DNA of 64,000 nucleotides from Patescibacteria group bacterium (GTDB lineage Bacteria > Patescibacteriota > Microgenomatia > PFEM01 > JAHIFH01), in NCBI GenBank assembly GCA_035529375.1, contig DATKWU010000017.1, positions 2,579-66,578 of the forward strand, read 5' to 3'. Shown here in pieces: positions 1 to 64,000 of this stretch. Within the stretch, counting starts at the first letter, position 1; each line of letters opens with the position of its first letter. Both the position numbers and the translations under genes were made by a program. The notes beneath the pieces were generated by a model. The model was not told the origin of the DNA. It did not search any database and was given only the letters and a program-made list of their open reading frames with translations.

Positions 1-61
1 CTTGGTTTACTTAGTTTGAGGAAGAAATATGTTTTACAAATTTATAATCGCAGAAAAGAAA

Positions 62-1366
62 ATGAAACAAAACAATAACCAGGCGGTCATTGGTCTTGAA
101 ATCCATGTTGAGCTAAAAACAAAATCAAAGATGTTTTGTCATTGTTCGGCTGACTATTTTGGTCATCAGCCCAACACTCATGCTTGTCCAGTCTGTCTTG
201 GTTTACCTGGAGCTTTACCAGTAGCTAATAAACAAGCGATTGAATGGACGATAATGGCTGGTTTAGCTTTTGGTTGTCAAATTTCTTTGTTTTCTAAGTT
301 TGACCGAAAGAATTACTTTTACCCTGATTTGCCTAAAGGTTACCAAATTAGTCAGTATGATCTGCCTTTTTGTCTTGACGGCAAAATGGGGCGGATAGGG
401 ATCAAGAGAGTTCACCTTGAAGAAGATACGGCCAAACTTATCCACACTAAGGATTCGACCTTAATTGACTTTAATCGCTCTGGCGTGCCTTTAATGGAGA
501 TTGTGACTGAACCAGACATAGAGAGTGCCCAAGAAGCTAAAGAGTTTCTTAAACGAGTCCAACAAATTCTTCGCTATTTGGATATTTCTGACTGTGATAT
601 GGAAAAGGGCTCAATGAGATTAGAAGTTAATATCAGCGTCAGAAAAAAAGGAGATAAATTACCAGATTATAAAGTAGAGATTAAAAATTTGAATTCTTTT
701 CGTTTTGTTGAAAAAGCCATTAATTACGAGATCAAAAGACAACTTCAATTAATTAAAAAAGGTGAAAAACCGATTCAGGAGACCCGAGGGTGGAACGAAG
801 CCAAACAAAAAACCTATACTCAGCGTTGGAAAGAAGAAGCCCAAGATTATCGCTACTTTCCCGAGCCAGATTTACCACCAATTCGCTGGAAAAAATCAGA
901 GATTGAAAGAATTAAAAAACTTCTTCCTGAATTACCTGAGGCAAGAAAAAGACGATTTATGGAACAATACGGATTGTCTGATTATCAGGCAACTATCTCG
1001 ACAGCGTCGATAGCACAATCTGATTATTTCGAAGAAGCAGTTAATCTCGGCAAAGAAATGGGGCTTGATCCTATTGGAACAGCAAACATAATTATTAATA
1101 AAAGAGTTGATGTTGATAAAACCCCTCCGGCTAAATTGGTCCGGATTTTAGTCGAGAAGAAAGCTATTTCTAAAATTTCTGATAAACAATTAGGAAAGAT
1201 TGTTAAAGACGTCATCAAGAAAAACAAACAAGTGGTGGCTGACTTCAAAAAAGGCAAAACTCAGGCAGTTGAAGCCTTGCTTGGTCAGGTGATGCGAGAA
1301 ACAAAGGGAGCAGCTAACCCTAACCAAACCCGAAAAATCCTTCTTGAAAAGTTGAAGCGGTTGTAA
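62..1366 (+). CDS. gatB: Asp-tRNA(Asn)/Glu-tRNA(Gln) amidotransferase subunit B
   Basis: The N-terminal motif AVIGLEIHVEL matches GatB, with the CHCSADYF/CPVCLGLPG zinc motif and a C-terminal YqeY-like tail. The ORF in the track starts at 29, but the likely start is the ATG at 62. Confidence 0.9.
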   Translation: MKQNNNQAVIGLEIHVELKTKSKMFCHCSADYFGHQPNTHACPVCLGLPGALPVANKQAIEWTIMAGLAFGCQISLFSKFDRKNYFYPDLPKGYQISQYDLPFCLDGKMGRIGIKRVHLEEDTAKLIHTKDSTLIDFNRSGVPLMEIVTEPDIESAQEAKEFLKRVQQILRYLDISDCDMEKGSMRLEVNISVRKKGDKLPDYKVEIKNLNSFRFVEKAINYEIKRQLQLIKKGEKPIQETRGWNEAKQKTYTQRWKEEAQDYRYFPEPDLPPIRWKKSEIERIKKLLPELPEARKRRFMEQYGLSDYQATISTASIAQSDYFEEAVNLGKEMGLDPIGTANIIINKRVDVDKTPPAKLVRILVEKKAISKISDKQLGKIVKDVIKKNKQVVADFKKGKTQAVEALLGQVMRETKGAANPNQTRKILLEKLKRL

Positions 1367-1383
1367 TATCGTATTGATTAATA

Positions 1384-2031
1384 ATGGAAGAACCAAGAAA
1401 AGAATTTTCTCCTGAAGAAATTGCCTCGATTGTTAGAGAAAACGAGGCTCTTCGTGAAGAAAATGCTGGTTTAAAAGAACGATTAACTTATGATTCAAAT
1501 ACGGGTCTTTTGCGAACTGAAGATGAGGGGCGACAAACAATCTTAAGAAAAATTGAAACGATTCATGGTCAAGGAAAGAAAGTTTGTCTTTTAAGGCTAG
1601 ATGTTAATGGCCTTAAAGATTTGAATGAGGCTTCTAGTCATGAAGAAGTCGATGAAATTTTTTTTCCTGACTTAGGTAAAAGACTTTTAGAATTGACTGG
1701 GGAGCAAGACGGAGTTGCCATGAGGTACCATGGAGATGAATTGGGTATTTTGGTACCTCTTGATGACGTTAGTGATATGACTAAAGCTGATTCTTTGGTC
1801 CATCGACTTGATAATTTTTATGTTAAAACACCAGGAGGTGAAAAGAGATTTACTTTTACGATTGGTATTGCTCATGAAGACGAGCCGGAAGTCAAGGAAA
1901 AGATAGGAAAATTAGACAATAAAGAAGGTGAGCTCTCTGAAGAGGGAAATCTTTTTACAGCTCTCTGTAAAGTAGCTGATCAAAGAGAAAGACAAGCCGA
2001 GAGAAAGAAAAAGAAAGAAAGAAATGGCTAA
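1384..2031 (+). CDS. Degenerate GGDEF-like domain protein with an N-terminal coiled coil (RYHGDEL in place of RxGGDEF)
   Basis: YDSNTGLLRTED resembles the DxLTGLxNRR motif. LLRLDVNGLKDLNE resembles the LLxxDLDxFKxxND motif. RYHGDELGILVP resembles RxGGDEFxxLLP. The 3' end overlaps the dnaE start by 8 nt. Confidence 0.5.
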   Translation: MEEPRKEFSPEEIASIVRENEALREENAGLKERLTYDSNTGLLRTEDEGRQTILRKIETIHGQGKKVCLLRLDVNGLKDLNEASSHEEVDEIFFPDLGKRLLELTGEQDGVAMRYHGDELGILVPLDDVSDMTKADSLVHRLDNFYVKTPGGEKRFTFTIGIAHEDEPEVKEKIGKLDNKEGELSEEGNLFTALCKVADQRERQAERKKKKERNG

Positions 2032-5000
2032 GTTTACCCATCTCCATGTTCACACTGAATATTCCTTGCTTGATGGTCTTTGCAAGATAGACGAACTGCT
2101 TCTCAAGGCGATTGAGTTGGGGATGGATTCAATTGCCCTAACTGACCATGGGGTGATGTATGGCGCGATCAAGTTTTATCTGAAAGCCAGGGATTTTGGG
2201 ATCAAGCCGATTATTGGCATGGAGGCTTATGTGGCCAATCGATCTCGCTTTGATAAACAAGCTAAACTAGGTTCTGATCAATTCCATCTCCTCCTTTTAG
2301 CCAAAAACGAGAAGGGTTATAAGAATTTAATTGAGTTAACCACCAAAGCTCATCTAGAAGGTTTTTATTATCGACCCAGGATTGATTTGGAACTGCTGAA
2401 GAAACATGCCGAAGGTTTAGTTGTCAGTACTGCCTGTCTCCAAGGTCAGATTCCCCAGTTACTAATGGAAGATAATGAAGAAGAAGCCAAGAAAAAAGCC
2501 AAAGATTTTTTAGAGATTTTTGATAAGAATTTTTATCTTGAACTAATGAGCAACAAGGAAAAAGTTCAGGATAAGGTTAATAAGGGTCTGGTCAAATTAT
2601 CTCGGAAATTAGGTATTCCCCTAATTGCCACCAATGACGTTCATTATGTTGAGAAGGATGATGCTGAGGCCCAAGACGCTCTCTTGGCGGTTCAGACTCA
2701 GAGGATGATTAACGATAAGAATCGATTAACGATGATTAACTCGCCAACTTTCTATCTGCGGTCTCAGGAAGAAATGATGCGTCTTTTTAAAGAAGTTCCG
2801 GATGCCATTGAGAACACGAGAAAGATTTCCCGGGTTTGTAACTTAGAAATTCCGATTGGCAACTGGATTTTGCCTAATTATCCTCTACCGGCCGGGGAAA
2901 GCGCCGAAGAGCATTTAAGAAGTTTGGTTAAAGAAAGAATGGCTAATCGCTATCCTAAAGAAATAAAGGAAGTTAAGGAGAGAGTTGAGTACGAGCTCGA
3001 CATTATTTGTAAAAAAGGTTTTGCCACCTATTTTCTGATCGTCCAAGACTTTGTTAACTGGTCAAAGCAGCAAGGTATTAGAGTTGGCCCAGGCCGAGGT
3101 TCAGTCGCTGGTTCAATTATTTCCTATATTTTAAGAATCACTTCAATTGATCCTTTGAGACATAACATACCCTTTGAACGTTTTATGAATCCTCAAAGGC
3201 CAACACCACCGGATATTGATATGGATTTTGCTGATGATCGGAGAGACGAAGTTTTGGATTACGTTATCAATAAATACGGCAAAGATCGAGTGGCCCAGAT
3301 TATTACCTTCAACGTTATGAAGGCTAAAGAATCGGTTCGAGATATTGGTCGGGTTTTAGGCATGCCTTATTCTGAACCCGATAAGGTTGCCAAATTAATC
3401 CCTGTTGGAATGAAAATTGATGAAGCGATTAAAACCATTCCCGAATTGGCGAGCTTGTATCGTCAGGAGAAATATAAAAAATTGCTTAATCTAGCCAAAA
3501 AAGTTGAAGGTGTTTCCCGACACGCCTCGACCCATGCCGCTGGCGTTGTCATTAGTGATAAGGAACTAATCGAATATGTACCTCTCCAAAAAGAAACTAA
3601 AGGTGAAAACATTATCACTCAATATGATATGTATGACTTGGATTTGAATGCGGCCGTTAATGAAGGTGAAGCTTTAGGCCTTCTGAAAATAGACTTCTTA
3701 GGTTTAAGAAATCTTACCACTTTAGAGAAAACCCTGGAGTATTTGAAGCAGACCAGGGGTGAAGAAGTTGATTTATCAGAAATAAATATTGAAGATAGCG
3801 AAGCTTTGAAAATGATTGCCTCAGGCGAAACGACCGGTATTTTCCAGTTAGAAAGTGCCGGCATGCGCCGTTTGGCCAAAAAATTAAAACCAAATAAATT
3901 TTCTGATATTGCCGCGATGGTGGCTCTTTATCGACCTGGGCCGATGCAGTGGATTGACGAATTTATTGAATCTAAAAAAGATCCCCAGAAAATTCGCTAT
4001 CCCCACCCTGATTTAAAAACAATTCTAGCTGAGACTTATGGAATTGCTGTTTATCAGGAGCAGTGTATGCAGATTGCCAATATTATGGCCGGTTACACCA
4101 TGGCCGAAGCCGATCGGTTGCGTTTAGCCATTGGCAAAAAGAAAAAAGCGGTGATGACTAGAGAGAAGAACAAATTTATTCAGGGGGCAATTAAAAACGG
4201 CTATAAAAAAGAAACGGCCGAGAAGATTTTTGCCCTGATTGAAAAATTTGCCGGTTATGGTTTCAACAAAGCCCATTCTACTTCCTACGCCATGATTGCC
4301 TATCAAACTGCTTATTTAAAGGCTCATTATCCGGTGGAGTTTATGGCGGCGTTGCTGACGGCTGAATCCGGTCGTTCTTCTGGTCCAGATAAGGATGAAA
4401 AAGTGACCCAAGCCGTTGAAGAAACCCGGCGAATGGGTATTAGAGTCCTTCGGCCAGACATTAACAAATCTAAAGTTGGTTTTACGATCGAGGATGATCC
4501 TCAATCGCCAGGCGGCAAAGCGATTAGGTTTGGTTTATCAGCTATCAAGAACGTTGGCGAAGCGGCCGTCGAGGTGATTATTCCGTCTCGGGAAGTTGGC
4601 GGATCATTCAATTCCTTAGTTGATTTTTGTCAGCGAGTTGATACCCAAAAGGTCAACCGGAAAGTTTTAGAGAGCTTGATTAAAGCTGGAGCGATGGACA
4701 GTTTTGGTAAAAGAGCGGCGATGCTCTCTGGTTTAGATAAGGTAAGGGTTCAAGGAGCCAAAATCCAAAAAGAAAAGATTAATGGTCAGACAAATCTTTT
4801 TGACGGTCAGGAGGTTGAGGGAAAAGTAAGTTTGAATCCAACCGATCAGCTGCCAGAGATGGAAGAGTTTACTCGCCAAGAGCTTTTATCTTTAGAAAGA
4901 GAATTGCTTGGATTTTATCTAACTGAACATCCTTTAGCGCCTATTCTCAACCAATTACGTCAGCAAAGAACCCATCAGCTTCAACAAATTAATCAGGAAA

Positions 5001-5500
5001 TTGGGGCCGGCCAGCGAGTCAAAATTGGCGGGATTATTACTGATTTAAGGATTGTTTTAACTAAGGCGACTTCAAGAGAGATGGCTTTTGTTAAAATCGA
5101 GGACGAGAGCGGCAAATTAGAAGTCGTCGTTTTTCCTAAAATATATGGTCAAACTAAAGGGATTTGGGCCAAAGACAGAATTGTTTCGATTCGAGGTAGG
5201 ACCGATCTTCGTGAAGGCAGTCAGAGCCTTATTGTCGAATCAGCTTCTTTATTGGAAGAAGAAAGTCAAGAAAAGGACGAAGAAAAACCTTTTGATTTTG
5301 AGATTGAAATCCCCAACAGAATTTCCTCTAGGAAATTAGTTGAGTTAAACAAAGTTTTTAAACAGAACCAAGGCAAGAGCAAGATCGCTCTTTACTTTGT
5401 TGACAACCTAGGTAGAAGTCGAAGAATGATTTTGCCTTATGGTGTTGATTATACTGAAAAAGTTAAGGAGAAGGTTAAAGAAATTGTTAGCCAAGATTAA
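2024..5500 (+). CDS. dnaE: DNA polymerase III alpha subunit
   Basis: PHP-domain N-terminus (HLHVHTEYSLLDG), the GRGSVAGS motif, and an OB-fold C-terminus in an 1158-aa product. Confidence 0.95.
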   Translation: MAKFTHLHVHTEYSLLDGLCKIDELLLKAIELGMDSIALTDHGVMYGAIKFYLKARDFGIKPIIGMEAYVANRSRFDKQAKLGSDQFHLLLLAKNEKGYKNLIELTTKAHLEGFYYRPRIDLELLKKHAEGLVVSTACLQGQIPQLLMEDNEEEAKKKAKDFLEIFDKNFYLELMSNKEKVQDKVNKGLVKLSRKLGIPLIATNDVHYVEKDDAEAQDALLAVQTQRMINDKNRLTMINSPTFYLRSQEEMMRLFKEVPDAIENTRKISRVCNLEIPIGNWILPNYPLPAGESAEEHLRSLVKERMANRYPKEIKEVKERVEYELDIICKKGFATYFLIVQDFVNWSKQQGIRVGPGRGSVAGSIISYILRITSIDPLRHNIPFERFMNPQRPTPPDIDMDFADDRRDEVLDYVINKYGKDRVAQIITFNVMKAKESVRDIGRVLGMPYSEPDKVAKLIPVGMKIDEAIKTIPELASLYRQEKYKKLLNLAKKVEGVSRHASTHAAGVVISDKELIEYVPLQKETKGENIITQYDMYDLDLNAAVNEGEALGLLKIDFLGLRNLTTLEKTLEYLKQTRGEEVDLSEINIEDSEALKMIASGETTGIFQLESAGMRRLAKKLKPNKFSDIAAMVALYRPGPMQWIDEFIESKKDPQKIRYPHPDLKTILAETYGIAVYQEQCMQIANIMAGYTMAEADRLRLAIGKKKKAVMTREKNKFIQGAIKNGYKKETAEKIFALIEKFAGYGFNKAHSTSYAMIAYQTAYLKAHYPVEFMAALLTAESGRSSGPDKDEKVTQAVEETRRMGIRVLRPDINKSKVGFTIEDDPQSPGGKAIRFGLSAIKNVGEAAVEVIIPSREVGGSFNSLVDFCQRVDTQKVNRKVLESLIKAGAMDSFGKRAAMLSGLDKVRVQGAKIQKEKINGQTNLFDGQEVEGKVSLNPTDQLPEMEEFTRQELLSLERELLGFYLTEHPLAPILNQLRQQRTHQLQQINQEIGAGQRVKIGGIITDLRIVLTKATSREMAFVKIEDESGKLEVVVFPKIYGQTKGIWAKDRIVSIRGRTDLREGSQSLIVESASLLEEESQEKDEEKPFDFEIEIPNRISSRKLVELNKVFKQNQGKSKIALYFVDNLGRSRRMILPYGVDYTEKVKEKVKEIVSQD

Positions 5501-5546
5501 AAGTTTTAAGACTTGACAAAATTTTTCACAGTTGTTAAGCTGAAAA

Positions 5547-5570
5547 CCCAGAGGCACCTCTGGTTTTTTG
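5547..5570 (+). terminator. Rho-independent terminator downstream of dnaE
   Basis: GC-rich hairpin ccagagg-ca-cctctgg followed by a TTTTTT tract. Confidence 0.5.
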
Positions 5571-5728
5571 TTGTCAGAGAACTTTACAGAACAATAGGGT
5601 GAGTGGAAAAGAATTAGATAATTGTTGCGAAGATAAAAAGGAAGAAAACGGAGTTCATTGAAGTGTCTTAATTGCGGCGAATTTATTCTATTTTAAAAGA
5701 GCAGGAAATTATTTTTTCAAATTAAAAG

Positions 5729-7399
5729 ATGAAATTTATTTTTGTTTCAGGTGGCGTTATCTCTGGTTTAGGTAAAGGGATTACCACCTCTTCAATCGCT
5801 CTTCTGCTTAAATCGCGTGGTTTTAGAGTGGCGCCGATTAAGTGTGATGCCTATGTCAATATTGACGCTGGCACGATTCGGCCTCAAGAACATGGCGAGG
5901 TTTTTGTTTGTAATGATGGAATTGAATGCGACCAAGATCTGGGTAATTATGAGCGTTTTCTCGGTGAAACTCTTTCTCGGGCCAATTATGTAACCACTGG
6001 CCAAGTCTATCAGGAAGTAATTCGGAAAGAACGAGCTTTTGAGTATGAGGGTGAAGATGTAGAAGTCGTTCCCCATATCCCTGAAGAAATGATCAGGCGT
6101 TTTAAAGAAGCCGGTAAGAAAATGAAGGCTGATTTTGTTTTGATTGAAATTGGCGGCACGGTAGGTGAATACCAGAATATTCTGTTTATTGAAGCTAATA
6201 GAATCATGAAAGTTAGAGATGGGGAAGAAGTTATCCATGTTCATGTCGGTTATCTTCCCACACCACCGAGTATTGGCGAGATGAAATCCAAACCAGTCCA
6301 AAATTCAGTCCGAACTTTAAACGAAACTGGTATCCAGCCAGATCTTTTAGTTGGTCGCGCTGGTAAGGATTTGGATAAGTGGCGAAAAGAACGACTGGCT
6401 TTGTTCTGCAACATTCCGGTTGAGAATATTATTTCCAATCCAGATGTAGAGTCAATTTATGAAGTACCTCTAATCTTGGATAGACAAAAAGTCGCTGAAA
6501 AAATTCTTAGGAAATTCAAGATGAAACCCAGAAAGAATAAAGATTTAAAAGAATGGCGGCAAATAGTTAAGAAGATAAAAAAGATAAGTAGGAATAATAA
6601 AAGAAAGGTGAGAATTGGGATGGTAAGCAAGTATCAACAAGTCGGTGCTTTTGAATTGGACGATGCTTATGTCAGCGTGGTTGAAGCGATTAAGCACGCT
6701 GCCTGGGCTAGTGATGTTAAACCAGAGATAATTTGGATTAACAGTGAAAAAATAGAAAAATTAGGTAAAAGTTATCTAGAGAATAAGATGAGTTTAGTGG
6801 ACGGAGTGATTGTCCCCCAAGGGTGGGGCAGTCGGGGAGTCGAAGGCAAAATCAAGGCGATTCAATATGCTCGGGAAAAGAAAACCCCCTATCTTGGTCT
6901 TTGTTTTGGGATGCAAATGGCGGTGATTGAGTTTGGCCGAAACGTTGTTAATCTAAAAAAAGCCAATACCATGGAGGCCGATCCCAAAACCCCCTATCCG
7001 GTCATTCATATTATGCCGGACCAAAAAGAATATTTAGCCAAAAGACAGTATGGAGGAACAATTAGATTAGGCGGTTGGAAGTGTCGAGTTTTGGCCGGTA
7101 CGAGACTAGCCAAAATCTATGGCAATTCAGGGATTATCTCTGAAAGACACCGTCATCGCTATGAATTTAATAACAAATATAGAGATAGATATGAAAAGGC
7201 GGGTATGAGGATTTCCGGGGTTTCACCAGACGGCAAATTAGTTGAGGCTATCGAAATCCCTGACCATCCTTTTTTCATTGGCACCCAATTTCATCCCGAA
7301 TATCAATCAAGCCTGCTCAAACCTCACCCTCTTTTTGTTGAGCTTGTTAAAACTTCTTTAAAGGAGCAGGTAAAAAATAATGATATCAGAGAAACCTAA
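5729..7399 (+). CDS. pyrG: CTP synthase
   Basis: N-terminus FVSGGVISGLGKG, a glutamine amidotransferase domain (GLCFGMQ), 556 aa. Confidence 0.95.
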   Translation: MKFIFVSGGVISGLGKGITTSSIALLLKSRGFRVAPIKCDAYVNIDAGTIRPQEHGEVFVCNDGIECDQDLGNYERFLGETLSRANYVTTGQVYQEVIRKERAFEYEGEDVEVVPHIPEEMIRRFKEAGKKMKADFVLIEIGGTVGEYQNILFIEANRIMKVRDGEEVIHVHVGYLPTPPSIGEMKSKPVQNSVRTLNETGIQPDLLVGRAGKDLDKWRKERLALFCNIPVENIISNPDVESIYEVPLILDRQKVAEKILRKFKMKPRKNKDLKEWRQIVKKIKKISRNNKRKVRIGMVSKYQQVGAFELDDAYVSVVEAIKHAAWASDVKPEIIWINSEKIEKLGKSYLENKMSLVDGVIVPQGWGSRGVEGKIKAIQYAREKKTPYLGLCFGMQMAVIEFGRNVVNLKKANTMEADPKTPYPVIHIMPDQKEYLAKRQYGGTIRLGGWKCRVLAGTRLAKIYGNSGIISERHRHRYEFNNKYRDRYEKAGMRISGVSPDGKLVEAIEIPDHPFFIGTQFHPEYQSSLLKPHPLFVELVKTSLKEQVKNNDIRET

Positions 7400-8009
7400 T
7401 TGGCAGACGCCAGAAGCAGAAGCAATCATTAATAGTCTAAAAGAGACTTTTCTTCAAGAAGCTTGGGTGGCTGACCAAAATTTGATTATTGCTCCCTCTT
7501 TAGATCGAAAGATAGATCCTAGAATTTTAGAAGCGGCTGCCCAAGTGGTTGATTTGAGGTTTAAGGGAATGGGAGTTAATAAGGTTTTAGGCATTCCTAA
7601 TTTAGGTCTTCCTTTTGCCACGGCCGTAGCTCTTACAATGCCTGGTGTAAGATTAGTTCCTGCTTGTAAAGAAACGGAAAAACCGCGGGCTTGGCTAGAT
7701 AATCTTTCGGCAGAAAGAAGGACTTTGGCTCTTAATGTTGTTTCCTCAATCAGATTTTCTCTGGTTGAAACAGACGATAGGATTTTGCTAGTTGATAATG
7801 TTTGTGCTTATGGTCAAACGGCCAGTGAGGTGATTCAAACTTTAAATCAGCAAACTGAAGCGGAAGTAGTGGGCTTAGCTGTTTTGATGAGTAAAGACTT
7901 TCAGGGAGGTTTAAGAAGAATTGAGGAAAGATTTAAGATTCCTACTTTAGGTGTCATTAGAATCCAAGAAATTGGTCCCAATCAGGAAATAATTCTAGGA
8001 CAGACATAG
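7380..8009 (+). CDS. Type I phosphoribosyltransferase family protein
   Basis: PRPP-binding motif ILLVDNVCAYGQTASE. Confidence 0.55.
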   Translation: MISEKPNWQTPEAEAIINSLKETFLQEAWVADQNLIIAPSLDRKIDPRILEAAAQVVDLRFKGMGVNKVLGIPNLGLPFATAVALTMPGVRLVPACKETEKPRAWLDNLSAERRTLALNVVSSIRFSLVETDDRILLVDNVCAYGQTASEVIQTLNQQTEAEVVGLAVLMSKDFQGGLRRIEERFKIPTLGVIRIQEIGPNQEIILGQT

Positions 8010-8032
8010 CTTCTTTGTGTTAGAATGTTTCA

Positions 8033-8563
8033 ATGAACTACTATACCCTTAAGATTTGTGGTTTGACCAGAAAACTACCAATTGTTTCCCTCGGACCAAA
8101 ATTAAAGATTGCTTCCTTTAATCTTTTAGGTGATGGTGAATTGGTTGAGGCGGTGGCAAAGGATTTGTCTAAAGAAGTTAAAAAATTTGATTTTGATTAT
8201 TTAGTCGGACCTGAGGTTAAAGTTGTTCCTTTACTCCAAGTTCTTTCTCAAAAACTTAAAAAACCCCGCTATATTATTCTTAGAAAAAATATCATGGGCT
8301 ATATGACTAAACCAATCACTAATAAATTTAAACCTAATCTTGTTCTTAATGGTCCGGATGCTGAGCTTTTAAAAGGTAAGAAAGTGATTATTGTTGATGA
8401 CGTTGTTTCCACGGGTAGAACAATCAGAGTGGTTAGAGATTTAATGAGAATGGCTGAAGCCGAAGTGGTCGCTGCAGTAGCAGTTCTTAAACAAGGCGAA
8501 AAAGAAGAAGAAATAGAAATCCCCTTTTTTCATCTTGGCAGTCTGCCCCTTTTTGGTACTTGA
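8033..8563 (+). CDS. Phosphoribosyltransferase (adenine/xanthine PRT-like)
   Basis: PRPP-binding motif KVIIVDDVVSTGRTI, product of about 176 aa. Confidence 0.6.
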   Translation: MNYYTLKICGLTRKLPIVSLGPKLKIASFNLLGDGELVEAVAKDLSKEVKKFDFDYLVGPEVKVVPLLQVLSQKLKKPRYIILRKNIMGYMTKPITNKFKPNLVLNGPDAELLKGKKVIIVDDVVSTGRTIRVVRDLMRMAEAEVVAAVAVLKQGEKEEEIEIPFFHLGSLPLFGT

Positions 8564-8710
8564 CACGATTTTCACAGATTGATACTCTGAATTCGTCAGA
8601 ACAATATTCACCTTAGCCGGGTGAAGAAAGGACAGATGAATAAAGCGGCTTTAGTTTTTTTATTTTACTTAGAGAAACAATCCTATTTTAGTTTCAAGTT
8701 TTCCCTACAT

Positions 8711-8740
8711 CAGAAAGCACCAAGATAAGCGGTGCTTTTT
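8711..8740 (+). terminator. Rho-independent terminator after the PRTase genes
   Basis: Hairpin aaagcacc-aagataagc-ggtgcttt followed by a T tract. Confidence 0.45.
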
Positions 8741-8834
8741 TTAGTGCTCGAAAAAGATGGTGTGGAGAAACCTGCACCTTAACATATTGTGAATAGATTT
8801 TGTCATCACTAAATCTTGAGAAAGGAGAGTGAGG

Positions 8835-9578
8835 ATGTCATACGACGATATTAGACGGGATGTGTGGGAGGCATTGCGGAAGGTAGCTGTCCCAGACTCG
8901 AGATTCCATTTCAACTTCGGGGAATTTATCCCCGATTTTCAAGGAAGTGAACGAGCTCTGGGAAGATTGCTATCTGAACATTCGTATCTGGAGGCAAAGT
9001 TTATCTTTATTGCTCCAGACAACTGCCTTGAGAGACTAAGAGCAATAGCTCTTAGTGAGGGAAAGGCTCTTATCGTTCCAACTTACTCGATAAAGCGGGG
9101 CTTTGTCTATCTGGATCCAAAGACAATACCATCGGGTAAAGAAGAATATGCAGCCCTTCTCGATGCAATGGAGGGGGTAGGGCAGCATGTCTCCTTGAAG
9201 GAGATCCAGGATCTAGGTCCGGTCGACCTCATGGTGAGCGGCGCTAGTGTTGTTAATCGAGAGGGTGTACGTCTCGGGAAGGGACATGGCTTCTTTGATT
9301 TGGAATGGGCTATGTTCTACGCTATTGGTGCGGCGAACCTTGAGACACCAGTGGTTGCCTTTGTTCATAGCTGCCAAGTGGTAGATATGCCAATCAACAG
9401 TTCTCCCTATGATACTGTCTGTGACATCATCGTGACCAATAAGGAGACAATTCGCGTTTCTTCTCCTCAAAAACCTACCTGCGGTGTCATTTGGGAAAGA
9501 CTTAATCCTGAACTCTTTCAGACGATTCCGCCACTTCAAGAGTTGAAGTCAATGCAAGAGAAAGGAGGTGAAGCATAA
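8835..9578 (+). CDS. 5-formyltetrahydrofolate cyclo-ligase family protein
   Basis: GKGHGFFD motif (cf. GKGGGYYD of the 5-FCL family). The ATG at 8835 is preceded by the RBS aaaggagag. GC content is higher than in the flanking sequence. Confidence 0.65.
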   Translation: MSYDDIRRDVWEALRKVAVPDSRFHFNFGEFIPDFQGSERALGRLLSEHSYLEAKFIFIAPDNCLERLRAIALSEGKALIVPTYSIKRGFVYLDPKTIPSGKEEYAALLDAMEGVGQHVSLKEIQDLGPVDLMVSGASVVNREGVRLGKGHGFFDLEWAMFYAIGAANLETPVVAFVHSCQVVDMPINSSPYDTVCDIIVTNKETIRVSSPQKPTCGVIWERLNPELFQTIPPLQELKSMQEKGGEA

Positions 9579-9676
9579 GGTCTGTTTGGCTTCCCTTGTT
9601 AGCCGTAAAAGGAAACAAGGGTTCACCTTTTAGCAAGGTGAAAAGGAGTGATCTTCGGTAAAGATGAAAGGAGAGG

Positions 9677-10525
9677 ATGATGGCGGTAAGCGCTGAAGTG
9701 TATACGAGACCAAGATCGCAGACTCGATTGATGGTTGCCTCTGCTGTTTGGGGGGCGATCATCATCCCCCTGGCAATACTCAGCAGTTCGTTTCTGAGCA
9801 TTCCAGGTGCATTTGGGGCAGGTTACTTCTGGTTGCCCCAGATCATGATGGTCTCGGGGGTCGTTTTCTTCGGCCCCTGGGGCATGTTGGCCGCGGCAGT
9901 CGGGACGTTCTTGGGTGGCATGTTCGCTGGGTCACCACTGGCCATCAACATAGGCCAGAACCCGATACCGGCTTTCCTAGGGAACACCTTTCTCTTCTAC
10001 ATTCTCTGGTTCGGCTACAAGTACAAGGTTCATATATGGGAGGGCTATTCCAATGGCCTTGCTATCAAAGTAGTCGGAGGAGAGAGGAGACCAACGGCTG
10101 AAGTCAACTGGTCAAGGGTGGCTGTCACAGGTATCGTTTTCGCTCTCACCATCGTCTTCGCGGTGGTGGTGGGTTTCAAGCTGGGGCCATACCTGGACGC
10201 AATGGGCCTGAAGGCGTGGGGCTATCCCCTCATCTTCTTGCTTACTCTACCGTGGTGGTGGGTTATCAAGCAGCTTGGTGGCCTTCGAGTTGATGGCTAT
10301 ATCGTCCTGGCCCTCATCGCCGTGATTGTCTCCAGCATAGCGAGTGCTGCCTTGGGCGCTTTCGCCTGGCAGACAGTTGGAGGAATGGGAGCCAGTGCTT
10401 GGGTTGTCGTTTTCCCCGGCTGGGCTCTCGGCGATATAGTAGCTGGCAGCTTAGGCATTCCTTTGATCTGGAGCTTTGCGGATGTTTTGGAGCGAAAGGG
10501 AATGCTCTGGCGGCCGCTTCGGTAG
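9677..10525 (+). CDS. Polytopic membrane protein, likely ECF-transporter substrate-specific (S) component
   Basis: About six hydrophobic helices, Gly/Trp-rich. It sits between a folate-metabolism gene and the EcfT/A genes. The GC content is high. Confidence 0.45.
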   Translation: MMAVSAEVYTRPRSQTRLMVASAVWGAIIIPLAILSSSFLSIPGAFGAGYFWLPQIMMVSGVVFFGPWGMLAAAVGTFLGGMFAGSPLAINIGQNPIPAFLGNTFLFYILWFGYKYKVHIWEGYSNGLAIKVVGGERRPTAEVNWSRVAVTGIVFALTIVFAVVVGFKLGPYLDAMGLKAWGYPLIFLLTLPWWWVIKQLGGLRVDGYIVLALIAVIVSSIASAALGAFAWQTVGGMGASAWVVVFPGWALGDIVAGSLGIPLIWSFADVLERKGMLWRPLR

Positions 10526-10595
10526 TCGAAGGTACAGCATGGAGGCTGGATAGTCTCGGGATTGTTCAGCCTCCATCAATCAAATCGAAAAGGAA

Positions 10596-12953
10596 ATGAA
10601 GATGATTAGGAAACATGGTTTAGGCAGGTTGAATCCTACGGCTCGGCTGGTCTTTTTCGTTGTAGTCAGCCTGGCAGCAACAATCGTCCATTCGTGGCCA
10701 GGGGTAATCTTTTTCCTGCTTCTTGGAATCGTTCTTCTCGCTGCAGGAAGAAAGTGCCCTAAGTCATCGATCATCACCCTTGTCAACGTTTTCATCCTTA
10801 CGGTGGCAGGTAATGCCCTTTTTGCTAAAGAAGGCAAGATTCTCTTTTCTTTTTTCGCCTTTCGTCTGTCACCTGAGAGTCTCGAAAAAGGCCTTTTGTT
10901 GGGTTGTCGAATTGTGGCGATGATTCTAAGTGCGGTCGCCTTTGCAGTGGCTACCCCAATGTATGAGTTTCTTCCTGCCGTTCGTGGCCTGCGGATTCGT
11001 AATTGGAGGATTCCCTTAGTAGCTGAACTCTATCTAATGGTCTTGCTTAGGTACGTCGAGGTCACTTGGTATGAGATCAAGCAGACCATGAAAGCGATGC
11101 TTATCAGGGGTGTCCAATTTGAGGGTTCGCCAATCAAAAAAATAATGGCTTTCAGGCAATTGATGATTCCGATGTTCTACAGAATTATCAATCATATCAG
11201 TGGTCAGGCGCTGGCAATCGACAGCCGTGGTAGTGTGAGGGCGGTTTCCGCTAAAGGGAAAATCGAAAAACAAGATCCGGCAGTTTCTATGGAGCAGGTT
11301 TCAGTGACCTATGATCTTAGCGATATAGAGGGAGAGAAGCTTCTAGCCCTAAGAGGGATAAACCTGACCATTCGGTCAGGCGAGACTTGTGCCCTCATGG
11401 GAGAAACAGGATCAGGTAGATCAACGGCCTCACTTCTTTGCTGTGGTCTGATTCCAATGAGTATCGGTCGAATGGCCGGAGAAGTGAAAATCTTTGGCTA
11501 CGATACTAAGCGGGCAGATCCATCGCTTTTGTCTAACCTGAGTCGGATTGTCTTTCCTTCGGCAATCCAAGGATTGGTCGGTTTGACTGTGGAGGATGAG
11601 CTTCTCCTTAGCCTACGACCAACATCAATTCCAAAAGAAGAATATGGTCGGGTAATGATTGAAGCGCTTGAGAGAGTTGGCTTGGATTCAGTTTTCTTGA
11701 ATCGCTTGACGTTGAGTTTATCAGGTGGCGAGATGCAACGGGTTGCTTTAGCATCCGCTATCATTGCCCAACCACCAATCTTGGTGCTTGATGACGTTTC
11801 GGCTCAACTTGATCCCAGAGCAAGACGAGAGGTAGCAACAACTCTTCTAGCTCTTAGGGAAACAATTGAAACGATTATTCTGACAGATCCATCGATCACC
11901 GTCTTACCGATAAACAAGTATGTTTTCCTTGAAGGTGGTCGAGTCAACCAGATCGTTTCTAAAGCAGGATCTGAATTGCTAGAAAGGGCACATGTGAGAA
12001 TTCCCCAATTACAAAAACTTGGGGATGTCCTAGGAGAGTCATTCGGGAGTATGGAAGAGGCAGTTGAGATGTTGAAAGGAGGAAAATCAGAAATCTGTTT
12101 CCGTAAAGAAGCGGGTAACTCTCCGAAAAACAGAGTGGTTCTAGAAGCAAAAGACATAACCTTCTCGTACGAGGCTAGTCTCGAACCGGCCATTCGGGGT
12201 TTGAGCACAGAGTTTCGAGGTGGCGAATTAACAGCCATTCTCGGCGCAAATGGTTCGGGTAAAACCACATTGGGGTTGATTCTAGCTCAAGCATACAAGC
12301 CCGAAATTGGCCAGATCCTAATCAACGGTGAACAAGTGAATTCGAAGATGCGGGGAGAGATTGGTTACGTTTTCCAGGAGCCAATGAGCCAGATGCTCAC
12401 ATTGACTGTTTTAGACGAACTAGCTTTCGGACCACATCAACTTGGATGGAGGAAAGAGGAGATTAAGGAATCTGTTGATGACGTAGCTCAAATCTTCAGT
12501 CTTCCTCTGAAAGAGAATCTGATGGATCTTAGTCCGGCCCAGTCGCGGCAGTTGGCCATAGGCTCAATCCTGACCATGAAACCTAAGGTGCTCATCTTAG
12601 ATGAGCCGACTAACAGTCTTGACGAGATGGAAGCTGTTAGATTAATGAGGATTTTGGAGGATCTACGAGCGAATGGGATGACGATCATCCTCATCACCCA
12701 CGATGTTGAATTAGCAGTTCAGTACGCTGATCGCATTATGGTCATGAAAGAGGGATCAATTCTCATTGATGGTTCGACTCGTCAGGTGATGTCAAAACCA
12801 GAGATTCTTATTAGAAGCGAGGTAACAGTACCTGATATCACTGACCTTTCTTTAAGGCTTTGGCCTCAAGAATTGCCAGCCCTCACTGTTGAGGAGATGG
12901 TCCAGATGTTATCTATTCACAATCATGTGTTTAGCCCCAGTAATTCTCGATGA
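10596..12953 (+). CDS. Fused ECF transporter T component plus two ABC ATPase domains (EcfT-EcfA-EcfA')
   Basis: The N-terminal roughly 220 aa are a membrane domain resembling CbiQ/EcfT. Two complete nucleotide-binding domains follow. The first has Walker [10 protein letters not shown], signature LSGGEMQRV and Walker B LVLDDV. The second has Walker [10 protein letters not shown], signature LSPAQSRQL and Walker B LILDEPT. Confidence 0.75.
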
Positions 12954-13017
12954 CGAGACTCTTACTGGGGCTTTTTGTTTCTTCCTTTTTGTCTCTATTT
13001 CTGTTAGAATTCGCTAT

Positions 13018-13422
13018 ATGGCCAATCAAATTAAAATTGATAAGACAACTTTAAATGTTGGTGATACGATTGTTGTCTATCAGAAAATTCAAGAAGAAAA
13101 AAAGATGCGAACCCAGCCGTTTGAAGGGATTGTCATTCGCATCAAAGGGCAGGGAGATAACAAAACTTTTACGGTCAGAAAGATAGCCGCCGCCAATATC
13201 GGTGTGGAAAGAATTTGGCCAGTTAACTCTCCTTGGATTGAGAAGATTGAAATTAAGCGAAGAGGCAAAGTCAGACGAGCCAAGCTTTACTACTTAAGAG
13301 ACAGGATCGGGAAAAAAGCCGTTAAGGTGAAAGAGAGAAAAGAAAAGAAAACTGGCGCTGAACAGAAGAAAGTTCGAAAAACAGCAAGAAAAACTAACAA
13401 ACAAACTCTTAAAAAGAAATAA
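13018..13422 (+). CDS. rplS: 50S ribosomal protein L19 with a Lys-rich C-terminal extension
   Basis: [45 protein letters not shown] matches the L19 consensus. The track ORF at 12889 is over-extended upstream. Confidence 0.85.
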
Positions 13423-13458
13423 ATTTTAAAACTGGTTGCAAAGTTAGTTAGAATTGTT

Positions 13459-14640
13459 ATGATTAATCTTGTGAAAAAACTAAAATTTCTTATTGCCTTT
13501 TTTATAATTATCTCTACTTTTTTCTTTTTTGCTAATCCTGTTTTGGCTCAAGAGACTCAAGAATTCAGTAATATCGTGGTTAAAAAAGGGGAGGTAATTG
13601 ATCACGATTTTTTTGCTGCCGGTAGCACTGTCACTATTTCTGGTGTTGTTAATGGTGATGTTTTTGCGGCTGGAGGTATTCTTGTTGTTGACGGCATTAT
13701 TAATGGTGATCTTTTAGCTGGTGCCGGGACAATAAATCTCTTAGGCAGGGTTAGTGATGATGTCAGGGTCGGTGGTGGAACACTTTTTGTTAATGGCGAG
13801 ATTGGTAAAAATTTAACTGTTGGTGGTGGCAATATTAATATTGCTGAAGGAGCCAGAATCGGCGGAAGCTTACTAGGTTTTGGTGGTGCTTTTGATATTC
13901 GAGGACCAATCGGAAAAGATGTCAATCTTTTCGCTGGACAAGCGACGGTTACCAGTCAGATTAACGGTAATCTCAAAGGATCAATAGAAAAACTGGTTTT
14001 GAGTTCTGAAGCTCAAATTTTAGGGGATTTAGAATATGAAAGTCCTCAAAAAGCCGACATTGATGAGAGGGCCTTGATTATTGGCAAAACAACTTTCAAA
14101 CCTTCTGAAACAAGAAAGCCAGAGAGTTTTAAGTCCTGGACATTCAAAGGTTGGAAGATTTTTAATCTTTTTTGGTTGGGTTTTTATATTAAGTTATCGG
14201 CTTTCATTATTGCTTTTCTTTTTGGTCTAGTCTTTCTTTATTTGTTTCCTAAAAGGATTGAGGCGATTACTAAAATTCTTAAAAATCGGCCTTGGCCAAG
14301 CCTTGGTGCTGGTTTTTTAGCCTTAATTTTGTTTGTTCCTTCAGTCATTCTCCTAGCCATAAGTTTGATTGGTATTCCCTTAATTCTTATATTTATTCCG
14401 GTTTTTCTCTTTTTAATTTATTTCAGCAAGATTTTTACGGCTCTTTGTTTGGGTAGAGAAGTTCTTTTTCGCTTTAATTCAAAGAAAAGTCAAGTTTGGG
14501 CGCTCTTAATTGGTTTATTGATTTACTATTTTCTGAGATTAATTCCTATTGTTAGTCCAATAATTGCTTTTGGCTTTATCAGTGCTGGTTTAGGCGCCTT
14601 TCTCCTTGATCAAAAATCACTCCGAACTTCAAAAAAATAA
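13459..14640 (+). CDS. Secreted beta-helix (bactofilin/polymer-forming-like repeat) protein with a C-terminal multi-TM anchor
   Basis: Signal peptide, a run of GxVNGDV/GGG repeats, and three to four C-terminal TM helices. Confidence 0.5.
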   Translation: MINLVKKLKFLIAFFIIISTFFFFANPVLAQETQEFSNIVVKKGEVIDHDFFAAGSTVTISGVVNGDVFAAGGILVVDGIINGDLLAGAGTINLLGRVSDDVRVGGGTLFVNGEIGKNLTVGGGNINIAEGARIGGSLLGFGGAFDIRGPIGKDVNLFAGQATVTSQINGNLKGSIEKLVLSSEAQILGDLEYESPQKADIDERALIIGKTTFKPSETRKPESFKSWTFKGWKIFNLFWLGFYIKLSAFIIAFLFGLVFLYLFPKRIEAITKILKNRPWPSLGAGFLALILFVPSVILLAISLIGIPLILIFIPVFLFLIYFSKIFTALCLGREVLFRFNSKKSQVWALLIGLLIYYFLRLIPIVSPIIAFGFISAGLGAFLLDQKSLRTSKK

Positions 14641-14685
14641 GACTTTCTGTCTTTTGTTTTTTTATTTCTGTTATAATGAATCAAG

Positions 14686-14853
14686 ATGCTGCCTATTTTA
14701 ATCAAAGTCGTTATTCTAGTTATCATTCTTCTGGTTGCTTTAAAGGCGCTGAAGATTGTCTTTATTCCTGTTAAAATTCTTAAATTAATTATCTTGGCGA
14801 TTGTTGTCATTGTCTTATTACTTCTTACTCAGGATTTTTTTGGTATTTTTTAG
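14686..14853 (+). CDS. Small hydrophobic membrane peptide of 55 aa (below the ORF-track cutoff)
   Basis: ATG at 14686 preceded by ttataat. It translates to MLPILIKVVILVIILLVALKALK..., which is entirely hydrophobic. It was not in the supplied track. Confidence 0.3.
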   Translation: MLPILIKVVILVIILLVALKALKIVFIPVKILKLIILAIVVIVLLLLTQDFFGIF

Positions 14854-14870
14854 AGAAGAAAGAATAGAGC

Positions 14871-14907
14871 TTGACAAGGAATAGTTTTTCCTTTTATAAA
14901 TATAAAT
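14871..14907 (+). promoter_or_regulatory. Sigma70-like promoter (TTGACA, about 18 nt, TATAAA/TATAAAT)
   Basis: ttgaca at 14871-14876 and tataaa at 14895-14900, upstream of the ATG at 14914. Confidence 0.35.
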
Positions 14908-14913
14908 AGAGTA

Positions 14914-15540
14914 ATGAAGAAAATTGGTTTCCTTTTAATTGCTTTCCTTTTGTTTTTCTTTTTAAGCCCCCGGGTTCTGGCTGAATGTACTACTTGCGCT
15001 CCTGCTCAAGTTCAACAAGAAACCCAGGAAGAAGTAGGGAATCAAGAGATAGAAAACAATCCGTCTTTGGGTGAGTTAAGAAGGAATGTTATTGAGAAAA
15101 GAGAAACGATTAGGGAACGGATTGAGGAGCGTCGGGCAACCATGGCAGCTCGGTTAGCTGAGCAGAAAAGAGAAAGAGTGAGAACCTTTTTTGGTCGTTT
15201 AACCCAGAGATTTCAAACTGCTATTAACCGTTTGGAAAGGCTGATTGCCCGAATGGAATCAAGGTTAGCCAAGATAGAAGAGAATGACGAAGAAATTGAG
15301 ACAGTCGAGATAAGGGAAAGTCTGGATAAGGCTAAAGATAAACTAGCTGAAGCCAGTGCTGCTTTATCAGAAGCCAAAACAAGCGTTGAAGACATTCTTA
15401 ATGGTGGTAATCCTCAAGAAATGTTTCAAGAAGTAAGAGATTTGCTTAAGGGGATTAAGGATGAGTTAATCGAAGTCCACCGTATTTTAGTTCAGGTTAT
15501 TGGCGATATGAGAGGCCTGCGGGTTGGCCAAGGAGAATAA
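14914..15540 (+). CDS. Secreted coiled-coil protein
   Basis: Signal peptide ending VLA, followed by a long Glu/Arg-rich helical region. Confidence 0.5.
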   Translation: MKKIGFLLIAFLLFFFLSPRVLAECTTCAPAQVQQETQEEVGNQEIENNPSLGELRRNVIEKRETIRERIEERRATMAARLAEQKRERVRTFFGRLTQRFQTAINRLERLIARMESRLAKIEENDEEIETVEIRESLDKAKDKLAEASAALSEAKTSVEDILNGGNPQEMFQEVRDLLKGIKDELIEVHRILVQVIGDMRGLRVGQGE

Positions 15541-15916
15541 AATGGAACCAGAAGAAATCACTCAACCAGTTCAAGAACCAACAGTACCACCAGAGCCAGT
15601 GGAGGTCCAGGAAAAGCCAGGCTTAATCAAAAGATTTTGGTTTATTCCCTTAACTTTTATTCTTCTTTTTATTCTCCTAATGGTTGGTTACCTCTTTACT
15701 AATCAGAACTTAGATATTTTTAATTTAGATTTTTTCAAGAAAACACCTCAAGTTAGTCCTACTCCTTCACCGGCAACCGAAAGTGAAACCGCTTCTTTAG
15801 AAAAGCAGGGGACGTCAGATGAGATTTCCGAGATAGAGGCAGATTTAAGTAAAACTGACTTAAGTGATTTAGACAAAGAATTGACTGATATTGAAGAAGA
15901 GCTAACTTCTCCCTAG
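15541..15916 (+). CDS. Single-pass membrane protein with an acidic Ser/Thr-rich C-terminus
   Basis: One TM helix (FWFIPLTFILLFILLMVGYLF). The start may be 15524 or 15541. Confidence 0.4.
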
Positions 15917-15944
15917 TCTTTTAAAATCTGCTACAATACTATTA

Positions 15945-16313
15945 ATGGAGAAAACAACCAAGGATTTTTTCAAAGCCTTTCCTTTTGCCTTCAATGGCAT
16001 TCTTAGTGTCATTAGAAAAGAAAGAAATATTAAGTTTCACCTTTTAGCTACCTTTTTAGTTGTTCTCCTAGGCTTGTTTTTAGGAATTAGCAAAACCGAA
16101 TGGCTGATTATCGTTCTGATTATTGCTGCCGTTCTAGCCGCAGAGGTTTTTAATTCATCTCTAGAGGGTATTTGCGATCTCTTAAAAGAAGAAAATCATC
16201 TTGATTACCAGAGAACTAAATTTATGAGGGATGCTTCGGCCGGAGCGGTTTTAATCTTAGCCATGGCTTCAGTTGTTATTGGTTTAATTATCTTCCTACC
16301 CTATTTTTTATGA
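15945..16313 (+). CDS. dgkA: Diacylglycerol kinase / undecaprenol kinase family
   Basis: 122 aa with three TM helices. The NIKFHLLAT...AAEVFNSSLEGICD pattern is typical of prokaryotic DgkA. Confidence 0.7.
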   Translation: MEKTTKDFFKAFPFAFNGILSVIRKERNIKFHLLATFLVVLLGLFLGISKTEWLIIVLIIAAVLAAEVFNSSLEGICDLLKEENHLDYQRTKFMRDASAGAVLILAMASVVIGLIIFLPYFL

Positions 16314-16945
16314 GAATTGAGTGTTTAGTTGTTGGTCAACTCCAAACTAACTGTTATCTTATTTGGGACGAAGAAAGTAATAAAGCGATTATCATTGACC
16401 CGGCTGATGACGGCGACTACATTATTCAAAAAATTCGAGATTTTCAACTTAACCCAATTCTGATAGCCAATACCCATGGTCATGTTGACCATGTCTTGGC
16501 GATTACTGAACTTAAATTAGCTTTTAAAATTCCTTTTTTTATGCACCAAAAAGATTTGTTTCTTTTAAAAAATATGAAATCATCAGCCATGTATTGGTTC
16601 GAGATGAATGAGGTTGATCCGCCACCAGAAGTTGACAAGTTTATTAGAGAAGGTGATGAGATTAAATTTGGCAAAGAAAAATTAGAAGTGATTGAAACCC
16701 CAGGTCACTCCCCTGGCGGGGTATCATTTTACAGTAGGGAAGAGGGCGTGCTTTTTTCAGGCGACACTCTTTTCAAACAAGGTATTGGCCGCTATGATTT
16801 CTCCTATGCCTCGAGAGAAGATTTGTTCAAATCAATTAAAAAACTCTTAAAACTCCCGAGTAAAACAATTGTTTATTCAGGCCATGGACCAGAAACAGTA
16901 ATTAACAAAGAAAAAAAAGTTTTAGATTTTTTTAAAGTGTTTTAA
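16310..16945 (+). CDS. MBL-fold metallo-hydrolase (glyoxalase II-like)
   Basis: HGHVDHV motif, plus ETPGHSPG and GDTLF. Confidence 0.8.
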   Translation: MRIECLVVGQLQTNCYLIWDEESNKAIIIDPADDGDYIIQKIRDFQLNPILIANTHGHVDHVLAITELKLAFKIPFFMHQKDLFLLKNMKSSAMYWFEMNEVDPPPEVDKFIREGDEIKFGKEKLEVIETPGHSPGGVSFYSREEGVLFSGDTLFKQGIGRYDFSYASREDLFKSIKKLLKLPSKTIVYSGHGPETVINKEKKVLDFFKVF

Positions 16946-17002
16946 AAATAAAGAATATTTGTTACACTTAAAAGGATTATTTAGGAAAGGAGGTGAAGAT
17001 TA

Positions 17003-17284
17003 ATGGCTGATAATGACAAACCAGTCGATGACGTTAAACCAGTAAAAGAACTAAAAAAAGACGAAGAAGTAAAAGATGAAGAACCAGAAGTAACTGAAGA
17101 GCCTGCCAGTAGTCCTGCTGCCCCGGCAGACAAAGGAGCTACACCAGCTGGAACAGACCAATCTGGTCGCCAGCTTTACAGCGTAACTTGTGCTACTTGT
17201 GGTAAGCAAACAGAAGTTCCTTTTAAACCATCTGGAGATAGACCTGTTTATTGTCGAGACTGCTATATGAAGCAAAAAGGATAG
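17003..17284 (+). CDS. Small acidic protein with a C-terminal CxxC...CxxC zinc ribbon
   Basis: CATCGKQTEVPFKPSGDRPVYCRDCY, preceded by a disordered Lys/Glu/Pro-rich N-terminus. Confidence 0.5.
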   Translation: MADNDKPVDDVKPVKELKKDEEVKDEEPEVTEEPASSPAAPADKGATPAGTDQSGRQLYSVTCATCGKQTEVPFKPSGDRPVYCRDCYMKQKG

Positions 17285-17353
17285 AGACAGGACAGAGAAC
17301 TAAAAAAGTCCCTCAATCAAACCTTAAAAGGCAAAGGATTAAAGTAAATTAAC

Positions 17354-17377
17354 CTCGCTGCGCGGGCGAGTTTGTTG
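17354..17377 (+). terminator. Putative terminator after the zinc-ribbon gene
   Basis: Hairpin ctcgc-tgcgcgg-gcgag followed by tttgttg. The T tract is weak. Confidence 0.3.
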
Positions 17378-17495
17378 CATCCAAAGTAAATAAGAATAAA
17401 AGAGTTTGGAATACGGTCTTTTCTTTGTTGTGCTCGTCGCTTTCCTTGAAGAGTTTTCCACCTTTTGACTAAAGCCTCCCTAGGACAGACAGGAG

Positions 17496-17873
17496 CTATT
17501 TAATAGCAATCATGCTTATTTCGACTTTAGCTCCAAGCGGAAGTTCTTTTACGCAAACCACTTCTCTTGCAGGATAGGGAGTGGAGAAATAGCTCCCATA
17601 TATCTCGTTTATCTTCCCATAAACTGACATGTCAGTAACATAAACTGTTGACTTGACGACATTCGAAAAGGAAACATCTGCTTCTTCAAGAACGGCTTGA
17701 AGGTTTTTCATTATTTGACGCACTTGTTCCTCTAGGGTACCTTCAAGCAGCTTTCCCTCAGGGGTAAGGTAAATTTGTCCTGAAGTAAAAACTAAATTCC
17801 CATCAATAACAGCTTGAGAAAATGGACCTGTTCCTGGAGAGGCAGCCTTAGAAGTTTCAACCTTTACTTTCAT
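17496..17873 (-). CDS. ridA: RidA/YjgF family reactive-intermediate deaminase
   Basis: 125 aa containing GPFSQAVIDGNLVFTSGQI...PAREVVCVKELPLGAKVEI. Confidence 0.85.
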   Translation of the reverse strand: MKVKVETSKAASPGTGPFSQAVIDGNLVFTSGQIYLTPEGKLLEGTLEEQVRQIMKNLQAVLEEADVSFSNVVKSTVYVTDMSVYGKINEIYGSYFSTPYPAREVVCVKELPLGAKVEISMIAIK

Positions 17874-17896
17874 ATGTCTATTGTATCACATTAAAT

Positions 17897-17995
17897 AAGC
17901 CCTCTATTTCGGGCTTTTTAGAATGTGTGACCCTAAGGGGAGTTCAATTAAACACTTTGGAGTATGTGGTGAAGCTAAGAGAGGTGTTTCAAACT
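17897..17995 (+). repeat. Copy 1 of the ~100-bp tRNA-Glu-3'-end-derived repeat
   Basis: Hairpin aagccctctatttcgggctt followed by tttt, then gtgaccctaaggggagttcaattaaacactttggagtatgt. It shares the last ~15 nt of tRNA-Glu (copy 1 has one mismatch). Confidence 0.8.
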
Positions 17996-18059
17996 GATTA
18001 CGATTACAGTTTTCGGTATGATAAAATAAAGGCTAAAGGTTGTTTGTTATAATAAACCA

Positions 18060-18392
18060 ATGAAGAAAACTAGCCATACTTTAAAAGATTTGACTAAATT
18101 GATAATGCATCAAGCTAAAGAAAAAGGGTTCGGAACAAAACCTGAGGAAATAAATGTCCCTGAAAAAATTGCTTTGATTCACAGTGAAATTTCCGAAGCC
18201 TACGAAGCATATAGGAACAAAAAAATTGAAGGCAGGAACGGTTTTAAAGAAGAAATGGGCGATGCAATTCAGAGAATTCTTCATTTAGCAGGAACATTGG
18301 GGATAGATATTGAAGAGGTAATTATTAAGAAGATTAAGAAAAATAAAGGAAGAAAATGGAATTGGGAAAAACTAAATGAAAAGCATGTATAA
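18060..18392 (+). CDS. MazG-like nucleotide pyrophosphohydrolase (small all-alpha NTP-PPase)
   Basis: EKIALIHSEISEAYEAYR...EEMGDAIQRILHLAG is the EExxE/D metal-binding pattern of the MazG family. Confidence 0.65.
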   Translation: MKKTSHTLKDLTKLIMHQAKEKGFGTKPEEINVPEKIALIHSEISEAYEAYRNKKIEGRNGFKEEMGDAIQRILHLAGTLGIDIEEVIIKKIKKNKGRKWNWEKLNEKHV

Positions 18393-18438
18393 GTAACTTC
18401 AAAGTTGTTCTAAGTCGTTTTATAAGTTCTATAAACAA

Positions 18439-18520
18439 AAAGCCCTCTATTTCGGGCTTTTATTTGTTTGGTGACCCCGAGGGGAGTTCAATTAAACACT
18501 TTGGAGTATGTTATGAGATT
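18439..18520 (+). repeat. Copy 2 of the tRNA-Glu-end repeat
   Basis: aagccctctatttcgggcttt...gtgaccccgaggggagttcaattaaacactttggagtatgt. Confidence 0.8.
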
Positions 18521-18600
18521 CAAGAAAATTTTTCAGTCTCGTTCAAATGATGTTGCTGCTTTTTATTCTGTTTGTTGAAGTGCTAGTGTAAAATATTACT

Positions 18601-18987
18601 GTGTCTAAAGAAACCTGCTTGTTCTGCGATAGGAATAACCCAGAAAAACATACCATAATAAGTGAAAATGATTTGTTCTATGGAAGATGGGATAACTTCC
18701 CCGTCTCAGATGGGCATGCAGAAATTGTTCCCAAAAGACACGTTGAATCACTTTTCGAACTAACAGATAATGAGTTAGTTCAATTGTTTGATTTACTTAA
18801 AAAAGTAAAAGATATTATTCAAGATAAATACAGTCCTGATGCTTTTAATATTGGAATAAATGAAGGAGAAGAAGCGGGGAGAACTATTCACCATCTTCAT
18901 GTGCATATTATTCCAAGATATAAAGGTGACGTAGAAAACCCAAGAGGCGGTATAAGACACGTGATTTCAGGGAAAGGAAACTACTAA
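18601..18987 (+). CDS. HIT (histidine triad) family protein
   Basis: HHLHVHIIPR histidine triad. The start codon is GTG. Confidence 0.85.
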   Translation: MSKETCLFCDRNNPEKHTIISENDLFYGRWDNFPVSDGHAEIVPKRHVESLFELTDNELVQLFDLLKKVKDIIQDKYSPDAFNIGINEGEEAGRTIHHLHVHIIPRYKGDVENPRGGIRHVISGKGNY

Positions 18988-19095
18988 AAAGCCCTTTATT
19001 TCGGAATATTTTGATAGTGTGACCCCGAGGGGAGTTCAATTAAACACCTTGGAGTATGTAGTGAGGTTGAGGGAGGTGTTTCAAGTGAGTTCTGG
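18987..19095 (+). repeat. Copy 3 of the tRNA-Glu-end repeat
   Basis: aaagccctttatttcgg...gtgaccccgaggggagttcaattaaacaccttggagtatgtagtgaggttgagggaggtgtttcaa. Confidence 0.8.
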
Positions 19096-19132
19096 AGCCG
19101 AAGCCTTCTTTTTAGGTTAACAATAAAAACCA

Positions 19133-19669
19133 CTACTTTTTCGTGTTAAACCTACTTAGGATAGTATTTAATTCGGGTCTTAATAGGGCTATTGTATAAG
19201 CTCCCGTATGACCAGGAGACTTTACAAAGTAAATAGTTCTAACCTCTGCCTCACTGAAAAAAGGCCAAGGGAAGTCTCTTCTATTCCTTGTTAATATTAA
19301 AGAATTCGTTAATATTGATGTTGTGGCAATAATTATATCTCCCATATCAATATTACTCTTAAGCATTTTATCATTTCTGAACAAAGTGTATAGTTGAGCT
19401 GATCCAATCAAAACTTGTTCGCTAATGAAATATCTGTTGAAATTTTTAAGGAATTTAAATATCTCGTTTTCTTGTTTTTTGGTGGTATTCCTAAGTATTT
19501 CATGAACAGAAACATCTGAAATTGCCATCCCAAAGCCTCTCCTCATCAATTCAGTAATATATGCAATAAAACTAGTAGCGGTTGGCATTCTTCCGGTGTA
19601 TTGGAGGATGTTTGTATCTAAAATGACGAACTGATCTGGAAGTTTTGGTTGAGATGGCTTTTCATTCAT
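19133..19669 (-). CDS. PIN-domain (VapC-like) toxin
   Basis: FVILDTNIL at the N-terminus, then DIIIATTS and LTRNRRDF (conserved acidic residues). Confidence 0.65.
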   Translation of the reverse strand: MNEKPSQPKLPDQFVILDTNILQYTGRMPTATSFIAYITELMRRGFGMAISDVSVHEILRNTTKKQENEIFKFLKNFNRYFISEQVLIGSAQLYTLFRNDKMLKSNIDMGDIIIATTSILTNSLILTRNRRDFPWPFFSEAEVRTIYFVKSPGHTGAYTIALLRPELNTILSRFNTKK

Positions 19670-19898
19670 TTTGTTCTTGGTCAGGATGCTTGGGCTCTTG
19701 GGGTAAAGGAATTATTTCGTCTTCTACCGCTTTTTCCATTTCGCTAATAATTTCTTTAGATGGTGTTACCGTTCCACTACTCGGAATAGAAGTGCTATTT
19801 ATGTCTGTTTTCCCTTTTGGCGGAATAGAAATTGATGCCTCAGGGGGCTTTTCTGGAAATACTTTTTCGCCTTTTGGTTTTGGTTGTGTGTCGTCCAT
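19662..19898 (-). CDS. Putative cognate antitoxin (78 aa, Pro/Glu-rich)
   Basis: It lies immediately upstream of the PIN gene and overlaps it by 8 nt. It has no recognisable fold. Confidence 0.3.
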   Translation of the reverse strand: MDDTQPKPKGEKVFPEKPPEASISIPPKGKTDINSTSIPSSGTVTPSKEIISEMEKAVEDEIIPLPQEPKHPDQEQNE

Positions 19899-20037
19899 AA
19901 GTTAATTCTATCATAAATTAGTATAATTAGCCTGTGAAGTTGACCTTTAAGCAAAGACTGTTTATTGCGAATTATCTGAAGACTGGCAATGCTACTAAGG
20001 CAGCAGCCAGGGCCTACAATGTTAAAAGCAGGAACGT

Positions 20038-20070
20038 AGCTGGCGAGTATAGACGCTATTCGAACCTATT
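20038..20070 (+). repeat. Copy 1 (divergent) of the 32-nt cassette-boundary repeat
   Basis: tggcgagtatagacgctattcgaacctatt. Compare the copies at 21781 and 22861. Confidence 0.6.
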
Positions 20071-20483
20071 TAGTCAGTAATATTAGTTATTAATTTATCT
20101 ACTTTCCTTTTTATCAGAATAAAAATATTTTCTGAGAGTTTTAGGTATTCTATCTCCCTTTTTATGTCTAAGGGCTTCCCATTAAGATTAGCGTCATCAA
20201 AGTCAGGTAAATCCCAGATTTTATACTTCTTAGGGGTGGAAAGTTTGCTTCGGCAATACTCATAATTCTTTTTACCAATAAAAACAACAAGGTCAGCTTT
20301 TAAAAGTTGGTTATTGCTTGTTTCTTTCCATTCATTACTCATATAGGGAATTAATTTATTTCTGTTTGTCAATCGTTGGGCGTACCATGTTATCGGTCCC
20401 TTATGTTGGGCCGATGCTTGTGTACCACTGGAGGATACAAAGATACTAGGGATTTTTTTTAGAACGCAAATATGCTTCGGCAA
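20070..20483 (-). CDS. Hypothetical protein
   Basis: 137-aa ORF. The gene layout in this array is compact and codon usage is typical. Confidence 0.4.
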   Translation of the reverse strand: MPKHICVLKKIPSIFVSSSGTQASAQHKGPITWYAQRLTNRNKLIPYMSNEWKETSNNQLLKADLVVFIGKKNYEYCRSKLSTPKKYKIWDLPDFDDANLNGKPLDIKREIEYLKLSENIFILIKRKVDKLITNITD

Positions 20484-20571
20484 GCCTACTTCGGAATATA
20501 TTTCCCGTACAAACGAAGTGAATATGAAATGCTTTATTTTTCATAGGTTAAGTTTATAAGCTGAGCTCCTC

Positions 20572-20583
20572 GGTCTGGACCCG
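20572..20583 (+). repeat. Short repeat ggtctggacccg (copy 1)
   Basis: The same 12-mer recurs at 21173-21184 in the equivalent inter-cassette position. Confidence 0.4.
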
Positions 20584-20703
20584 TTTTATCCCGTAGCTAT
20601 TTCTTCTTTTTCTGGCTAGCTTTCGTACCATCAGAAAAGGTTGCTTCTAGCTTGGTAAAAACATTCGTAGGGTGCAAATCTCTTTGATCAAAAGCTAGTC
20701 TCT

Positions 20704-21126
20704 TTATGCCTGGCTCAACGAATATTTGTGTTTTTTTCTTTTCCCTTTTTCTCCGGCATATACGACGAGTCGTAAACCTACTTTTGATTTAGTCAGTAAA
20801 GAGGTAACAAAATATTTATTGTCTTTTGAGGATATTTTTTCCTCTGCTATTGGCAAAGCTTCATCGTCGAGATTGATAAATTTCATATTTTTATAAATTC
20901 TGGAGTTTAATTTTCTCTTTACATATTTTTTCTCATCATGATATTCCCTTGGAAGAGAGTAAATTTTTTTACACTCCTCGCACTTGAGTTTGTGTGTATA
21001 TATTTCTCCTTCTTCATAATAGGGTTCGAGTTGAAGAAAATCTTTTGGGCACAACGGCACGGGGTTTCGCGAAACCTTTCCGATAACCCATTTTATTTTG
21101 TCAATTATTATTCCTTGATCTGCCAT
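20704..21126 (-). CDS. Hypothetical protein with a CxxD...CEEC zinc-ribbon-like motif
   Basis: 140-aa ORF containing LCPKDF...KCEECKK. Confidence 0.4.
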   Translation of the reverse strand: MADQGIIIDKIKWVIGKVSRNPVPLCPKDFLQLEPYYEEGEIYTHKLKCEECKKIYSLPREYHDEKKYVKRKLNSRIYKNMKFINLDDEALPIAEEKISSKDNKYFVTSLLTKSKVGLRLVVYAGEKGKRKKHKYSLSQA

Positions 21127-21172
21127 TTATTAGTAAATAATAATTAATCTACCCGATTTTGCTGAACAGACT

Positions 21173-21184
21173 GGTCTGGACCCG
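21173..21184 (+). repeat. Short repeat ggtctggacccg (copy 2)
   Basis: Identical 12-mer. Confidence 0.4.
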
Positions 21185-21228
21185 CTTGGTTCCATAAGTT
21201 ACTTTTATTTTAGATTAGAATTGCTTTT

Positions 21229-21768
21229 CTACCCAAATCTAATAGCACCTTTATAGATATACCCTGGTTCGTGTATTTCTATTGTATTTTTCAATCTACC
21301 TTGAACTGCTAAGTTAGCTGACATAGAGTCTAGCCAAACTTCTACAGCTTTGCACACGTCCTTGCAAAAAACTTGAACATTCAGCTGCAAAAATGATTTT
21401 TTCTCACCGTTAAAAATGCAGTCCTTAATAAGATTACGGTGTGCACCTTTAGTCAAAAATACAAAATGCTCTAGAACCTCCTGTTTTTTTTGGTCGGAAA
21501 TATCATCCTTCCCTTGATGTAGAAGTGCACACCTCAAAGCATAGCAATCCTTGCCCGACAGAAAACCATTATATTGGGGTAAATTTTTTTCAACCCAATC
21601 AGAATATTTTTCACCTGAAGTTTTTTCGTGTTCAAGTGCAGCACAGATGTCTGGAAGGGTCAAAGAGACAAACAAAGCAACGTACCAGTTTTGGTTATCT
21701 AATGCTTTATAAACTGAATCAATAATTTTTTGCATATTTTTTTCTGAATTATGAGGGTAGGGTTGCAA
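21229..21768 (-). CDS. Hypothetical protein with an Rx4H motif (HEPN-like); paralog of the 23005-23547 product
   Basis: ALRCALLHQG fits Rx4H. The C-terminal FLQLNVQVFCKDVCKAVEVWL aligns with TLQLDMNLFCQDVLDSIDKLYEV of the paralog. Confidence 0.4.
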   Translation of the reverse strand: MQPYPHNSEKNMQKIIDSVYKALDNQNWYVALFVSLTLPDICAALEHEKTSGEKYSDWVEKNLPQYNGFLSGKDCYALRCALLHQGKDDISDQKKQEVLEHFVFLTKGAHRNLIKDCIFNGEKKSFLQLNVQVFCKDVCKAVEVWLDSMSANLAVQGRLKNTIEIHEPGYIYKGAIRFG

Positions 21769-21780
21769 GCCTACCCAATT

Positions 21781-21814
21781 TGGCTGGCGAGTGTGGACAC
21801 TATTCGAACCTATT
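21781..21814 (+). repeat. Copy 2 of the 32-nt cassette-boundary repeat
   Basis: tggctggcgagtgtggacactattcgaacctatt, followed by a conserved aagagaacctgtttttgttcc-like tail. Confidence 0.65.
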
Positions 21815-21864
21815 TTATCACAACAAGAGAACCTGTTTTTGTTCCTAATTTTAATTCTTAATTA

Positions 21865-22758
21865 TTATTGCTTAATTTTCGCGGCTACTTCGTTTTTATA
21901 TTGGAACTCTGGACAAAATGGAGGTATCAGATTTCTGTTTCGCATTAAATCTCTCATTCTCTTCATTACTTCAAAATCCGTATCAGAAGAAATCCAACGC
22001 TTCATTACTTCTTCATCCACCCAGAGTGTTTTTAGTTGATAAATGGAAGAATAATATTTTCTAAAAAAGTCTATGCCATTTTGGGGACTATCGAAAAAGA
22101 CAGTACAATATGAAGCAAAATACTCTTTGAAACCGTCAATTGTAAAGATGTTTCTTGCATAATAATATAGTTTGACTGTGTCAATATCGCTAAAATCTCC
22201 TTCAATCGGCTCACCATATTCATTCAACATGTCTGGGCTAATTAAAGGAACATCTGCAATATCCAGAGGAACAGCATGACCATCATTCGAAGCTATTTGA
22301 TATACTGCGCAGTTTTTTTCAACACTATCTAACAAGGCAAAACTTCGCGAAGGTAAAGCGGAACAGTTTGCAAAAACATAATTTAGATTTCCAATTTCTA
22401 AATCTAACTGACCAGACTGTTGTTTAAGTTCCTCTACAGGCTTACCCTGAATTGAGGCAAGGCAGATTGGACTATCAGGAACTACCTCTTCCCCCAATGG
22501 CTGTCTGGTTTTATGAACAATGTCATCAAATAAAGCAGAGTCGTAGTAATCACGGAATTCTCGTGCTTTTTTCTGAAAGTCTTCCTCAGTCTGACCTTGA
22601 CCTCGTTGAATATAAGCTTCACGAAGAACATCTACAGCCCTAGTTAAATTTTCCTGTAGTAGTCTTTGGGGCCTCTCAGCAACTTGCCGGACACTATCAC
22701 TTCGGATAAGTCTAGCTTGTTCTAGAATAGCATTTGTTTTTATCTCTTTATCATCCAT
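21865..22758 (-). CDS. Hypothetical protein (297 aa)
   Basis: Long ORF in the cassette-like array with no recognisable motif. Confidence 0.4.
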   Translation of the reverse strand: MDDKEIKTNAILEQARLIRSDSVRQVAERPQRLLQENLTRAVDVLREAYIQRGQGQTEEDFQKKAREFRDYYDSALFDDIVHKTRQPLGEEVVPDSPICLASIQGKPVEELKQQSGQLDLEIGNLNYVFANCSALPSRSFALLDSVEKNCAVYQIASNDGHAVPLDIADVPLISPDMLNEYGEPIEGDFSDIDTVKLYYYARNIFTIDGFKEYFASYCTVFFDSPQNGIDFFRKYYSSIYQLKTLWVDEEVMKRWISSDTDFEVMKRMRDLMRNRNLIPPFCPEFQYKNEVAAKIKQ

Positions 22759-22860
22759 TTCTCATATTTTACTCAAGTTGAAGAATTTTTTAAAGATTTT
22801 GTGAGGTTTAAAAGCTTCGAACCGTCCTACTTCGGTGGTAATTTTCAAGGCTAAAATTTT

Positions 22861-22894
22861 GGGCTGGCGAGTGTGGACACTATTCGAACCTATT
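22861..22894 (+). repeat. Copy 3 of the 32-nt cassette-boundary repeat
   Basis: gggctggcgagtgtggacactattcgaacctatt, followed by aagagccttgttttattccc. Confidence 0.65.
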
Positions 22895-23004
22895 GGTTAG
22901 GCAAGAAAGAGCCTTGTTTTATTCCCATCTATGCCTAATCCGAAAGGACTACTTGGTTTTACTGACAAATCGGTCTAGAATGTTTTAATCCTTATAACTA
23001 ACGT

Positions 23005-23547
23005 CTATTTTAATTCTTTAAAGAAATCAAAATCCGAAGCTTTAATATATTTCTTGTTTCTGTTAAGGATACTTGTCTTGTTTAGTGGAGTAGATTGTTG
23101 AGAAATCGCCTTAGCAAATTGTTCTTTATAAGATTCTGTCAACACTTCATAGAGCTTATCTATTGAATCAAGCACGTCTTGGCAAAAGAGATTCATATCT
23201 AATTGAAGTGTGCTGTCCACAAAATACAAGTGAAACTTCCTTTGTATATCTAGCGGATTATTTGTATGGGAAATGTTAAATATCCATCCAATATCTTTTT
23301 TCTTATACTTAAAGTTCTTAGGGAAGTGCTGATGTAGTAGTCCGTGTCGATAAACAAGCGTTATAAATACAGCATATTTAGCGTAACGAGGGTCGATTTT
23401 TGACAGAACTAATTTTAAATAGGTTGTAATATTTTCTGTAGTTGCGCGAGATTCGCCAGTTATAAAAGAACCAAGTCCATCAATTTCTGGGAATAGTAGT
23501 CTTGGAATCGCAAAAAATCCTGTCATGTTAGCAGAATACACTGGCAA
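23005..23547 (-). CDS. Hypothetical Rx4H-motif (HEPN-like) protein; paralog of the 21229-21768 product
   Basis: YRHGLLHQ fits Rx4H. The C-terminal region is shared with the paralog. Confidence 0.4.
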   Translation of the reverse strand: MPVYSANMTGFFAIPRLLFPEIDGLGSFITGESRATTENITTYLKLVLSKIDPRYAKYAVFITLVYRHGLLHQHFPKNFKYKKKDIGWIFNISHTNNPLDIQRKFHLYFVDSTLQLDMNLFCQDVLDSIDKLYEVLTESYKEQFAKAISQQSTPLNKTSILNRNKKYIKASDFDFFKELK

Positions 23548-23592
23548 TACAATTCCAACATCTTTCTCTATAGATTTTTTAATATTATCGAG

Positions 23593-23865
23593 ATGCTCTA
23601 TCCTCGTCCGCTCTCCACGGCCATCCTGGAAGTTGGGTTACCTTGGGTTTTCAGAGCGATATATGAAGGGAAAATGTCGGGATTAGTCATTGGTGTAATT
23701 TTCACCTTGGCGTCTGGCATCCCGGCACTTGTTTTTCTCTTCATGCTCCATGAGATGCAGGCAGGGCTATCTATGGCTTTCTTGTCCATAGGTATGGCTA
23801 TTTCCTGCATTGTGGGGACCTTAATAGACAGATGGGAAATCAAACAAGTCCTTGGACATCTGTAG
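23593..23865 (+). CDS. Small two-TM membrane protein (higher local GC)
   Basis: 90-aa hydrophobic ORF. It may be spurious. Confidence 0.25.
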   Translation: MLYPRPLSTAILEVGLPWVFRAIYEGKMSGLVIGVIFTLASGIPALVFLFMLHEMQAGLSMAFLSIGMAISCIVGTLIDRWEIKQVLGHL

Positions 23866-24041
23866 CGGTTTCAGCTATCTGGCTATCTCTACGATGGCAT
23901 AATAGACTCGCCACTATTGAGCCATCAGAACGAAGGTCCTAGATTAAGGAGGGACAAAACTATGCCTATTGGGTAGCGTTTTGTTCCTCCTAAACTCACT
24001 TTTTCCTTTCCACAAACCATCTCTGGGAATTTTACACAGAA

Positions 24042-24150
24042 AAAGCTCTCTATCTCTGGCTTTTTAGAATGTGTGACCCAGATGGGAGTTGAAACAAACA
24101 CTTTGGAGTATATAGTGAGGCTTCAGGAGATATTTCAGCCTGTGGACTCT
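24042..24150 (+). repeat. Copy 4 of the tRNA-Glu-end repeat (diverged)
   Basis: aaagctctctatctctggcttttt...gtgacccagatgggagttgaaacaaacactttggagtatatagtgaggcttcaggagatatttca. Confidence 0.7.
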
Positions 24151-24167
24151 GTGGTATACTATGGTCA

Positions 24168-25112
24168 ATGAAAATTGTGATTTTCAAACCTAAGTCGGGT
24201 TTTTCTCCAAAACAGCAAAAACAAATTGCCTCACTCGGCAAAGTTGTTTACACCAAAACAAACCAAGAACTTCCAATGAAAAAACTCCTAAAAATTGCTA
24301 AGGGTGCAGAAATCATTGGCGTTGACCCTGATCCCCTTGGTGGTTTTGAAAAGGCTAAAGAGAAGCTAACCAAAATAATGGAGTCTTTGCCCAAACTTAA
24401 GGGTGTCTGTCTTTCCACAACTTCTTTTGGCTGGATCGATTTAGATTATTGTAGTAAGCGGGGCATTACGGTTAGTAACGTTCCAGGCTATTCAAGAGAG
24501 TCTGTTGCTGAACACGCCTTAGCCCTATTGCTTTGTTTGGCTAAAGGAATTATTACCAGCGATCGGAAAACCCAAAGGGGAAAATACAAGCTAGAAATGG
24601 GTTTTGAACTAAAAGGAAAAACGCTTGGCATTATTGGTCTGGGTAATATTGGTAGCAGAATGGCCGAACTTGGCCAGGGAATAGGCATGAAAGTCATTGC
24701 TTATAATCGAAGTCCAAAGAAAATGAAGGGAGTCCAGATGAAATCTTTAAATGAATTATTAAAAAGATCAGATACAATTTCTCTGCACACCACACATGAG
24801 GAAAGTAATGATGAAATGGTTAATGAAAAAATGTTATCTAAAATGAAAGACTGTGTAATTATTGTGAATACAGTTGATAGAGAGATAGTTGATGAAAGCG
24901 CTATGGCAGAAGCCTTAAAGTCTGGAAAAGTCCGTGCCTATGCCTATGAGGGCGAAGATTTGACTCGTACACCTTTAGCTAAAATAGAAAACGCTATAGG
25001 GGTAAAGGCGTTTGCTTACTACACTAAAGAAGCGCTAGATAATTTATATGAAATTTGGGTTGGTAATCTTGTAGCCTTGCGTAAAAGTAAGCCTCGAAAC
25101 CTCGTAAGTTAA
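24168..25112 (+). CDS. D-isomer-specific 2-hydroxyacid dehydrogenase family (NAD-binding)
   Basis: Rossmann motif GIIGLGNIGSRMAELG plus a catalytic His/Glu region, 314 aa. Confidence 0.85.
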   Translation: MKIVIFKPKSGFSPKQQKQIASLGKVVYTKTNQELPMKKLLKIAKGAEIIGVDPDPLGGFEKAKEKLTKIMESLPKLKGVCLSTTSFGWIDLDYCSKRGITVSNVPGYSRESVAEHALALLLCLAKGIITSDRKTQRGKYKLEMGFELKGKTLGIIGLGNIGSRMAELGQGIGMKVIAYNRSPKKMKGVQMKSLNELLKRSDTISLHTTHEESNDEMVNEKMLSKMKDCVIIVNTVDREIVDESAMAEALKSGKVRAYAYEGEDLTRTPLAKIENAIGVKAFAYYTKEALDNLYEIWVGNLVALRKSKPRNLVS

Positions 25113-25131
25113 TTGGATCAATATCAATTGA

Positions 25132-25235
25132 AAAAAGTCCTCTATTTCGGTTTTTTTAGAATGTGTGACCCCAAGGGGAGTTCAATTAAACACTTTGAAA
25201 TATGTAATAATGGTTCAGGAGATATTTGAACCTCT
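25132..25235 (+). repeat. Copy 5 of the tRNA-Glu-end repeat
   Basis: aaaagtcctctatttcgg...gtgaccccaaggggagttcaattaaacactttgaaatatgtaataatggttcaggagatatttgaa. Confidence 0.75.
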
Positions 25236-25308
25236 AACTATTTATCAGTCGGTTTGTGCTTTTAAATGAGCATCATAGTTCTTTTGTAGTTATGTTAATA
25301 TAAAGTCA

Positions 25309-26112
25309 ATGGAGATAACGTTTTTAGGCACTGGTGGTGGTACAAACGAAGAAAGATTTAAAACTTGTATTTTTTTACCTCTTAATGAGAAGAACAATTT
25401 AATTTTGGACGTAGGTGGCGGAACCGAAATAATTAACCAATTCGCCAAGGCCAAGATTAATCCTGCTTGTGTAAATCACATTTTTATTAGTCATACTCAT
25501 TTTGACCACTGTTTAGGTTTGCCCGCCTTTTTGTTTTATCTTGTGACCGAAAAGAAAGAAGAAATGCCAGGAAAAATGGGGATTTACTCTAACAAAAGAA
25601 TAATCAGTGATTTAAAAGAAGTTTTGAGAATTACTGGGGCTGGCGCACTTAAGCGTTGGGGAGATAGATTAATCTGGATTGATACAGGATTAGAAAAACC
25701 AGTTAGAATAACAAGAGATTGCAGTTTGCTTGCCTTCCCTGCCAAAGGAGGGCAAGAATTGAAAGAACAAGATTTAAGCTGTTTAATTAAACTTTCTCGC
25801 CTCCAAAAATCCATTCTTTTTACAGGTGATACTACCCCAAATGAGTATTTAGAAAAATATGCTCGAGGTGTTGATACATTGATTCACGAAGCAATTCTTA
25901 CCCATAAAAATGTCGAGCTTGCTCATAGGCATGGTCATTCTACATCTCAAGATGCAGGTAAACTTGCTCAACAAGCAGGAGTAAAACAGTTAGTGTTAAC
26001 CCATATCTATCGGGAAAGTATTGTTAAAGAAAAATCTCTTCTTGAGGAGACTATGAAATATTATTCAGGACCTGTTCAACTAGCTCATGACTTTGAAACA
26101 ATTAATATTTAA
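25309..26112 (+). CDS. MBL-fold metallo-hydrolase (RNase Z / beta-lactamase-like)
   Basis: ISHTHFDHCLGLP motif, 267 aa. Confidence 0.75.
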   Translation: MEITFLGTGGGTNEERFKTCIFLPLNEKNNLILDVGGGTEIINQFAKAKINPACVNHIFISHTHFDHCLGLPAFLFYLVTEKKEEMPGKMGIYSNKRIISDLKEVLRITGAGALKRWGDRLIWIDTGLEKPVRITRDCSLLAFPAKGGQELKEQDLSCLIKLSRLQKSILFTGDTTPNEYLEKYARGVDTLIHEAILTHKNVELAHRHGHSTSQDAGKLAQQAGVKQLVLTHIYRESIVKEKSLLEETMKYYSGPVQLAHDFETINI

Positions 26113-26145
26113 AAAAGCCCTTTATTTCGGGCTTTTTGGAATGTG
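26112..26145 (+). repeat. Copy 6 of the hairpin module, fused directly to the genuine tRNA-Glu gene
   Basis: aaagccctttatttcgggcttttt ggaatgtgt runs straight into the tRNA 3' end. Confidence 0.75.
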
Positions 26146-26218
26146 TGACCCCGAGGGGAATCGAACCCCTGTTTTCAGGATGAAAACCTGACGTCCTAGA
26201 CCGCTAGACGACGGGGCC
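26146..26218 (-). tRNA. tRNA-Glu (anticodon UUC); CCA not encoded
   Basis: The reverse complement GGCCCCGTCGTCTAGCGGTCTAGGACGTCAGGTTTTCATCCTGAAAACAGGGGTTCGATTCCCCTCGGGGTCA folds as a cloverleaf with acceptor, D, anticodon (loop TTTTCAT) and T (TTCGATT) arms. Confidence 0.85.
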
Positions 26219-26230
26219 TGGTGAGCCCAA
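26215..26230 (+). repeat. 16-bp direct repeat ggcctggtgagcccaa (left copy, includes the first 4 nt of tRNA-Glu)
   Basis: An identical 16-mer recurs at 28365-28380. Confidence 0.6.
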
Positions 26231-26485
26231 GAGGGACTCCTACGAACACTTTTACCCTTATCTTCTAACTCTTTATCGTGGCTTTAATTATATCACAAAG
26301 GTTTATTCTTATCATATTGTCTAAGAAACCAAAAAATAAGAGATAGTATGAATGGAATCATTACTACTAAAACTTTATTCAATTGATTCAGAAAAATTGC
26401 CATCATTGAACAATGATAGTAACTTTTTTTAGTTTAAGGCAAATTAAATTTTTGCTAGTTCGTGATAAAATAAGGACAAAGTAAG

Positions 26486-27121
26486 ATGCCAAATAAGAAA
26501 GCGCCTGATCTCACTAAACGAACTAAACCACTTTTTGCCTTCTTTGATGTAGAAAACGTTCGAAACAGTGTAGAGGAATATGGATATATTGACCTTAACT
26601 ATCCTAAAATTATTGGCTGGTTGAAAAATAAAAGAAGTGTTAGTCGGATTTATCTCTATGCATCTGCAGAACCAGGAGATACAATTAAAAAGAAAAAGTA
26701 TTTAGATTTGCAGAAGATTCCTGGTTGTTATGTGTCCATTAAAAGGATTATGGCCTACAAGCAAAAACCATGGCCCCTCGAGACAATTTGCCCAAGTTGT
26801 CAACATTCATTTGTAAGAAAAATTTACATAAAAGATCACAAAAAGGGAAACTGCGATGCGGAGATGACTTTAGATATTGTTAGGTTTGGAGTTAGGAAAA
26901 AATATAGTGGAATTATTGTCTTTTCTGGTGACGGTGATTTTGCAAGAGTTTACGAATATGTTGCGGAAGAATTAAAAAAGCCCGTTATTCTTTTTGCACC
27001 AGATAAGGTGCCAGGTAAAAAAAGAACATCGTCGAGACTAAAGAAACTAGCGAATAACGGGACAATCAAACTAGAAAGCTTAAAGGGGTTGATGTTTCAT
27101 TATGGACAGAAAGAAGAATAA
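26486..27121 (+). CDS. NYN-domain (LabA/PIN-like) RNase family protein with an inserted CxxC...HxxxxxC zinc motif
   Basis: FFDVENV...YASAEPGD...GNCDAEMTLDIV...IIVFSGDGDF are the acidic residues typical of the NYN family. Confidence 0.65.
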   Translation: MPNKKAPDLTKRTKPLFAFFDVENVRNSVEEYGYIDLNYPKIIGWLKNKRSVSRIYLYASAEPGDTIKKKKYLDLQKIPGCYVSIKRIMAYKQKPWPLETICPSCQHSFVRKIYIKDHKKGNCDAEMTLDIVRFGVRKKYSGIIVFSGDGDFARVYEYVAEELKKPVILFAPDKVPGKKRTSSRLKKLANNGTIKLESLKGLMFHYGQKEE

Positions 27122-27280
27122 AAAAAGCCCCCCGAAGGCGACTTTTTTGATTGAGTGGATATACTTTATCACATTAAACTATCTTTGTCAACCTTATACC
27201 ACCTTATATTATCTTATCATATTTTGTGTTAGTTTAAATTGTATTAATGTCGTAAAAGTGCTAGAATTGGTTTCAAACAT

Positions 27281-27856
27281 ATGCCTCGAGAAATCATTTT
27301 CAGGTTAATGCCAGCCAATCTGAAGAGAAAACTAGAAAACTACCTTAATAAACCCTCAACTTCACGTCTCGAAGCCAGAAATAAACTTATTGTCAGTCTT
27401 TTTTATTATTGCGGTTTTAGAACATGGATGCTAACAGATCTAAAAAAGAAAAACTACGACCCAAAAAATAAAATGCTTTATTTTCGTCTTCGAACAAATT
27501 CTCTCAAAGAGAATAGTATACTTCTAGACGAATCTGTTTTTAAACTGATAGATTTTTTAACTAGATCATTTTCGAATCCAGAGTGGCCATTAATTATGAG
27601 TTTTAAAATTGATAGCCCGATAAATAAGCCACTATCTCCTCGCCAGATCCAAAGGGTTACCAAAAATATTTTGTTATCACTTGGTTTTAAAAAAAATATT
27701 CCACCAAGAATGTTGAGGCATAATGTTGGTATTAACTTAACCAAGGAAAAACTAAGACATAAATCGTTAAATAAATTAATTGGCAGAGTTTCTCCTTGGG
27801 TTTTTACAGAATACAAAAAAAGAGCGGGTAACTTTAAGAAAGTTGGGAAAATTTAA
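27281..27856 (+). CDS. Short tyrosine recombinase-like protein (catalytic domain only; no N-terminal core-binding domain)
   Basis: EARNKLIVSLFYYCGFRTWML resembles the box I Arg region. PRMLRHNVG resembles HxLRH. IGRVSPWVFTEY resembles LGHxxxxxTxxYTH with the Tyr. The product is only 191 aa. Confidence 0.5.
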   Translation: MPREIIFRLMPANLKRKLENYLNKPSTSRLEARNKLIVSLFYYCGFRTWMLTDLKKKNYDPKNKMLYFRLRTNSLKENSILLDESVFKLIDFLTRSFSNPEWPLIMSFKIDSPINKPLSPRQIQRVTKNILLSLGFKKNIPPRMLRHNVGINLTKEKLRHKSLNKLIGRVSPWVFTEYKKRAGNFKKVGKI

Positions 27857-28093
27857 AATTTAGAATTATTGGCTTATTGCCAATATTATTCAAAAAAAAG
27901 AGTAACTGTGTTCGATATTTGACGAAAAATTACATTGGGTAGGTTTTCATTATCGAACACTTAAATTAAATGAAATTTTTGAAGCGTTTAGGGCTGTAGA
28001 TAGGACTATTCAGAAGAAACCTTTTTCACAATTATCCACAGAAATAGTAAGATGTAAACCTGTCAGTAATCAGTTCGCACCAATTATTAAGCT

Positions 28094-28324
28094 TTATTGC
28101 TTTATACCACTGTCTATTACAACATCGCCTGTGTCTTCGTCAATATGACCCATAACTATTTCATATTCGCTATGCTCTACTATCCATTTAGCTCCTGGTG
28201 CTAATTCAGATAATTCAGGTGGAATACCCATTTCTTCTAGTTCTCTAGCATTTTGTTCAGCGCTAATTCTAGCAATTTCTCCTGTTGATTCCTCCGATGA
28301 CGTTGGTTTTATTGTTTCTGACAA
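28094..28324 (-). CDS. Hypothetical acidic protein (76 aa)
   Basis: ORF with no recognisable motif. Confidence 0.3.
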   Translation of the reverse strand: MSETIKPTSSEESTGEIARISAEQNARELEEMGIPPELSELAPGAKWIVEHSEYEIVMGHIDEDTGDVVIDSGIKQ

Positions 28325-28364
28325 TTTTATTCACCCCCTGTCAATTTTTCTTAATTCGCTTTTA

Positions 28365-28380
28365 GGCCTGGTGAGCCCAA
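28365..28380 (+). repeat. 16-bp direct repeat ggcctggtgagcccaa (right copy)
   Basis: Identical to 26215-26230. Confidence 0.6.
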
Positions 28381-28478
28381 CGTCCCGTGGGTGGAACACC
28401 TCTTCTCCAGTATTTTCAACACCTACGAGAAACTAAAAGAATTGGGCTTTACTTATTATAACGGAAAAGTCTCCGTAA

Positions 28479-28955
28479 TTGAAGTCGGTAATGAGGAGGA
28501 GAATGATTAAGTCTTCCTTGTACGACGAAAAAACCTTTTATCAAAAATTCATTGAAGATCTTTCCACCTGTCAAAAAGAGGTCATCATTGAGAGCCCCTT
28601 CATTTCAACGGAGAGAGCGAAAAGACTCTACCCGACTTTTGAAAAGTTAGTAAAACAAGGAGTCAGGGTTTACGTTTTGACCAGAGACCCGAGAGAACAT
28701 AGCCAGAGTTTCGAAGTCCAATCCGAGTTTGAAATTCGCAGATTTGAGGTTTTGGGGGTTCAGGTTTTCATCTGTACCGGCAACCATCACCGCAAGTTGG
28801 CTATTTTGGACCGGAAAATACTTTGGGAAGGAAGCTTGAACATTTTATCTCAAATTAAAAGCCGGGAAATAATGAGACGAATAGAGGGTAAAAAGTCAGC
28901 GTTAGAGATGTTTCGCTTCTTGAAATTAGGCAGGTTTATCAAAGAAGGGGTATAA
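28479..28955 (+). CDS. Phospholipase D / Nuc-family (HKD motif) nuclease
   Basis: GNHHRKLAILDRKILWEGSLNI is an HxK(x)4D(x)6GSxN motif. Confidence 0.7.
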   Translation: MKSVMRRRMIKSSLYDEKTFYQKFIEDLSTCQKEVIIESPFISTERAKRLYPTFEKLVKQGVRVYVLTRDPREHSQSFEVQSEFEIRRFEVLGVQVFICTGNHHRKLAILDRKILWEGSLNILSQIKSREIMRRIEGKKSALEMFRFLKLGRFIKEGV

Positions 28956-28956
28956 T

Positions 28957-29172
28957 ATGGAGGCAATGGCTAAAAAGAAAAGTCAGTTCGAAAAAGATAT
29001 CGAGAGCGTAATTAGGTTTTTAAAACAAACCGACCCCGAAAAGGCTACCCGGGCCAATGCCATCGAAATGCTGGGAAGCATGCAGACTTTGGCCCACCTG
29101 ATTGCCCATAAGGTAGTTGATAAGGAAAGGGGCGAAAAGCTTCGGAAAGAAATTAAGAAAAGGAAAAAGTAA
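28957..29172 (+). CDS. Small hypothetical protein (71 aa, helical)
   Basis: Tightly coupled ORF after the HKD nuclease. Confidence 0.3.
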   Translation: MEAMAKKKSQFEKDIESVIRFLKQTDPEKATRANAIEMLGSMQTLAHLIAHKVVDKERGEKLRKEIKKRKK

Positions 29173-29175
29173 TTC

Positions 29176-29388
29176 TTAATAAGGCAGGATTTTTGAAGAT
29201 TTTACTTTCAGAGCTTTAGTTACTCCAAAAAGTTTCTCTTGGGAAGGGTTGGCTTCGCCGCGCTCAATTCGGGCATAGTAATTGGGATGAATACCGGCTT
29301 TGTCGGCTACCTCCACCTGAGTCATTCCCGCTTTTAGCCTAGCCTCTTTAAGATTTTTTCCTAATTGTTTACGGATGATTTTAGTCAT
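29176..29388 (-). CDS. XRE-family helix-turn-helix transcriptional regulator
   Basis: LKEARLKAGMTQVEVADKAGIHPNYYARIERGEANPS is a Cro/C1-type HTH. Confidence 0.75.
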   Translation of the reverse strand: MTKIIRKQLGKNLKEARLKAGMTQVEVADKAGIHPNYYARIERGEANPSQEKLFGVTKALKVKSSKILPY

Positions 29389-29467
29389 TCCTGTCCATAT
29401 ATTAACAATATCCTATTGGGTTGTACAAGGTTTTTCTGGGTGACCAGTAAGGGAAAATAATTTTTGG

Positions 29468-29740
29468 CTAATCTATTCCCGCTCGTTGCTTTGCCTCTTC
29501 ATGGGACATTCCTTTGTCTCGCCAAAAATCGTACAACTGATCCAATAGCTCCGCTTCTCCTCGCTCGTATGCCTCAAGGCTTTCACCAGACAACTCCATT
29601 GACCCTGGAGGGCCGCCAGCTTCACCGGCAAATTTAACTATTCCTTCGTCGTCGATACCAATGCCACGCAAGGGAATTCGACGGACTCTTTGAGGCCGAG
29701 GGCCATGCCCTAGAGCTTGCTCAAAGTCTGGATTACTCAT
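29468..29740 (-). CDS. Hypothetical protein (90 aa, high GC)
   Basis: ORF between the M23 peptidase and XRE genes. Confidence 0.3.
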   Translation of the reverse strand: MSNPDFEQALGHGPRPQRVRRIPLRGIGIDDEGIVKFAGEAGGPPGSMELSGESLEAYERGEAELLDQLYDFWRDKGMSHEEAKQRAGID

Positions 29741-29843
29741 AAAATCTCACCCCCAATCAAAACTGTAACTCTTAATTGTTTTAGAGAATGTTTACGCGAT
29801 TATTTTATCTTAACGTTAGTAAATAAGCAAAAGTCAATGTTCA

Positions 29844-30455
29844 TTAACTTCCTCCCAAAAACACCCTCGGATTGACTGGTATGCCAAAGACGTTGATTTG
29901 AAAGTGCAAATGCGGTCCGGTTGCCCAACCGGTGCTGTCCTCGGTGCCGATGACATCGCCTGGTTTGACTTCCTGGCCCACTTCGACCCAGATGGTCTCC
30001 AAATGGGCGTAGATGGAAGCGAGATTATCGCCGTGATCGATGATGATGTGCTTGCCAAAACCCCAAGAGATTTGACCCGCGTAAACAACGGTTCCGGGCA
30101 TGAACGGGGTGATGAGGTCGCCTTTTTTGCCTTCGGGATTGGCAATGTCAATGCCGGTATGGAAAAGCTGCCAGCGGCTCGATTCGCCGAACTCGAGGGT
30201 AATGATTCCCGTCACCGGCCAGACGAAGGGGCCTTTGATGGTTTTGTAGACGCTGCCGTCAAACGGGTTTAAGATTTGAACCTCATTGGTGACTTCATTA
30301 ATCGCCACCAATCGTTCGGAAACAAAATCCAAACCCGTCCGGGTGAGAATGATCACCCCGATAAGGGGCATCAAGATGACCAGAAGAAAAGCCAGGAGGA
30401 CATAGAAGAACTCCTTTTTAAAAGAAAAAAAGGTCATTATTAAAAAGGGATTCAT
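29844..30455 (-). CDS. M23 family (LytM-like) peptidoglycan endopeptidase with an N-terminal TM anchor
   Basis: HTGIDIA...GTVVYAG...HLHFQ are the M23 motifs. It is the last gene of the T4SS operon. Confidence 0.85.
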   Translation of the reverse strand: MNPFLIMTFFSFKKEFFYVLLAFLLVILMPLIGVIILTRTGLDFVSERLVAINEVTNEVQILNPFDGSVYKTIKGPFVWPVTGIITLEFGESSRWQLFHTGIDIANPEGKKGDLITPFMPGTVVYAGQISWGFGKHIIIDHGDNLASIYAHLETIWVEVGQEVKPGDVIGTEDSTGWATGPHLHFQINVFGIPVNPRVFLGGS

Positions 30456-32212
30456 CGCAGGGAGTATCTTTCGGCCGGATCGGTCGTAATCAGGGGATGT
30501 TCTTTTTCCGAGGCAACCACTTTCAGGGCCACATGGTTTTGGTCGGCAATGACAATCGCCTCGCCCTTATCGCAGGTGAGCAGGAATTTCTGCTCGTATT
30601 CGCTTAGCTTGAACTCTTCGACCACTTTTTTAATGGTGGTCGTGTCCTGGCGCATTAGAATCCGCAGCGAGGCCTGGGAGGCAATCGCCTGACCGTATTC
30701 GTTGCCCAGGAAGTCGTTGGCCGCCTGGGAGATGATGTTGACACCCAGGTAGTATTTGCGCGCCCTTCTGGTCAAGCCGGCAATAAAGCGGGCGCTTTCC
30801 TCATGCTCCAAAAGAATCCAGGCCTCATCAATCACCAAGAGCCGTTTCTGGGGATTGGATTTGACCTGGTTGTAGACATAATTGGAAATGATCAGAATCA
30901 TGATTTGGCGCAGGGATTCGGGCAGGTCTTTGATATCAAAGACGATCAAGCGGTTGTCGAGCTTGATATTGGTTTGCTGGTTGAAGACATGAGCCAGCGA
31001 TCCCTTGACGTATTTCTCCAGCCGGACGCAGAGTTTTCTCTGCCGGTCTTTTTTCAAGGTTTGGTATAGGTCTTTCATCAACGGGTATCTTTGACCTTTT
31101 TTCCGGCCGTGGATTGCCCAGCCAAGGTTTTTGTAAGTTTTGACAATCGCTTTGTCAACAATCGCTTTTTCTTCCGAAGTCAAGCCTTCCACCATTAAGG
31201 AAACGATTTCCGTCAAATCCTGGATGTGCTCGACCAGGTTGTTGCCCTGGCCAAAGGAGCTGACTGAGAAGTCGAAAGGGTTGATTTTTTCCTTGGATTT
31301 GGCCGAGAGTTTGATGTAGGTGCCCTCTAAAGAGCGGGCAAGCTGCTGGTATTCCCGCTCCGGGTCAATGACGATCACTTTCGTCTTTTGAATCAGCTGG
31401 CGCAGGATTTCCACTTTGGCCGCGTAGCTTTTGCCGCAGCCGGATTGGGCAAAGACGATACTGTTGGCGTTATTGAGGCTGAAGCGGTCAATCATCACCA
31501 AGGAATTGTTGGAAAGATTGACCCCATACAAAATGCCGGTTTCCTGGACCAGTTCGGAGGAAGTAAAAGGAAAGGTTAAGGCCGTTGAGGAGCTGTCCAA
31601 ATTCCTTTTTTGGTCAAGGAGATTTTCCGCCCGGGGCAGGATGGATTGGAGGCCTTCAAGCTGCTGGAAAACCGCTGTTTTGGTGTAGAACAATCTCGTC
31701 GCCAGAACCGTCTCCGCCAGGGTGGTCAGCTTTTCCAATTCAACCAAAGAGTCGGCCGTCAGGTGGATATAGATGGAGACTTGGAAGAGCTTTTCCTGGC
31801 CCCGCAGGATTCTGTTTTTTAAATCAACCGCCGATTTTAAGGGGTCAAGCACTTCCGGGCCGATGATTTTTCCCTGCTGTTGGAGGACCCTTCGGGTTGA
31901 CTCCAATTCGGTAATCTTTCGATTAAGCTTGGGCAGGGAGATTTTCGAATCGATCTGTTCCAGGTGGTAAGCAATGTCGATGTCGTGGTTGAAATTAACC
32001 AGATTGTTCAGCCAGCCGGTAGTCGCCACGTAAGGATAACCGGAGACGAAGAGGGTCCGCAGGTATTTGCCGCCCAGATTGAGATAGTTTTGGTATTCCT
32101 TGAGGCCGTCATACGAGATTAAATCCACCTGGTCCTGTTCGCCGAACGAGAGCTCGATCGTTTTGAGACCTCGCTTTTTGTTTTTCTTAAAGTTTGGGAG
32201 TTTGAATAACAT
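30452..32212 (-). CDS. VirB4/TrbE/CagE-family conjugal transfer ATPase (ATPase portion)
   Basis: Walker A FAQSGCGKSYAAK and Walker B LLVIDEAW. The N-terminal YLRTLFVSGYPYVATTGWLNNL is typical of Gram-positive VirB4-like proteins. Confidence 0.8.
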   Translation of the reverse strand: MLFKLPNFKKNKKRGLKTIELSFGEQDQVDLISYDGLKEYQNYLNLGGKYLRTLFVSGYPYVATTGWLNNLVNFNHDIDIAYHLEQIDSKISLPKLNRKITELESTRRVLQQQGKIIGPEVLDPLKSAVDLKNRILRGQEKLFQVSIYIHLTADSLVELEKLTTLAETVLATRLFYTKTAVFQQLEGLQSILPRAENLLDQKRNLDSSSTALTFPFTSSELVQETGILYGVNLSNNSLVMIDRFSLNNANSIVFAQSGCGKSYAAKVEILRQLIQKTKVIVIDPEREYQQLARSLEGTYIKLSAKSKEKINPFDFSVSSFGQGNNLVEHIQDLTEIVSLMVEGLTSEEKAIVDKAIVKTYKNLGWAIHGRKKGQRYPLMKDLYQTLKKDRQRKLCVRLEKYVKGSLAHVFNQQTNIKLDNRLIVFDIKDLPESLRQIMILIISNYVYNQVKSNPQKRLLVIDEAWILLEHEESARFIAGLTRRARKYYLGVNIISQAANDFLGNEYGQAIASQASLRILMRQDTTTIKKVVEEFKLSEYEQKFLLTCDKGEAIVIADQNHVALKVVASEKEHPLITTDPAERYSLR

Positions 32213-32747
32213 CTTTGTTTTTAGATAAAAGCTGATAGGTTTTTTCTTTGATGGGCTGGGTTTTACAGACCCCGGGATTGTAAAAACTGTAAAAAAGCTC
32301 GAGAATTTCCAGGGTGTTGAGGCTTCTGGTTTTCATCCCCAGCCGCTCCAAGCCTTTGCTGATAATGTCCAGGCTGAGATTGATTTGTTCTTTAACCAAA
32401 TTGAAGTCGTTTTTTTCCGGTTCCGGCTCGTAGGGAATCACCAGGTAGAAGCGCCGGGAAAGGATTTTACTGCCCTTGACTAATTGCTTGACAAACTGGC
32501 CATAGTGCTTGATCTGCTGGCGGTAAAGCTTGTTGGTTTCGTGATTGTTTTTGTTGTTGAAAACCTCAAGATAGTTGTCAATCTCCACTTCGCGGACCCG
32601 AATCAAAATCTGGATGGGGCAAGGCAGGGCGTTGATGAAATTTTGGAAATTGTCAATCAAGGCGTCTTGCTCGGCCTCGCTTTTGAGCTCAAAGTTAATC
32701 GCCGAGGTTTCGACCACCACCCGATATTTATTTTCCGGCAGAACCAA
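32187..32747 (-). CDS. Putative N-terminal segment of VirB4, overlapping the downstream VirB4 ORF by 26 nt
   Basis: 186 + 586 aa is about 770 aa, a normal VirB4 length. The two ORFs overlap in different frames. Confidence 0.45.
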   Translation of the reverse strand: MVLPENKYRVVVETSAINFELKSEAEQDALIDNFQNFINALPCPIQILIRVREVEIDNYLEVFNNKNNHETNKLYRQQIKHYGQFVKQLVKGSKILSRRFYLVIPYEPEPEKNDFNLVKEQINLSLDIISKGLERLGMKTRSLNTLEILELFYSFYNPGVCKTQPIKEKTYQLLSKNKDVIQTPKL

Positions 32748-32803
32748 AATCCCGTCTCGGACTTCCTTGATTTTAATCTGTCTCCGGGAAGAGACTTTAT
32801 TGT

Positions 32804-33304
32804 TTAAAAGCGGTTTAATCTGAGCCTCCTTTTTTGACCGAACTTAATTAACATTTCGGTATTCCTGGCGTTAATCAGGTTTTCCAATTGAATCAAATTC
32901 AAAACTGATAAATGATTCTTTTTTTCTTTTTTGGCTGGGATTTGTTTATTGTTGACGGCGTTTTTGACTTCATTGTCCGGCTGGGGTTCTTCCTCCCGCA
33001 GATAATCATCGTTCTTGTCGAAGACAAAGAGATGGGGTCTCAAATAGTAAGCGACCAGTAAAATCAGCCAGTTTAAGACAATTCGTTCCTTGACCCTGAT
33101 GGCCAGGGTGAGGAAGATAACCAGGGAAAGAGCGATAAGAATAATCTTGTAAGGATTAAAGTACATCCTCTCCGGCAGAACGGCAAAAACAAAGACGCTG
33201 ATAAAAAGTGGGGCCAAAAGCAGGATTAGCTGGGTCAGGCTCAGGTTGGCGGCGATTTTATCCTCAACCGTGGTCACTTGAGCCGGGATGGGGGTCGTTT
33301 TCAT
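32804..33304 (-). CDS. Small two-TM membrane protein, VirB3-like by position
   Basis: 166 aa with two adjacent hydrophobic helices, lying between the VirB6-like and VirB4 genes. Confidence 0.35.
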   Translation of the reverse strand: MKTTPIPAQVTTVEDKIAANLSLTQLILLLAPLFISVFVFAVLPERMYFNPYKIILIALSLVIFLTLAIRVKERIVLNWLILLVAYYLRPHLFVFDKNDDYLREEEPQPDNEVKNAVNNKQIPAKKEKKNHLSVLNLIQLENLINARNTEMLIKFGQKRRLRLNRF

Positions 33305-34587
33305 GCGTTGACCACCTTTCTGGGCGTTTTAACTTGGGCTTCGCCGAGGACGGTCTCTTCGGTTTGTTTGGCCTGGAGAACATTGACAATCTGGCCGCCG
33401 ACTTTTTTAAGGACCGCCCGGCCGGTGTTGTAAAAAACCAGCTGGTAAACGACGGATTGGGTTTTGATTAAGGTAAACATCAGGCCAATACCGATTAAGA
33501 CCGCCATCAGGCCCGAGCCTTCCGATTCGCCTGGCAGGGTCAAAAAAGAGGCTGCCAGTTGGATGATCACCACATGGATAAAAACGGAAAAGATGGTGGT
33601 GAGATAGCTTTTAATGGCGATTTCGGAAAAATCAGCCAGTCTGGGAATCGCCCAGAGCATAAAGATTAAAGGCGAAAGGACCGCCCCCAGGGCAATGATA
33701 ATTAGTCGACTGATGTAAAAAAGGAGCAAAACAACGGTGGTGATAATGAAAAGAACGCCGAAAACCAGGGTGATTACCAAGACGCTTTCTAGGGTCATTA
33801 CCGGTGGGTTAAAGGCGTTTTCAATCCAGGCCTGGTTCAAGCCGCCGGTGGCATTGAGAACGGCCGAGACCAGGGCGTTGTTGCAGCGCAGCACCCAGTC
33901 CACCATGAAGATGGAGACATTGGCCAAGAGGAAAGCTAGAAGAATTCGAGGGAGCAGTTTTTTCAGTTCCACCTCTTCAAAACCGAAAGTGGTGGCGCTC
34001 ATGAGCTGAAAGCCGAGCAGGATAATTACCAGGACAAAGAGCGAATCGGTGATCCCCAAAATTATCAGCCAAAAGTTAAAAATGGAATGATTGGTCGCCA
34101 CTAAAGGAGTGGTGGTTAAAAAAGAAATGACGCTGTCGGTCAAGGGCTTGGTGGCGCTCTGGATGATATTCTTCAAAAAGCCGGCAATCGCCTCGGTCAA
34201 AACCTGGGTCAGGCCGTCTTCGGGCTCGACCGTTTCCAGAGGCGCCAGTTCGATTTGACTGGTCTCGGTGCCCGGTGAAGGCGTGGTGAAGGAAGTCGTC
34301 AGGATTGAAGAAAAAGTACTGGCCGAGAGAATTAAAACCAAACCAATGAGGGCATTCCTAATGGTTATTTTAGCGTCTTCTAAGGCTTCCGGATTGCCGC
34401 TGGAGGTGAGATACAGATAAGCGCCGCGGATTAAGAAAAAAAGGACAAAAACCGAAGCCAGGATGGAAAGGTTGGCGATCAGGTCGCTGGTAAAAGACTG
34501 GATTTCAGGATACTGGTCAAGAGCCAAGGCCAAAGGAGGATTGAGAAGGAAGATTAAGGCAGTCAATAAAACTGCTAGGACAACCAT
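33301..34587 (-). CDS. Polytopic membrane protein with an N-terminal pilin-like (VirB2-like) domain fused to a VirB6/TrbL-like multi-TM region
   Basis: The N-terminal IRGAYLYLTSSGNPEALEDAKITIRNALIGLVLIL aligns with GGVGYITSTGNPENLEKSKKTIFYSAIGLAVTL of the upstream pilin. Six or more TM helices follow. Confidence 0.5.
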   Translation of the reverse strand: MVVLAVLLTALIFLLNPPLALALDQYPEIQSFTSDLIANLSILASVFVLFFLIRGAYLYLTSSGNPEALEDAKITIRNALIGLVLILSASTFSSILTTSFTTPSPGTETSQIELAPLETVEPEDGLTQVLTEAIAGFLKNIIQSATKPLTDSVISFLTTTPLVATNHSIFNFWLIILGITDSLFVLVIILLGFQLMSATTFGFEEVELKKLLPRILLAFLLANVSIFMVDWVLRCNNALVSAVLNATGGLNQAWIENAFNPPVMTLESVLVITLVFGVLFIITTVVLLLFYISRLIIIALGAVLSPLIFMLWAIPRLADFSEIAIKSYLTTIFSVFIHVVIIQLAASFLTLPGESEGSGLMAVLIGIGLMFTLIKTQSVVYQLVFYNTGRAVLKKVGGQIVNVLQAKQTEETVLGEAQVKTPRKVVNA

Positions 34588-34604
34588 TGTTTTTAACTGT
34601 TAAT

Positions 34605-34931
34605 TTATTGACCAAAGGCGCTTTGCGCCGTCTGGGTGACAATATTAACCAGAACATAAGCTCCCAAGGTAACGGCCAAGCCGATCGCCGAATAAAAAAT
34701 CGTCTTTTTTGATTTTTCCAAATTCTCAGGGTTACCGGTGCTGGTAATGTAACCGACCCCGCCCCAGACAAAGAAAAGAGCGGCCAGGATCCCGGCCAGA
34801 GTGACCAAGATTTCGATAATGTTGGTCATGAAATTTTGGACTTTGGAAACGTCGTCAGCTTGGGCCTGAACTTGGGAAGCAAAAATTAAAGCAGTTAAAA
34901 CGAAAGATTGCAGCGTCAACAAGATTCTCAT
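34605..34931 (-). CDS. T4SS pilin-like protein (VirB2/TrbC-like)
   Basis: Signal peptide, two TM helices and a conserved TSTGNPENLEKSKKT loop. RBS aaaggaggtg. The ORF in the track starts at GTG 34934. Confidence 0.5.
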   Translation of the reverse strand: MRILLTLQSFVLTALIFASQVQAQADDVSKVQNFMTNIIEILVTLAGILAALFFVWGGVGYITSTGNPENLEKSKKTIFYSAIGLAVTLGAYVLVNIVTQTAQSAFGQ

Positions 34932-35105
34932 CACTCACCTCCTTTACTAATAGGCAGGCGATAAATAAAAAAACTGCCCTCTCGGGCAGCCAAACGCTGA
35001 ACTCTAACTATTTAGCTTATAGCAAATTGTAAAGTAAAAGTCAAATTTCACTCCAATTGAGTAAAAAACTCTTTTGGGGTAAAATACGAAGTATGAGGGG
35101 CTTTT

Positions 35106-35936
35106 ATGCCAGCAAGTACTGATCTCGTTAGCCGGGCTTTTGACCTGAAAGTTCGCTATTTGGTTAAACCTCTTCCCGAATATTTGGCCGATTTAGAGTC
35201 GGTTTTAACTAAAATTAAGTCGATCTATCCGGCCACTTATCAACTACATTTTAAAAGAATCAATATTGGCGCCCAACAGACCGCTGACTACCTCAATGAG
35301 AAAATTATTCGAGAGAAAAAAGTAAAAACCGTAGATTATGTTGGCGAAATTAATAAAGGCGTTAATGATATTGACTTGGTTATCAATTTTATTAGCGGTA
35401 AGAGATTTGATGTTTCCTTAAAATTCTATAAAAAGAAAGGGCGTGTTAATTACTGGAATCCCACCCTGGATAGTTTATTAAAACATTTAACAGATAAAAA
35501 ATTTAGGGAATATTTGGACGATCGAAAATTAAAAAAGTACCTTCAGGAAATGGCTAATCTTAAGGATATTAGTTTAGCCTCAAAAAAAATTACCCCTTAT
35601 TGGGTAGCGGAAGCGGTTAATATTTTAACTGCTTTTTCCCAAAAAAACCAGAAAGTTTTTAGAAATAGATTGGCGGAAAAATTAGGCTATATCAATTTAA
35701 GCCTTACTTGTATCGTTGATGAGAACGGAGTTTTTAAAGAACTAATTGATGTGCATCCTCTACTAATTGAGAAGCTGATTAAAGGAAAGGGAAAGTTGAA
35801 AATCAAAGCTCACGGAATCGCAATAAGAATTTTCCTGGATGACCAACTCCTGACCGATTTGGCTGTTTACGCGCAATCTGCCTCTGGTGGGAGAACTGGA
35901 GGCCTGAGGATCGCCGCTTGGACGCCCCACTCCTAA
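35106..35936 (+). CDS. Hypothetical protein, a candidate restriction endonuclease partner of the convergent methyltransferase
   Basis: It is convergent with the MTase gene and overlaps its 3' end by 4 nt. It has no clear motif. Confidence 0.3.
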   Translation: MPASTDLVSRAFDLKVRYLVKPLPEYLADLESVLTKIKSIYPATYQLHFKRINIGAQQTADYLNEKIIREKKVKTVDYVGEINKGVNDIDLVINFISGKRFDVSLKFYKKKGRVNYWNPTLDSLLKHLTDKKFREYLDDRKLKKYLQEMANLKDISLASKKITPYWVAEAVNILTAFSQKNQKVFRNRLAEKLGYINLSLTCIVDENGVFKELIDVHPLLIEKLIKGKGKLKIKAHGIAIRIFLDDQLLTDLAVYAQSASGGRTGGLRIAAWTPHS

Positions 35937-37750
35937 CGAAGATCAATTGGAAATAAATTCTCAAGTTCAGTTTTGGAAATTTGAGTGTTACCTGTGATAT
36001 ATTGAATGACTTTTAATTTGTCTTTCGATCTTAGCTGCTTGACGAGATTTTCAGTGGAGATTTTAGTTTTGTTCGGGAGAAAGATTACGTTGACGTGATT
36101 TTCACCAATAAATTTCATATTTGGAGGAACAACTGCCACTTTTAGCTTAGCTGAATTAACTGCGCCAGTGATTCTGTTAACGACAATCGCAGGCCCGGTA
36201 TCATAATTCTTTGTTTTGATGTATTGGGGTTTTTTAGGATTGTTTGTTAACCTTAAGCCCTTTGAAGTAATGTTATGAGCCCAGATTAGGGGAATTCCCT
36301 TTTTAGAATCTTTAGTTAGTAAATTTTTATTTTGATTCCAAACCAATCTTCCTGTTTTAACTTGAAAACCTAAGTTAGACAATGTTGTTTTTCCTTGAAA
36401 AGATTTCTTAAGATAAGCCGGATTTTCTGTAAAAATTGTAATGCCGTTTTTTTTGAAAATGTAATTGCCTTTGTTTTCCCCCTTTTTTAACACAAGCAAC
36501 ATTGTTGTTTGAAGAGCTTGATGAAATAGTTTTGGGCTATTTAAGATTGAGAGATACTCTATGTTTGAATGTTTAATAATATATTTTCTTAGGTCAGCAA
36601 AATAAGCCCCATTATTCATTGAAGGTGGAAGCACGAAAGCTAAATAACCTCCAGGCCTTAATAAATCTAGGCTAAGTTTGATAAAAAAGGCAAATATATT
36701 GGGTCGGCCACTGACGACTTCCTGGTATTTCTTTTTAATCATATTTTCAGGTTTGAATTCAAAATAAGGAGGATTACCGATTATAAAGTCAAACTTTTCT
36801 TTTGTTGTGTGCTTTAAGCTATCAACAGTCTCAAGATTTGCCCGGGGAACAACGACGCGAGCTCTTTTAATTAATTCTTCTTCGATATCCCAACCAAATA
36901 AAGAAGGGTTTTTAAAATATTTACTGGCTGTTAATAAAAATTCTCCAGTACCGCAGGCTGGGTCCAAAATTTTAAGACCCTTTTTATTTTTGGGCAATTT
37001 TTTAAATAGTTTTTCCCTTATTGAGCGGGGAGTAAAATATTGTCCCTTAGTTTTCCTATATTCACGATTTGTATTTTGAATATACTGGATTGTCAGTTCA
37101 TGGAATTCTTCTCTTAACCTGGAAAGAGAAAAGCCATTTGTTACTGATAAGTCAGTGGATTTTCTTATTAGACCACAGAATTTTCCTCTAATCTCTAGCT
37201 TTTTAGGAGAATATTTTTTGAATTTTTTGCTCCGAGGCTCCAAGAAAATTTTACCACCGCTTTTTCTAAAAATTTTCAGCGTGGCGCCTTTTTCCGTAAT
37301 AGCAACTACAGTATCCCCGGATTCAGCGGTTATTTGATGCCTAATAAGCACGATGTCGTTATCAATTATACCCATGTCAAACATGCTGTCTCCAACGACC
37401 TTTAAGGCGTAGTGAGGAAAGCGAGTATCAAGTTTGATATTTTGAGGAATTTCTATGTCTTCTGGATTTTCGATAGGTTCTATTGGTTTACCAGCGGCGA
37501 TATTTCCCAACAAAGGAATTGTTTTGGTTTTATTAGTGGGTATGATGCCGCGGTTTTTATAAGGAGCTCTTTTCAAGTAATCTTTTTTCTCTAGTTCCTC
37601 GACAAAATACTGGGCAGTGCTGAGGTTAGTAGCGCCGAGGAATTTGGCGATTTCCTTTAGCGAGGGAGAATATCCGTTTTTAGCGATAAACGAGGTGATG
37701 AAGTCGAGCGTTTTCTTTTGCTTTTTGGTTAAAGGTTTTAGCTCTTGCAT
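35933..37750 (-). CDS. Fusion protein: full-length LexA repressor (wHTH plus S24 self-cleaving peptidase) joined to a gamma-class N6-adenine DNA methyltransferase (TaqI-like)
   Basis: The LexA part includes NIAAGKPIEP (an Ala-Gly cleavage site), VVGDSMFDMGIIDNDIVL (catalytic Ser) and GDTVVAITEKGATLKIF (catalytic Lys). After a linker at about residue 200 come MTase motif I ILDPACGTGEFL and motif IV IIGNPPYF, then a TRD-like C-terminus. It is one uninterrupted 605-aa ORF. Confidence 0.7.
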   Translation of the reverse strand: MQELKPLTKKQKKTLDFITSFIAKNGYSPSLKEIAKFLGATNLSTAQYFVEELEKKDYLKRAPYKNRGIIPTNKTKTIPLLGNIAAGKPIEPIENPEDIEIPQNIKLDTRFPHYALKVVGDSMFDMGIIDNDIVLIRHQITAESGDTVVAITEKGATLKIFRKSGGKIFLEPRSKKFKKYSPKKLEIRGKFCGLIRKSTDLSVTNGFSLSRLREEFHELTIQYIQNTNREYRKTKGQYFTPRSIREKLFKKLPKNKKGLKILDPACGTGEFLLTASKYFKNPSLFGWDIEEELIKRARVVVPRANLETVDSLKHTTKEKFDFIIGNPPYFEFKPENMIKKKYQEVVSGRPNIFAFFIKLSLDLLRPGGYLAFVLPPSMNNGAYFADLRKYIIKHSNIEYLSILNSPKLFHQALQTTMLLVLKKGENKGNYIFKKNGITIFTENPAYLKKSFQGKTTLSNLGFQVKTGRLVWNQNKNLLTKDSKKGIPLIWAHNITSKGLRLTNNPKKPQYIKTKNYDTGPAIVVNRITGAVNSAKLKVAVVPPNMKFIGENHVNVIFLPNKTKISTENLVKQLRSKDKLKVIQYITGNTQISKTELENLFPIDLR

Positions 37751-37798
37751 CTACAGTAAGTTTATGATAGATTTACAGTATTGTCAAGTAGGACATAA

Positions 37799-39604
37799 TT
37801 GAAGATAAAAATTAAAATGAAAGAGGCAGAATACGACAAACTAATTTCCCAGTTGGAAGCGGAAGCATCATCCGTTAAATACGATTTTCAGATTGCTGAC
37901 GCGATCAATAAGATTATTGAGGAGCAAAAAGGCAAGCTAACCCCCAGGCAGGAACAGCAACTAAAATGGGAATACTTGCTATTTAGGCTTATGACCAAGA
38001 ATAGTTTTGCGTCCGATGGACTGAAAACTGAGCGGTTCAAGCCAATGGCAACATTTACAGATGGCTCGATCTTTCCTGACCCAGACGGGTTTCCTGATAC
38101 AGCACTTGGTTATTTTGAATCAAGAACGGTTTCTTCTACTAACCCCATCCTCAAAGCTAGATATTTGGACTTTCTGTGGGAAAAATCCAAATCAAAAAAT
38201 AAACACCTTTTTGCCCGCGAGTCTATCGATCAATATCTGTTAACTGTTGATGAGTATGACAACGAAGATGCCATTATGGAAAGGCTGGACGGACTTCAGA
38301 GAGCAACTGAACTCTGTCTAATTTTTGAGTCTAAACTTCCCAAGAGGCCCCTCACTAAGAAGGTAGTAGCCAAACTTGTTGAGCAAATTGATAAAACTGC
38401 TCAGACAGGTAATTATCGCTGGTTGATAGAGATGTTTGAGTTAGTGCTAGCGTTGCCGTCTTTCTTTTCCCAGAAGCAAATAAAAGATTACATTGCTTTA
38501 TGCAAGGCTGCTGCCGCTCACTACCATTCTGACCAAAACTTTCATCTTCAGCGTAGCTTCCTCGATCTTAAAGCAGAGATGACCAAATTGCTTAAAATCT
38601 CAGTAGTTAAACAAAAAGCGATTCAAGAGGAAATTGGGCAGTCCTTTATCGACGAAGCAGAGGCAAAGTCTGCGAGCGGTTTGGTTAAAATACACTTCCT
38701 CCAGGAGGCAATCCAGCATTACTCTAAACTTGGAAACAAACAAAAAGTCAATGAACTAATTGCTGAAGTAAAGGCTGCTACTAAACAGGCAATCGATAAT
38801 AAGGAATTTAAGGAACTTTCTTCTACCATCAAAATTGACTCAAAGGTTATCGAAAAAATGAAAGCTAGTCTTGGTACGGGCGAAGAAGTGCCAGAAAGAA
38901 TGGGAACACTTCCTACTTTTTTTCCCAACTGGGATCACGCAGTTAAGCTAACAGCAAAGCTCAGTAAAAAATATGTTTTTCAGCATTTGGTTGGAACGGT
39001 TCATTATGGCAGCCGATATCCTATTAGCCGTCCGCAGACTCCAGAGGAGGTACAAGAAGACCATGTTATGCAGAATTTCAAAATAGAAGCAGAACTTGCT
39101 TTAAAATGGCTTACTGGATTTCTTGCGGAATTGATAAAAGAAGGCAAAGTCTCGTTAACAGACTTCCAGAAATTTTTTTCTAAACTTCAAGTCGTTGATA
39201 AAGATACCTACGAGACGGTGTTGGTGGGTCTCGATTCTTATTTTAAGGGCGACCACTTCCATGCTGCCTATGTTCTTACATTGCAACTAGAGGATTTTTT
39301 AAGATACTTATTGGCTGTTTTTGGAGGTCAAACAACAGTTCCCGAAGCGGGTGCATTTAGAGAGAAAACTCTCGGCTCTGTGCTTGTGGAGCTAAAGCCT
39401 TATTTTTCAGATCTAGTTTATCATTACATCTCTTGGGTGACGGAAGATTATCGGGGATTTAATTTGCGCAATAACATTGCCCACGGGTTCTTTAAGAAAA
39501 AACATGCTAATCCGATTTACTCAACGGCTATATTACACATTTTCTGTCTCCTGATAGCCAATACCAAAATCTCAGTTAAGGAGCAAAAAAAAGATGAAAA
39601 ATGA
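37799..39604 (+). CDS. Large alpha-helical protein with a C-terminal HEPN-like Rx4HG motif (Abi-like defense candidate)
   Basis: C-terminal NLRNNIAHGFF fits Rx4HG. The product is 601 aa. Confidence 0.4.
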   Translation: MKIKIKMKEAEYDKLISQLEAEASSVKYDFQIADAINKIIEEQKGKLTPRQEQQLKWEYLLFRLMTKNSFASDGLKTERFKPMATFTDGSIFPDPDGFPDTALGYFESRTVSSTNPILKARYLDFLWEKSKSKNKHLFARESIDQYLLTVDEYDNEDAIMERLDGLQRATELCLIFESKLPKRPLTKKVVAKLVEQIDKTAQTGNYRWLIEMFELVLALPSFFSQKQIKDYIALCKAAAAHYHSDQNFHLQRSFLDLKAEMTKLLKISVVKQKAIQEEIGQSFIDEAEAKSASGLVKIHFLQEAIQHYSKLGNKQKVNELIAEVKAATKQAIDNKEFKELSSTIKIDSKVIEKMKASLGTGEEVPERMGTLPTFFPNWDHAVKLTAKLSKKYVFQHLVGTVHYGSRYPISRPQTPEEVQEDHVMQNFKIEAELALKWLTGFLAELIKEGKVSLTDFQKFFSKLQVVDKDTYETVLVGLDSYFKGDHFHAAYVLTLQLEDFLRYLLAVFGGQTTVPEAGAFREKTLGSVLVELKPYFSDLVYHYISWVTEDYRGFNLRNNIAHGFFKKKHANPIYSTAILHIFCLLIANTKISVKEQKKDEK

Positions 39605-40373
39605 TGCTCTGATTGCCAAAAGGCTCATTGAACAAACTTTGACCAACTGGGTCAATCCTGAGATTGAAAAAAGGAAGAGCGAAGATAAACTTCCATCGGA
39701 TTTTAGGATTAAGGCTGCTCAGGTAATTTTTTCAGTAGGCGGGCCACCTTTAGTCAGAATCAATAGCGAAGTTAAAGTTATTATAGAAGCCAAGTTTAAT
39801 CGTCCTATTGAGAAAGGCGAGGCGGTTTTGAATAAGGATATTGAGGATATACGCTCTTTTCGCCTTATTGATGAAGAAAAAGATTTTGGACATATCACCA
39901 TCGTAAAACTCACAAAAGGTTGGTTTGTGGGCTTTAGCTTTATTTATGATGTCTCGAAATCCAAAGAAATTTATGATATAGCCATTGAATTTATGAAGTC
40001 TGCTCACGCTGAACTTGAGGCCAAGAGATATCGTCCTTTTGTAGAAAGCGCTTTTGTTGCTGCCGAGAACCTTGCTAAGGCAAGAATTTATCTCCTTCCC
40101 GATCAAGAAATTAGGAAGACAAAGACCCACGGCCTCGTGCATGGAAAGGTAAATAGATATGCTCGGACGAGCAGTATCATAAAGACTGATCAAAAAGATG
40201 TCTTCAATGAACTGAAAAAATTAAGAGAGAGGGCTCGTTATGACCCAAGGTTTAGTATGGAACACAAAACTGCAGAGGAAATGTTCGAAGCGCTCAGGGA
40301 ATTAAGCAAGGAGGTTTTTCGCTATCTTGTTAGATTTGGTGAATTATCTGATAAAGCAAGCAGCGTTAGTTAA
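39594..40373 (+). CDS. Hypothetical protein with a possible Rx4HG motif, translationally coupled to the upstream HEPN-like gene
   Basis: IRKTKTHGLVHG contains R-KTKT-H-G, fitting Rx4HG. There is an 11-nt overlap with the upstream gene. Confidence 0.35.
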   Translation: MKNDALIAKRLIEQTLTNWVNPEIEKRKSEDKLPSDFRIKAAQVIFSVGGPPLVRINSEVKVIIEAKFNRPIEKGEAVLNKDIEDIRSFRLIDEEKDFGHITIVKLTKGWFVGFSFIYDVSKSKEIYDIAIEFMKSAHAELEAKRYRPFVESAFVAAENLAKARIYLLPDQEIRKTKTHGLVHGKVNRYARTSSIIKTDQKDVFNELKKLRERARYDPRFSMEHKTAEEMFEALRELSKEVFRYLVRFGELSDKASSVS

Positions 40374-40505
40374 CAAATACCAGAAGTTGTTGAGTTTGTT
40401 TGGCCGTGAACTCTGGGTATTCTCGGTAGTTTGCCCAATCTATTCTTCCGAAATCATACCATCGTTCGAGTTAACAACAAAACAACTTTCTTTCTAATGG
40501 TATAA

Positions 40506-41351
40506 TTGGGACAGAGCAAGTTCATGGAATTAGGGCAGGTAATCAAAAGAGTCCCGGGCTTCAGAAGTGGAAGCAAAATAAAGGCGGGAATAGCCTCAGT
40601 CTTCTACTTGCTCGCAATTTTTTTCATCTTGCTGATTGTTGTCCCTCCTCCTGAAACTGAAAAATCCCAGATTGAAGAACAAGCGGCTACGCCCACTGAA
40701 GGTATTCTGGAATCTGAGACTGAAGAAGAGAGAGAAGAAGTTTTAGTTGCCAGGGTTATTGACGGCGACACCATTGAGATAGAAGGGGGACAAAAGGTCC
40801 GCTACATTGGGATAGACGCACCGGAATCGGTTGACCCGAATGAGCCGGTCGGTTGTTATGCCCAGGAAGCTTCTGAGAAGAACAAAGAGCTGGTTTTGAA
40901 TAAAAAAGTCAGGCTTGAAAAAGATGTTTCTGAAATGGACCGATACGGAAGACTGCTCCGTTATGTCTGGGTTGGAGATTTGCTGGTCAATGAATATTTG
41001 GTCAGGGAAGGTTACGCTCAGTCGAGCACCTATCCGCCTGACGTCAAATATCAAGACAAATTCATTGAGGCTCAGAAAAAAGCGAGGGAGGAAGAAAAGG
41101 GCCTTTGGAGCATTGACTGTGATACTTGGGGTCAATTCACACCTACTCCAAGGCCAACTCTTAAGGCTACCCCGACACCGACTCCAATTTCCAAAAGCAC
41201 AATTTATACATGTGATTGTTCAAAAACTTGCACACAAATATCATCCTGCGAGGAGGCCCAATACCAACTTAATGTTTGTGGATGTTCAGCTAGAGATGGG
41301 GATAAAGATGGGATAGCTTGTGATGGCCCCCCTCTTAATTGCCAGAAATGA
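40506..41351 (+). CDS. Membrane-anchored thermonuclease (SNase-like) with a C-terminal Excalibur calcium-binding domain
   Basis: VIDGDTIEI...RYIGIDAPE...DRYGRLLRYV is the SNase fold. DGDKDGIACDG is an Excalibur DxDxDGxxC motif. There is an N-terminal TM helix and a Thr/Pro-rich linker. Confidence 0.8.
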   Translation: MGQSKFMELGQVIKRVPGFRSGSKIKAGIASVFYLLAIFFILLIVVPPPETEKSQIEEQAATPTEGILESETEEEREEVLVARVIDGDTIEIEGGQKVRYIGIDAPESVDPNEPVGCYAQEASEKNKELVLNKKVRLEKDVSEMDRYGRLLRYVWVGDLLVNEYLVREGYAQSSTYPPDVKYQDKFIEAQKKAREEEKGLWSIDCDTWGQFTPTPRPTLKATPTPTPISKSTIYTCDCSKTCTQISSCEEAQYQLNVCGCSARDGDKDGIACDGPPLNCQK

Positions 41352-41517
41352 AAACTGTATTTTATTTCAAGAGACCTTGCTAATTGTGTCACGATTATCA
41401 ATAAAGCGAAACAAGGTTCCTCGCAAAGCGAGGGTTCTTATCAAAAATTGAAGTTGTTCGTAGCGCAGGGCATTAAGCGCTGAAATCTTGGTGGCTCGTT
41501 TAGCGGGATAAATACCA

Positions 41518-42672
41518 GTGACGATTCCCACCAGAAGCGAAAGGAAAACAATGGCTAATCGTGCTTCAAAAAAGAAGATAAAAAAACCTCGGAATTACAA
41601 GAGAAGACGCGATATGAATAAAATAATTGCCTTTAGTGAAGAAAACCTAAAATCGATATTTTATGTAAGAAGAGGAGAAACAAAATATATCGGGTCGAGA
41701 GAGTCAACGATCCTAGAGTTTAAAGAAAATTTTAACTTTGGAAGTTTAGGAAAATATGCAAAGATAATGGCATCTTTTGCCAATACGAAGGGCGGGTACA
41801 TTGTTTTTGGGATCAAAAATAGTCCCAGAGAAATTATCGGAATAAATTTAACAAAATTTGAAAACATTGATATAGCAAAATTGACAGGAAGCCTTAATGA
41901 CATCTTCTCACCCGCGATTGAGTGGGATATAAGGTCGCACAGATGGAAAAGTAAAGATTTTGGGATCATATACACACACGAAAGCGATGAGAAGCCGATT
42001 ATTGCTACAAAAAATTATAAAGACATTATTAAGGAAGCAGAAATCTATTTTAGATACTATGGGAGAACGGAAACAATTAAATTTTCTGAGTTAAAGCAGA
42101 TTATACTTGAAAGGTCAGATCAGGAAAAAAGGGCATGGATGGAAGTTTTCAAGGAAGCCCTAGAAATTGGCCCTAAAAATGTGGCCCTACTAGACACTTT
42201 TAAAGGAAAGATTCAGGGTTTGGGTAAAACAGTTTTAATTGATGAAAAACTACTCCCAAAGCTTAAATTTATTAAGAAGGGAGAGTTTACTGAAAAGAAA
42301 GGCGAGCTTACCCTAAAGCTTGTAGGAGACTTAAAAACTGTTCCAGTTGGATTACTAAAAGAACGAAAGGTTATTTTGGGAGAAGATATTTACAGATATC
42401 GTGCAAGTAATGTTTGTAAGGTAGTTGAAAAAGAGATTAAAAAACAATTCAGAGTCGGGTCAGAGCATTTAAAAGCCTGGAGAGTCCATAAAATAAGAGA
42501 ATCTGGAAAACCATCAAAATTACCCTTTAGAAATGAATATTGTGAATATAAAGAGGCAGAAAGAGATTATCGCTACTCGAAGGCCTGGATAGATTTTCTA
42601 GTTGAAAAGTATTCTGACCAAAAAAAGTACAATGAACTAAAGAGACTACCGCAAAATCCACGTGTCAAATGA
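41518..42672 (+). CDS. AlbA_2 (Schlafen-like divergent AAA) domain protein with a Lys-rich N-terminus
   Basis: ESTILEFKENFN...KIMASFANTKGGYIVFGIK is the AlbA_2 signature. Confidence 0.55.
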   Translation: MTIPTRSERKTMANRASKKKIKKPRNYKRRRDMNKIIAFSEENLKSIFYVRRGETKYIGSRESTILEFKENFNFGSLGKYAKIMASFANTKGGYIVFGIKNSPREIIGINLTKFENIDIAKLTGSLNDIFSPAIEWDIRSHRWKSKDFGIIYTHESDEKPIIATKNYKDIIKEAEIYFRYYGRTETIKFSELKQIILERSDQEKRAWMEVFKEALEIGPKNVALLDTFKGKIQGLGKTVLIDEKLLPKLKFIKKGEFTEKKGELTLKLVGDLKTVPVGLLKERKVILGEDIYRYRASNVCKVVEKEIKKQFRVGSEHLKAWRVHKIRESGKPSKLPFRNEYCEYKEAERDYRYSKAWIDFLVEKYSDQKKYNELKRLPQNPRVK

Positions 42673-42700
42673 GTATACCAAACCATTTTTATAGCGAAAT

Positions 42701-43270
42701 ATGATTGATAATAAAGTCGGAAGTGATTGGCAGAAAAAATTTAGAAATCTATTTGAAAGTAAAGACTTGATTGTCGTTCCGCTCGATAAAAAGAGCAAGA
42801 ACAGAAGATGTGTGGATTTTTGGGTACACAAAAAGATAGACTATCAGGAAGGTTTTCTATGTGAAGTCAAATCTGTTAACGTCGTTGGATTTGATGAAGA
42901 AATAAAAGCGCAAATAAGTTCTCGGGATAATAAGTTTTGGGGTTCAGTTGGGAAAAATGTGCGCGAACATAACTATGATCATTATGGTGTTGAGAGTAAA
43001 GTCAGAGAACGGCTGATTGATGCTTTAAGCCAATATGAAGATTCATACTTAAGTCGCTTTAAAATAGTAAAAGAAGGAAAGCCTTTTGTAGTGGCTATCG
43101 GATTTGACTTTACCGCATTTCCCAATCAAGTAAATTTTTCTCAACTTCTTCAAGAGTTCCCGCTTGTTAGTGCCGTGTTGACACTTGAAGGGAATGATAT
43201 GGAAACCTTCAAGGTTTACACAAACAAAATTTCGAAAATCTCTTTTAGATCAGCCTGTTTTTTAAACTAA
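42701..43270 (+). CDS. Hypothetical protein with a possible PD-(D/E)xK nuclease motif
   Basis: VDFWVHKK...FLCEVKS contains D...EVK. This is weak evidence. Confidence 0.3.
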   Translation: MIDNKVGSDWQKKFRNLFESKDLIVVPLDKKSKNRRCVDFWVHKKIDYQEGFLCEVKSVNVVGFDEEIKAQISSRDNKFWGSVGKNVREHNYDHYGVESKVRERLIDALSQYEDSYLSRFKIVKEGKPFVVAIGFDFTAFPNQVNFSQLLQEFPLVSAVLTLEGNDMETFKVYTNKISKISFRSACFLN

Positions 43271-43294
43271 TAATATCTATTATAATCCAGACAG

Positions 43295-43777
43295 ATGTTT
43301 CCAAGAAGAAAAATCCTTACTGTTTTCTCAATTATTGCCGTTTTTTTCTTGATAGCCTTGGGTTTAAACGAAAGAGCAAGAAATCACCGAAGATTCGTTT
43401 CCACTTTTTCTGAAATGGTTATTAGCACCGATGAGGCCCTTTTAGACTTCTCTGAGGTAGATGTTAAATACTTGAAGGGTGAAGAAACTGAAGAGAACTA
43501 TAAAACAGCCTGGCTTGACCTTAATTACAAACTAGAACAGGTTAAGCAACAGGATGATAGGCTTCAAAGCCCACCAAAGGAGCTAGAAGAGCTTGTTTCC
43601 ACCTATCGGGCGGGATTATATCGGGTGCTTTCGGTAACTAATGACGTGGTGGACTACCTTAGTGGAGAGACAGAAGACCCAGTTATCATCATCAAAAACA
43701 GAGAAACATTTGAAGAGGGACTGAAACTATTAAGGGAAGTGAAGGATAAACTACAGCCCCCAGGGAAGATAGTTTAA
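43295..43777 (+). CDS. N-terminally anchored hypothetical protein
   Basis: One TM helix followed by a helical or coiled region. Confidence 0.35.
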   Translation: MFPRRKILTVFSIIAVFFLIALGLNERARNHRRFVSTFSEMVISTDEALLDFSEVDVKYLKGEETEENYKTAWLDLNYKLEQVKQQDDRLQSPPKELEELVSTYRAGLYRVLSVTNDVVDYLSGETEDPVIIIKNRETFEEGLKLLREVKDKLQPPGKIV

Positions 43778-43853
43778 TTTCTTTAAACAAAACACCCCCT
43801 TCGCATAAATATTTCATTATGCTCCCAAGCTACCTGAAAAATTCCATCATTGC

Positions 43854-44453
43854 CTATGGTATGTAGTAACCAAATCCAGGACTAGCCGGACTCTTGTATA
43901 TCAGGCCATGTTCATCAAGTGCTGGGTCGTTGGATACCTGCTGGATGATAGCGAATGCGCCCCAAATTGCTGGTCCGATTTCGACTCCATCGGCCGTATA
44001 CCAAGTTCCACCTATGTTTTCTGCGTCGGCAGGAGCGGCTACAATCTTAACAAAGTATTCCCAGTGTGAACCGTCTTCGTTAACTCCCGTTTGATGGTTA
44101 GTAAGCCATGCCCCAGAGCCAATGTAGGATGTGTAACCATAGTAGCGATCCAACAAATAGTCATCATTACAGTCTGTATTTGACAGCCAAGCATCATTCC
44201 ACTTCATCACTAGATCGACGTCACAGTAGTCACCTCCAATAACTCGGTCGTAGTCACAGTAGCGGCCATTGAACATGTGGGCCTGATAGTTGTAACCATA
44301 TTCATCGTATCCTGTTGTTAATAGTTCTCCCGTCGAGGCATATAGTTCTCCACTTTGAATGGTTTTGCAAGCTGGATCTGGCTTAGCTCCAAACACTGGG
44401 ACTGCGGCTAAAAGCAGGGCGGCGCCAGCGGCTAAAATTGCCCATTTCTTCAT
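43854..44453 (-). CDS. Secreted Cys-rich protein (signal peptide; Tyr/Asp/Gly-rich)
   Basis: Signal peptide MKKWAILAAGAALLLAAVPVFGA. Strong RBS aaaggaggtg. Higher GC than the surroundings. Confidence 0.45.
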   Translation of the reverse strand: MKKWAILAAGAALLLAAVPVFGAKPDPACKTIQSGELYASTGELLTTGYDEYGYNYQAHMFNGRYCDYDRVIGGDYCDVDLVMKWNDAWLSNTDCNDDYLLDRYYGYTSYIGSGAWLTNHQTGVNEDGSHWEYFVKIVAAPADAENIGGTWYTADGVEIGPAIWGAFAIIQQVSNDPALDEHGLIYKSPASPGFGYYIP

Positions 44454-44646
44454 TCTTTTTCACCTCCTTTCTTTATAAAAAAACCAGCCCTAAAGCTGGT
44501 TGTTATTAATAATTGGGCAGGAAATAGAGAAGAATTTCCTTTTCACTTCCTCTACCATAACAAACGCTATAAGTCTTGTCAATAACTCAAAATACATGGC
44601 ACATCTGTCTTCGCTCGTCAAGGGTTTTCAATAAACTGCGCTTCGC

Positions 44647-44931
44647 TTGCCCTTGACTTCACTTCGCCAGCTGTGCGGTTGGACATCTATCGGAGGCAAG
44701 GCCTCCACAAAAAAAATTATTAAAATGACCATCACTCAAATCCAAACCGCTATTTTAGGCTCACCGGAGTTTGAAATAAAACCAGAAGCGAATTACAAGC
44801 CCAGGGTTTCCGCTGAGCACCTCTGCCTGCTTTGGCTTCTGAAGAGAAAGACCGGCAAGCCGATTACCAAGCTGGTGGCCGAGGCGATTGACCTTTATTT
44901 AGAAACGGTTGACTGGCCGGAAAGGAGGTGA
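44647..44931 (+). CDS. Small hypothetical protein upstream of the DUF2958 gene
   Basis: 94-aa ORF. The true start may lie internally. Confidence 0.3.
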   Translation: MPLTSLRQLCGWTSIGGKASTKKIIKMTITQIQTAILGSPEFEIKPEANYKPRVSAEHLCLLWLLKRKTGKPITKLVAEAIDLYLETVDWPERR

Positions 44932-44937
44932 GACTAG

Positions 44938-45270
44938 ATGGAGCTATTGACCAGAGAGCTTGAAAAAAGATTTGCCAAAGTTGGCCGCCAGGAAAACAAA
45001 GAGGACCCGTTGGTGATTGCCAAGTTTTTTAATCCGGCCGGAGCCGGCAGCTGGTACGCCACCGAATACGACCCGAGAAAGAAAATGTTTTTCGGGTATG
45101 TGTCACTCTATGGCGACGGGAACGACGATTGGGGCTATTTTTCCTTAAAAGAACTGGAAGATTTCGAAAGCCCGTATGGAACCGGCATTGAAAGGGATCT
45201 TGAATTTGGGGAATGCCGGTCAAGTAAGATTGTCACCAAAGTTTGGCCAAATATTGAAATCGCAGAATAA
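44938..45270 (+). CDS. DUF2958-family protein (plasmid/ICE-associated)
   Basis: MELLTRELEKRF...DPLVIAKFFNPAGAGSWYATEYDP...FGYVSL...GYFSLKELE is the DUF2958 consensus pattern. Confidence 0.6.
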   Translation: MELLTRELEKRFAKVGRQENKEDPLVIAKFFNPAGAGSWYATEYDPRKKMFFGYVSLYGDGNDDWGYFSLKELEDFESPYGTGIERDLEFGECRSSKIVTKVWPNIEIAE

Positions 45271-45290
45271 GAAAGACTTCTCTCGTTAAA

Positions 45291-45569
45291 TTACGGCATA
45301 AATGGTTTTTTCCAGGTTGAGGGTTCAAACATGAGGTCAACAATACGAGGATCAACGTCAAGGGTGTCAGCGAGTTGATTTCTGAACTTGGGATAATCCT
45401 CGTCAGTTGTCAGAATAACGTATAATTGTGTTATGAGAGAAAGGGTTAAACAGGCAATAGCAAAAAGGTTTTTGGATTTTTCCATGCGCGGCAGTCTCGA
45501 TGAATACCTTAATCCTACCCAAGAACTTAGCAACTTTGGAAAATGTTTGGTTAAAAAAGTAGTCCCCAT
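45291..45569 (-). pseudogene. Gene fragment duplicating the 3' end of the 46060-46806 gene
   Basis: Its C-terminal FRNQLADTLDVDPRIVDLMFEPST matches RDQLANALDVDPRIVDLMFEPST of the longer gene. About 75 nt are nearly identical (45305-45380 versus 46090-46165). Confidence 0.4.
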
Positions 45570-45921
45570 TGAGAATCTAGACCGAGAGCTAGTAATACTT
45601 GACTGGCCCTGGCTGGAGAAAGAGCATCAAGTCGACATGGCAATCTATTCAAAGAAAGGAAAATACCAAGAAGGCAGTCCTGTTCAAGTCATTGAGGCAA
45701 GAAGTGATTTTGATAAAGAAATAGAGGGATTCACCTCGACATTAAAAAATCCACTGACGGGAAACTACACTACTGTTACCCATATTTATTTAGCCCGGCC
45801 AATGGAAGGACAAAAGGATTTACTAACAGATATGCAATTAAAACCAGTAAATTCCCAACTAGTTTCTGGGTTAGACCCGGTAATAGTCGGAAGTCTTGAA
45901 GGCTTTCCTGGCTATACTTAA
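45433..45921 (+). CDS. Hypothetical protein (162 aa)
   Basis: This ORF overlaps the fragment on the opposite strand. It is uncertain which of the two is real. Confidence 0.3.
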   Translation: MRERVKQAIAKRFLDFSMRGSLDEYLNPTQELSNFGKCLVKKVVPIENLDRELVILDWPWLEKEHQVDMAIYSKKGKYQEGSPVQVIEARSDFDKEIEGFTSTLKNPLTGNYTTVTHIYLARPMEGQKDLLTDMQLKPVNSQLVSGLDPVIVGSLEGFPGYT

Positions 45922-46059
45922 TCCTCCGCAGAGACTGTGATTACCTCATTCAGGCCTTAAAATTATAATTCCCTCATCTCTCCTACCCTAGAATGTCGAA
46001 GTAAGACTAAGGCCTGTAACTTCATTCTCAGGTGTCAATAGGATCCCACCTAGAGGGTT

Positions 46060-46806
46060 TTAGCTAAAATTTGGATGCTGGAAAAGAAAATAGGTTGAGG
46101 GTTCAAACATGAGGTCGACAATACGTGGGTCAACATCAAGAGCGTTCGCTAGCTGATCCCTCTTTTTAGGGTAAATCTCATCAAGAGAAACGAGACCGTT
46201 TTCCAAAAAAGCGATGAAGCCGGGTTCAACATCAAGGTAGGCGGCGGCAACCTCTGGGGCTATCCCTTGACCCTGACGAAGAGCTTTAATAATCACACCT
46301 GCCTTACATACTAGTTCAGCTTCCTGCCGTTCCGCTTCGCTACCTTGCAACTTTTCGTACAGATTTCCAGAGCGTTCCACAAGCTCATCATTCCATTCGC
46401 GAGTGAAACCGTCTTCTTCACCGCCTGCTAAGAGAATTTCAAAAAGATCGGATCCTATGCCAAGTTCCAGAAGCTCCACTACTTCCTCTGGCTCATATAC
46501 CCTTTCTGAAATAGCAATTTCGCTTAATTCTAAAAGTTTCGTTTGGTCTAAAAAACTCGCTTCCTTAATTGAGTCCAGAAGTTGAATGGCTGTTTCTTGA
46601 TCGGAAGAAGCAATGATTCCTAAAAGGCTGGATTCTCCGCTAGACTGGGCTTCATCCATTTCACGCACCCTACTTTTTAGCTTCGATAATATTGGCTGCT
46701 TTTCGGCATTAATTTTTTGCTGCTCCAGGCGCCGCCCTTGCCAGACTTCGGCAATTTCTTTTGGCAGTTCGGCAGGAGGTCTCAATTCTTCGGGATTGAT
46801 AGCCAT
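46060..46806 (-). CDS. Acidic hypothetical protein (248 aa)
   Basis: Glu/Leu-rich helical ORF lying between the conjugation-module genes. Confidence 0.45.
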   Translation of the reverse strand: MAINPEELRPPAELPKEIAEVWQGRRLEQQKINAEKQPILSKLKSRVREMDEAQSSGESSLLGIIASSDQETAIQLLDSIKEASFLDQTKLLELSEIAISERVYEPEEVVELLELGIGSDLFEILLAGGEEDGFTREWNDELVERSGNLYEKLQGSEAERQEAELVCKAGVIIKALRQGQGIAPEVAAAYLDVEPGFIAFLENGLVSLDEIYPKKRDQLANALDVDPRIVDLMFEPSTYFLFQHPNFS

Positions 46807-46867
46807 GTAGCTTATTATATCAGATAGATCAATTTATCTTTATAAAAATTTAAATAATCCTCAATGG

Positions 46868-47647
46868 TTAAATAATTGCCTGCCAAACCTTCTTGCCTAC
46901 TCCCTCTTTTTTTATTTTCCCTGCCGTGGTTAAAAAGAACTGAATTTCGTAATTTTCTTCATCTTCCTGGGTTTCCCTGATGAATTTGTTTAAATATGCT
47001 TGCATGTATCTGTCCGAGCAGACTAGGAGAATGGTCGGGAAGGGGTGGCGGGTGGTTTTCTCCCAAAAATTGGATTGATAATAATTAAAAAATCTAAAAA
47101 GACGATGCCGCAAGGCATAACGGGGCGTTTTCCTGACAAACATTTCCAAAAAATATCTTTTGGTTTCACCCTGCGGCTCTTTGATGACGAAATACAAATC
47201 CGGCAGGGGTTCGGGGAGATAATCGTGTTTAGCCAAATCGGTCCGGTGGAAAAATTGGAGTTCGGCCTTGTCTTCCAAGCATAACTTGACCAGATGAAAA
47301 TAGATATCAGCTAGGAAAAGGCAGTGGTTGATGAATTTTCTTGAGCGTAAGTTTTCGCGATAGATTCGGTTAAGCAAGGCCTGGTTAATTTCTGGTTCTT
47401 TTCTCAAAACACCAGCCGCCTTTGACTTCAGGTAATAAATGGCTGGCTGGATGTTTTCTCCAAATTTTCGGGAGTAGATTCGACCAAGATACTTTTTCTC
47501 GGTTAATTCTTTCAGCCAGGCATTGATTCGCCCGGGGTTTTGGTGGTTGAGGAATTTTTGAAGATGATGACGATTGAGAAAGCGGAAGCGATATAAAAGA
47601 GTGAGGATTTCTATTTGCTTTGAGGTTGGTTTTTTTGTTTGATTCAT
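46868..47647 (-). CDS. Replication-relaxation family-like protein (putative plasmid/ICE replication or relaxase accessory factor)
   Basis: The N-terminal wHTH-like KQIEILTLLYRFRFLNRHHLQKFL is typical of the replication-relaxation family. 259 aa. Confidence 0.45.
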   Translation of the reverse strand: MNQTKKPTSKQIEILTLLYRFRFLNRHHLQKFLNHQNPGRINAWLKELTEKKYLGRIYSRKFGENIQPAIYYLKSKAAGVLRKEPEINQALLNRIYRENLRSRKFINHCLFLADIYFHLVKLCLEDKAELQFFHRTDLAKHDYLPEPLPDLYFVIKEPQGETKRYFLEMFVRKTPRYALRHRLFRFFNYYQSNFWEKTTRHPFPTILLVCSDRYMQAYLNKFIRETQEDEENYEIQFFLTTAGKIKKEGVGKKVWQAII

Positions 47648-47791
47648 AAGGTCGTTGGTGTTGGTTTATTTCCCCCAACTTTTGGCTGTTGACGTTTCTC
47701 CTCCTTATTTATAAGGGATAAGGGGTAGTGGTTATCGTCATTTTTAAGGCTAAATTCATTGATTTTTTGTGGTAGAGCGCTACGACAATTT

Positions 47792-50443
47792 TCAGGGCAG
47801 GATGTTCCCCGTTTGAGTCTCAGTGATTAATTTCGGTTGTAACTTTTTGTTTATCTCTTTGCTTTTCACTGCTTGTTTTTTATAAGGCAAGGTATAAAGT
47901 TTTCTTGACCGCTCGATGATTTGATTGGTTCTTTGATTGTCGAGGCTGGCAACCACGGGCGTGGTCACTCCAGAAAAAGGCTCTTCCGGATTAAGGGCGC
48001 TGATTTTGATATAGAAGTTAAACGAAGGCAGACTGGCAATTTCCCCTTTTTCGACGTAAGGCGAGAATTGGGGCAGAATCAATTTTTCGTCTTCTGGGTT
48101 GGCGGTTCGGAAGCAAATCACCGTCCCGGTGTTGGCCAGAGTAACGTTGACCAACGACCTGTCTTCAATCTGAGAAGTGGTCTGGTGAGCCATAATGGCA
48201 TTCAGGCGGTATTTTCTGGCTTCTGACAGGATTTCCGCAAAAGCGGTGGTGGCAAAATTCTGAAACTCATCAACGTAAAGATAAAAGTCCTTTCTCTCCT
48301 TGTCGGTTACTCTGGCTCTTTTTAAAGCCGCCAGCTGGATTTTGGTCATGATGAGGATCCCGAAAACCTCGGAAGAGTCTTCACCAATCCTGCCCTTGGA
48401 AACGTTGCAGAGCAGGATTTTTCCGGAAGATAAAATCTCGTCAAAGTTGATGCTGGATTTTTCCTGCTCTAGAATTCTTTTGGCGGTCGGCGAAAAGAGG
48501 AAGCGGCCGATCTTATTGGTAATCGGCGAAATCATTTTCACCTTCTGGTAATCACCGGCTTTGGCAAACTCATAGCGCCAAAAATCTTTCAAGTTTTCAT
48601 CATCCAAACTTCGGACAACCCTTTTGCGGTAAGGAGTGTTAATCAGCAGTTTGTAAACCGTAAACAGGGTTGGGTTTTCGGTGGCAAAAGCGGTGTGGAT
48701 GGTGTTTCTTAGGATATATTCCATTCTCGGTCCGGAATACTTTTCCGAATAGATTTTGTGAAACAGGGAAATAATGCTTTCCGTCAAAAATTCTTTTTCC
48801 CGGAGGGCATCATCTTCGTTCAAATCGGGTGTTAGCTCCAACAGGTTGAGACCAATCGGGTGGCTGACGTCATCCGGGTTAAAATAAATAACGTCGTTGA
48901 CCCTTTCCTGGGGAATGGCAGGTAAAATTTGGTCGATTAAATCTCCGTGAGGGTCAATCACGCATAATCCCTTTTTGTTTTTAATATCCTGCAAAATCAT
49001 CGACAAAAGCAAAGTCGATTTGCCGGTGCCGGTGGCCCCGAGGATATAAATATGCCTTCTTCTTTCGTCTGCGGTTAAACCGATTTTAGTGTCCGTCCCG
49101 CCATAAGTGTTTTTGGCAAAGACAACATCAAAGCCATCTGCCTTTTTTAAGGAAAGCGGCGCGGGCAGTTGCTTGCTGTGCTGTTTGACCAAATCTTCGG
49201 TTTTAGTCTTGATTGTAAAGGGCAAATGGTAAATATCGGCTACTTCTGAGGCTGACAGAACCGAGTTGCCCAATAAACCAAGTAATCTGTTTCTAAACAA
49301 ATAAGCTTTGGTTTGTTTAATTAAACCGTGTTTAAAGTTGAAAAAAGAGACCAACGACTGGTAATGGGAATTATTAAACGAAGAAAGGGCGGAAACAAAG
49401 CCCTTAATCCGTTTATTTTGCTTGGGGCGATTTTTACTGACAACCAGCAGACGCAAAGAAGTCTTAAAAAGCTGCTGGTCTAGCTTGTCTTTGATCATCT
49501 CTTCCAGTTCCTTTTGGTAAGCGTCGCCTGCTCTGCTGTCATGTTTTAATCCCTCAAGATGCAAAAGCGGCCCTTCCTTGCCGCCAGTGACTAAAAATAT
49601 CAAAAACCCAAAAGGAATAAGGAATAAATAAAGAATAAATCTCAGCAATAATTTAAATGAGCTGATTGCTTGCTGGTTTAATTTCAAGTTTTTTAAACCG
49701 GTTAGCAAGTCGCTTCTGGTGGAAATCAGACCGGTGATTGTTCTTGCCTGTTTTAAATCGCGTCTGTTGGCCGGAGAAGCAACGATTTGAAAAGAAATTA
49801 GTTCGTCTCTGTCCAGCTTGGTCATACTGCCGGTAATATAAGCAATGGGGTCGTGTTCTTGAAGCAGTCTTTGATTTTTTAAGGGATAAGCAAAGTGGTT
49901 TGATTGTTTAAAGCTAGCAATCTTAAATTGGTTGTTTTTAAATTTTTTTGGCAAATAGTCGCCAACCCGATTGATACTAATTCCCGGAAGGTAGGAAAGA
50001 AGACTTTTTTTAACCAATTCTGCGTCTTCATCGTTAATTCTCAGCAGATACCTGATACCCTCTTTTTTGGTGGAAACAATTTCAAAGGCATAGTTTTTGT
50101 AGCTATCCATCAGTTTGTAAAATAGGGATCGCTGTCTGGCCAAACCATGAATAAGATTAAAAAGCTGCTGGGTGGAAAGCGGGCTTTGCAGGGTTTCGGT
50201 TAATGGTCTAATCTCGAACAAGACAGACTTTTGCTTTAGCTCTAGTCTAATCAGCAGGAATCTTAATAAGGCATAGATAGTCAGAAGGAGGATGAAGGTT
50301 GAGGCTAAGATAATAAGTAAGTTGCCAAGGAAGGAAACTGGTAGGAGTCTTAGGATTTTATTAAAGGAAAAGTCGATTTGAAGAAAAGAACTAAAAACAA
50401 GGCTGTTCTTAAAAAAATCTACTGATTCACCAAAAATCCTCAT
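47792..50443 (-). CDS. Type IV coupling protein (VirD4/TraG/TraD/TcpA-like, FtsK-HerA superfamily ATPase) with an N-terminal membrane domain
   Basis: N-terminal TM helices, Walker A IYILGATGTGKSTLL and Walker B LYVDEFQNF, 883 aa. Confidence 0.7.
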   Translation of the reverse strand: MRIFGESVDFFKNSLVFSSFLQIDFSFNKILRLLPVSFLGNLLIILASTFILLLTIYALLRFLLIRLELKQKSVLFEIRPLTETLQSPLSTQQLFNLIHGLARQRSLFYKLMDSYKNYAFEIVSTKKEGIRYLLRINDEDAELVKKSLLSYLPGISINRVGDYLPKKFKNNQFKIASFKQSNHFAYPLKNQRLLQEHDPIAYITGSMTKLDRDELISFQIVASPANRRDLKQARTITGLISTRSDLLTGLKNLKLNQQAISSFKLLLRFILYLFLIPFGFLIFLVTGGKEGPLLHLEGLKHDSRAGDAYQKELEEMIKDKLDQQLFKTSLRLLVVSKNRPKQNKRIKGFVSALSSFNNSHYQSLVSFFNFKHGLIKQTKAYLFRNRLLGLLGNSVLSASEVADIYHLPFTIKTKTEDLVKQHSKQLPAPLSLKKADGFDVVFAKNTYGGTDTKIGLTADERRRHIYILGATGTGKSTLLLSMILQDIKNKKGLCVIDPHGDLIDQILPAIPQERVNDVIYFNPDDVSHPIGLNLLELTPDLNEDDALREKEFLTESIISLFHKIYSEKYSGPRMEYILRNTIHTAFATENPTLFTVYKLLINTPYRKRVVRSLDDENLKDFWRYEFAKAGDYQKVKMISPITNKIGRFLFSPTAKRILEQEKSSINFDEILSSGKILLCNVSKGRIGEDSSEVFGILIMTKIQLAALKRARVTDKERKDFYLYVDEFQNFATTAFAEILSEARKYRLNAIMAHQTTSQIEDRSLVNVTLANTGTVICFRTANPEDEKLILPQFSPYVEKGEIASLPSFNFYIKISALNPEEPFSGVTTPVVASLDNQRTNQIIERSRKLYTLPYKKQAVKSKEINKKLQPKLITETQTGNILP

Positions 50444-50535
50444 AATTTATCCCTCAGGCAGGATGATTATGAGGCAGGTTGCTTATTAGTATACTACATC
50501 TAACAAGGAATCTAAACCCCTTTTCTTTTTACTAC

Positions 50536-50580
50536 TTGACAAGCTGTTTTACCCTTGTTATACTATCCATATATGGATAG
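50536..50580 (+). promoter_or_regulatory. Promoter (TTGACA, 17 nt, TATACT) overlapped by a perfect 18-bp palindrome ctatccatatatggatag (likely operator)
   Basis: ttgaca at 50536-50541 and tatact at 50559-50564. The palindrome at 50563-50580 is perfectly self-complementary. Confidence 0.45.
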
Positions 50581-50629
50581 TTAATAAACTAAAGATATAA
50601 GATTCGAGGCTAGGTTAAGAGTAAAATCC

Positions 50630-50764
50630 ATGAGTAAAGAGCAATTTTCAAGAAATAACAAGAAGGAAAAGGGTAAAAAAGAGGACCGGATGAAGATATT
50701 TGCCAACTTCCTCGTCGACAGAATTATCGAAGAGCAGAATAAGGCTAAATTAATTGGGGAATAG
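50630..50764 (+). CDS. Small basic protein (44 aa) between the promoter/operator and the serine recombinase gene
   Basis: MSKEQFSRNNKKEKGKKEDRMKIFANFLVDRIIEEQNKAKLIGE. It is below the ORF-track cutoff. Confidence 0.3.
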   Translation: MSKEQFSRNNKKEKGKKEDRMKIFANFLVDRIIEEQNKAKLIGE

Positions 50765-50768
50765 TCAA

Positions 50769-52493
50769 ATGGGTAACCTGCCAAAACCTGAAAATGCCGT
50801 TGCCGCGATCAGAATCTCTTCTTTAAAACAAGGGCTTCAGGGCGATTCACCGGAAGACCAAAAAGAGCAAATCGAAAGGTTTGCGGAAAACCACAATATC
50901 AAGATTAAAAAGTTCTTCATCTTCATGGAGAGCGCTTCTAAAGAAGAGCAGCCGGTCCAGGAAGCGATTGATTACTGTAAAAAGCCAAAAAACGACATCC
51001 AGCTATTCATTGTCAAATCGATTGACCGCTTTACCAGAGGCGGGTCTTATCTCTATGACCATCTTAAAATGCAGCTGGTTAAATATGAGGTCAAACTGGT
51101 TGATATTTACGGGGTTATCAGCAGTCAGGAAGTAAACACTTTAGAGCATTTAAACATCAAATACGATTGGAGCGTCTACAACCCCACTAAAAAAACGGAA
51201 ATTTTGGAAGCAGAGCGGGCCAAAGACGAAATGAGAGATATCATGACCAGGATGATTGGCGCCGAGATTAGGTACGTGAGAATGGGCTACCGGGTGCGAC
51301 AAGCCCCCTTTGGCTATGTCAATGAGAAAGTGGAAACCGCTCATGGCAAGAGAGTCATCTTAAAACCCCATCCTAAAGAGTCAAAATGGATTATCAGAAT
51401 GTTTGAGCTTCGGGCCAACAGCAGCTTAAGCGATCAGGAAATTGTTGACAAGCTAAACAAGTTGGGCTTTAAAACCAGGAGGCGCTATCGCCGCGACCCT
51501 AAAGACAGAACCAAAATAATCGGCCAGACGGGAGAGTGCCCGCTGTCTTTAAAAGCTCTCTGGAAATATATTCGAAGTCCTATTTATGCCGGCGTCAACA
51601 TTGAAAAATGGACTAAGGACAAACCAGTAAAAGCCAAATTTAAGGGTTTAGTATCGGTTGAGACTTTTAATAAAGCTAATAAAGGCAAGGTTATCATTTC
51701 CGAAGAAAACGGCCAGATAGAATTCTGGAAGAAAAAGCCCCCCGACCATTTGCTTTACAAATCGGTTAGAAATCCCAAATTTCCCTACAAAAGATATGTT
51801 TTGTGCCCGATTTGCGAAAAACCTTTATATGGCAGCGCTTCCCGGGGAAGGCTTGGCAAATATTATCCTGCCTATCATTGTAATAAGCGGGGCCATTATT
51901 TCCGGGTGCCAAAGCAGGAATTTGAAGAAACGATTGCTGGTTTTGTCAGCAATTTGGGCATCAAACCAAAGTGCGTCAAAGACTTGAAAAAGTATGTCAT
52001 TGATTTATGGCAGAAAAAAATGGAAAACAGTCAAAAGGACAATAAGCAGATAGACCGGAAAATCAAAGAACTGAAATCTTTAGCCGAGATAACCGCTGAT
52101 AAGATTAAATACCTTGAGTCTGCTACCGCCATTAAGTACATGGAAGAAGAGCTGGTTAAAACCGAAAAAGAGATTAGAAACCTCCAAGCAGGCAAAATAG
52201 AAAACAAAGAAAAAGACGTCAATATGGAACGAGTAATGGAGTTTGTCGGTTACTTTCTGGAACACTTGGAAGAACTGATTCTCGGAGGCTCAAATCCTCT
52301 GAAAAGAGCTGATTATTTTGGGCTTATCTTTGAGAAACCGCCTACCTACGAAGAATTGGTTTCTGGAACACCAAAATTGGCTCCATTTATCGAACTAAAA
52401 GACGATTTTGGCTCCTCTTTAGTCCCAATGTGTGAGCCCGGAAGGAATCGAACCTTCGACACCCTGCTTAAAAGGCAGGTGCTCTACCGCTGA
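50769..52493 (+). CDS. Large serine recombinase (resolvase/invertase catalytic domain, recombinase domain, zinc ribbon, coiled coil)
   Basis: N-terminal AVAAIRISSLKQ...SIDRFTRG is the serine-recombinase catalytic region. A zinc ribbon CPICEKP...YHCNKRGHY and a C-terminal coiled coil follow. The ORF in the track starts at TTG 50754. The 3' end runs 61 nt into tRNA-Lys on the opposite strand. Confidence 0.8.
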   Translation: MGNLPKPENAVAAIRISSLKQGLQGDSPEDQKEQIERFAENHNIKIKKFFIFMESASKEEQPVQEAIDYCKKPKNDIQLFIVKSIDRFTRGGSYLYDHLKMQLVKYEVKLVDIYGVISSQEVNTLEHLNIKYDWSVYNPTKKTEILEAERAKDEMRDIMTRMIGAEIRYVRMGYRVRQAPFGYVNEKVETAHGKRVILKPHPKESKWIIRMFELRANSSLSDQEIVDKLNKLGFKTRRRYRRDPKDRTKIIGQTGECPLSLKALWKYIRSPIYAGVNIEKWTKDKPVKAKFKGLVSVETFNKANKGKVIISEENGQIEFWKKKPPDHLLYKSVRNPKFPYKRYVLCPICEKPLYGSASRGRLGKYYPAYHCNKRGHYFRVPKQEFEETIAGFVSNLGIKPKCVKDLKKYVIDLWQKKMENSQKDNKQIDRKIKELKSLAEITADKIKYLESATAIKYMEEELVKTEKEIRNLQAGKIENKEKDVNMERVMEFVGYFLEHLEELILGGSNPLKRADYFGLIFEKPPTYEELVSGTPKLAPFIELKDDFGSSLVPMCEPGRNRTFDTLLKRQVLYR

Positions 52494-52504
52494 GCTACGG
52501 GCCC
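52433..52504 (-). tRNA. tRNA-Lys (anticodon UUU)
   Basis: The reverse complement GGGCCCGTAGCTCAGCGGTAGAGCACCTGCCTTTTAAGCAGGGTGTCGAAGGTTCGATTCCTTCCGGGCTCA folds as a cloverleaf with T loop TTCGATT and anticodon loop CTTTTAA. Confidence 0.85.
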
Positions 52505-52560
52505 TCGTTGCTTATTTTAGCAAATTTGTGGGTCTCCTACAAGCGTGCTATACTGACTCT

Positions 52561-53037
52561 ATGCTCATTTTAGGAATTGATCCAGGTACAGCCGATACGG
52601 GTTTTGGGGTAATTAAATGTAGTCGAACCGAAATCAAATTGGTTGATTACGGTAAAATTCAAACTTCTAATAAAGATTCATCTTCTAAAAGACTTGATTT
52701 GATTTATGAACAAGCCACTACCATCATTCGAAAACATAAACCTCAAGTTTTAGCCATCGAAAGTCTTTTTTTTAATGCTAATGCTAAATCCGCTTCAGCT
52801 GTTGGCCAAGCTATCGGGGTGATTAAATTAGCGGCCGCCAAAAAGAAAATTGAAGTTTTTGAGTATGCCCCCTTAAAAGTAAAAATGTCTCTAACTAAAA
52901 ATGGTCGGGCTGAAAAAAGACAGGTTCAGTCTGAAGTCAGAAAAGCCTTGCGAGTCAGAAAAATTCCTCGACCAACTCATGCGGCTGACGCTCTAGCCGT
53001 TGCTATTTGTCACTGGCAAGAAACTAGGAAAAAATGA
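52561..53037 (+). CDS. ruvC: Holliday junction resolvase RuvC
   Basis: MLILGIDPGTADTGFGV...LAIESLFF...THAADALAVAICH are the RuvC catalytic motifs. The track ORF at 52432 is over-extended. Confidence 0.85.
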   Translation: MLILGIDPGTADTGFGVIKCSRTEIKLVDYGKIQTSNKDSSSKRLDLIYEQATTIIRKHKPQVLAIESLFFNANAKSASAVGQAIGVIKLAAAKKKIEVFEYAPLKVKMSLTKNGRAEKRQVQSEVRKALRVRKIPRPTHAADALAVAICHWQETRKK

Positions 53038-53076
53038 TAGAATATTATTTAGGAAGGGGGTGAATCATAAAACAGA

Positions 53077-53325
53077 ATGGCTAATACTAAATTAGGTACC
53101 ATTACCCACTATTACGATAAAATTGGCGTGGGCGTAGTTGATGTCCTAGCCTCAATTAAGGTGGGTGACAAAGTTAAAATCACTGGTAGTAATGAATTTG
53201 AACAGGAAATTACTTCAATGCAAATAGAACACGAGAATATTGATAGCGCCAAAAAGGGTGATCAGATTGGTCTTAAAATTGACCAGTCAGTCAAAGAGGG
53301 AGACGAACTTTATAAAGTAGGTTAA
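53077..53325 (+). CDS. Small hypothetical beta-rich protein (82 aa)
   Basis: ORF with an RBS gaaggggg. Confidence 0.35.
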   Translation: MANTKLGTITHYYDKIGVGVVDVLASIKVGDKVKITGSNEFEQEITSMQIEHENIDSAKKGDQIGLKIDQSVKEGDELYKVG

Positions 53326-53326
53326 G

Positions 53327-53710
53327 ATGGATTGGCAACTAGCCCCCGAACTTCATCGAAGGGTTAAAAAATTAGTCAAAGCCCTTCAGTTTTCTCATAT
53401 TGATTCGAAGAAAATCGTGGTTTTTCGAAGTTATGGTTCTAAATCAAGAGCCAGGGCCAGAATTTGGAGTTTACCCAGGATCTGGCAAAAAGCCCTCAAA
53501 GTTAAACCCCATTACTGCTTAGAAGTTCTTTCTGAAAAGTTTGATAATCTTTCTATTAAAGACCAAGATAAAATTTTGATTCACGAGCTCCTTCATATCC
53601 CCAAAACCTTTTCTGGCGCCCTCCTTTCTCACCGCGGCCGAAAAAGAAGAATTGACAATCGAACCGTAGATAAGTTATATAAGGCTATCAATGCTCATTA
53701 TTCACGGTGA
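53327..53710 (+). CDS. HExxH-motif putative zinc metallopeptidase-like protein
   Basis: ILIHELLHIP carries the HExxH motif. 127 aa. Confidence 0.4.
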   Translation: MDWQLAPELHRRVKKLVKALQFSHIDSKKIVVFRSYGSKSRARARIWSLPRIWQKALKVKPHYCLEVLSEKFDNLSIKDQDKILIHELLHIPKTFSGALLSHRGRKRRIDNRTVDKLYKAINAHYSR

Positions 53711-54365
53711 CAATCAGGTTGAAAGTCGGCAATTTTTAAGCTCTCAAATAGAAAGTGCCAAATCCAGGGATAAAGAAATCATTCATTTTGAGGGCAAGAA
53801 CGTAGATTTGGAAGCAATTCAAACAGTTTTGGAAACAAAGTCACTTCTAGGTAGGGAAAATTTGATCGTGATTGAGAATTTACTGGCCGAAACACCTTCA
53901 AAACTAATAATTGATTATTTAAACAAAAATAATCCCCAAAACTTGATTATTTGGGAAGAAAAAGAACTTAGCCAGGCAAAATTAAAACAAATCAAGGCTA
54001 AAGTCCAGGTTTTTAAACTACCAACAATTATTTTTAAATTCCTTGATTCTTTTCTTCCAGGCAACAGTCGTTTTTCTCTTCAGCTTTTAAGACAAGCCGT
54101 CAATCAATCTTCAGCCGAAGGTGTTTTTTACATGCTTGCTAGGCAAGTCCGTTATCTGATTATCGCTAACCAACTAGATAAGGAAGGCTTAACTGGTCTT
54201 CATCCTTTTCAAGTCCAAAAAATAGCAAATCAGACCAAAAAATTTAAATTAGGCGAGCTTTTAACCATTCACCGAAAACTGCTTTACATTGATTGGCAAC
54301 AGAAAACTGGTCAGGCACCCATGGATTTAGCTGGTCAGCTTGACCTTTTAATAGCTTCTCTCTAG
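53691..54365 (+). CDS. holA: DNA polymerase III delta subunit-like (short HolA)
   Basis: N-terminal MLIIHGDNQVESRQFL...LLGRENLIVIENLL resembles the delta N-terminal domain. At 224 aa it is a short form. Confidence 0.5.
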   Translation: MLIIHGDNQVESRQFLSSQIESAKSRDKEIIHFEGKNVDLEAIQTVLETKSLLGRENLIVIENLLAETPSKLIIDYLNKNNPQNLIIWEEKELSQAKLKQIKAKVQVFKLPTIIFKFLDSFLPGNSRFSLQLLRQAVNQSSAEGVFYMLARQVRYLIIANQLDKEGLTGLHPFQVQKIANQTKKFKLGELLTIHRKLLYIDWQQKTGQAPMDLAGQLDLLIASL

Positions 54366-54374
54366 AATGAAAGT

Positions 54375-55712
54375 ATGGCTGTCCAAAGCTTATTTGGTAC
54401 AAGTGGTATTAGAGGCGAAGGCGAGAAGCTTTTTACCAATCAATTTTGTTTTGATATCGGCCGAGCCTTTGCTCAATTTCTTGATAAATATAGTCAGAGA
54501 GGTCCGGTGGCCGTGGGCATGGATCCCCGTGGTTCCAGCCCAAGAATCTTAGAGGCTCTTGAAGTTGGTCTGAATCACGCTGGTCATCAAATAGTTGACC
54601 AGGGAACAGTCCCGGTCCCGGCGATGAATTGGGTTCTAAAAATTGCTCCTTATGCCGGTAGTGTGATGGTTACCGGCAGTCATATTGCCGCTGATCTTAA
54701 TGGTCTCAAATTTTTTGCCTTCAAAGAGGAAATCTCCAAAAAACACGAAAAGGAAATCAGCGAAATTTACCATCAAATCAAGAATAAAGTTAGGTATCAA
54801 AGAAAAAAACCCGTGGTTGAGGAAGAAGAAAGAGCCGATGAGTCCTACCAGGAAATGCTTATTAATTTAGCTGATGTTCCTTACCCTAAATGGAAAATGG
54901 TGGTTGTTGACCCGGGCAATGGCGGTCAGTCTGACACTATGCCTCAAGTATTAACCAGACTGGGTATTACGGTTAAGGAAATAAACGCTTCAATTCAGGG
55001 TGATTTCATCTCAAGAGATACGGAAACAGAGGGTGTTTTAAAAGACTTGCAAACATTAGTAAAAAGAGAAAAAGCGGATTTGGCGATTGCCTTTGATTAC
55101 GACGGCGACAGGGTAATTTTTATTGATGAAAAAGGTAGATTTATTCCTGGTGATTATGCTGGCTCTCTAATAGCTCAAGATTCTGAAACGCCAGTGATTG
55201 TTACCCCAATAAACACTTCCCAAGTAGTTGATTGTTTAAAAAAACCAGTTATTCGGACTCGGGTTGGTTCGCCTTTTGTCGTTGAAGCTATGAAAAAAAA
55301 TAAGGCCACTTTTGGGTTTGAGGCCAATGGAGGTGGTATTTCCGCCGAAATCATGATGAGCCGCGATGGTGGTTCAACCGCTGTCAAAATGCTTAATTTA
55401 CTTAAGAAACACCAGGGAACTTTAGGCAGTTTGGTTGATACTTTACCTAGGTTTTATGTTCACAGATTGAAGGTTGATTGCCCTCGCAGATTTAATCAGG
55501 TTATAATTAAAAAAGCAAAAGCAGAATTTAAGGGTATCAAGACGGAGGAAATTGACGGACTAAAGATTTGGCTTGATAAGAATGCCTGGATTCTTTTCCG
55601 TCCTTCAAGCAACGCACCCGAATTTCGAGTTTTTGCTGAGGCTAAAGACAAGAATCAAGTGAAAAAACTAGCAAAAAAAGGGATTGAATTTGTTAAAAAA
55701 GAGATTAAATAA
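54375..55712 (+). CDS. Phosphohexomutase (phosphoglucosamine/phosphomanno/phosphoglucomutase family)
   Basis: GTSGIRG, an active-site loop VTGSHIAADLNG, and the FDYDGDR metal-binding motif. Confidence 0.8.
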   Translation: MAVQSLFGTSGIRGEGEKLFTNQFCFDIGRAFAQFLDKYSQRGPVAVGMDPRGSSPRILEALEVGLNHAGHQIVDQGTVPVPAMNWVLKIAPYAGSVMVTGSHIAADLNGLKFFAFKEEISKKHEKEISEIYHQIKNKVRYQRKKPVVEEEERADESYQEMLINLADVPYPKWKMVVVDPGNGGQSDTMPQVLTRLGITVKEINASIQGDFISRDTETEGVLKDLQTLVKREKADLAIAFDYDGDRVIFIDEKGRFIPGDYAGSLIAQDSETPVIVTPINTSQVVDCLKKPVIRTRVGSPFVVEAMKKNKATFGFEANGGGISAEIMMSRDGGSTAVKMLNLLKKHQGTLGSLVDTLPRFYVHRLKVDCPRRFNQVIIKKAKAEFKGIKTEEIDGLKIWLDKNAWILFRPSSNAPEFRVFAEAKDKNQVKKLAKKGIEFVKKEIK

Positions 55713-55729
55713 AGAGATTAAATAAGAAA

Positions 55730-56806
55730 ATGAAAACTTTGGATAATCCAAAAGAAATCAGAAAACTAGATAAAAGCTCAGTTTTTAATTCCATTATTCT
55801 TTTTCCTGATCAGATGGAACAAGCCTGGCAGGAAGTCAGCAAAATAAAAATCCCTTTAGAAAAGTTTAAAGAGGTTAAAAATATTATTGTTACCGGCATG
55901 GGTGGTTCGGCTTTAGGAGCAAGAATCATTGACTCTTTAAATTTTGAAGTTTTAGACGTACCCATGGAAATAATCAACGGTTACCATCTGCCTGCCTACG
56001 CTAACCAGGAAACCTTAGCGATTATCTCAAGTTATTCTGGCAATACTGAAGAGACTTTGTCTTGTCTTGACGAAGCTATCAGGCAAAAATGTCAACTTTT
56101 CGCGATTACCAACGGTGGTCGATTAGCTGAACTAGCCAAAGACAAAGAAATCCCGGCCTATATCTTTAAATCCAGATACAATCCTTCTGGCCAGCCTCGA
56201 TTAGGACTAGGTTATTCGATCACGGCTCAACTAGCCTTGCTTTCAAGGTTAAAATTTCTTCGCCTAACCGAAGCCCAGATAACCGAAGTAATTCATTATC
56301 TTAATCAGATCAGAGATAATTTATTAATTGACTCACCAACAGCGAAAAATGAGGCTAAAAAGATAGCCGTTGACTTTAAAGAAAAAATTATTATTGTCGT
56401 TTCCGGTGAGCATTTGATTGGCGCCGCCCATACCTTCAAAAACATGCTTAATGAGAACAGTAAAACTTTTGCTGTTAGATTCAGTTTACCGGAATTAAAC
56501 CACCATTTACTAGAAGGATTAGCTTTCCCAAAAGAAAACAGCGAAGTCGTCAAAGTCATGTTTTTGGAATCGAAAATCTATGATGAAGAAATTAAGAAAA
56601 GAATTAGAGTAACTAAAGAGGTTCTCAAGGAAAACAAAATTCCTTATGATTCCCTTGTCTTAAAAGGAAGGACAAGAGTAATTCAAGCTTTTGAAACCGT
56701 TTATCTCGGCAGTCTTATTAGCTATTATTTAGCAATTTTGAATAAAGTTGATCCAGCCACGATTCCCTGGGTTGATTTTTTTAAAAAAGAATTAGAAAAA
56801 GCCTGA
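55730..56806 (+). CDS. Bifunctional phosphoglucose/phosphomannose isomerase (SIS domain, archaeal type)
   Basis: SIS motifs IIVTGMGGSALGARI and IISSYSGNTEET. 358 aa. Confidence 0.7.
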   Translation: MKTLDNPKEIRKLDKSSVFNSIILFPDQMEQAWQEVSKIKIPLEKFKEVKNIIVTGMGGSALGARIIDSLNFEVLDVPMEIINGYHLPAYANQETLAIISSYSGNTEETLSCLDEAIRQKCQLFAITNGGRLAELAKDKEIPAYIFKSRYNPSGQPRLGLGYSITAQLALLSRLKFLRLTEAQITEVIHYLNQIRDNLLIDSPTAKNEAKKIAVDFKEKIIIVVSGEHLIGAAHTFKNMLNENSKTFAVRFSLPELNHHLLEGLAFPKENSEVVKVMFLESKIYDEEIKKRIRVTKEVLKENKIPYDSLVLKGRTRVIQAFETVYLGSLISYYLAILNKVDPATIPWVDFFKKELEKA

Positions 56807-56819
56807 ATAAAACCTGCCC

Positions 56820-59111
56820 ATGAAGAAAAAAGACAAAAATCTGCTTTGGTTTAATGAAGTTGACAAAGATGATATAAATTTGGTTGGTGGCAAGGGCGCT
56901 AACCTTGGTGAAATGGCTTCAACTGATCTGCCAGTGCCTAATGGTTTTATTGTTACCGCAGGTGCCTACTTCCAATTTATTAAAGAAAATAATTTAGAAA
57001 AAGAATTAGAAAAAGCCTATCAATTAGTCGATTTAGAAAGACCGGAAACAGTTGATCAAGTCTCCAAAATAATTAAACCTAAGATTGAAAAAGCAAGAAT
57101 TTCTGAGGAACTAGCCAAAGAAATAGTCTTTGCTTACGCTAAATTAGGCGGTCTTTTTAAAGACAGTTATGTGGCAATTCGTTCTTCAGCCACGGCTGAA
57201 GATTTACCAACCGCTTCTTTTGCTGGTCAGCAAGAAACTTTTTTGAATGTTAAAGGCGAAACCAACGTCGTTCATCGAGTTAGGGATTGTTGGGCCTCTT
57301 TGTTTGAACCAAGATCAATTTTCTACAGGGAGCAAAATAAATTCGATCACCTTAAAGTCGGTATCGCGGTTGTGGTTCAAAAAATGATTGGTTGTGATAT
57401 TTCTGGGGTAATGTTTACCATTAATCCTGTTACCAATGAAAAAAATCGAATTGTAATCGAAGCCATCTATGGCCTAGGTGAATTAATTGTCCAAGGAAAA
57501 GTAATTCCTGATAACTATGTTGTTAACAGAAATAATCTAGATATTATTAGTCGAGATATTAATAAACAAACAGTTCAATTAACTAAAGTAGGCACTTTAA
57601 ATAAACAAACTAAAGTTCCCAGTAAATTACAGGCTAAAAGAAAACTCAATGATAAGCAAATAGTTGAGTTAGCTAAATTGGGTAAAAAAATCCATCAACA
57701 TTATTTCTTCCCTCAAGATATCGAATGGGTTTTAATCAAAAATAAATTCTTTATTGTTCAAACAAGACCAGTAACCACCATTAAAGAAGAAAAGAAAAAA
57801 GAAAAAATTGAAGAAGAAGTAAAAAGAAAACCAATTCTCAAAGGTATTGCCGCTAGTCCAGGCATAGCTTCAGGTCCAGCTAAAATTATCAAATCGTCTA
57901 AAGAGATTAACAAAATCGCTTCAGGTGAAATTTTGGTGACAGCCATGACTACGCCTGATTTTGTCCCCGCCATGAAAAAAGCGGTGGCCATTGTTACTGA
58001 TAAAGGTGGTCAAACTTCCCACGCCGCCATTGTCAGTCGTGAGTTAGGTGTTCCTTGCGTTGTTGGTGCCAAAGAAGCCACCAAAAAATTAAAAACTGGT
58101 CAAGTCTTTACGGTTAATGGTAGTAATGGTGAAATCTATCAAGGCGGTTATCTTAACCAAACTCAATCTTCGCTTGAACCTAAAAAAGAACCAAAAAAAG
58201 CTTACCAACCAGCCTTAAAAACAGCTACTAAAATTTACGTTAATCTAGGCGAACCCCAATTAGCCGGAAAGATGGCGACAAGAAATGTTGATGGGGTTGG
58301 CCTTTTAAGAGCCGAATTTATGATGGCCCAGCTTGGCACTCACCCTAAAAAGATCATCAAAGATAAAAAGCAAAAAGATTTTATCAATAAAGTAAGCGAT
58401 GACATCAGTCAGATTTGCCACGCCTTTTATCCTCGACCAGTGGTTTACCGAGCAACTGACTTTAAAACCAATGAATACCGCAATTTAACTGGAGGTAAAG
58501 CCTACGAACCAGAAGAAGAAAACCCTTTACTAGGCTATCGGGGTGCCTTTCGTTATATCAGCGATGAAACTGTTTTTGAAATGGAATTAGAGGCTATTAA
58601 ACAAGTCAGAAAAAAACGAAGCCTTGATAACCTTTGGCTAATGATTCCTTTTGTTCGAACACCAGATGAACTCCAAAAAGTAAAAAAGATTATTGTTGCC
58701 AACGATTTATCTAGAAGTCCAAGCTTTCAACTTTGGCTAATGGTCGAAATTCCCTCAAACGTGATTCTCCTTGAGGAGTTTATCAAAGTGGGCATTGACG
58801 GCATTTCCATTGGCTCAAATGACCTGACGATGCTTCTTTTAGGTGTCGACCGAGACAGCGCCGAACTGGCTCAAGCTTTTAATGAACAAGATCCGGCTGT
58901 CAGTTGGGCTTTGGAAAAAACGATTAAAACCTGCCAAAAAAACAAAATAACGAGCTCAATTTGTGGTCAAGCCCCATCAGTCTATCCTGATTTGGTAGAA
59001 AACCTGATTAAGTGGGGAATTACCAGTATTTCCGTTAATCCAGACGCGATTGAAAGAACCAGGGAATTAGTTTACGAAGCGGAAAAAAGATTAGTAAAAA
59101 AAGATGGCTAA
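56820..59111 (+). CDS. ppsA: Phosphoenolpyruvate synthase / pyruvate, water dikinase
   Basis: N-terminal GGKGANLGEM, phospho-His domain GGQTSHAAIVSRELGVPCVVG, and a C-terminal PEP-utilising TIM barrel. Confidence 0.8.
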   Translation: MKKKDKNLLWFNEVDKDDINLVGGKGANLGEMASTDLPVPNGFIVTAGAYFQFIKENNLEKELEKAYQLVDLERPETVDQVSKIIKPKIEKARISEELAKEIVFAYAKLGGLFKDSYVAIRSSATAEDLPTASFAGQQETFLNVKGETNVVHRVRDCWASLFEPRSIFYREQNKFDHLKVGIAVVVQKMIGCDISGVMFTINPVTNEKNRIVIEAIYGLGELIVQGKVIPDNYVVNRNNLDIISRDINKQTVQLTKVGTLNKQTKVPSKLQAKRKLNDKQIVELAKLGKKIHQHYFFPQDIEWVLIKNKFFIVQTRPVTTIKEEKKKEKIEEEVKRKPILKGIAASPGIASGPAKIIKSSKEINKIASGEILVTAMTTPDFVPAMKKAVAIVTDKGGQTSHAAIVSRELGVPCVVGAKEATKKLKTGQVFTVNGSNGEIYQGGYLNQTQSSLEPKKEPKKAYQPALKTATKIYVNLGEPQLAGKMATRNVDGVGLLRAEFMMAQLGTHPKKIIKDKKQKDFINKVSDDISQICHAFYPRPVVYRATDFKTNEYRNLTGGKAYEPEEENPLLGYRGAFRYISDETVFEMELEAIKQVRKKRSLDNLWLMIPFVRTPDELQKVKKIIVANDLSRSPSFQLWLMVEIPSNVILLEEFIKVGIDGISIGSNDLTMLLLGVDRDSAELAQAFNEQDPAVSWALEKTIKTCQKNKITSSICGQAPSVYPDLVENLIKWGITSISVNPDAIERTRELVYEAEKRLVKKDG

Positions 59112-60357
59112 GATAAAAACAATCCAAGCCAGAGAAATTCTTGATTCCCGAGGCAATCCTACTGTCGAAACAACCGTCATCCTCGATGACGATTCTCAGG
59201 CTGTTAATTCGGTGCCTTCAGGTGCTTCTCTAGGTAAATATGAGGCACTTGAACTCAGAGATGGTGATTCTAAACGGTATCAGGGTATGGGTGTTCTAAC
59301 CGCTGTTAATAATGTTAATACGATTATTGCTCCCAAACTCAAGGGAAAGGAAGCAACCGAGCAAATCAAAATAGACAAGTTCTTAATTGAACTCGATGGT
59401 ACTCCCAATAAATCTAAGTTAGGCGCCAATGCCATTCTTAGCGTTTCCCAAGGAATTGTCGAAGCCGCGGCTGTTAGTAAAAAGATACCCACCTACCAGT
59501 ATATTAATTCTCTCTATGGCTTTAAAAAAACCCAAAAATTGCCTGGTCCAACCTTTAACTTAATTAATGGTGGCAAACATGGGGCTGGTAATCTTGAGTT
59601 TCAGGAATTTCACATCATCCCTTCAACCTCTAAAACCTACAGTGAGGCTTTAAGAACGGCCGAAGAAATTTACCAAACGCTAGAGGATGTTTTAGTCAGT
59701 CATGGTGCGATTCACAGTGTTGGCGATGAGGGTGGTTATGCGCCTAATCTCTTCACCAATGCCGACGCTTTAGAACTTTTGGTTAGTGCCATTAAACAAG
59801 CTGATTATGTTCTTAATCGTGACGTTTTTCTGGGCTTAGATGTAGCGGCTGGCTCCTTTTACAAAGACGACAAATATCAAATAAAAGACCGCACGATGCC
59901 GATGCAAGTTGACGATTTGGTTGTCTTTTACGAAGAACTTAATCAACAATATCCTTTGTTTTCTCTAGAGGATGGTTTTTATGAAGATGATTGGGAAGGT
60001 TGGATTAAAATCACCCAATCCCTTACTAAAACAATCATTGTGGGCGATGATCTTTTAGCTACTAACAAAGAACGAGTGAGAGAAGCGATTAAAAAGAAAG
60101 CTTGTAATGGTATTTTGGTTAAACCTAATCAAATTGGGACGATATCAGAAACAATCTACGTTATTATGGAAGCCCGTGAAGCTGGATGGAAAATTATTGT
60201 TTCTCATCGAAGCGGTGAAACCAACGAAGATTTTATTGCCGATTTTGCGGTTGGGGTTAACGCTGATTTTACTAAATTTGGTTCACCGGCCCGAGGCGAA
60301 AGAGTGGCTAAATATAATCGTTTATTAGCAATTGAAAGTGAGATTAAAGAAAAATGA
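59104..60357 (+). CDS. eno: Enolase
   Basis: AREILDSRGNPTVE and SHRSGETED-type motifs. Confidence 0.95.
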   Translation: MAKIKTIQAREILDSRGNPTVETTVILDDDSQAVNSVPSGASLGKYEALELRDGDSKRYQGMGVLTAVNNVNTIIAPKLKGKEATEQIKIDKFLIELDGTPNKSKLGANAILSVSQGIVEAAAVSKKIPTYQYINSLYGFKKTQKLPGPTFNLINGGKHGAGNLEFQEFHIIPSTSKTYSEALRTAEEIYQTLEDVLVSHGAIHSVGDEGGYAPNLFTNADALELLVSAIKQADYVLNRDVFLGLDVAAGSFYKDDKYQIKDRTMPMQVDDLVVFYEELNQQYPLFSLEDGFYEDDWEGWIKITQSLTKTIIVGDDLLATNKERVREAIKKKACNGILVKPNQIGTISETIYVIMEAREAGWKIIVSHRSGETNEDFIADFAVGVNADFTKFGSPARGERVAKYNRLLAIESEIKEK

Positions 60358-62003
60358 ATGGTTTTAAATCAACCAGACCAAAGTCAGTCGTTTTAATTAT
60401 TATGGATGGTTGGGGAATGACTGCTGAAACTAGAGGTAACGCGATCGCCTTGGCCAAGACGCCTAACTTTGATCGTTTTTGGGCGGTCTATCCCCGAACT
60501 TTATTAGATGCTTCCGGAGAAATGGTTGGTCTGCCTAAAGATGATGATGGTAATTCAGAAACAGGCCATTTAAATATTGGTGCTGGTGGGATTGTTTTTC
60601 AGGAATTACCTGTAATTAATCTTTCCATTACTGATGGTTCCTTTTTTACTAACCCTGCTTTTTTCGAGACAGTCGATCATGTCAAAAAACAAAGTTCTCA
60701 ACTCCACTTGATGGGTTTGCTGGGAGCAGGTGGTGTCCATTCCAGTATGGCTCATATCTTCGCCCTTCTTAAATTAGCTAAAAATCAGAATCTTAATCAA
60801 GTTTATCTTCATCTTTTCACTGATGGTCGTGATTCACCACCAACCGCTGCCCCAATTTATATTAACCAGCTTCAGGCAGAAATAGAAAAAATTGGCATCG
60901 GTAAAATTGCTTCAATCATGGGCCGCTATTTTGCCATGGATCGTGATCAACGTTGGCAAAGAACGGAAAAAGCCTACAACGCTCTTGTTCTGGGAGAAGG
61001 AGCCAAATTCAAATCAGCCATTGAAGGCATTAATGCTTCCTACCAAGCTGATAAAACTGATGAATTCATTGAACCGTTTCTGGTTTTAGATGAAAACAAA
61101 ACTAATTTTATTAAAGACAACGATAGCGTTATCTTCTTTAATTTTCGAATTGATCGACCTCGTCAATTAACTAGAGCTTTTGTTCTGCCTGATTTTGAAA
61201 GATTGGTAATCGAAAAAACTGCTTTTGACCCTTATGCAGAAAGATATGGTATTAAGCAATATCATCCGTCTCAAACAAAAACAACCACTTTTCAAAGAAA
61301 AAAAATCCTCCAGAATCTTTTTTTTGTGACCATGACTGAATATGAACCCGATATGCCGGTTAAAGTTGCTTTTATTCCTGAAAAGGTCAAAATGCCGCTT
61401 GGTCGAGTCTTAGCCGAAAAAAACTTAAGACAATTTCATCTGGCTGAGACAGAAAAGGAACGCCACGTTACTTATTTCTTTAACGGCCGACGCGAAAGAC
61501 CATTTTTAGGTGAAGATCGAGCAGAGATTCCTTCGCCTAAAGTCAAAACCTATGATCTTCAACCAGAAATGTCTGCCTATGGAGTCACCGAAGAACTACT
61601 GAAGAGAATTAAAACTGGCTTTTATGATTTTATTATCGTCAATTACGCCAATCCTGATATGGTTGGTCATACTGGTGTTTTAGAGGCCGGGATTAAAGCC
61701 TGTGAAGTAGTTGATGATTGCATTGGCAAAGTTGCCCAAACAGTCTTCAATCTTGATGGTGTTTGTTTAATCACTGCCGACCATGGTAACGTAGAAGAAA
61801 TGATTGATTTGGAAACAAACAAACCGGACACAAAACACTCCACCAACCCGGTCCCTTTCATTGTTCTCCATAAGAAGTTTAATCAAGGCGGTCGAGTTTT
61901 ACCCAGAGGTATTTTAGCTGATATCGCTCCCACCATTCTCGAACTTTTGCAAATTGAAAAACCTGGCTTGATGACTGGCAGGAATTTGCTCAAAATATTA
62001 TGA
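60354..62003 (+). CDS. gpmI: 2,3-bisphosphoglycerate-independent phosphoglycerate mutase
   Basis: VVLIIMDGWG at the N-terminus and ADHGN near the C-terminus. Confidence 0.9.
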   Translation: MNGFKSTRPKSVVLIIMDGWGMTAETRGNAIALAKTPNFDRFWAVYPRTLLDASGEMVGLPKDDDGNSETGHLNIGAGGIVFQELPVINLSITDGSFFTNPAFFETVDHVKKQSSQLHLMGLLGAGGVHSSMAHIFALLKLAKNQNLNQVYLHLFTDGRDSPPTAAPIYINQLQAEIEKIGIGKIASIMGRYFAMDRDQRWQRTEKAYNALVLGEGAKFKSAIEGINASYQADKTDEFIEPFLVLDENKTNFIKDNDSVIFFNFRIDRPRQLTRAFVLPDFERLVIEKTAFDPYAERYGIKQYHPSQTKTTTFQRKKILQNLFFVTMTEYEPDMPVKVAFIPEKVKMPLGRVLAEKNLRQFHLAETEKERHVTYFFNGRRERPFLGEDRAEIPSPKVKTYDLQPEMSAYGVTEELLKRIKTGFYDFIIVNYANPDMVGHTGVLEAGIKACEVVDDCIGKVAQTVFNLDGVCLITADHGNVEEMIDLETNKPDTKHSTNPVPFIVLHKKFNQGGRVLPRGILADIAPTILELLQIEKPGLMTGRNLLKIL

Positions 62004-63733
62004 AACAAAAAATCATTAGCGTTAAACAAAAGAAACTGAAAGTCAAACCTAATTTGGTTGATTACCAAAAAACCTATAATCATTTTGGTTGGCAAGAAGC
62101 CGAAAAAGAACTTGAATGGTTCCCTCAAAAGAAATTAAATGCCGCCTACAATGCGGTTGATCGTCATCTGGAAGGACCGAGAAAAAATAAAGTCGCTCTT
62201 TATTGGCAAGGAGAAAACGGTCAAAAACAAAAATATACTTTTAGAGAATTAAGCCAATTGTCAAACCAGTTTGGTAATGTTCTCAAGAAACTAGGAGTTA
62301 AAAAAGGCGAACGAGTTTTTTTCTTTCTGCCCCGCGTTCCCGAACTTTACTTTGGTTTTTTAGGCACCTTGAAAATTGGCGCCATTGCTGGTACTCTTTT
62401 CTCGGCTTTTGGACCCCAAGCCCTACTTGATCGTCTTCAAAACTCTGACGCCAAAGTTTTGGTCACCAACAAAGAACTTTACCAACGGGTGGCGAAAATC
62501 GAAAAGCAAACCAGTCTTAAAAAAATTCTTCTGATCGATACCGAGACTAAACAAAAAAAAGGCAAATATCCTCTCTCCGAATTAATCAAAAAGGCTTCCA
62601 ATAAATTAAGATGTGCTCGTATGGACCCAAGTGAACCGGCTTTCATGCTTTACACTTCAGGCACAACCGGCAAGCCTAAGGGTGTCGTTCACCGCCATCT
62701 TGCCATTCTTCAGGAACACCTGACCGCCAAATGGGTTTTAGATTTAAAAGAGAATGACGTTTATTGGTGCACGGCTGACCCTGGCTGGGTCACTGGTATT
62801 GCCTATGAAATCTTAGGTTCGTGGTCAAATGGAGCTTCGACTCTGGTTTATGAAGGTCGTTTTGATCCAGCTCAATGGTATCAACTTATTCAAGATTATA
62901 AAGTGACTGTTTGGTACACTGCCCCCACTGCCATTCGAATGTTAGCGGCTAAAGATACAAAAATTGTTAAAAAATATGATTTATCTTCTCTTCGTCATTT
63001 AGCTTCAGTAGGCGAGCCTCTAAACCCAGAAGCGGTCTACTGGGGTTTAAAAGCCTTTGGTTTGCCCTTTCATGATAATTGGTGGCAAACCGAAACCGGA
63101 GGTATTCTGATTGCTAATTATCCTAGTCTCCCAATTAAACCAGGCTCAATGGGCAAGCCCGTCCCTGGAATAAAAGCCGCTATTGTCAACGACCAAGGCA
63201 AGAAAATAGATACTAAGAAAATCGGCAATTTAGCTATCAAACCACCTTGGCCTTCAATGATGGCCAAGGTTTGGCACCGACCCAAGAAATATAAGAGCTA
63301 TTTTATCAATGGTTGGTACCTTAGTGGTGATTTAGCCTATAAAGATAAAGATGACTATTTCTGGTTTGTCGGTCGAGCTGATGATGTTATTAAAACCTCA
63401 GGTGAAAGAGTCGGTCCTTTTGAGGTTGAATCAGCTTTAGTCGCTCATCCAGCTGTAGCTGAAGCTGGTGTCATTGGTAAACCTGATCCTCTTCGGGGCG
63501 AGATAATCAAGGCCTTTATTAGTCTAAAACCCGGCCACAGGGGCTCTGAGAGCCTTAAAAAGGCTATCCAGAGCTTTGTTAGGAAAGAATTGGCTGGTCA
63601 CGCCTATCCAAGAGAAATTGAGTTCATGGACAGACTTCCCAAAACTAGGTCAGGTAAGATTGTTAGACGCTTACTCAAAGCCAAAGAATTAGATTTACCA
63701 ACAGGTGATGTTTCTACTTTGGAGGAATTTTAA
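62000..63733 (+). CDS. acs: AMP-forming acyl-CoA synthetase (acetyl-CoA synthetase-like)
   Basis: MLYTSGTTGKPKGV AMP-binding motif, YWCTADPGWVTG, and a C-terminal SGKIVRR. Confidence 0.8.
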   Translation: MKQKIISVKQKKLKVKPNLVDYQKTYNHFGWQEAEKELEWFPQKKLNAAYNAVDRHLEGPRKNKVALYWQGENGQKQKYTFRELSQLSNQFGNVLKKLGVKKGERVFFFLPRVPELYFGFLGTLKIGAIAGTLFSAFGPQALLDRLQNSDAKVLVTNKELYQRVAKIEKQTSLKKILLIDTETKQKKGKYPLSELIKKASNKLRCARMDPSEPAFMLYTSGTTGKPKGVVHRHLAILQEHLTAKWVLDLKENDVYWCTADPGWVTGIAYEILGSWSNGASTLVYEGRFDPAQWYQLIQDYKVTVWYTAPTAIRMLAAKDTKIVKKYDLSSLRHLASVGEPLNPEAVYWGLKAFGLPFHDNWWQTETGGILIANYPSLPIKPGSMGKPVPGIKAAIVNDQGKKIDTKKIGNLAIKPPWPSMMAKVWHRPKKYKSYFINGWYLSGDLAYKDKDDYFWFVGRADDVIKTSGERVGPFEVESALVAHPAVAEAGVIGKPDPLRGEIIKAFISLKPGHRGSESLKKAIQSFVRKELAGHAYPREIEFMDRLPKTRSGKIVRRLLKAKELDLPTGDVSTLEEF

Positions 63734-63734
63734 A

Positions 63735-64000
63735 ATGAAACAATTCCTAATGGGTAATTATGTTTTAGCTCAAGCAGCTAAAGAAGCTGGGGCTAAAGTG
63801 ATGTTTGGTTATCCAATTACACCAGCTTCTGAAATCTTGGAAAAATGGACTGATTTTTGTTCTGAAAATAAAAATCTTTCCTATCTTCAAGCTGAAGATG
63901 AAATGGCCGCTGGTTTTGGCACCATTGGCGCTTGTTTGGCCGGTATACCAGCCTTTACGGCCACGGCTGGTCCAGGTAATGTTTTAATGCAAGATGCTTT
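63735..64000 (+). CDS. 2-oxoacid (pyruvate):ferredoxin oxidoreductase alpha subunit-like, 5' partial (runs off the window)
   Basis: MKQFLMGNYVLAQAAKEAGAKVMFGYPITPASEI...ATAGPGNVLMQDA resembles the PFOR/KOR alpha N-terminal domain. Confidence 0.65.
   Translation, partial: MKQFLMGNYVLAQAAKEAGAKVMFGYPITPASEILEKWTDFCSENKNLSYLQAEDEMAAGFGTIGACLAGIPAFTATAGPGNVLMQDA

Follow-up and report, generated by a model that had tools for sequence, protein, structure and literature searches.

Among described systems, the fusion reported here most resembles the regulatory methyltransferases (MTases) M.SsoII, M.Ecl18kI and M.EcoRII, which likewise carry an N-terminal DNA-binding domain on the MTase and have an operator at the MTase promoter; operator binding leads to auto-repression and to correct timing of modification relative to restriction (PMC12707154). 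M.MspI is also a regulatory MTase. These enzymes are C5-cytosine MTases; they have a short helix-turn-helix (HTH) region but lack both a peptidase domain and a signal input. In the SsoII and Ecl18kI systems the operator lies between overlapping promoters of the MTase and endonuclease genes (PMC12707154). The fusion, in contrast, contains a whole LexA with its self-cleavage apparatus, joined to a gamma-class N6-adenine MTase, with a convergent gene for a probable endonuclease and a putative operator built of 11 bp direct repeats. A second comparison is with the C proteins of Type II restriction-modification (R-M) systems, small and portable transcription factors that come with an operator, are found alongside many unrelated R-M systems and set the order of expression. 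The LexA module likewise has a putative operator, is found with at least four MTase types and would set that order. C proteins are Xre-type HTH dimers of about 80 aa and, as a rule, act on C/R transcription, whereas the LexA module appears to control the M gene, is ~200 aa long and carries a predicted damage-responsive protease.

The fusion shares with the canonical LexA of the SOS response its domain structure, predicted cleavage chemistry, inferred self-regulation and 11 bp direct-repeat geometry, direct-repeat LexA operators being found in Alphaproteobacteria (GTTC-N7-GTTC) and Balneolaeota. It differs in its length (605 rather than ~200 aa), in its fusion to an MTase, in its location within a mobile R-M cassette, and in that no regulon is detected beyond its own promoter, either in the window (the whole 64-kb stretch of DNA analysed) or in 394 kb of flanks from related loci. 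The MTase half has the motif order, NPPY motif and Eco57I/N6_Mtase profile of M.TaqI, CamA and M.BseCI, its nearest solved structures among PDB matches, although only the catalytic domain shows this similarity (E 1e-9 to 1e-15). We found no description of LexA-MTase fusions or of LexA-controlled R-M systems in the full-text literature searched, which did not include the study of the SOS response in Patescibacteria (Sanchez-Osuna et al. 2017, PMID 28618189); this is consistent with the initial annotation of the locus, in which no described system of this architecture was known.

Architecture of the LexA-methyltransferase fusion

The LexA half of the fusion is a complete LexA by its domains, its cleavage residues and its match to an equivalog model (Table 1). 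LexA_DNA_bind (PF01726; residues 5-68, E 6.6e-13) and Peptidase_S24 (residues 79-191) both exceed their Pfam gathering scores, and the NCBIfam LexA equivalog TIGR00498 scores 144.1 bits against a trusted cutoff of 110.95, spanning model positions 2-202 of 203. Alignment to the E. coli and Thermotoga LexA structures matches the scissile bond A86-G87 to VAAG of E. coli LexA, the nucleophile S122 (GDSM) to GMSM and the general base K159 (TLK) to TVK. All four residues are unchanged in every member (52/52) of the family alignment from which our conservation figures derive, in which overall identity is 50-60%, and conservation within the LexA half peaks in the cleavage loop (72%). RecA*-stimulated autocleavage is inferred. 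The likely recognition helix is TAQYFVEEL. At 605 aa the protein is far longer than a stand-alone LexA of ~200 aa, since some 400 aa of MTase come after the S24 domain. The linker between the halves varies across the family (mean pairwise identity 0.45, with indels), and its bounds are indicated by unfused LexAs, which stop at '...GLIRK', and by stand-alone MTases, which start at about the same point.

Table 1. Features of the LexA-MTase locus, in positions of the 64-kb window
Feature	Position	Strand	Basis or remark
Promoter-like site of partner gene: TTGAGT, 17-nt spacer, TAAAAT	35057..35085	+	Consensus match only
Convergent 276-aa partner, probable Type II restriction endonuclease	35106..35936	+	Overlaps MTase 3' end by 4 nt
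LexA-MTase fusion gene	35933..37750	-	605 aa plus stop; ATG start; uninterrupted ORF
MTase C-terminal domain, residues 446-605, presumed target-recognition domain	35936..36415	-	Position after catalytic domain
N6-adenine MTase catalytic domain, residues 226-445	36416..37075	-	PF02384 and PF07669
Motif IV NPPY, residues 326-329	36764-36775	-	Essentially invariant in family
Motif I DPACGTG, residues 263-269	36944-36964	-	Essentially invariant in family
Interdomain linker, residues 199-225	37076..37156	-	Length and sequence variable across family
Cleavage loop and S24 peptidase/dimerisation domain, residues 79-198	37157..37516	-	PF00717; alignment to LexA structures
TLK with Lys159	37274-37282	-	Coordinates verified
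GDSM with Ser122	37382-37393	-	Coordinates verified
Ala86-Gly87 codons	37490-37495	-	Coordinates verified
LexA winged-HTH DNA-binding domain, residues 1-75	37526..37750	-	PF01726 over residues 5-68
Putative LexA operator, three 11-bp units TACTGTAaatc / TATCATAaact / TACTGTAgATG	37748..37780	-	No binding data
Sigma-70-like promoter: TTGACA, 17-nt spacer, TAAACT	37759..37787	-	10/12 consensus match; identical in L004

Judged by sequence, the MTase half is a self-sufficient gamma-class N6-adenine MTase; its methylation activity is inferred. N6_Mtase (PF02384; residues 224-445, 83.9 bits) and Eco57I (PF07669; residues 310-409, 72 bits) both score above gathering, and the succession of motif I, motif IV and C-terminal domain is that of the gamma class. 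No Pfam model covers the C-terminal domain (residues 446-605), which has a mean pairwise identity of 68% across the family, is also present in stand-alone ~400-aa MTases, and is inferred to be the target-recognition domain.

The initial annotation, made from the sequence alone, had claimed a single uninterrupted ORF joining a LexA with a winged HTH, an Ala-Gly cleavage site, a GDSM serine and a TLK lysine to a gamma-class N6-adenine MTase with motifs I and IV. Each of these claims held: the catalytic serine and lysine are both present on alignment to known structures, the two Pfam profiles for each half all exceed their gathering scores, TIGR00498 agrees, and the MTase class is supported by Pfam domains and motif order. 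The rival possibility that a frameshift error in sequencing or the loss of a stop codon merged adjacent lexA and MTase genes draws some support from loci L004 and L089, where the two genes form an operon but are unfused and 1-28 nt apart, the two arrangements being one mutation apart. It is all but excluded, however, because at least 120 independent database clusters have the same full-length architecture (99% coverage, with relatives at 50-61% identity) and the fusion ORF is intact at 79 loci from other assemblies, so that the uninterrupted fusion with a conserved junction recurs in many samples. The LexA-MTase fusion is a large Patescibacteria family and not an oddity of a single genome, which adds to the initial annotation. 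Viral contigs yielded relatives of the MTase alone, with no LexA fusion found, and a scan of genome contigs with one protein query reached only close relatives, at two loci, one of them L004. The MTase at locus L086 does not represent an ancestral stand-alone form, as was at first considered, but a derivative that has been truncated, since the last ~21 S24 codons are kept in frame and followed by a stop.

The two-gene cassette and its surroundings

A partner gene, usually convergent, abuts the MTase at 57 of 60 loci and belongs to at least four unrelated families. The genes upstream of the cassette vary among loci and the partner is the only conserved neighbour; the conserved unit is a two-gene cassette of LexA-MTase fusion plus partner. 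Searches of all partner families with Pfam and NCBIfam profiles gave no match, that of the window among them, and the window partner has only two other homologues in 5.8 billion proteins. A homologue at L086 is 55% identical and has the same arrangement. Endonucleases occupy the partner position in relatives, however, with RE_MamI at L004 and RE_AccI at L123, and one partner family (cluster 1) has a predicted HinP1I/MspI-like fold, the model best matching R.HinP1I and R.MspI with low Foldseek TM-scores (0.36-0.44). The window partner aligns with this cluster-1 family in hhalign at 80% probability (E 1.4e-5) over ~100 residues, in which its putative catalytic motif, D88/D90...S104-x-K106, is aligned. 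An AlphaFold model of the window partner, built on a three-sequence alignment, had a pLDDT of 39 and was discarded. Its identification as a probable restriction endonuclease is thus indirect, resting on the endonucleases of relatives and this remote alignment, and its activity is inferred. The gene has a GAGGGG Shine-Dalgarno sequence 3' of its promoter-like site, at which there are no operator words.

The C-terminal domain of the MTase is highly conserved although the partners belong to unrelated families. This is a point against the R-M reading proposed below, under which either a single specificity must be common to several endonuclease families of unrelated origin or few residues must set specificity.

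In the window, the fusion lies inside an integrative conjugative element (ICE) and the cassette is neighboured by abortive-infection-like genes (HEPN, DUF4209, Schlafen and SNase). There is no small Xre-type HTH controller gene, of the kind found upstream of C/R, between 34.9 and 37.8 kb, that role presumably falling to LexA, and no recA in the 64-kb window. The earlier placement of the locus in a mobile region with defence-like genes is borne out, as are the convergent orientation and short 3' overlap of the partner ORF, and its description there as a plausible restriction endonuclease gains the indirect support of the MamI, AccI and HinP1I/MspI-like relatives and the motif alignment.

Promoter, putative operator and portability of the LexA module

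Only 8 nt separate the -10 box of the fusion gene from the ATG, without a Shine-Dalgarno sequence, from which we infer that the mRNA is probably leaderless. The putative operator covers the promoter spacer, the -10 box, the likely transcription start and the start codon. The TACTGTA-N15-TACTGTA pair occurs once in the 64-kb window, where 0.13 occurrences are expected by chance, and a direct repeat with an 11 bp period is present in 48 of 55 family promoters. Autorepression of the fusion gene by its LexA domain is indicated because the sequence of the operator unit covaries with the LexA recognition helix across the family; the support is comparative and binding itself is inferred. A second copy of the operator is absent from the 64-kb window, and no further copies are seen in 394 kb flanking 49 other loci; these are flanks only, and neither a wider regulon nor a second host LexA is excluded. 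The palindromic LexA box suggested by the initial annotation is absent, and the putative operator is a direct repeat.

A different arrangement is seen at L004, where an unfused LexA, 85% identical to that of the window, stands behind an identical promoter-operator and ahead of a different MTase and the MamI endonuclease. The promoter-operator-lexA unit is therefore portable, and it occurs with at least four MTase types, fused or unfused. L123 has a LexA-MTase plus an HTH_3 C-like gene upstream of the AccI endonuclease. The suggestion that the gene is auto-repressed through a LexA-type operator is supported by the repeat-bearing promoters, the helix covariation and the identical operator on an unfused LexA, with the palindrome corrected to a direct repeat and the occurrence of LexA unfused or on other MTase types as an addition.

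We also note a conserved element, TTATCCACA, a consensus DnaA-box-like element of main-clade promoters; it is present in most family promoters and absent from the window, and suggests an additional, unexplained input. It was considered as the MTase recognition site and rejected: by inspection it lacks a 4 bp palindrome of the kind cut by HinP1I and MspI, it is absent from the clade of the window, and it precedes the L124 LexA, whose fused MTase has another specificity domain. This last occurrence indicates that the element travels with the promoter-lexA module.

A proposed damage-responsive controller and its alternatives

Our preferred reading, to which we assign a probability of roughly 0.6, is that the fusion combines a LexA-type controller with the modification enzyme of a Type II R-M cassette carried on an integrative conjugative element, with DNA binding, self-cleavage and MTase activity all inferred. 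The LexA domain would bind the 11 bp repeat and repress its own gene, keeping the MTase low at steady state. On entry into a naive recipient lacking the repressor the MTase would be made first, and the chromosome would be protected before the endonuclease accumulates, the same logic of expression order as that of the C proteins and the SsoII-type regulatory MTases. RecA-ssDNA filaments, which might form at breaks made by self-restriction, after repair has left sites unmodified, or when ssDNA enters by conjugation, would then induce the S24 domain to cut between Ala86 and Gly87, freeing the DNA-binding domain and derepressing the promoter. More MTase would follow, and the S24-MTase fragment would probably stay active, although its degradation would invert the outcome. 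The predicted net effect is that damage raises protective methylation, as a Type II counterpart of damage-induced restriction alleviation. The likeness is one of inferred function: the Type I process also shifts the balance from restriction towards protection of unmodified self DNA upon damage (PMC12707154), but it acts through ClpXP proteolysis of HsdR or control of assembly and not through LexA-controlled MTase synthesis. SOS-triggered cleavage with a boost in methylase is an inference, and the coupling of RecA*-induced cleavage to the MTase put forward in the initial annotation is at present no more than that.

The opposite outcome would be SOS-induced suicide or addiction, in which cleavage exposes degrons, both fragments including S24-MTase are degraded, methylation lapses and a stable endonuclease cuts the chromosome, giving either abortive-infection-like death of damaged or phage-infected cells or enforced retention of the ICE. 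In E. coli, ClpXP and Lon degrade the pieces of cleaved LexA; the N-terminal fragment in this family would end ...IAA, resembling the ...VAA of the E. coli fragment, the cassette lies among abortive-infection-like genes, and R-M systems are known to act as addiction modules (PMC3874152). However, at the unfused loci L004 and L089 cleavage of LexA would leave the MTase intact and do no more than derepress the lexA-M operon, which argues that the ancestral logic is induction and not loss. Cleavage would also derepress synthesis of new full-length protein, and there is no indication of a degron in the C-terminal fragment. We consider this alternative unlikely.

Another alternative is that the protein is a general SOS repressor of the cell or element. 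Its MTase would then be an orphan epigenetic enzyme, either held at SOS operators or set free from them, and the gene downstream would be incidental. The TIGR00498 score above trusted cutoff and the NCBI name 'transcriptional repressor LexA' fit this, as does the operator type, which agrees with direct-repeat LexA motifs, the Patescibacteria study being one of the examples of direct-repeat recognition that PMC7739468 cites. The C-terminal domain is as strongly conserved as in housekeeping MTases, and the nearest solved MTase is CamA, which is a solitary enzyme. Against it stand the lack of a second operator in the 64-kb window or the 394 kb around 49 other loci, the partner gene as the only conserved context, the location of the window copy inside an ICE, the recognised endonucleases as partners at L004 and L123, and the service of one promoter-operator-lexA module to different MTases; this reading too seems improbable. 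Also improbable is that LexA merely substitutes for a C protein, as a DNA-binding and dimerisation device whose self-cleavage has no physiological use and no SOS coupling. Autorepression alone would account for the operator data, and regulation by MTases of the SsoII and EcoRII types involves no proteolysis (PMC12707154), but the invariance of the Ala-Gly, Ser and Lys residues in the whole alignment and the conservation of the cleavage loop are hard to explain without selection for cleavage.

Returning to the preferred reading, a bolder form of it is that self-cleaving LexA repressors, either fused to an MTase or encoded just upstream of one, are an unrecognised class of portable R-M controllers in Patescibacteria that wire Type II R-M into the RecA/SOS response, such that breaks or conjugative ssDNA raise methylation in a feedback loop against autoimmunity. 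We see this joint claim as no more probable than its negation. That the DnaA-box-like elements further couple methylase synthesis to replication is only a possibility.

Patescibacteria are reported to draw much of their defence from R-M systems. For Type I systems, the alleviation of restriction upon DNA damage has been well documented (PMC12707154); how Type II systems avoid killing their hosts after damage, repair or transfer is only partly understood. Hundreds of Patescibacteria entries named 'transcriptional repressor LexA' are probable R-M methyltransferases, and could mislead reconstructions of SOS regulons. That LexA seems to have been redeployed beyond the SOS regulon as a controller both mobile and modular, its recognition helix evolving together with the operator, bears on the diversification of LexA motifs, and a LexA-fused MTase would link the SOS signal directly to Type II modification in a manner that is easy to test.

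A conserved LexA-methyltransferase fusion

The fusion gene encodes a LexA repressor joined to an N6-adenine methyltransferase (MTase), and both halves are recognized by profile searches. Pfam matches LexA_DNA_bind (residues 5-68), Peptidase_S24 (79-191), N6_Mtase (224-445) and Eco57I (310-409), each above its gathering score, and the NCBIfam LexA equivalog TIGR00498 scores 144 bits (cutoff 111) over model positions 2-202 of 203. The N-terminal 200 residues match solved LexA structures from Thermotoga (E 9e-31) and E. coli, and the structure alignment identifies Ala86-Gly87 as the scissile bond, Ser122 (GDSM) as the nucleophile and Lys159 (TLK) as the general base. The C-terminal ~400 residues match the solved structures of CamA, M.TaqI and M.BseCI, and the MTase is gamma-class because motif I (DPACGTG) precedes motif IV (NPPY) and the C-terminal domain follows both. 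The initial annotation had proposed a single uninterrupted 605-aa ORF with the LexA hallmarks (winged HTH, Ala-Gly, serine and lysine) and a gamma-class half with these two motifs, and each claim held.

Searching 5.8 billion proteins yields 1403 matches, and full-length fusions make up the entire top 120 (99% coverage, 50-61% identity, 547-645 aa), so at least 120 such relatives exist; the named entries are Patescibacteria, some labeled 'transcriptional repressor LexA' by NCBI. A metagenome scan provides 429 confirmed stretches, with an intact fusion ORF in nearly all of the 80 loci kept. Residues A86, G87, S122 and K159 are invariant across 52 aligned fusions, as are DPxxG, the core of motif I, and N326, P328 and Y329 of NPPY. 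Mean pairwise identity in the family alignment is 52% in the DNA-binding domain, 72% in the cleavage loop, 66% in the S24 core, 45% in the length-variable linker, 70% in the MTase catalytic domain and 68% in its C-terminal domain. The fusion is thus real, and neither an artefact nor a one-off.

The two-gene cassette and its genomic setting

What the loci share is a two-gene cassette. A gene abuts the fusion 3' end in 57 of 60 distinct loci, almost always convergently and frequently with overlap, and the upstream neighbors are virtually never shared (41 clusters among 47 loci). These partners form mutually unrelated families, c0 (32 loci, ~320 aa), c1 (21 loci, ~300 aa), c2 (3 loci) and the window type, and this combination of a constant MTase scaffold, swappable unrelated partners and changing genomic context is the signature of a Type II restriction-modification (R-M) module. 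Pfam and NCBIfam searches of all partner families give no match. By hhalign, the window's partner is remotely related to c1 (80%, E 1.4e-5), with its ND-ID...S104-L-K106 aligned on the conserved SD-LD...S-L-K of that family; the HinP1I and MspI active site, D...(Q/N)-x-K, is of the same form. At two loci with an MTase of a different type, the partner position is occupied by an RE_MamI endonuclease (locus L004, E 1.7e-46) or an RE_AccI endonuclease (locus L123). From the remote alignment and the recognized endonucleases in relatives, the partners are likely endonucleases.

Pairing of MTase and partner is independent of LexA, as seen at two loci. At L086, a partner 55% identical to the window's converges on a 423-aa MTase gene, again overlapping it by 4 nt; this MTase is 66% identical to the C-terminal half of the window's fusion, uses a TTG start and has a tRNA-Glu immediately upstream. 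The last ~21 S24 codons (QNKKLKRIIPKKLEIRGKFCGLIRK; L086 7255-7400) are still in frame upstream of the MTase and are followed by a stop, indicating that LexA has been deleted; L086 is a natural LexA-deleted derivative retaining the MTase and partner pair. At L090, a c1-type partner is paired with a stand-alone MTase, P0222, upstream of which (L090 300-430) a degenerate TTTCGGTTTCTTTATCC sequence has the look of a LexA operator that has decayed, and it is therefore possible that some stand-alone MTases derive from fusions by LexA loss. We note that stand-alone MTases of the family (~400 aa, 30-58% identity) are also present on IMG/VR viral contigs (L091-L122), several of them labeled giant-virus MAGs (GVMAG); they keep the distinctive C-terminal domain, and the LexA module is absent from all MTase relatives on these contigs.

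The window's cassette is within an ICE-like element (~26-52.5 kb), which also carries an integrase fragment at its edge and whose cargo includes a PLD nuclease, an M23 peptidase, a VirB4-like ATPase, PrgI, two T4SS pilin-like proteins, a Replic_Relax relaxase and a TrwB/TraG coupling protein; Patescibacteria conjugative elements have been little studied. Beside the cassette, the DUF7380/DUF4209 and HEPN genes could be a two-gene defense or abortive-infection module, and the SNase-Excalibur thermonuclease gene, whose product is likely secreted or membrane-anchored, and the Schlafen/AlbA_2 gene are further defense-like cargo. The convergent partner ORF with its 4-nt overlap, and the mobile region with defense-like neighbors, had both been proposed earlier and are confirmed.

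Features of the window discussed in the text
Feature	Position	Strand	Description
ICE-like element	~26100-52500		
tRNA-Glu	26145-26218		One edge of the ICE-like element
Partner gene	35106-35936	+	276 aa; convergent, overlaps fusion 3' end by 4 nt
LexA-MTase fusion ORF	35933-37750	-	605 aa; ATG start, no interruption
DUF7380/DUF4209 gene	37799-40373		601 aa; divergent from fusion gene; range is that of this gene plus the HEPN-domain gene
HEPN-domain gene	37799-40373		259 aa; overlaps DUF7380/DUF4209 gene by 11 nt; range as for the pair
SNase-Excalibur thermonuclease gene	40506-42672		Thr/Pro-rich linker, Cys-rich C-terminus; range is that of this gene plus the Schlafen/AlbA_2 gene
Schlafen/AlbA_2 gene	40506-42672		After SNase-Excalibur gene; range as for the pair
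Serine recombinase and tRNA-Lys	50754-52504		Other edge of the ICE-like element

A putative operator repeat and a portable LexA

The divergent upstream region contains a sigma-70-like promoter (TTGACA, 17-nt spacer, TAAACT) and a direct repeat of 11-bp period, with three units (TACTGTAaatc, TATCATAaact and TACTGTAgATG) spanning the spacer, the -10 box and the start codon. The TACTGTA pair occurs once in the 64-kb window (chance expectation 0.13). In 48 of 55 non-redundant family promoters an exact 6-mer is repeated at offset 11, a pattern seen in just 12% of control upstream regions; no other offset is seen in more than 13 loci. Across the family, repeat unit and LexA recognition helix vary together. 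Direct-repeat LexA operators of this period are known in Alphaproteobacteria (GTTC-N7-GTTC; PMC4951493), and a Patescibacteria study is cited among the direct-repeat cases (PMC7739468). The initial annotation had suggested auto-repression through a LexA-type operator, and the repeat and its covariation support the inference that the fusion protein represses its own promoter, for which there are no binding data. The 64-kb window holds no second operator copy, and the 394 kb of sequence around 49 other loci adds none; the separate promoter-like site that precedes the window's partner gene contains no operator words.

Recognition helices and operator repeat units across the family
Helix	Repeat unit
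..HKHIENL	TTTCGCT
..HQHI/V..L	TTTCGGT
STAHFHVS.L	AATCGAAA
..HYY/HYH..	ATGTTC
GTIHEHIEEL	TTTCGGG
TAQYFVEEL (window)	TACTGTA

In the window's promoter (37748-37764), 8 nt separate the -10 box from the ATG and a Shine-Dalgarno is absent, such that the window's clade probably makes a leaderless mRNA (likewise L004, L006 and L008); leaders of main-clade relatives are roughly 25-60 nt. Fusion genes of the main clade often follow copies of the exact DnaA-box consensus (TTATCCACA/TGTGGATAA; seen among L006-L085 and in L124), with 49 copies within 200 bp upstream of fusion genes (41 of 55 loci) and 12 elsewhere in 471 kb, an enrichment of ~170-fold; a frequent pattern is one copy on or close to the -35 box and a second directly ahead of the ATG. 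The consensus is absent from window 37751-37900 and from the window's clade. Because the consensus is also found ahead of a LexA fusion to another type of MTase, the element belongs to the promoter-lexA module. DnaA, and hence replication, is a possible second input to the promoter, without DnaA binding data.

LexA is a portable module and a proposed controller. An exhaustive HMMER search reveals close stand-alone relatives of both halves. L004 encodes an unfused 200-aa LexA, the closest relative of the window's module at 85% identity, behind an identical promoter-operator (CTTGACAATACTGTAAATCTATCATAAACTTACTGTA), with similarity ending sharply upstream of the -35 box; 28 nt after lexA is a different, 722-aa MTase, plus the convergent MamI endonuclease. 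The L004 contig (DATKWK010000039.1) is labeled Candidatus Bathyarchaeia archaeon, yet the promoter is bacterial-type, and it is likely a mis-binned Patescibacteria contig, the alternative being cross-domain transfer; a neighboring gene codes for a 1278-aa TPR/PIN (PIN-TPR-GreABC) protein. L089 has another unfused LexA (59% identical), whose gene is separated by 1 nt from that of a beta-class N6_N4 MTase; next comes a gene without annotation in convergent orientation. A 501-aa TIR-domain protein (L089 2155-3660), encoded divergently ~1.3 kb upstream of this cassette, suggests a defense island. Further fusions join LexA to an Eco57I_C-type MTase (P0295, which has an AccI endonuclease and an HTH_3 C-like gene beside it) and to a TaqI_C-type MTase (P0344); both promoters arrange the -35 box, the 11-bp repeat and the -10 box in the same way. 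The window's LexA module is nearer to the unfused LexAs (85% and 59%) than to its fused relatives (≤56%), and the MTase module shows an even 59-68% identity to every relative, which points to module exchange or repeated fusion.

A proposed mechanism

No LexA-MTase fusion or LexA-controlled R-M system is described in the literature searched, consistent with the earlier remark that none was known, with Sanchez-Osuna et al. 2017, which might bear on this, outside its scope. A 2025 R-M review covers regulatory MTases, C proteins and Type I alleviation and never mentions LexA (PMC12707154). Functionally the fusion would work like the regulatory MTases SsoII, Ecl18kI and EcoRII and like C proteins. 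It departs from the SsoII type by carrying a peptidase, by its enzyme class and by its gene orientation, and from stand-alone LexA by its length.

Several alternatives are not excluded. SOS-triggered loss of the MTase could lead to suicide, but in the unfused relatives cleavage can only derepress the lexA-M operon, which favors MTase induction over destruction. It also remains possible that the protein regulates SOS in general, its MTase being an orphan, or that the LexA module is never cleaved. The MTase half is self-sufficient, as the stand-alone and truncated MTases show.

The comparisons establish the architecture, the cassette, the covarying operator repeat and the portability of LexA. 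A plausible scenario, inferred at each step, is MTase induction, in which the LexA domain would keep MTase synthesis low at steady state, and entry into a naive cell would find the promoter unrepressed and give the MTase a head start over the endonuclease. Upon DNA damage, RecA-ssDNA filaments, perhaps arising from self-restriction breaks, repair leaving unmodified sites or conjugative ssDNA entry, would trigger Ala86-Gly87 cleavage. This would release the DNA-binding domain, derepress the promoter and raise methylation, an outcome similar to Type I damage-induced restriction alleviation.
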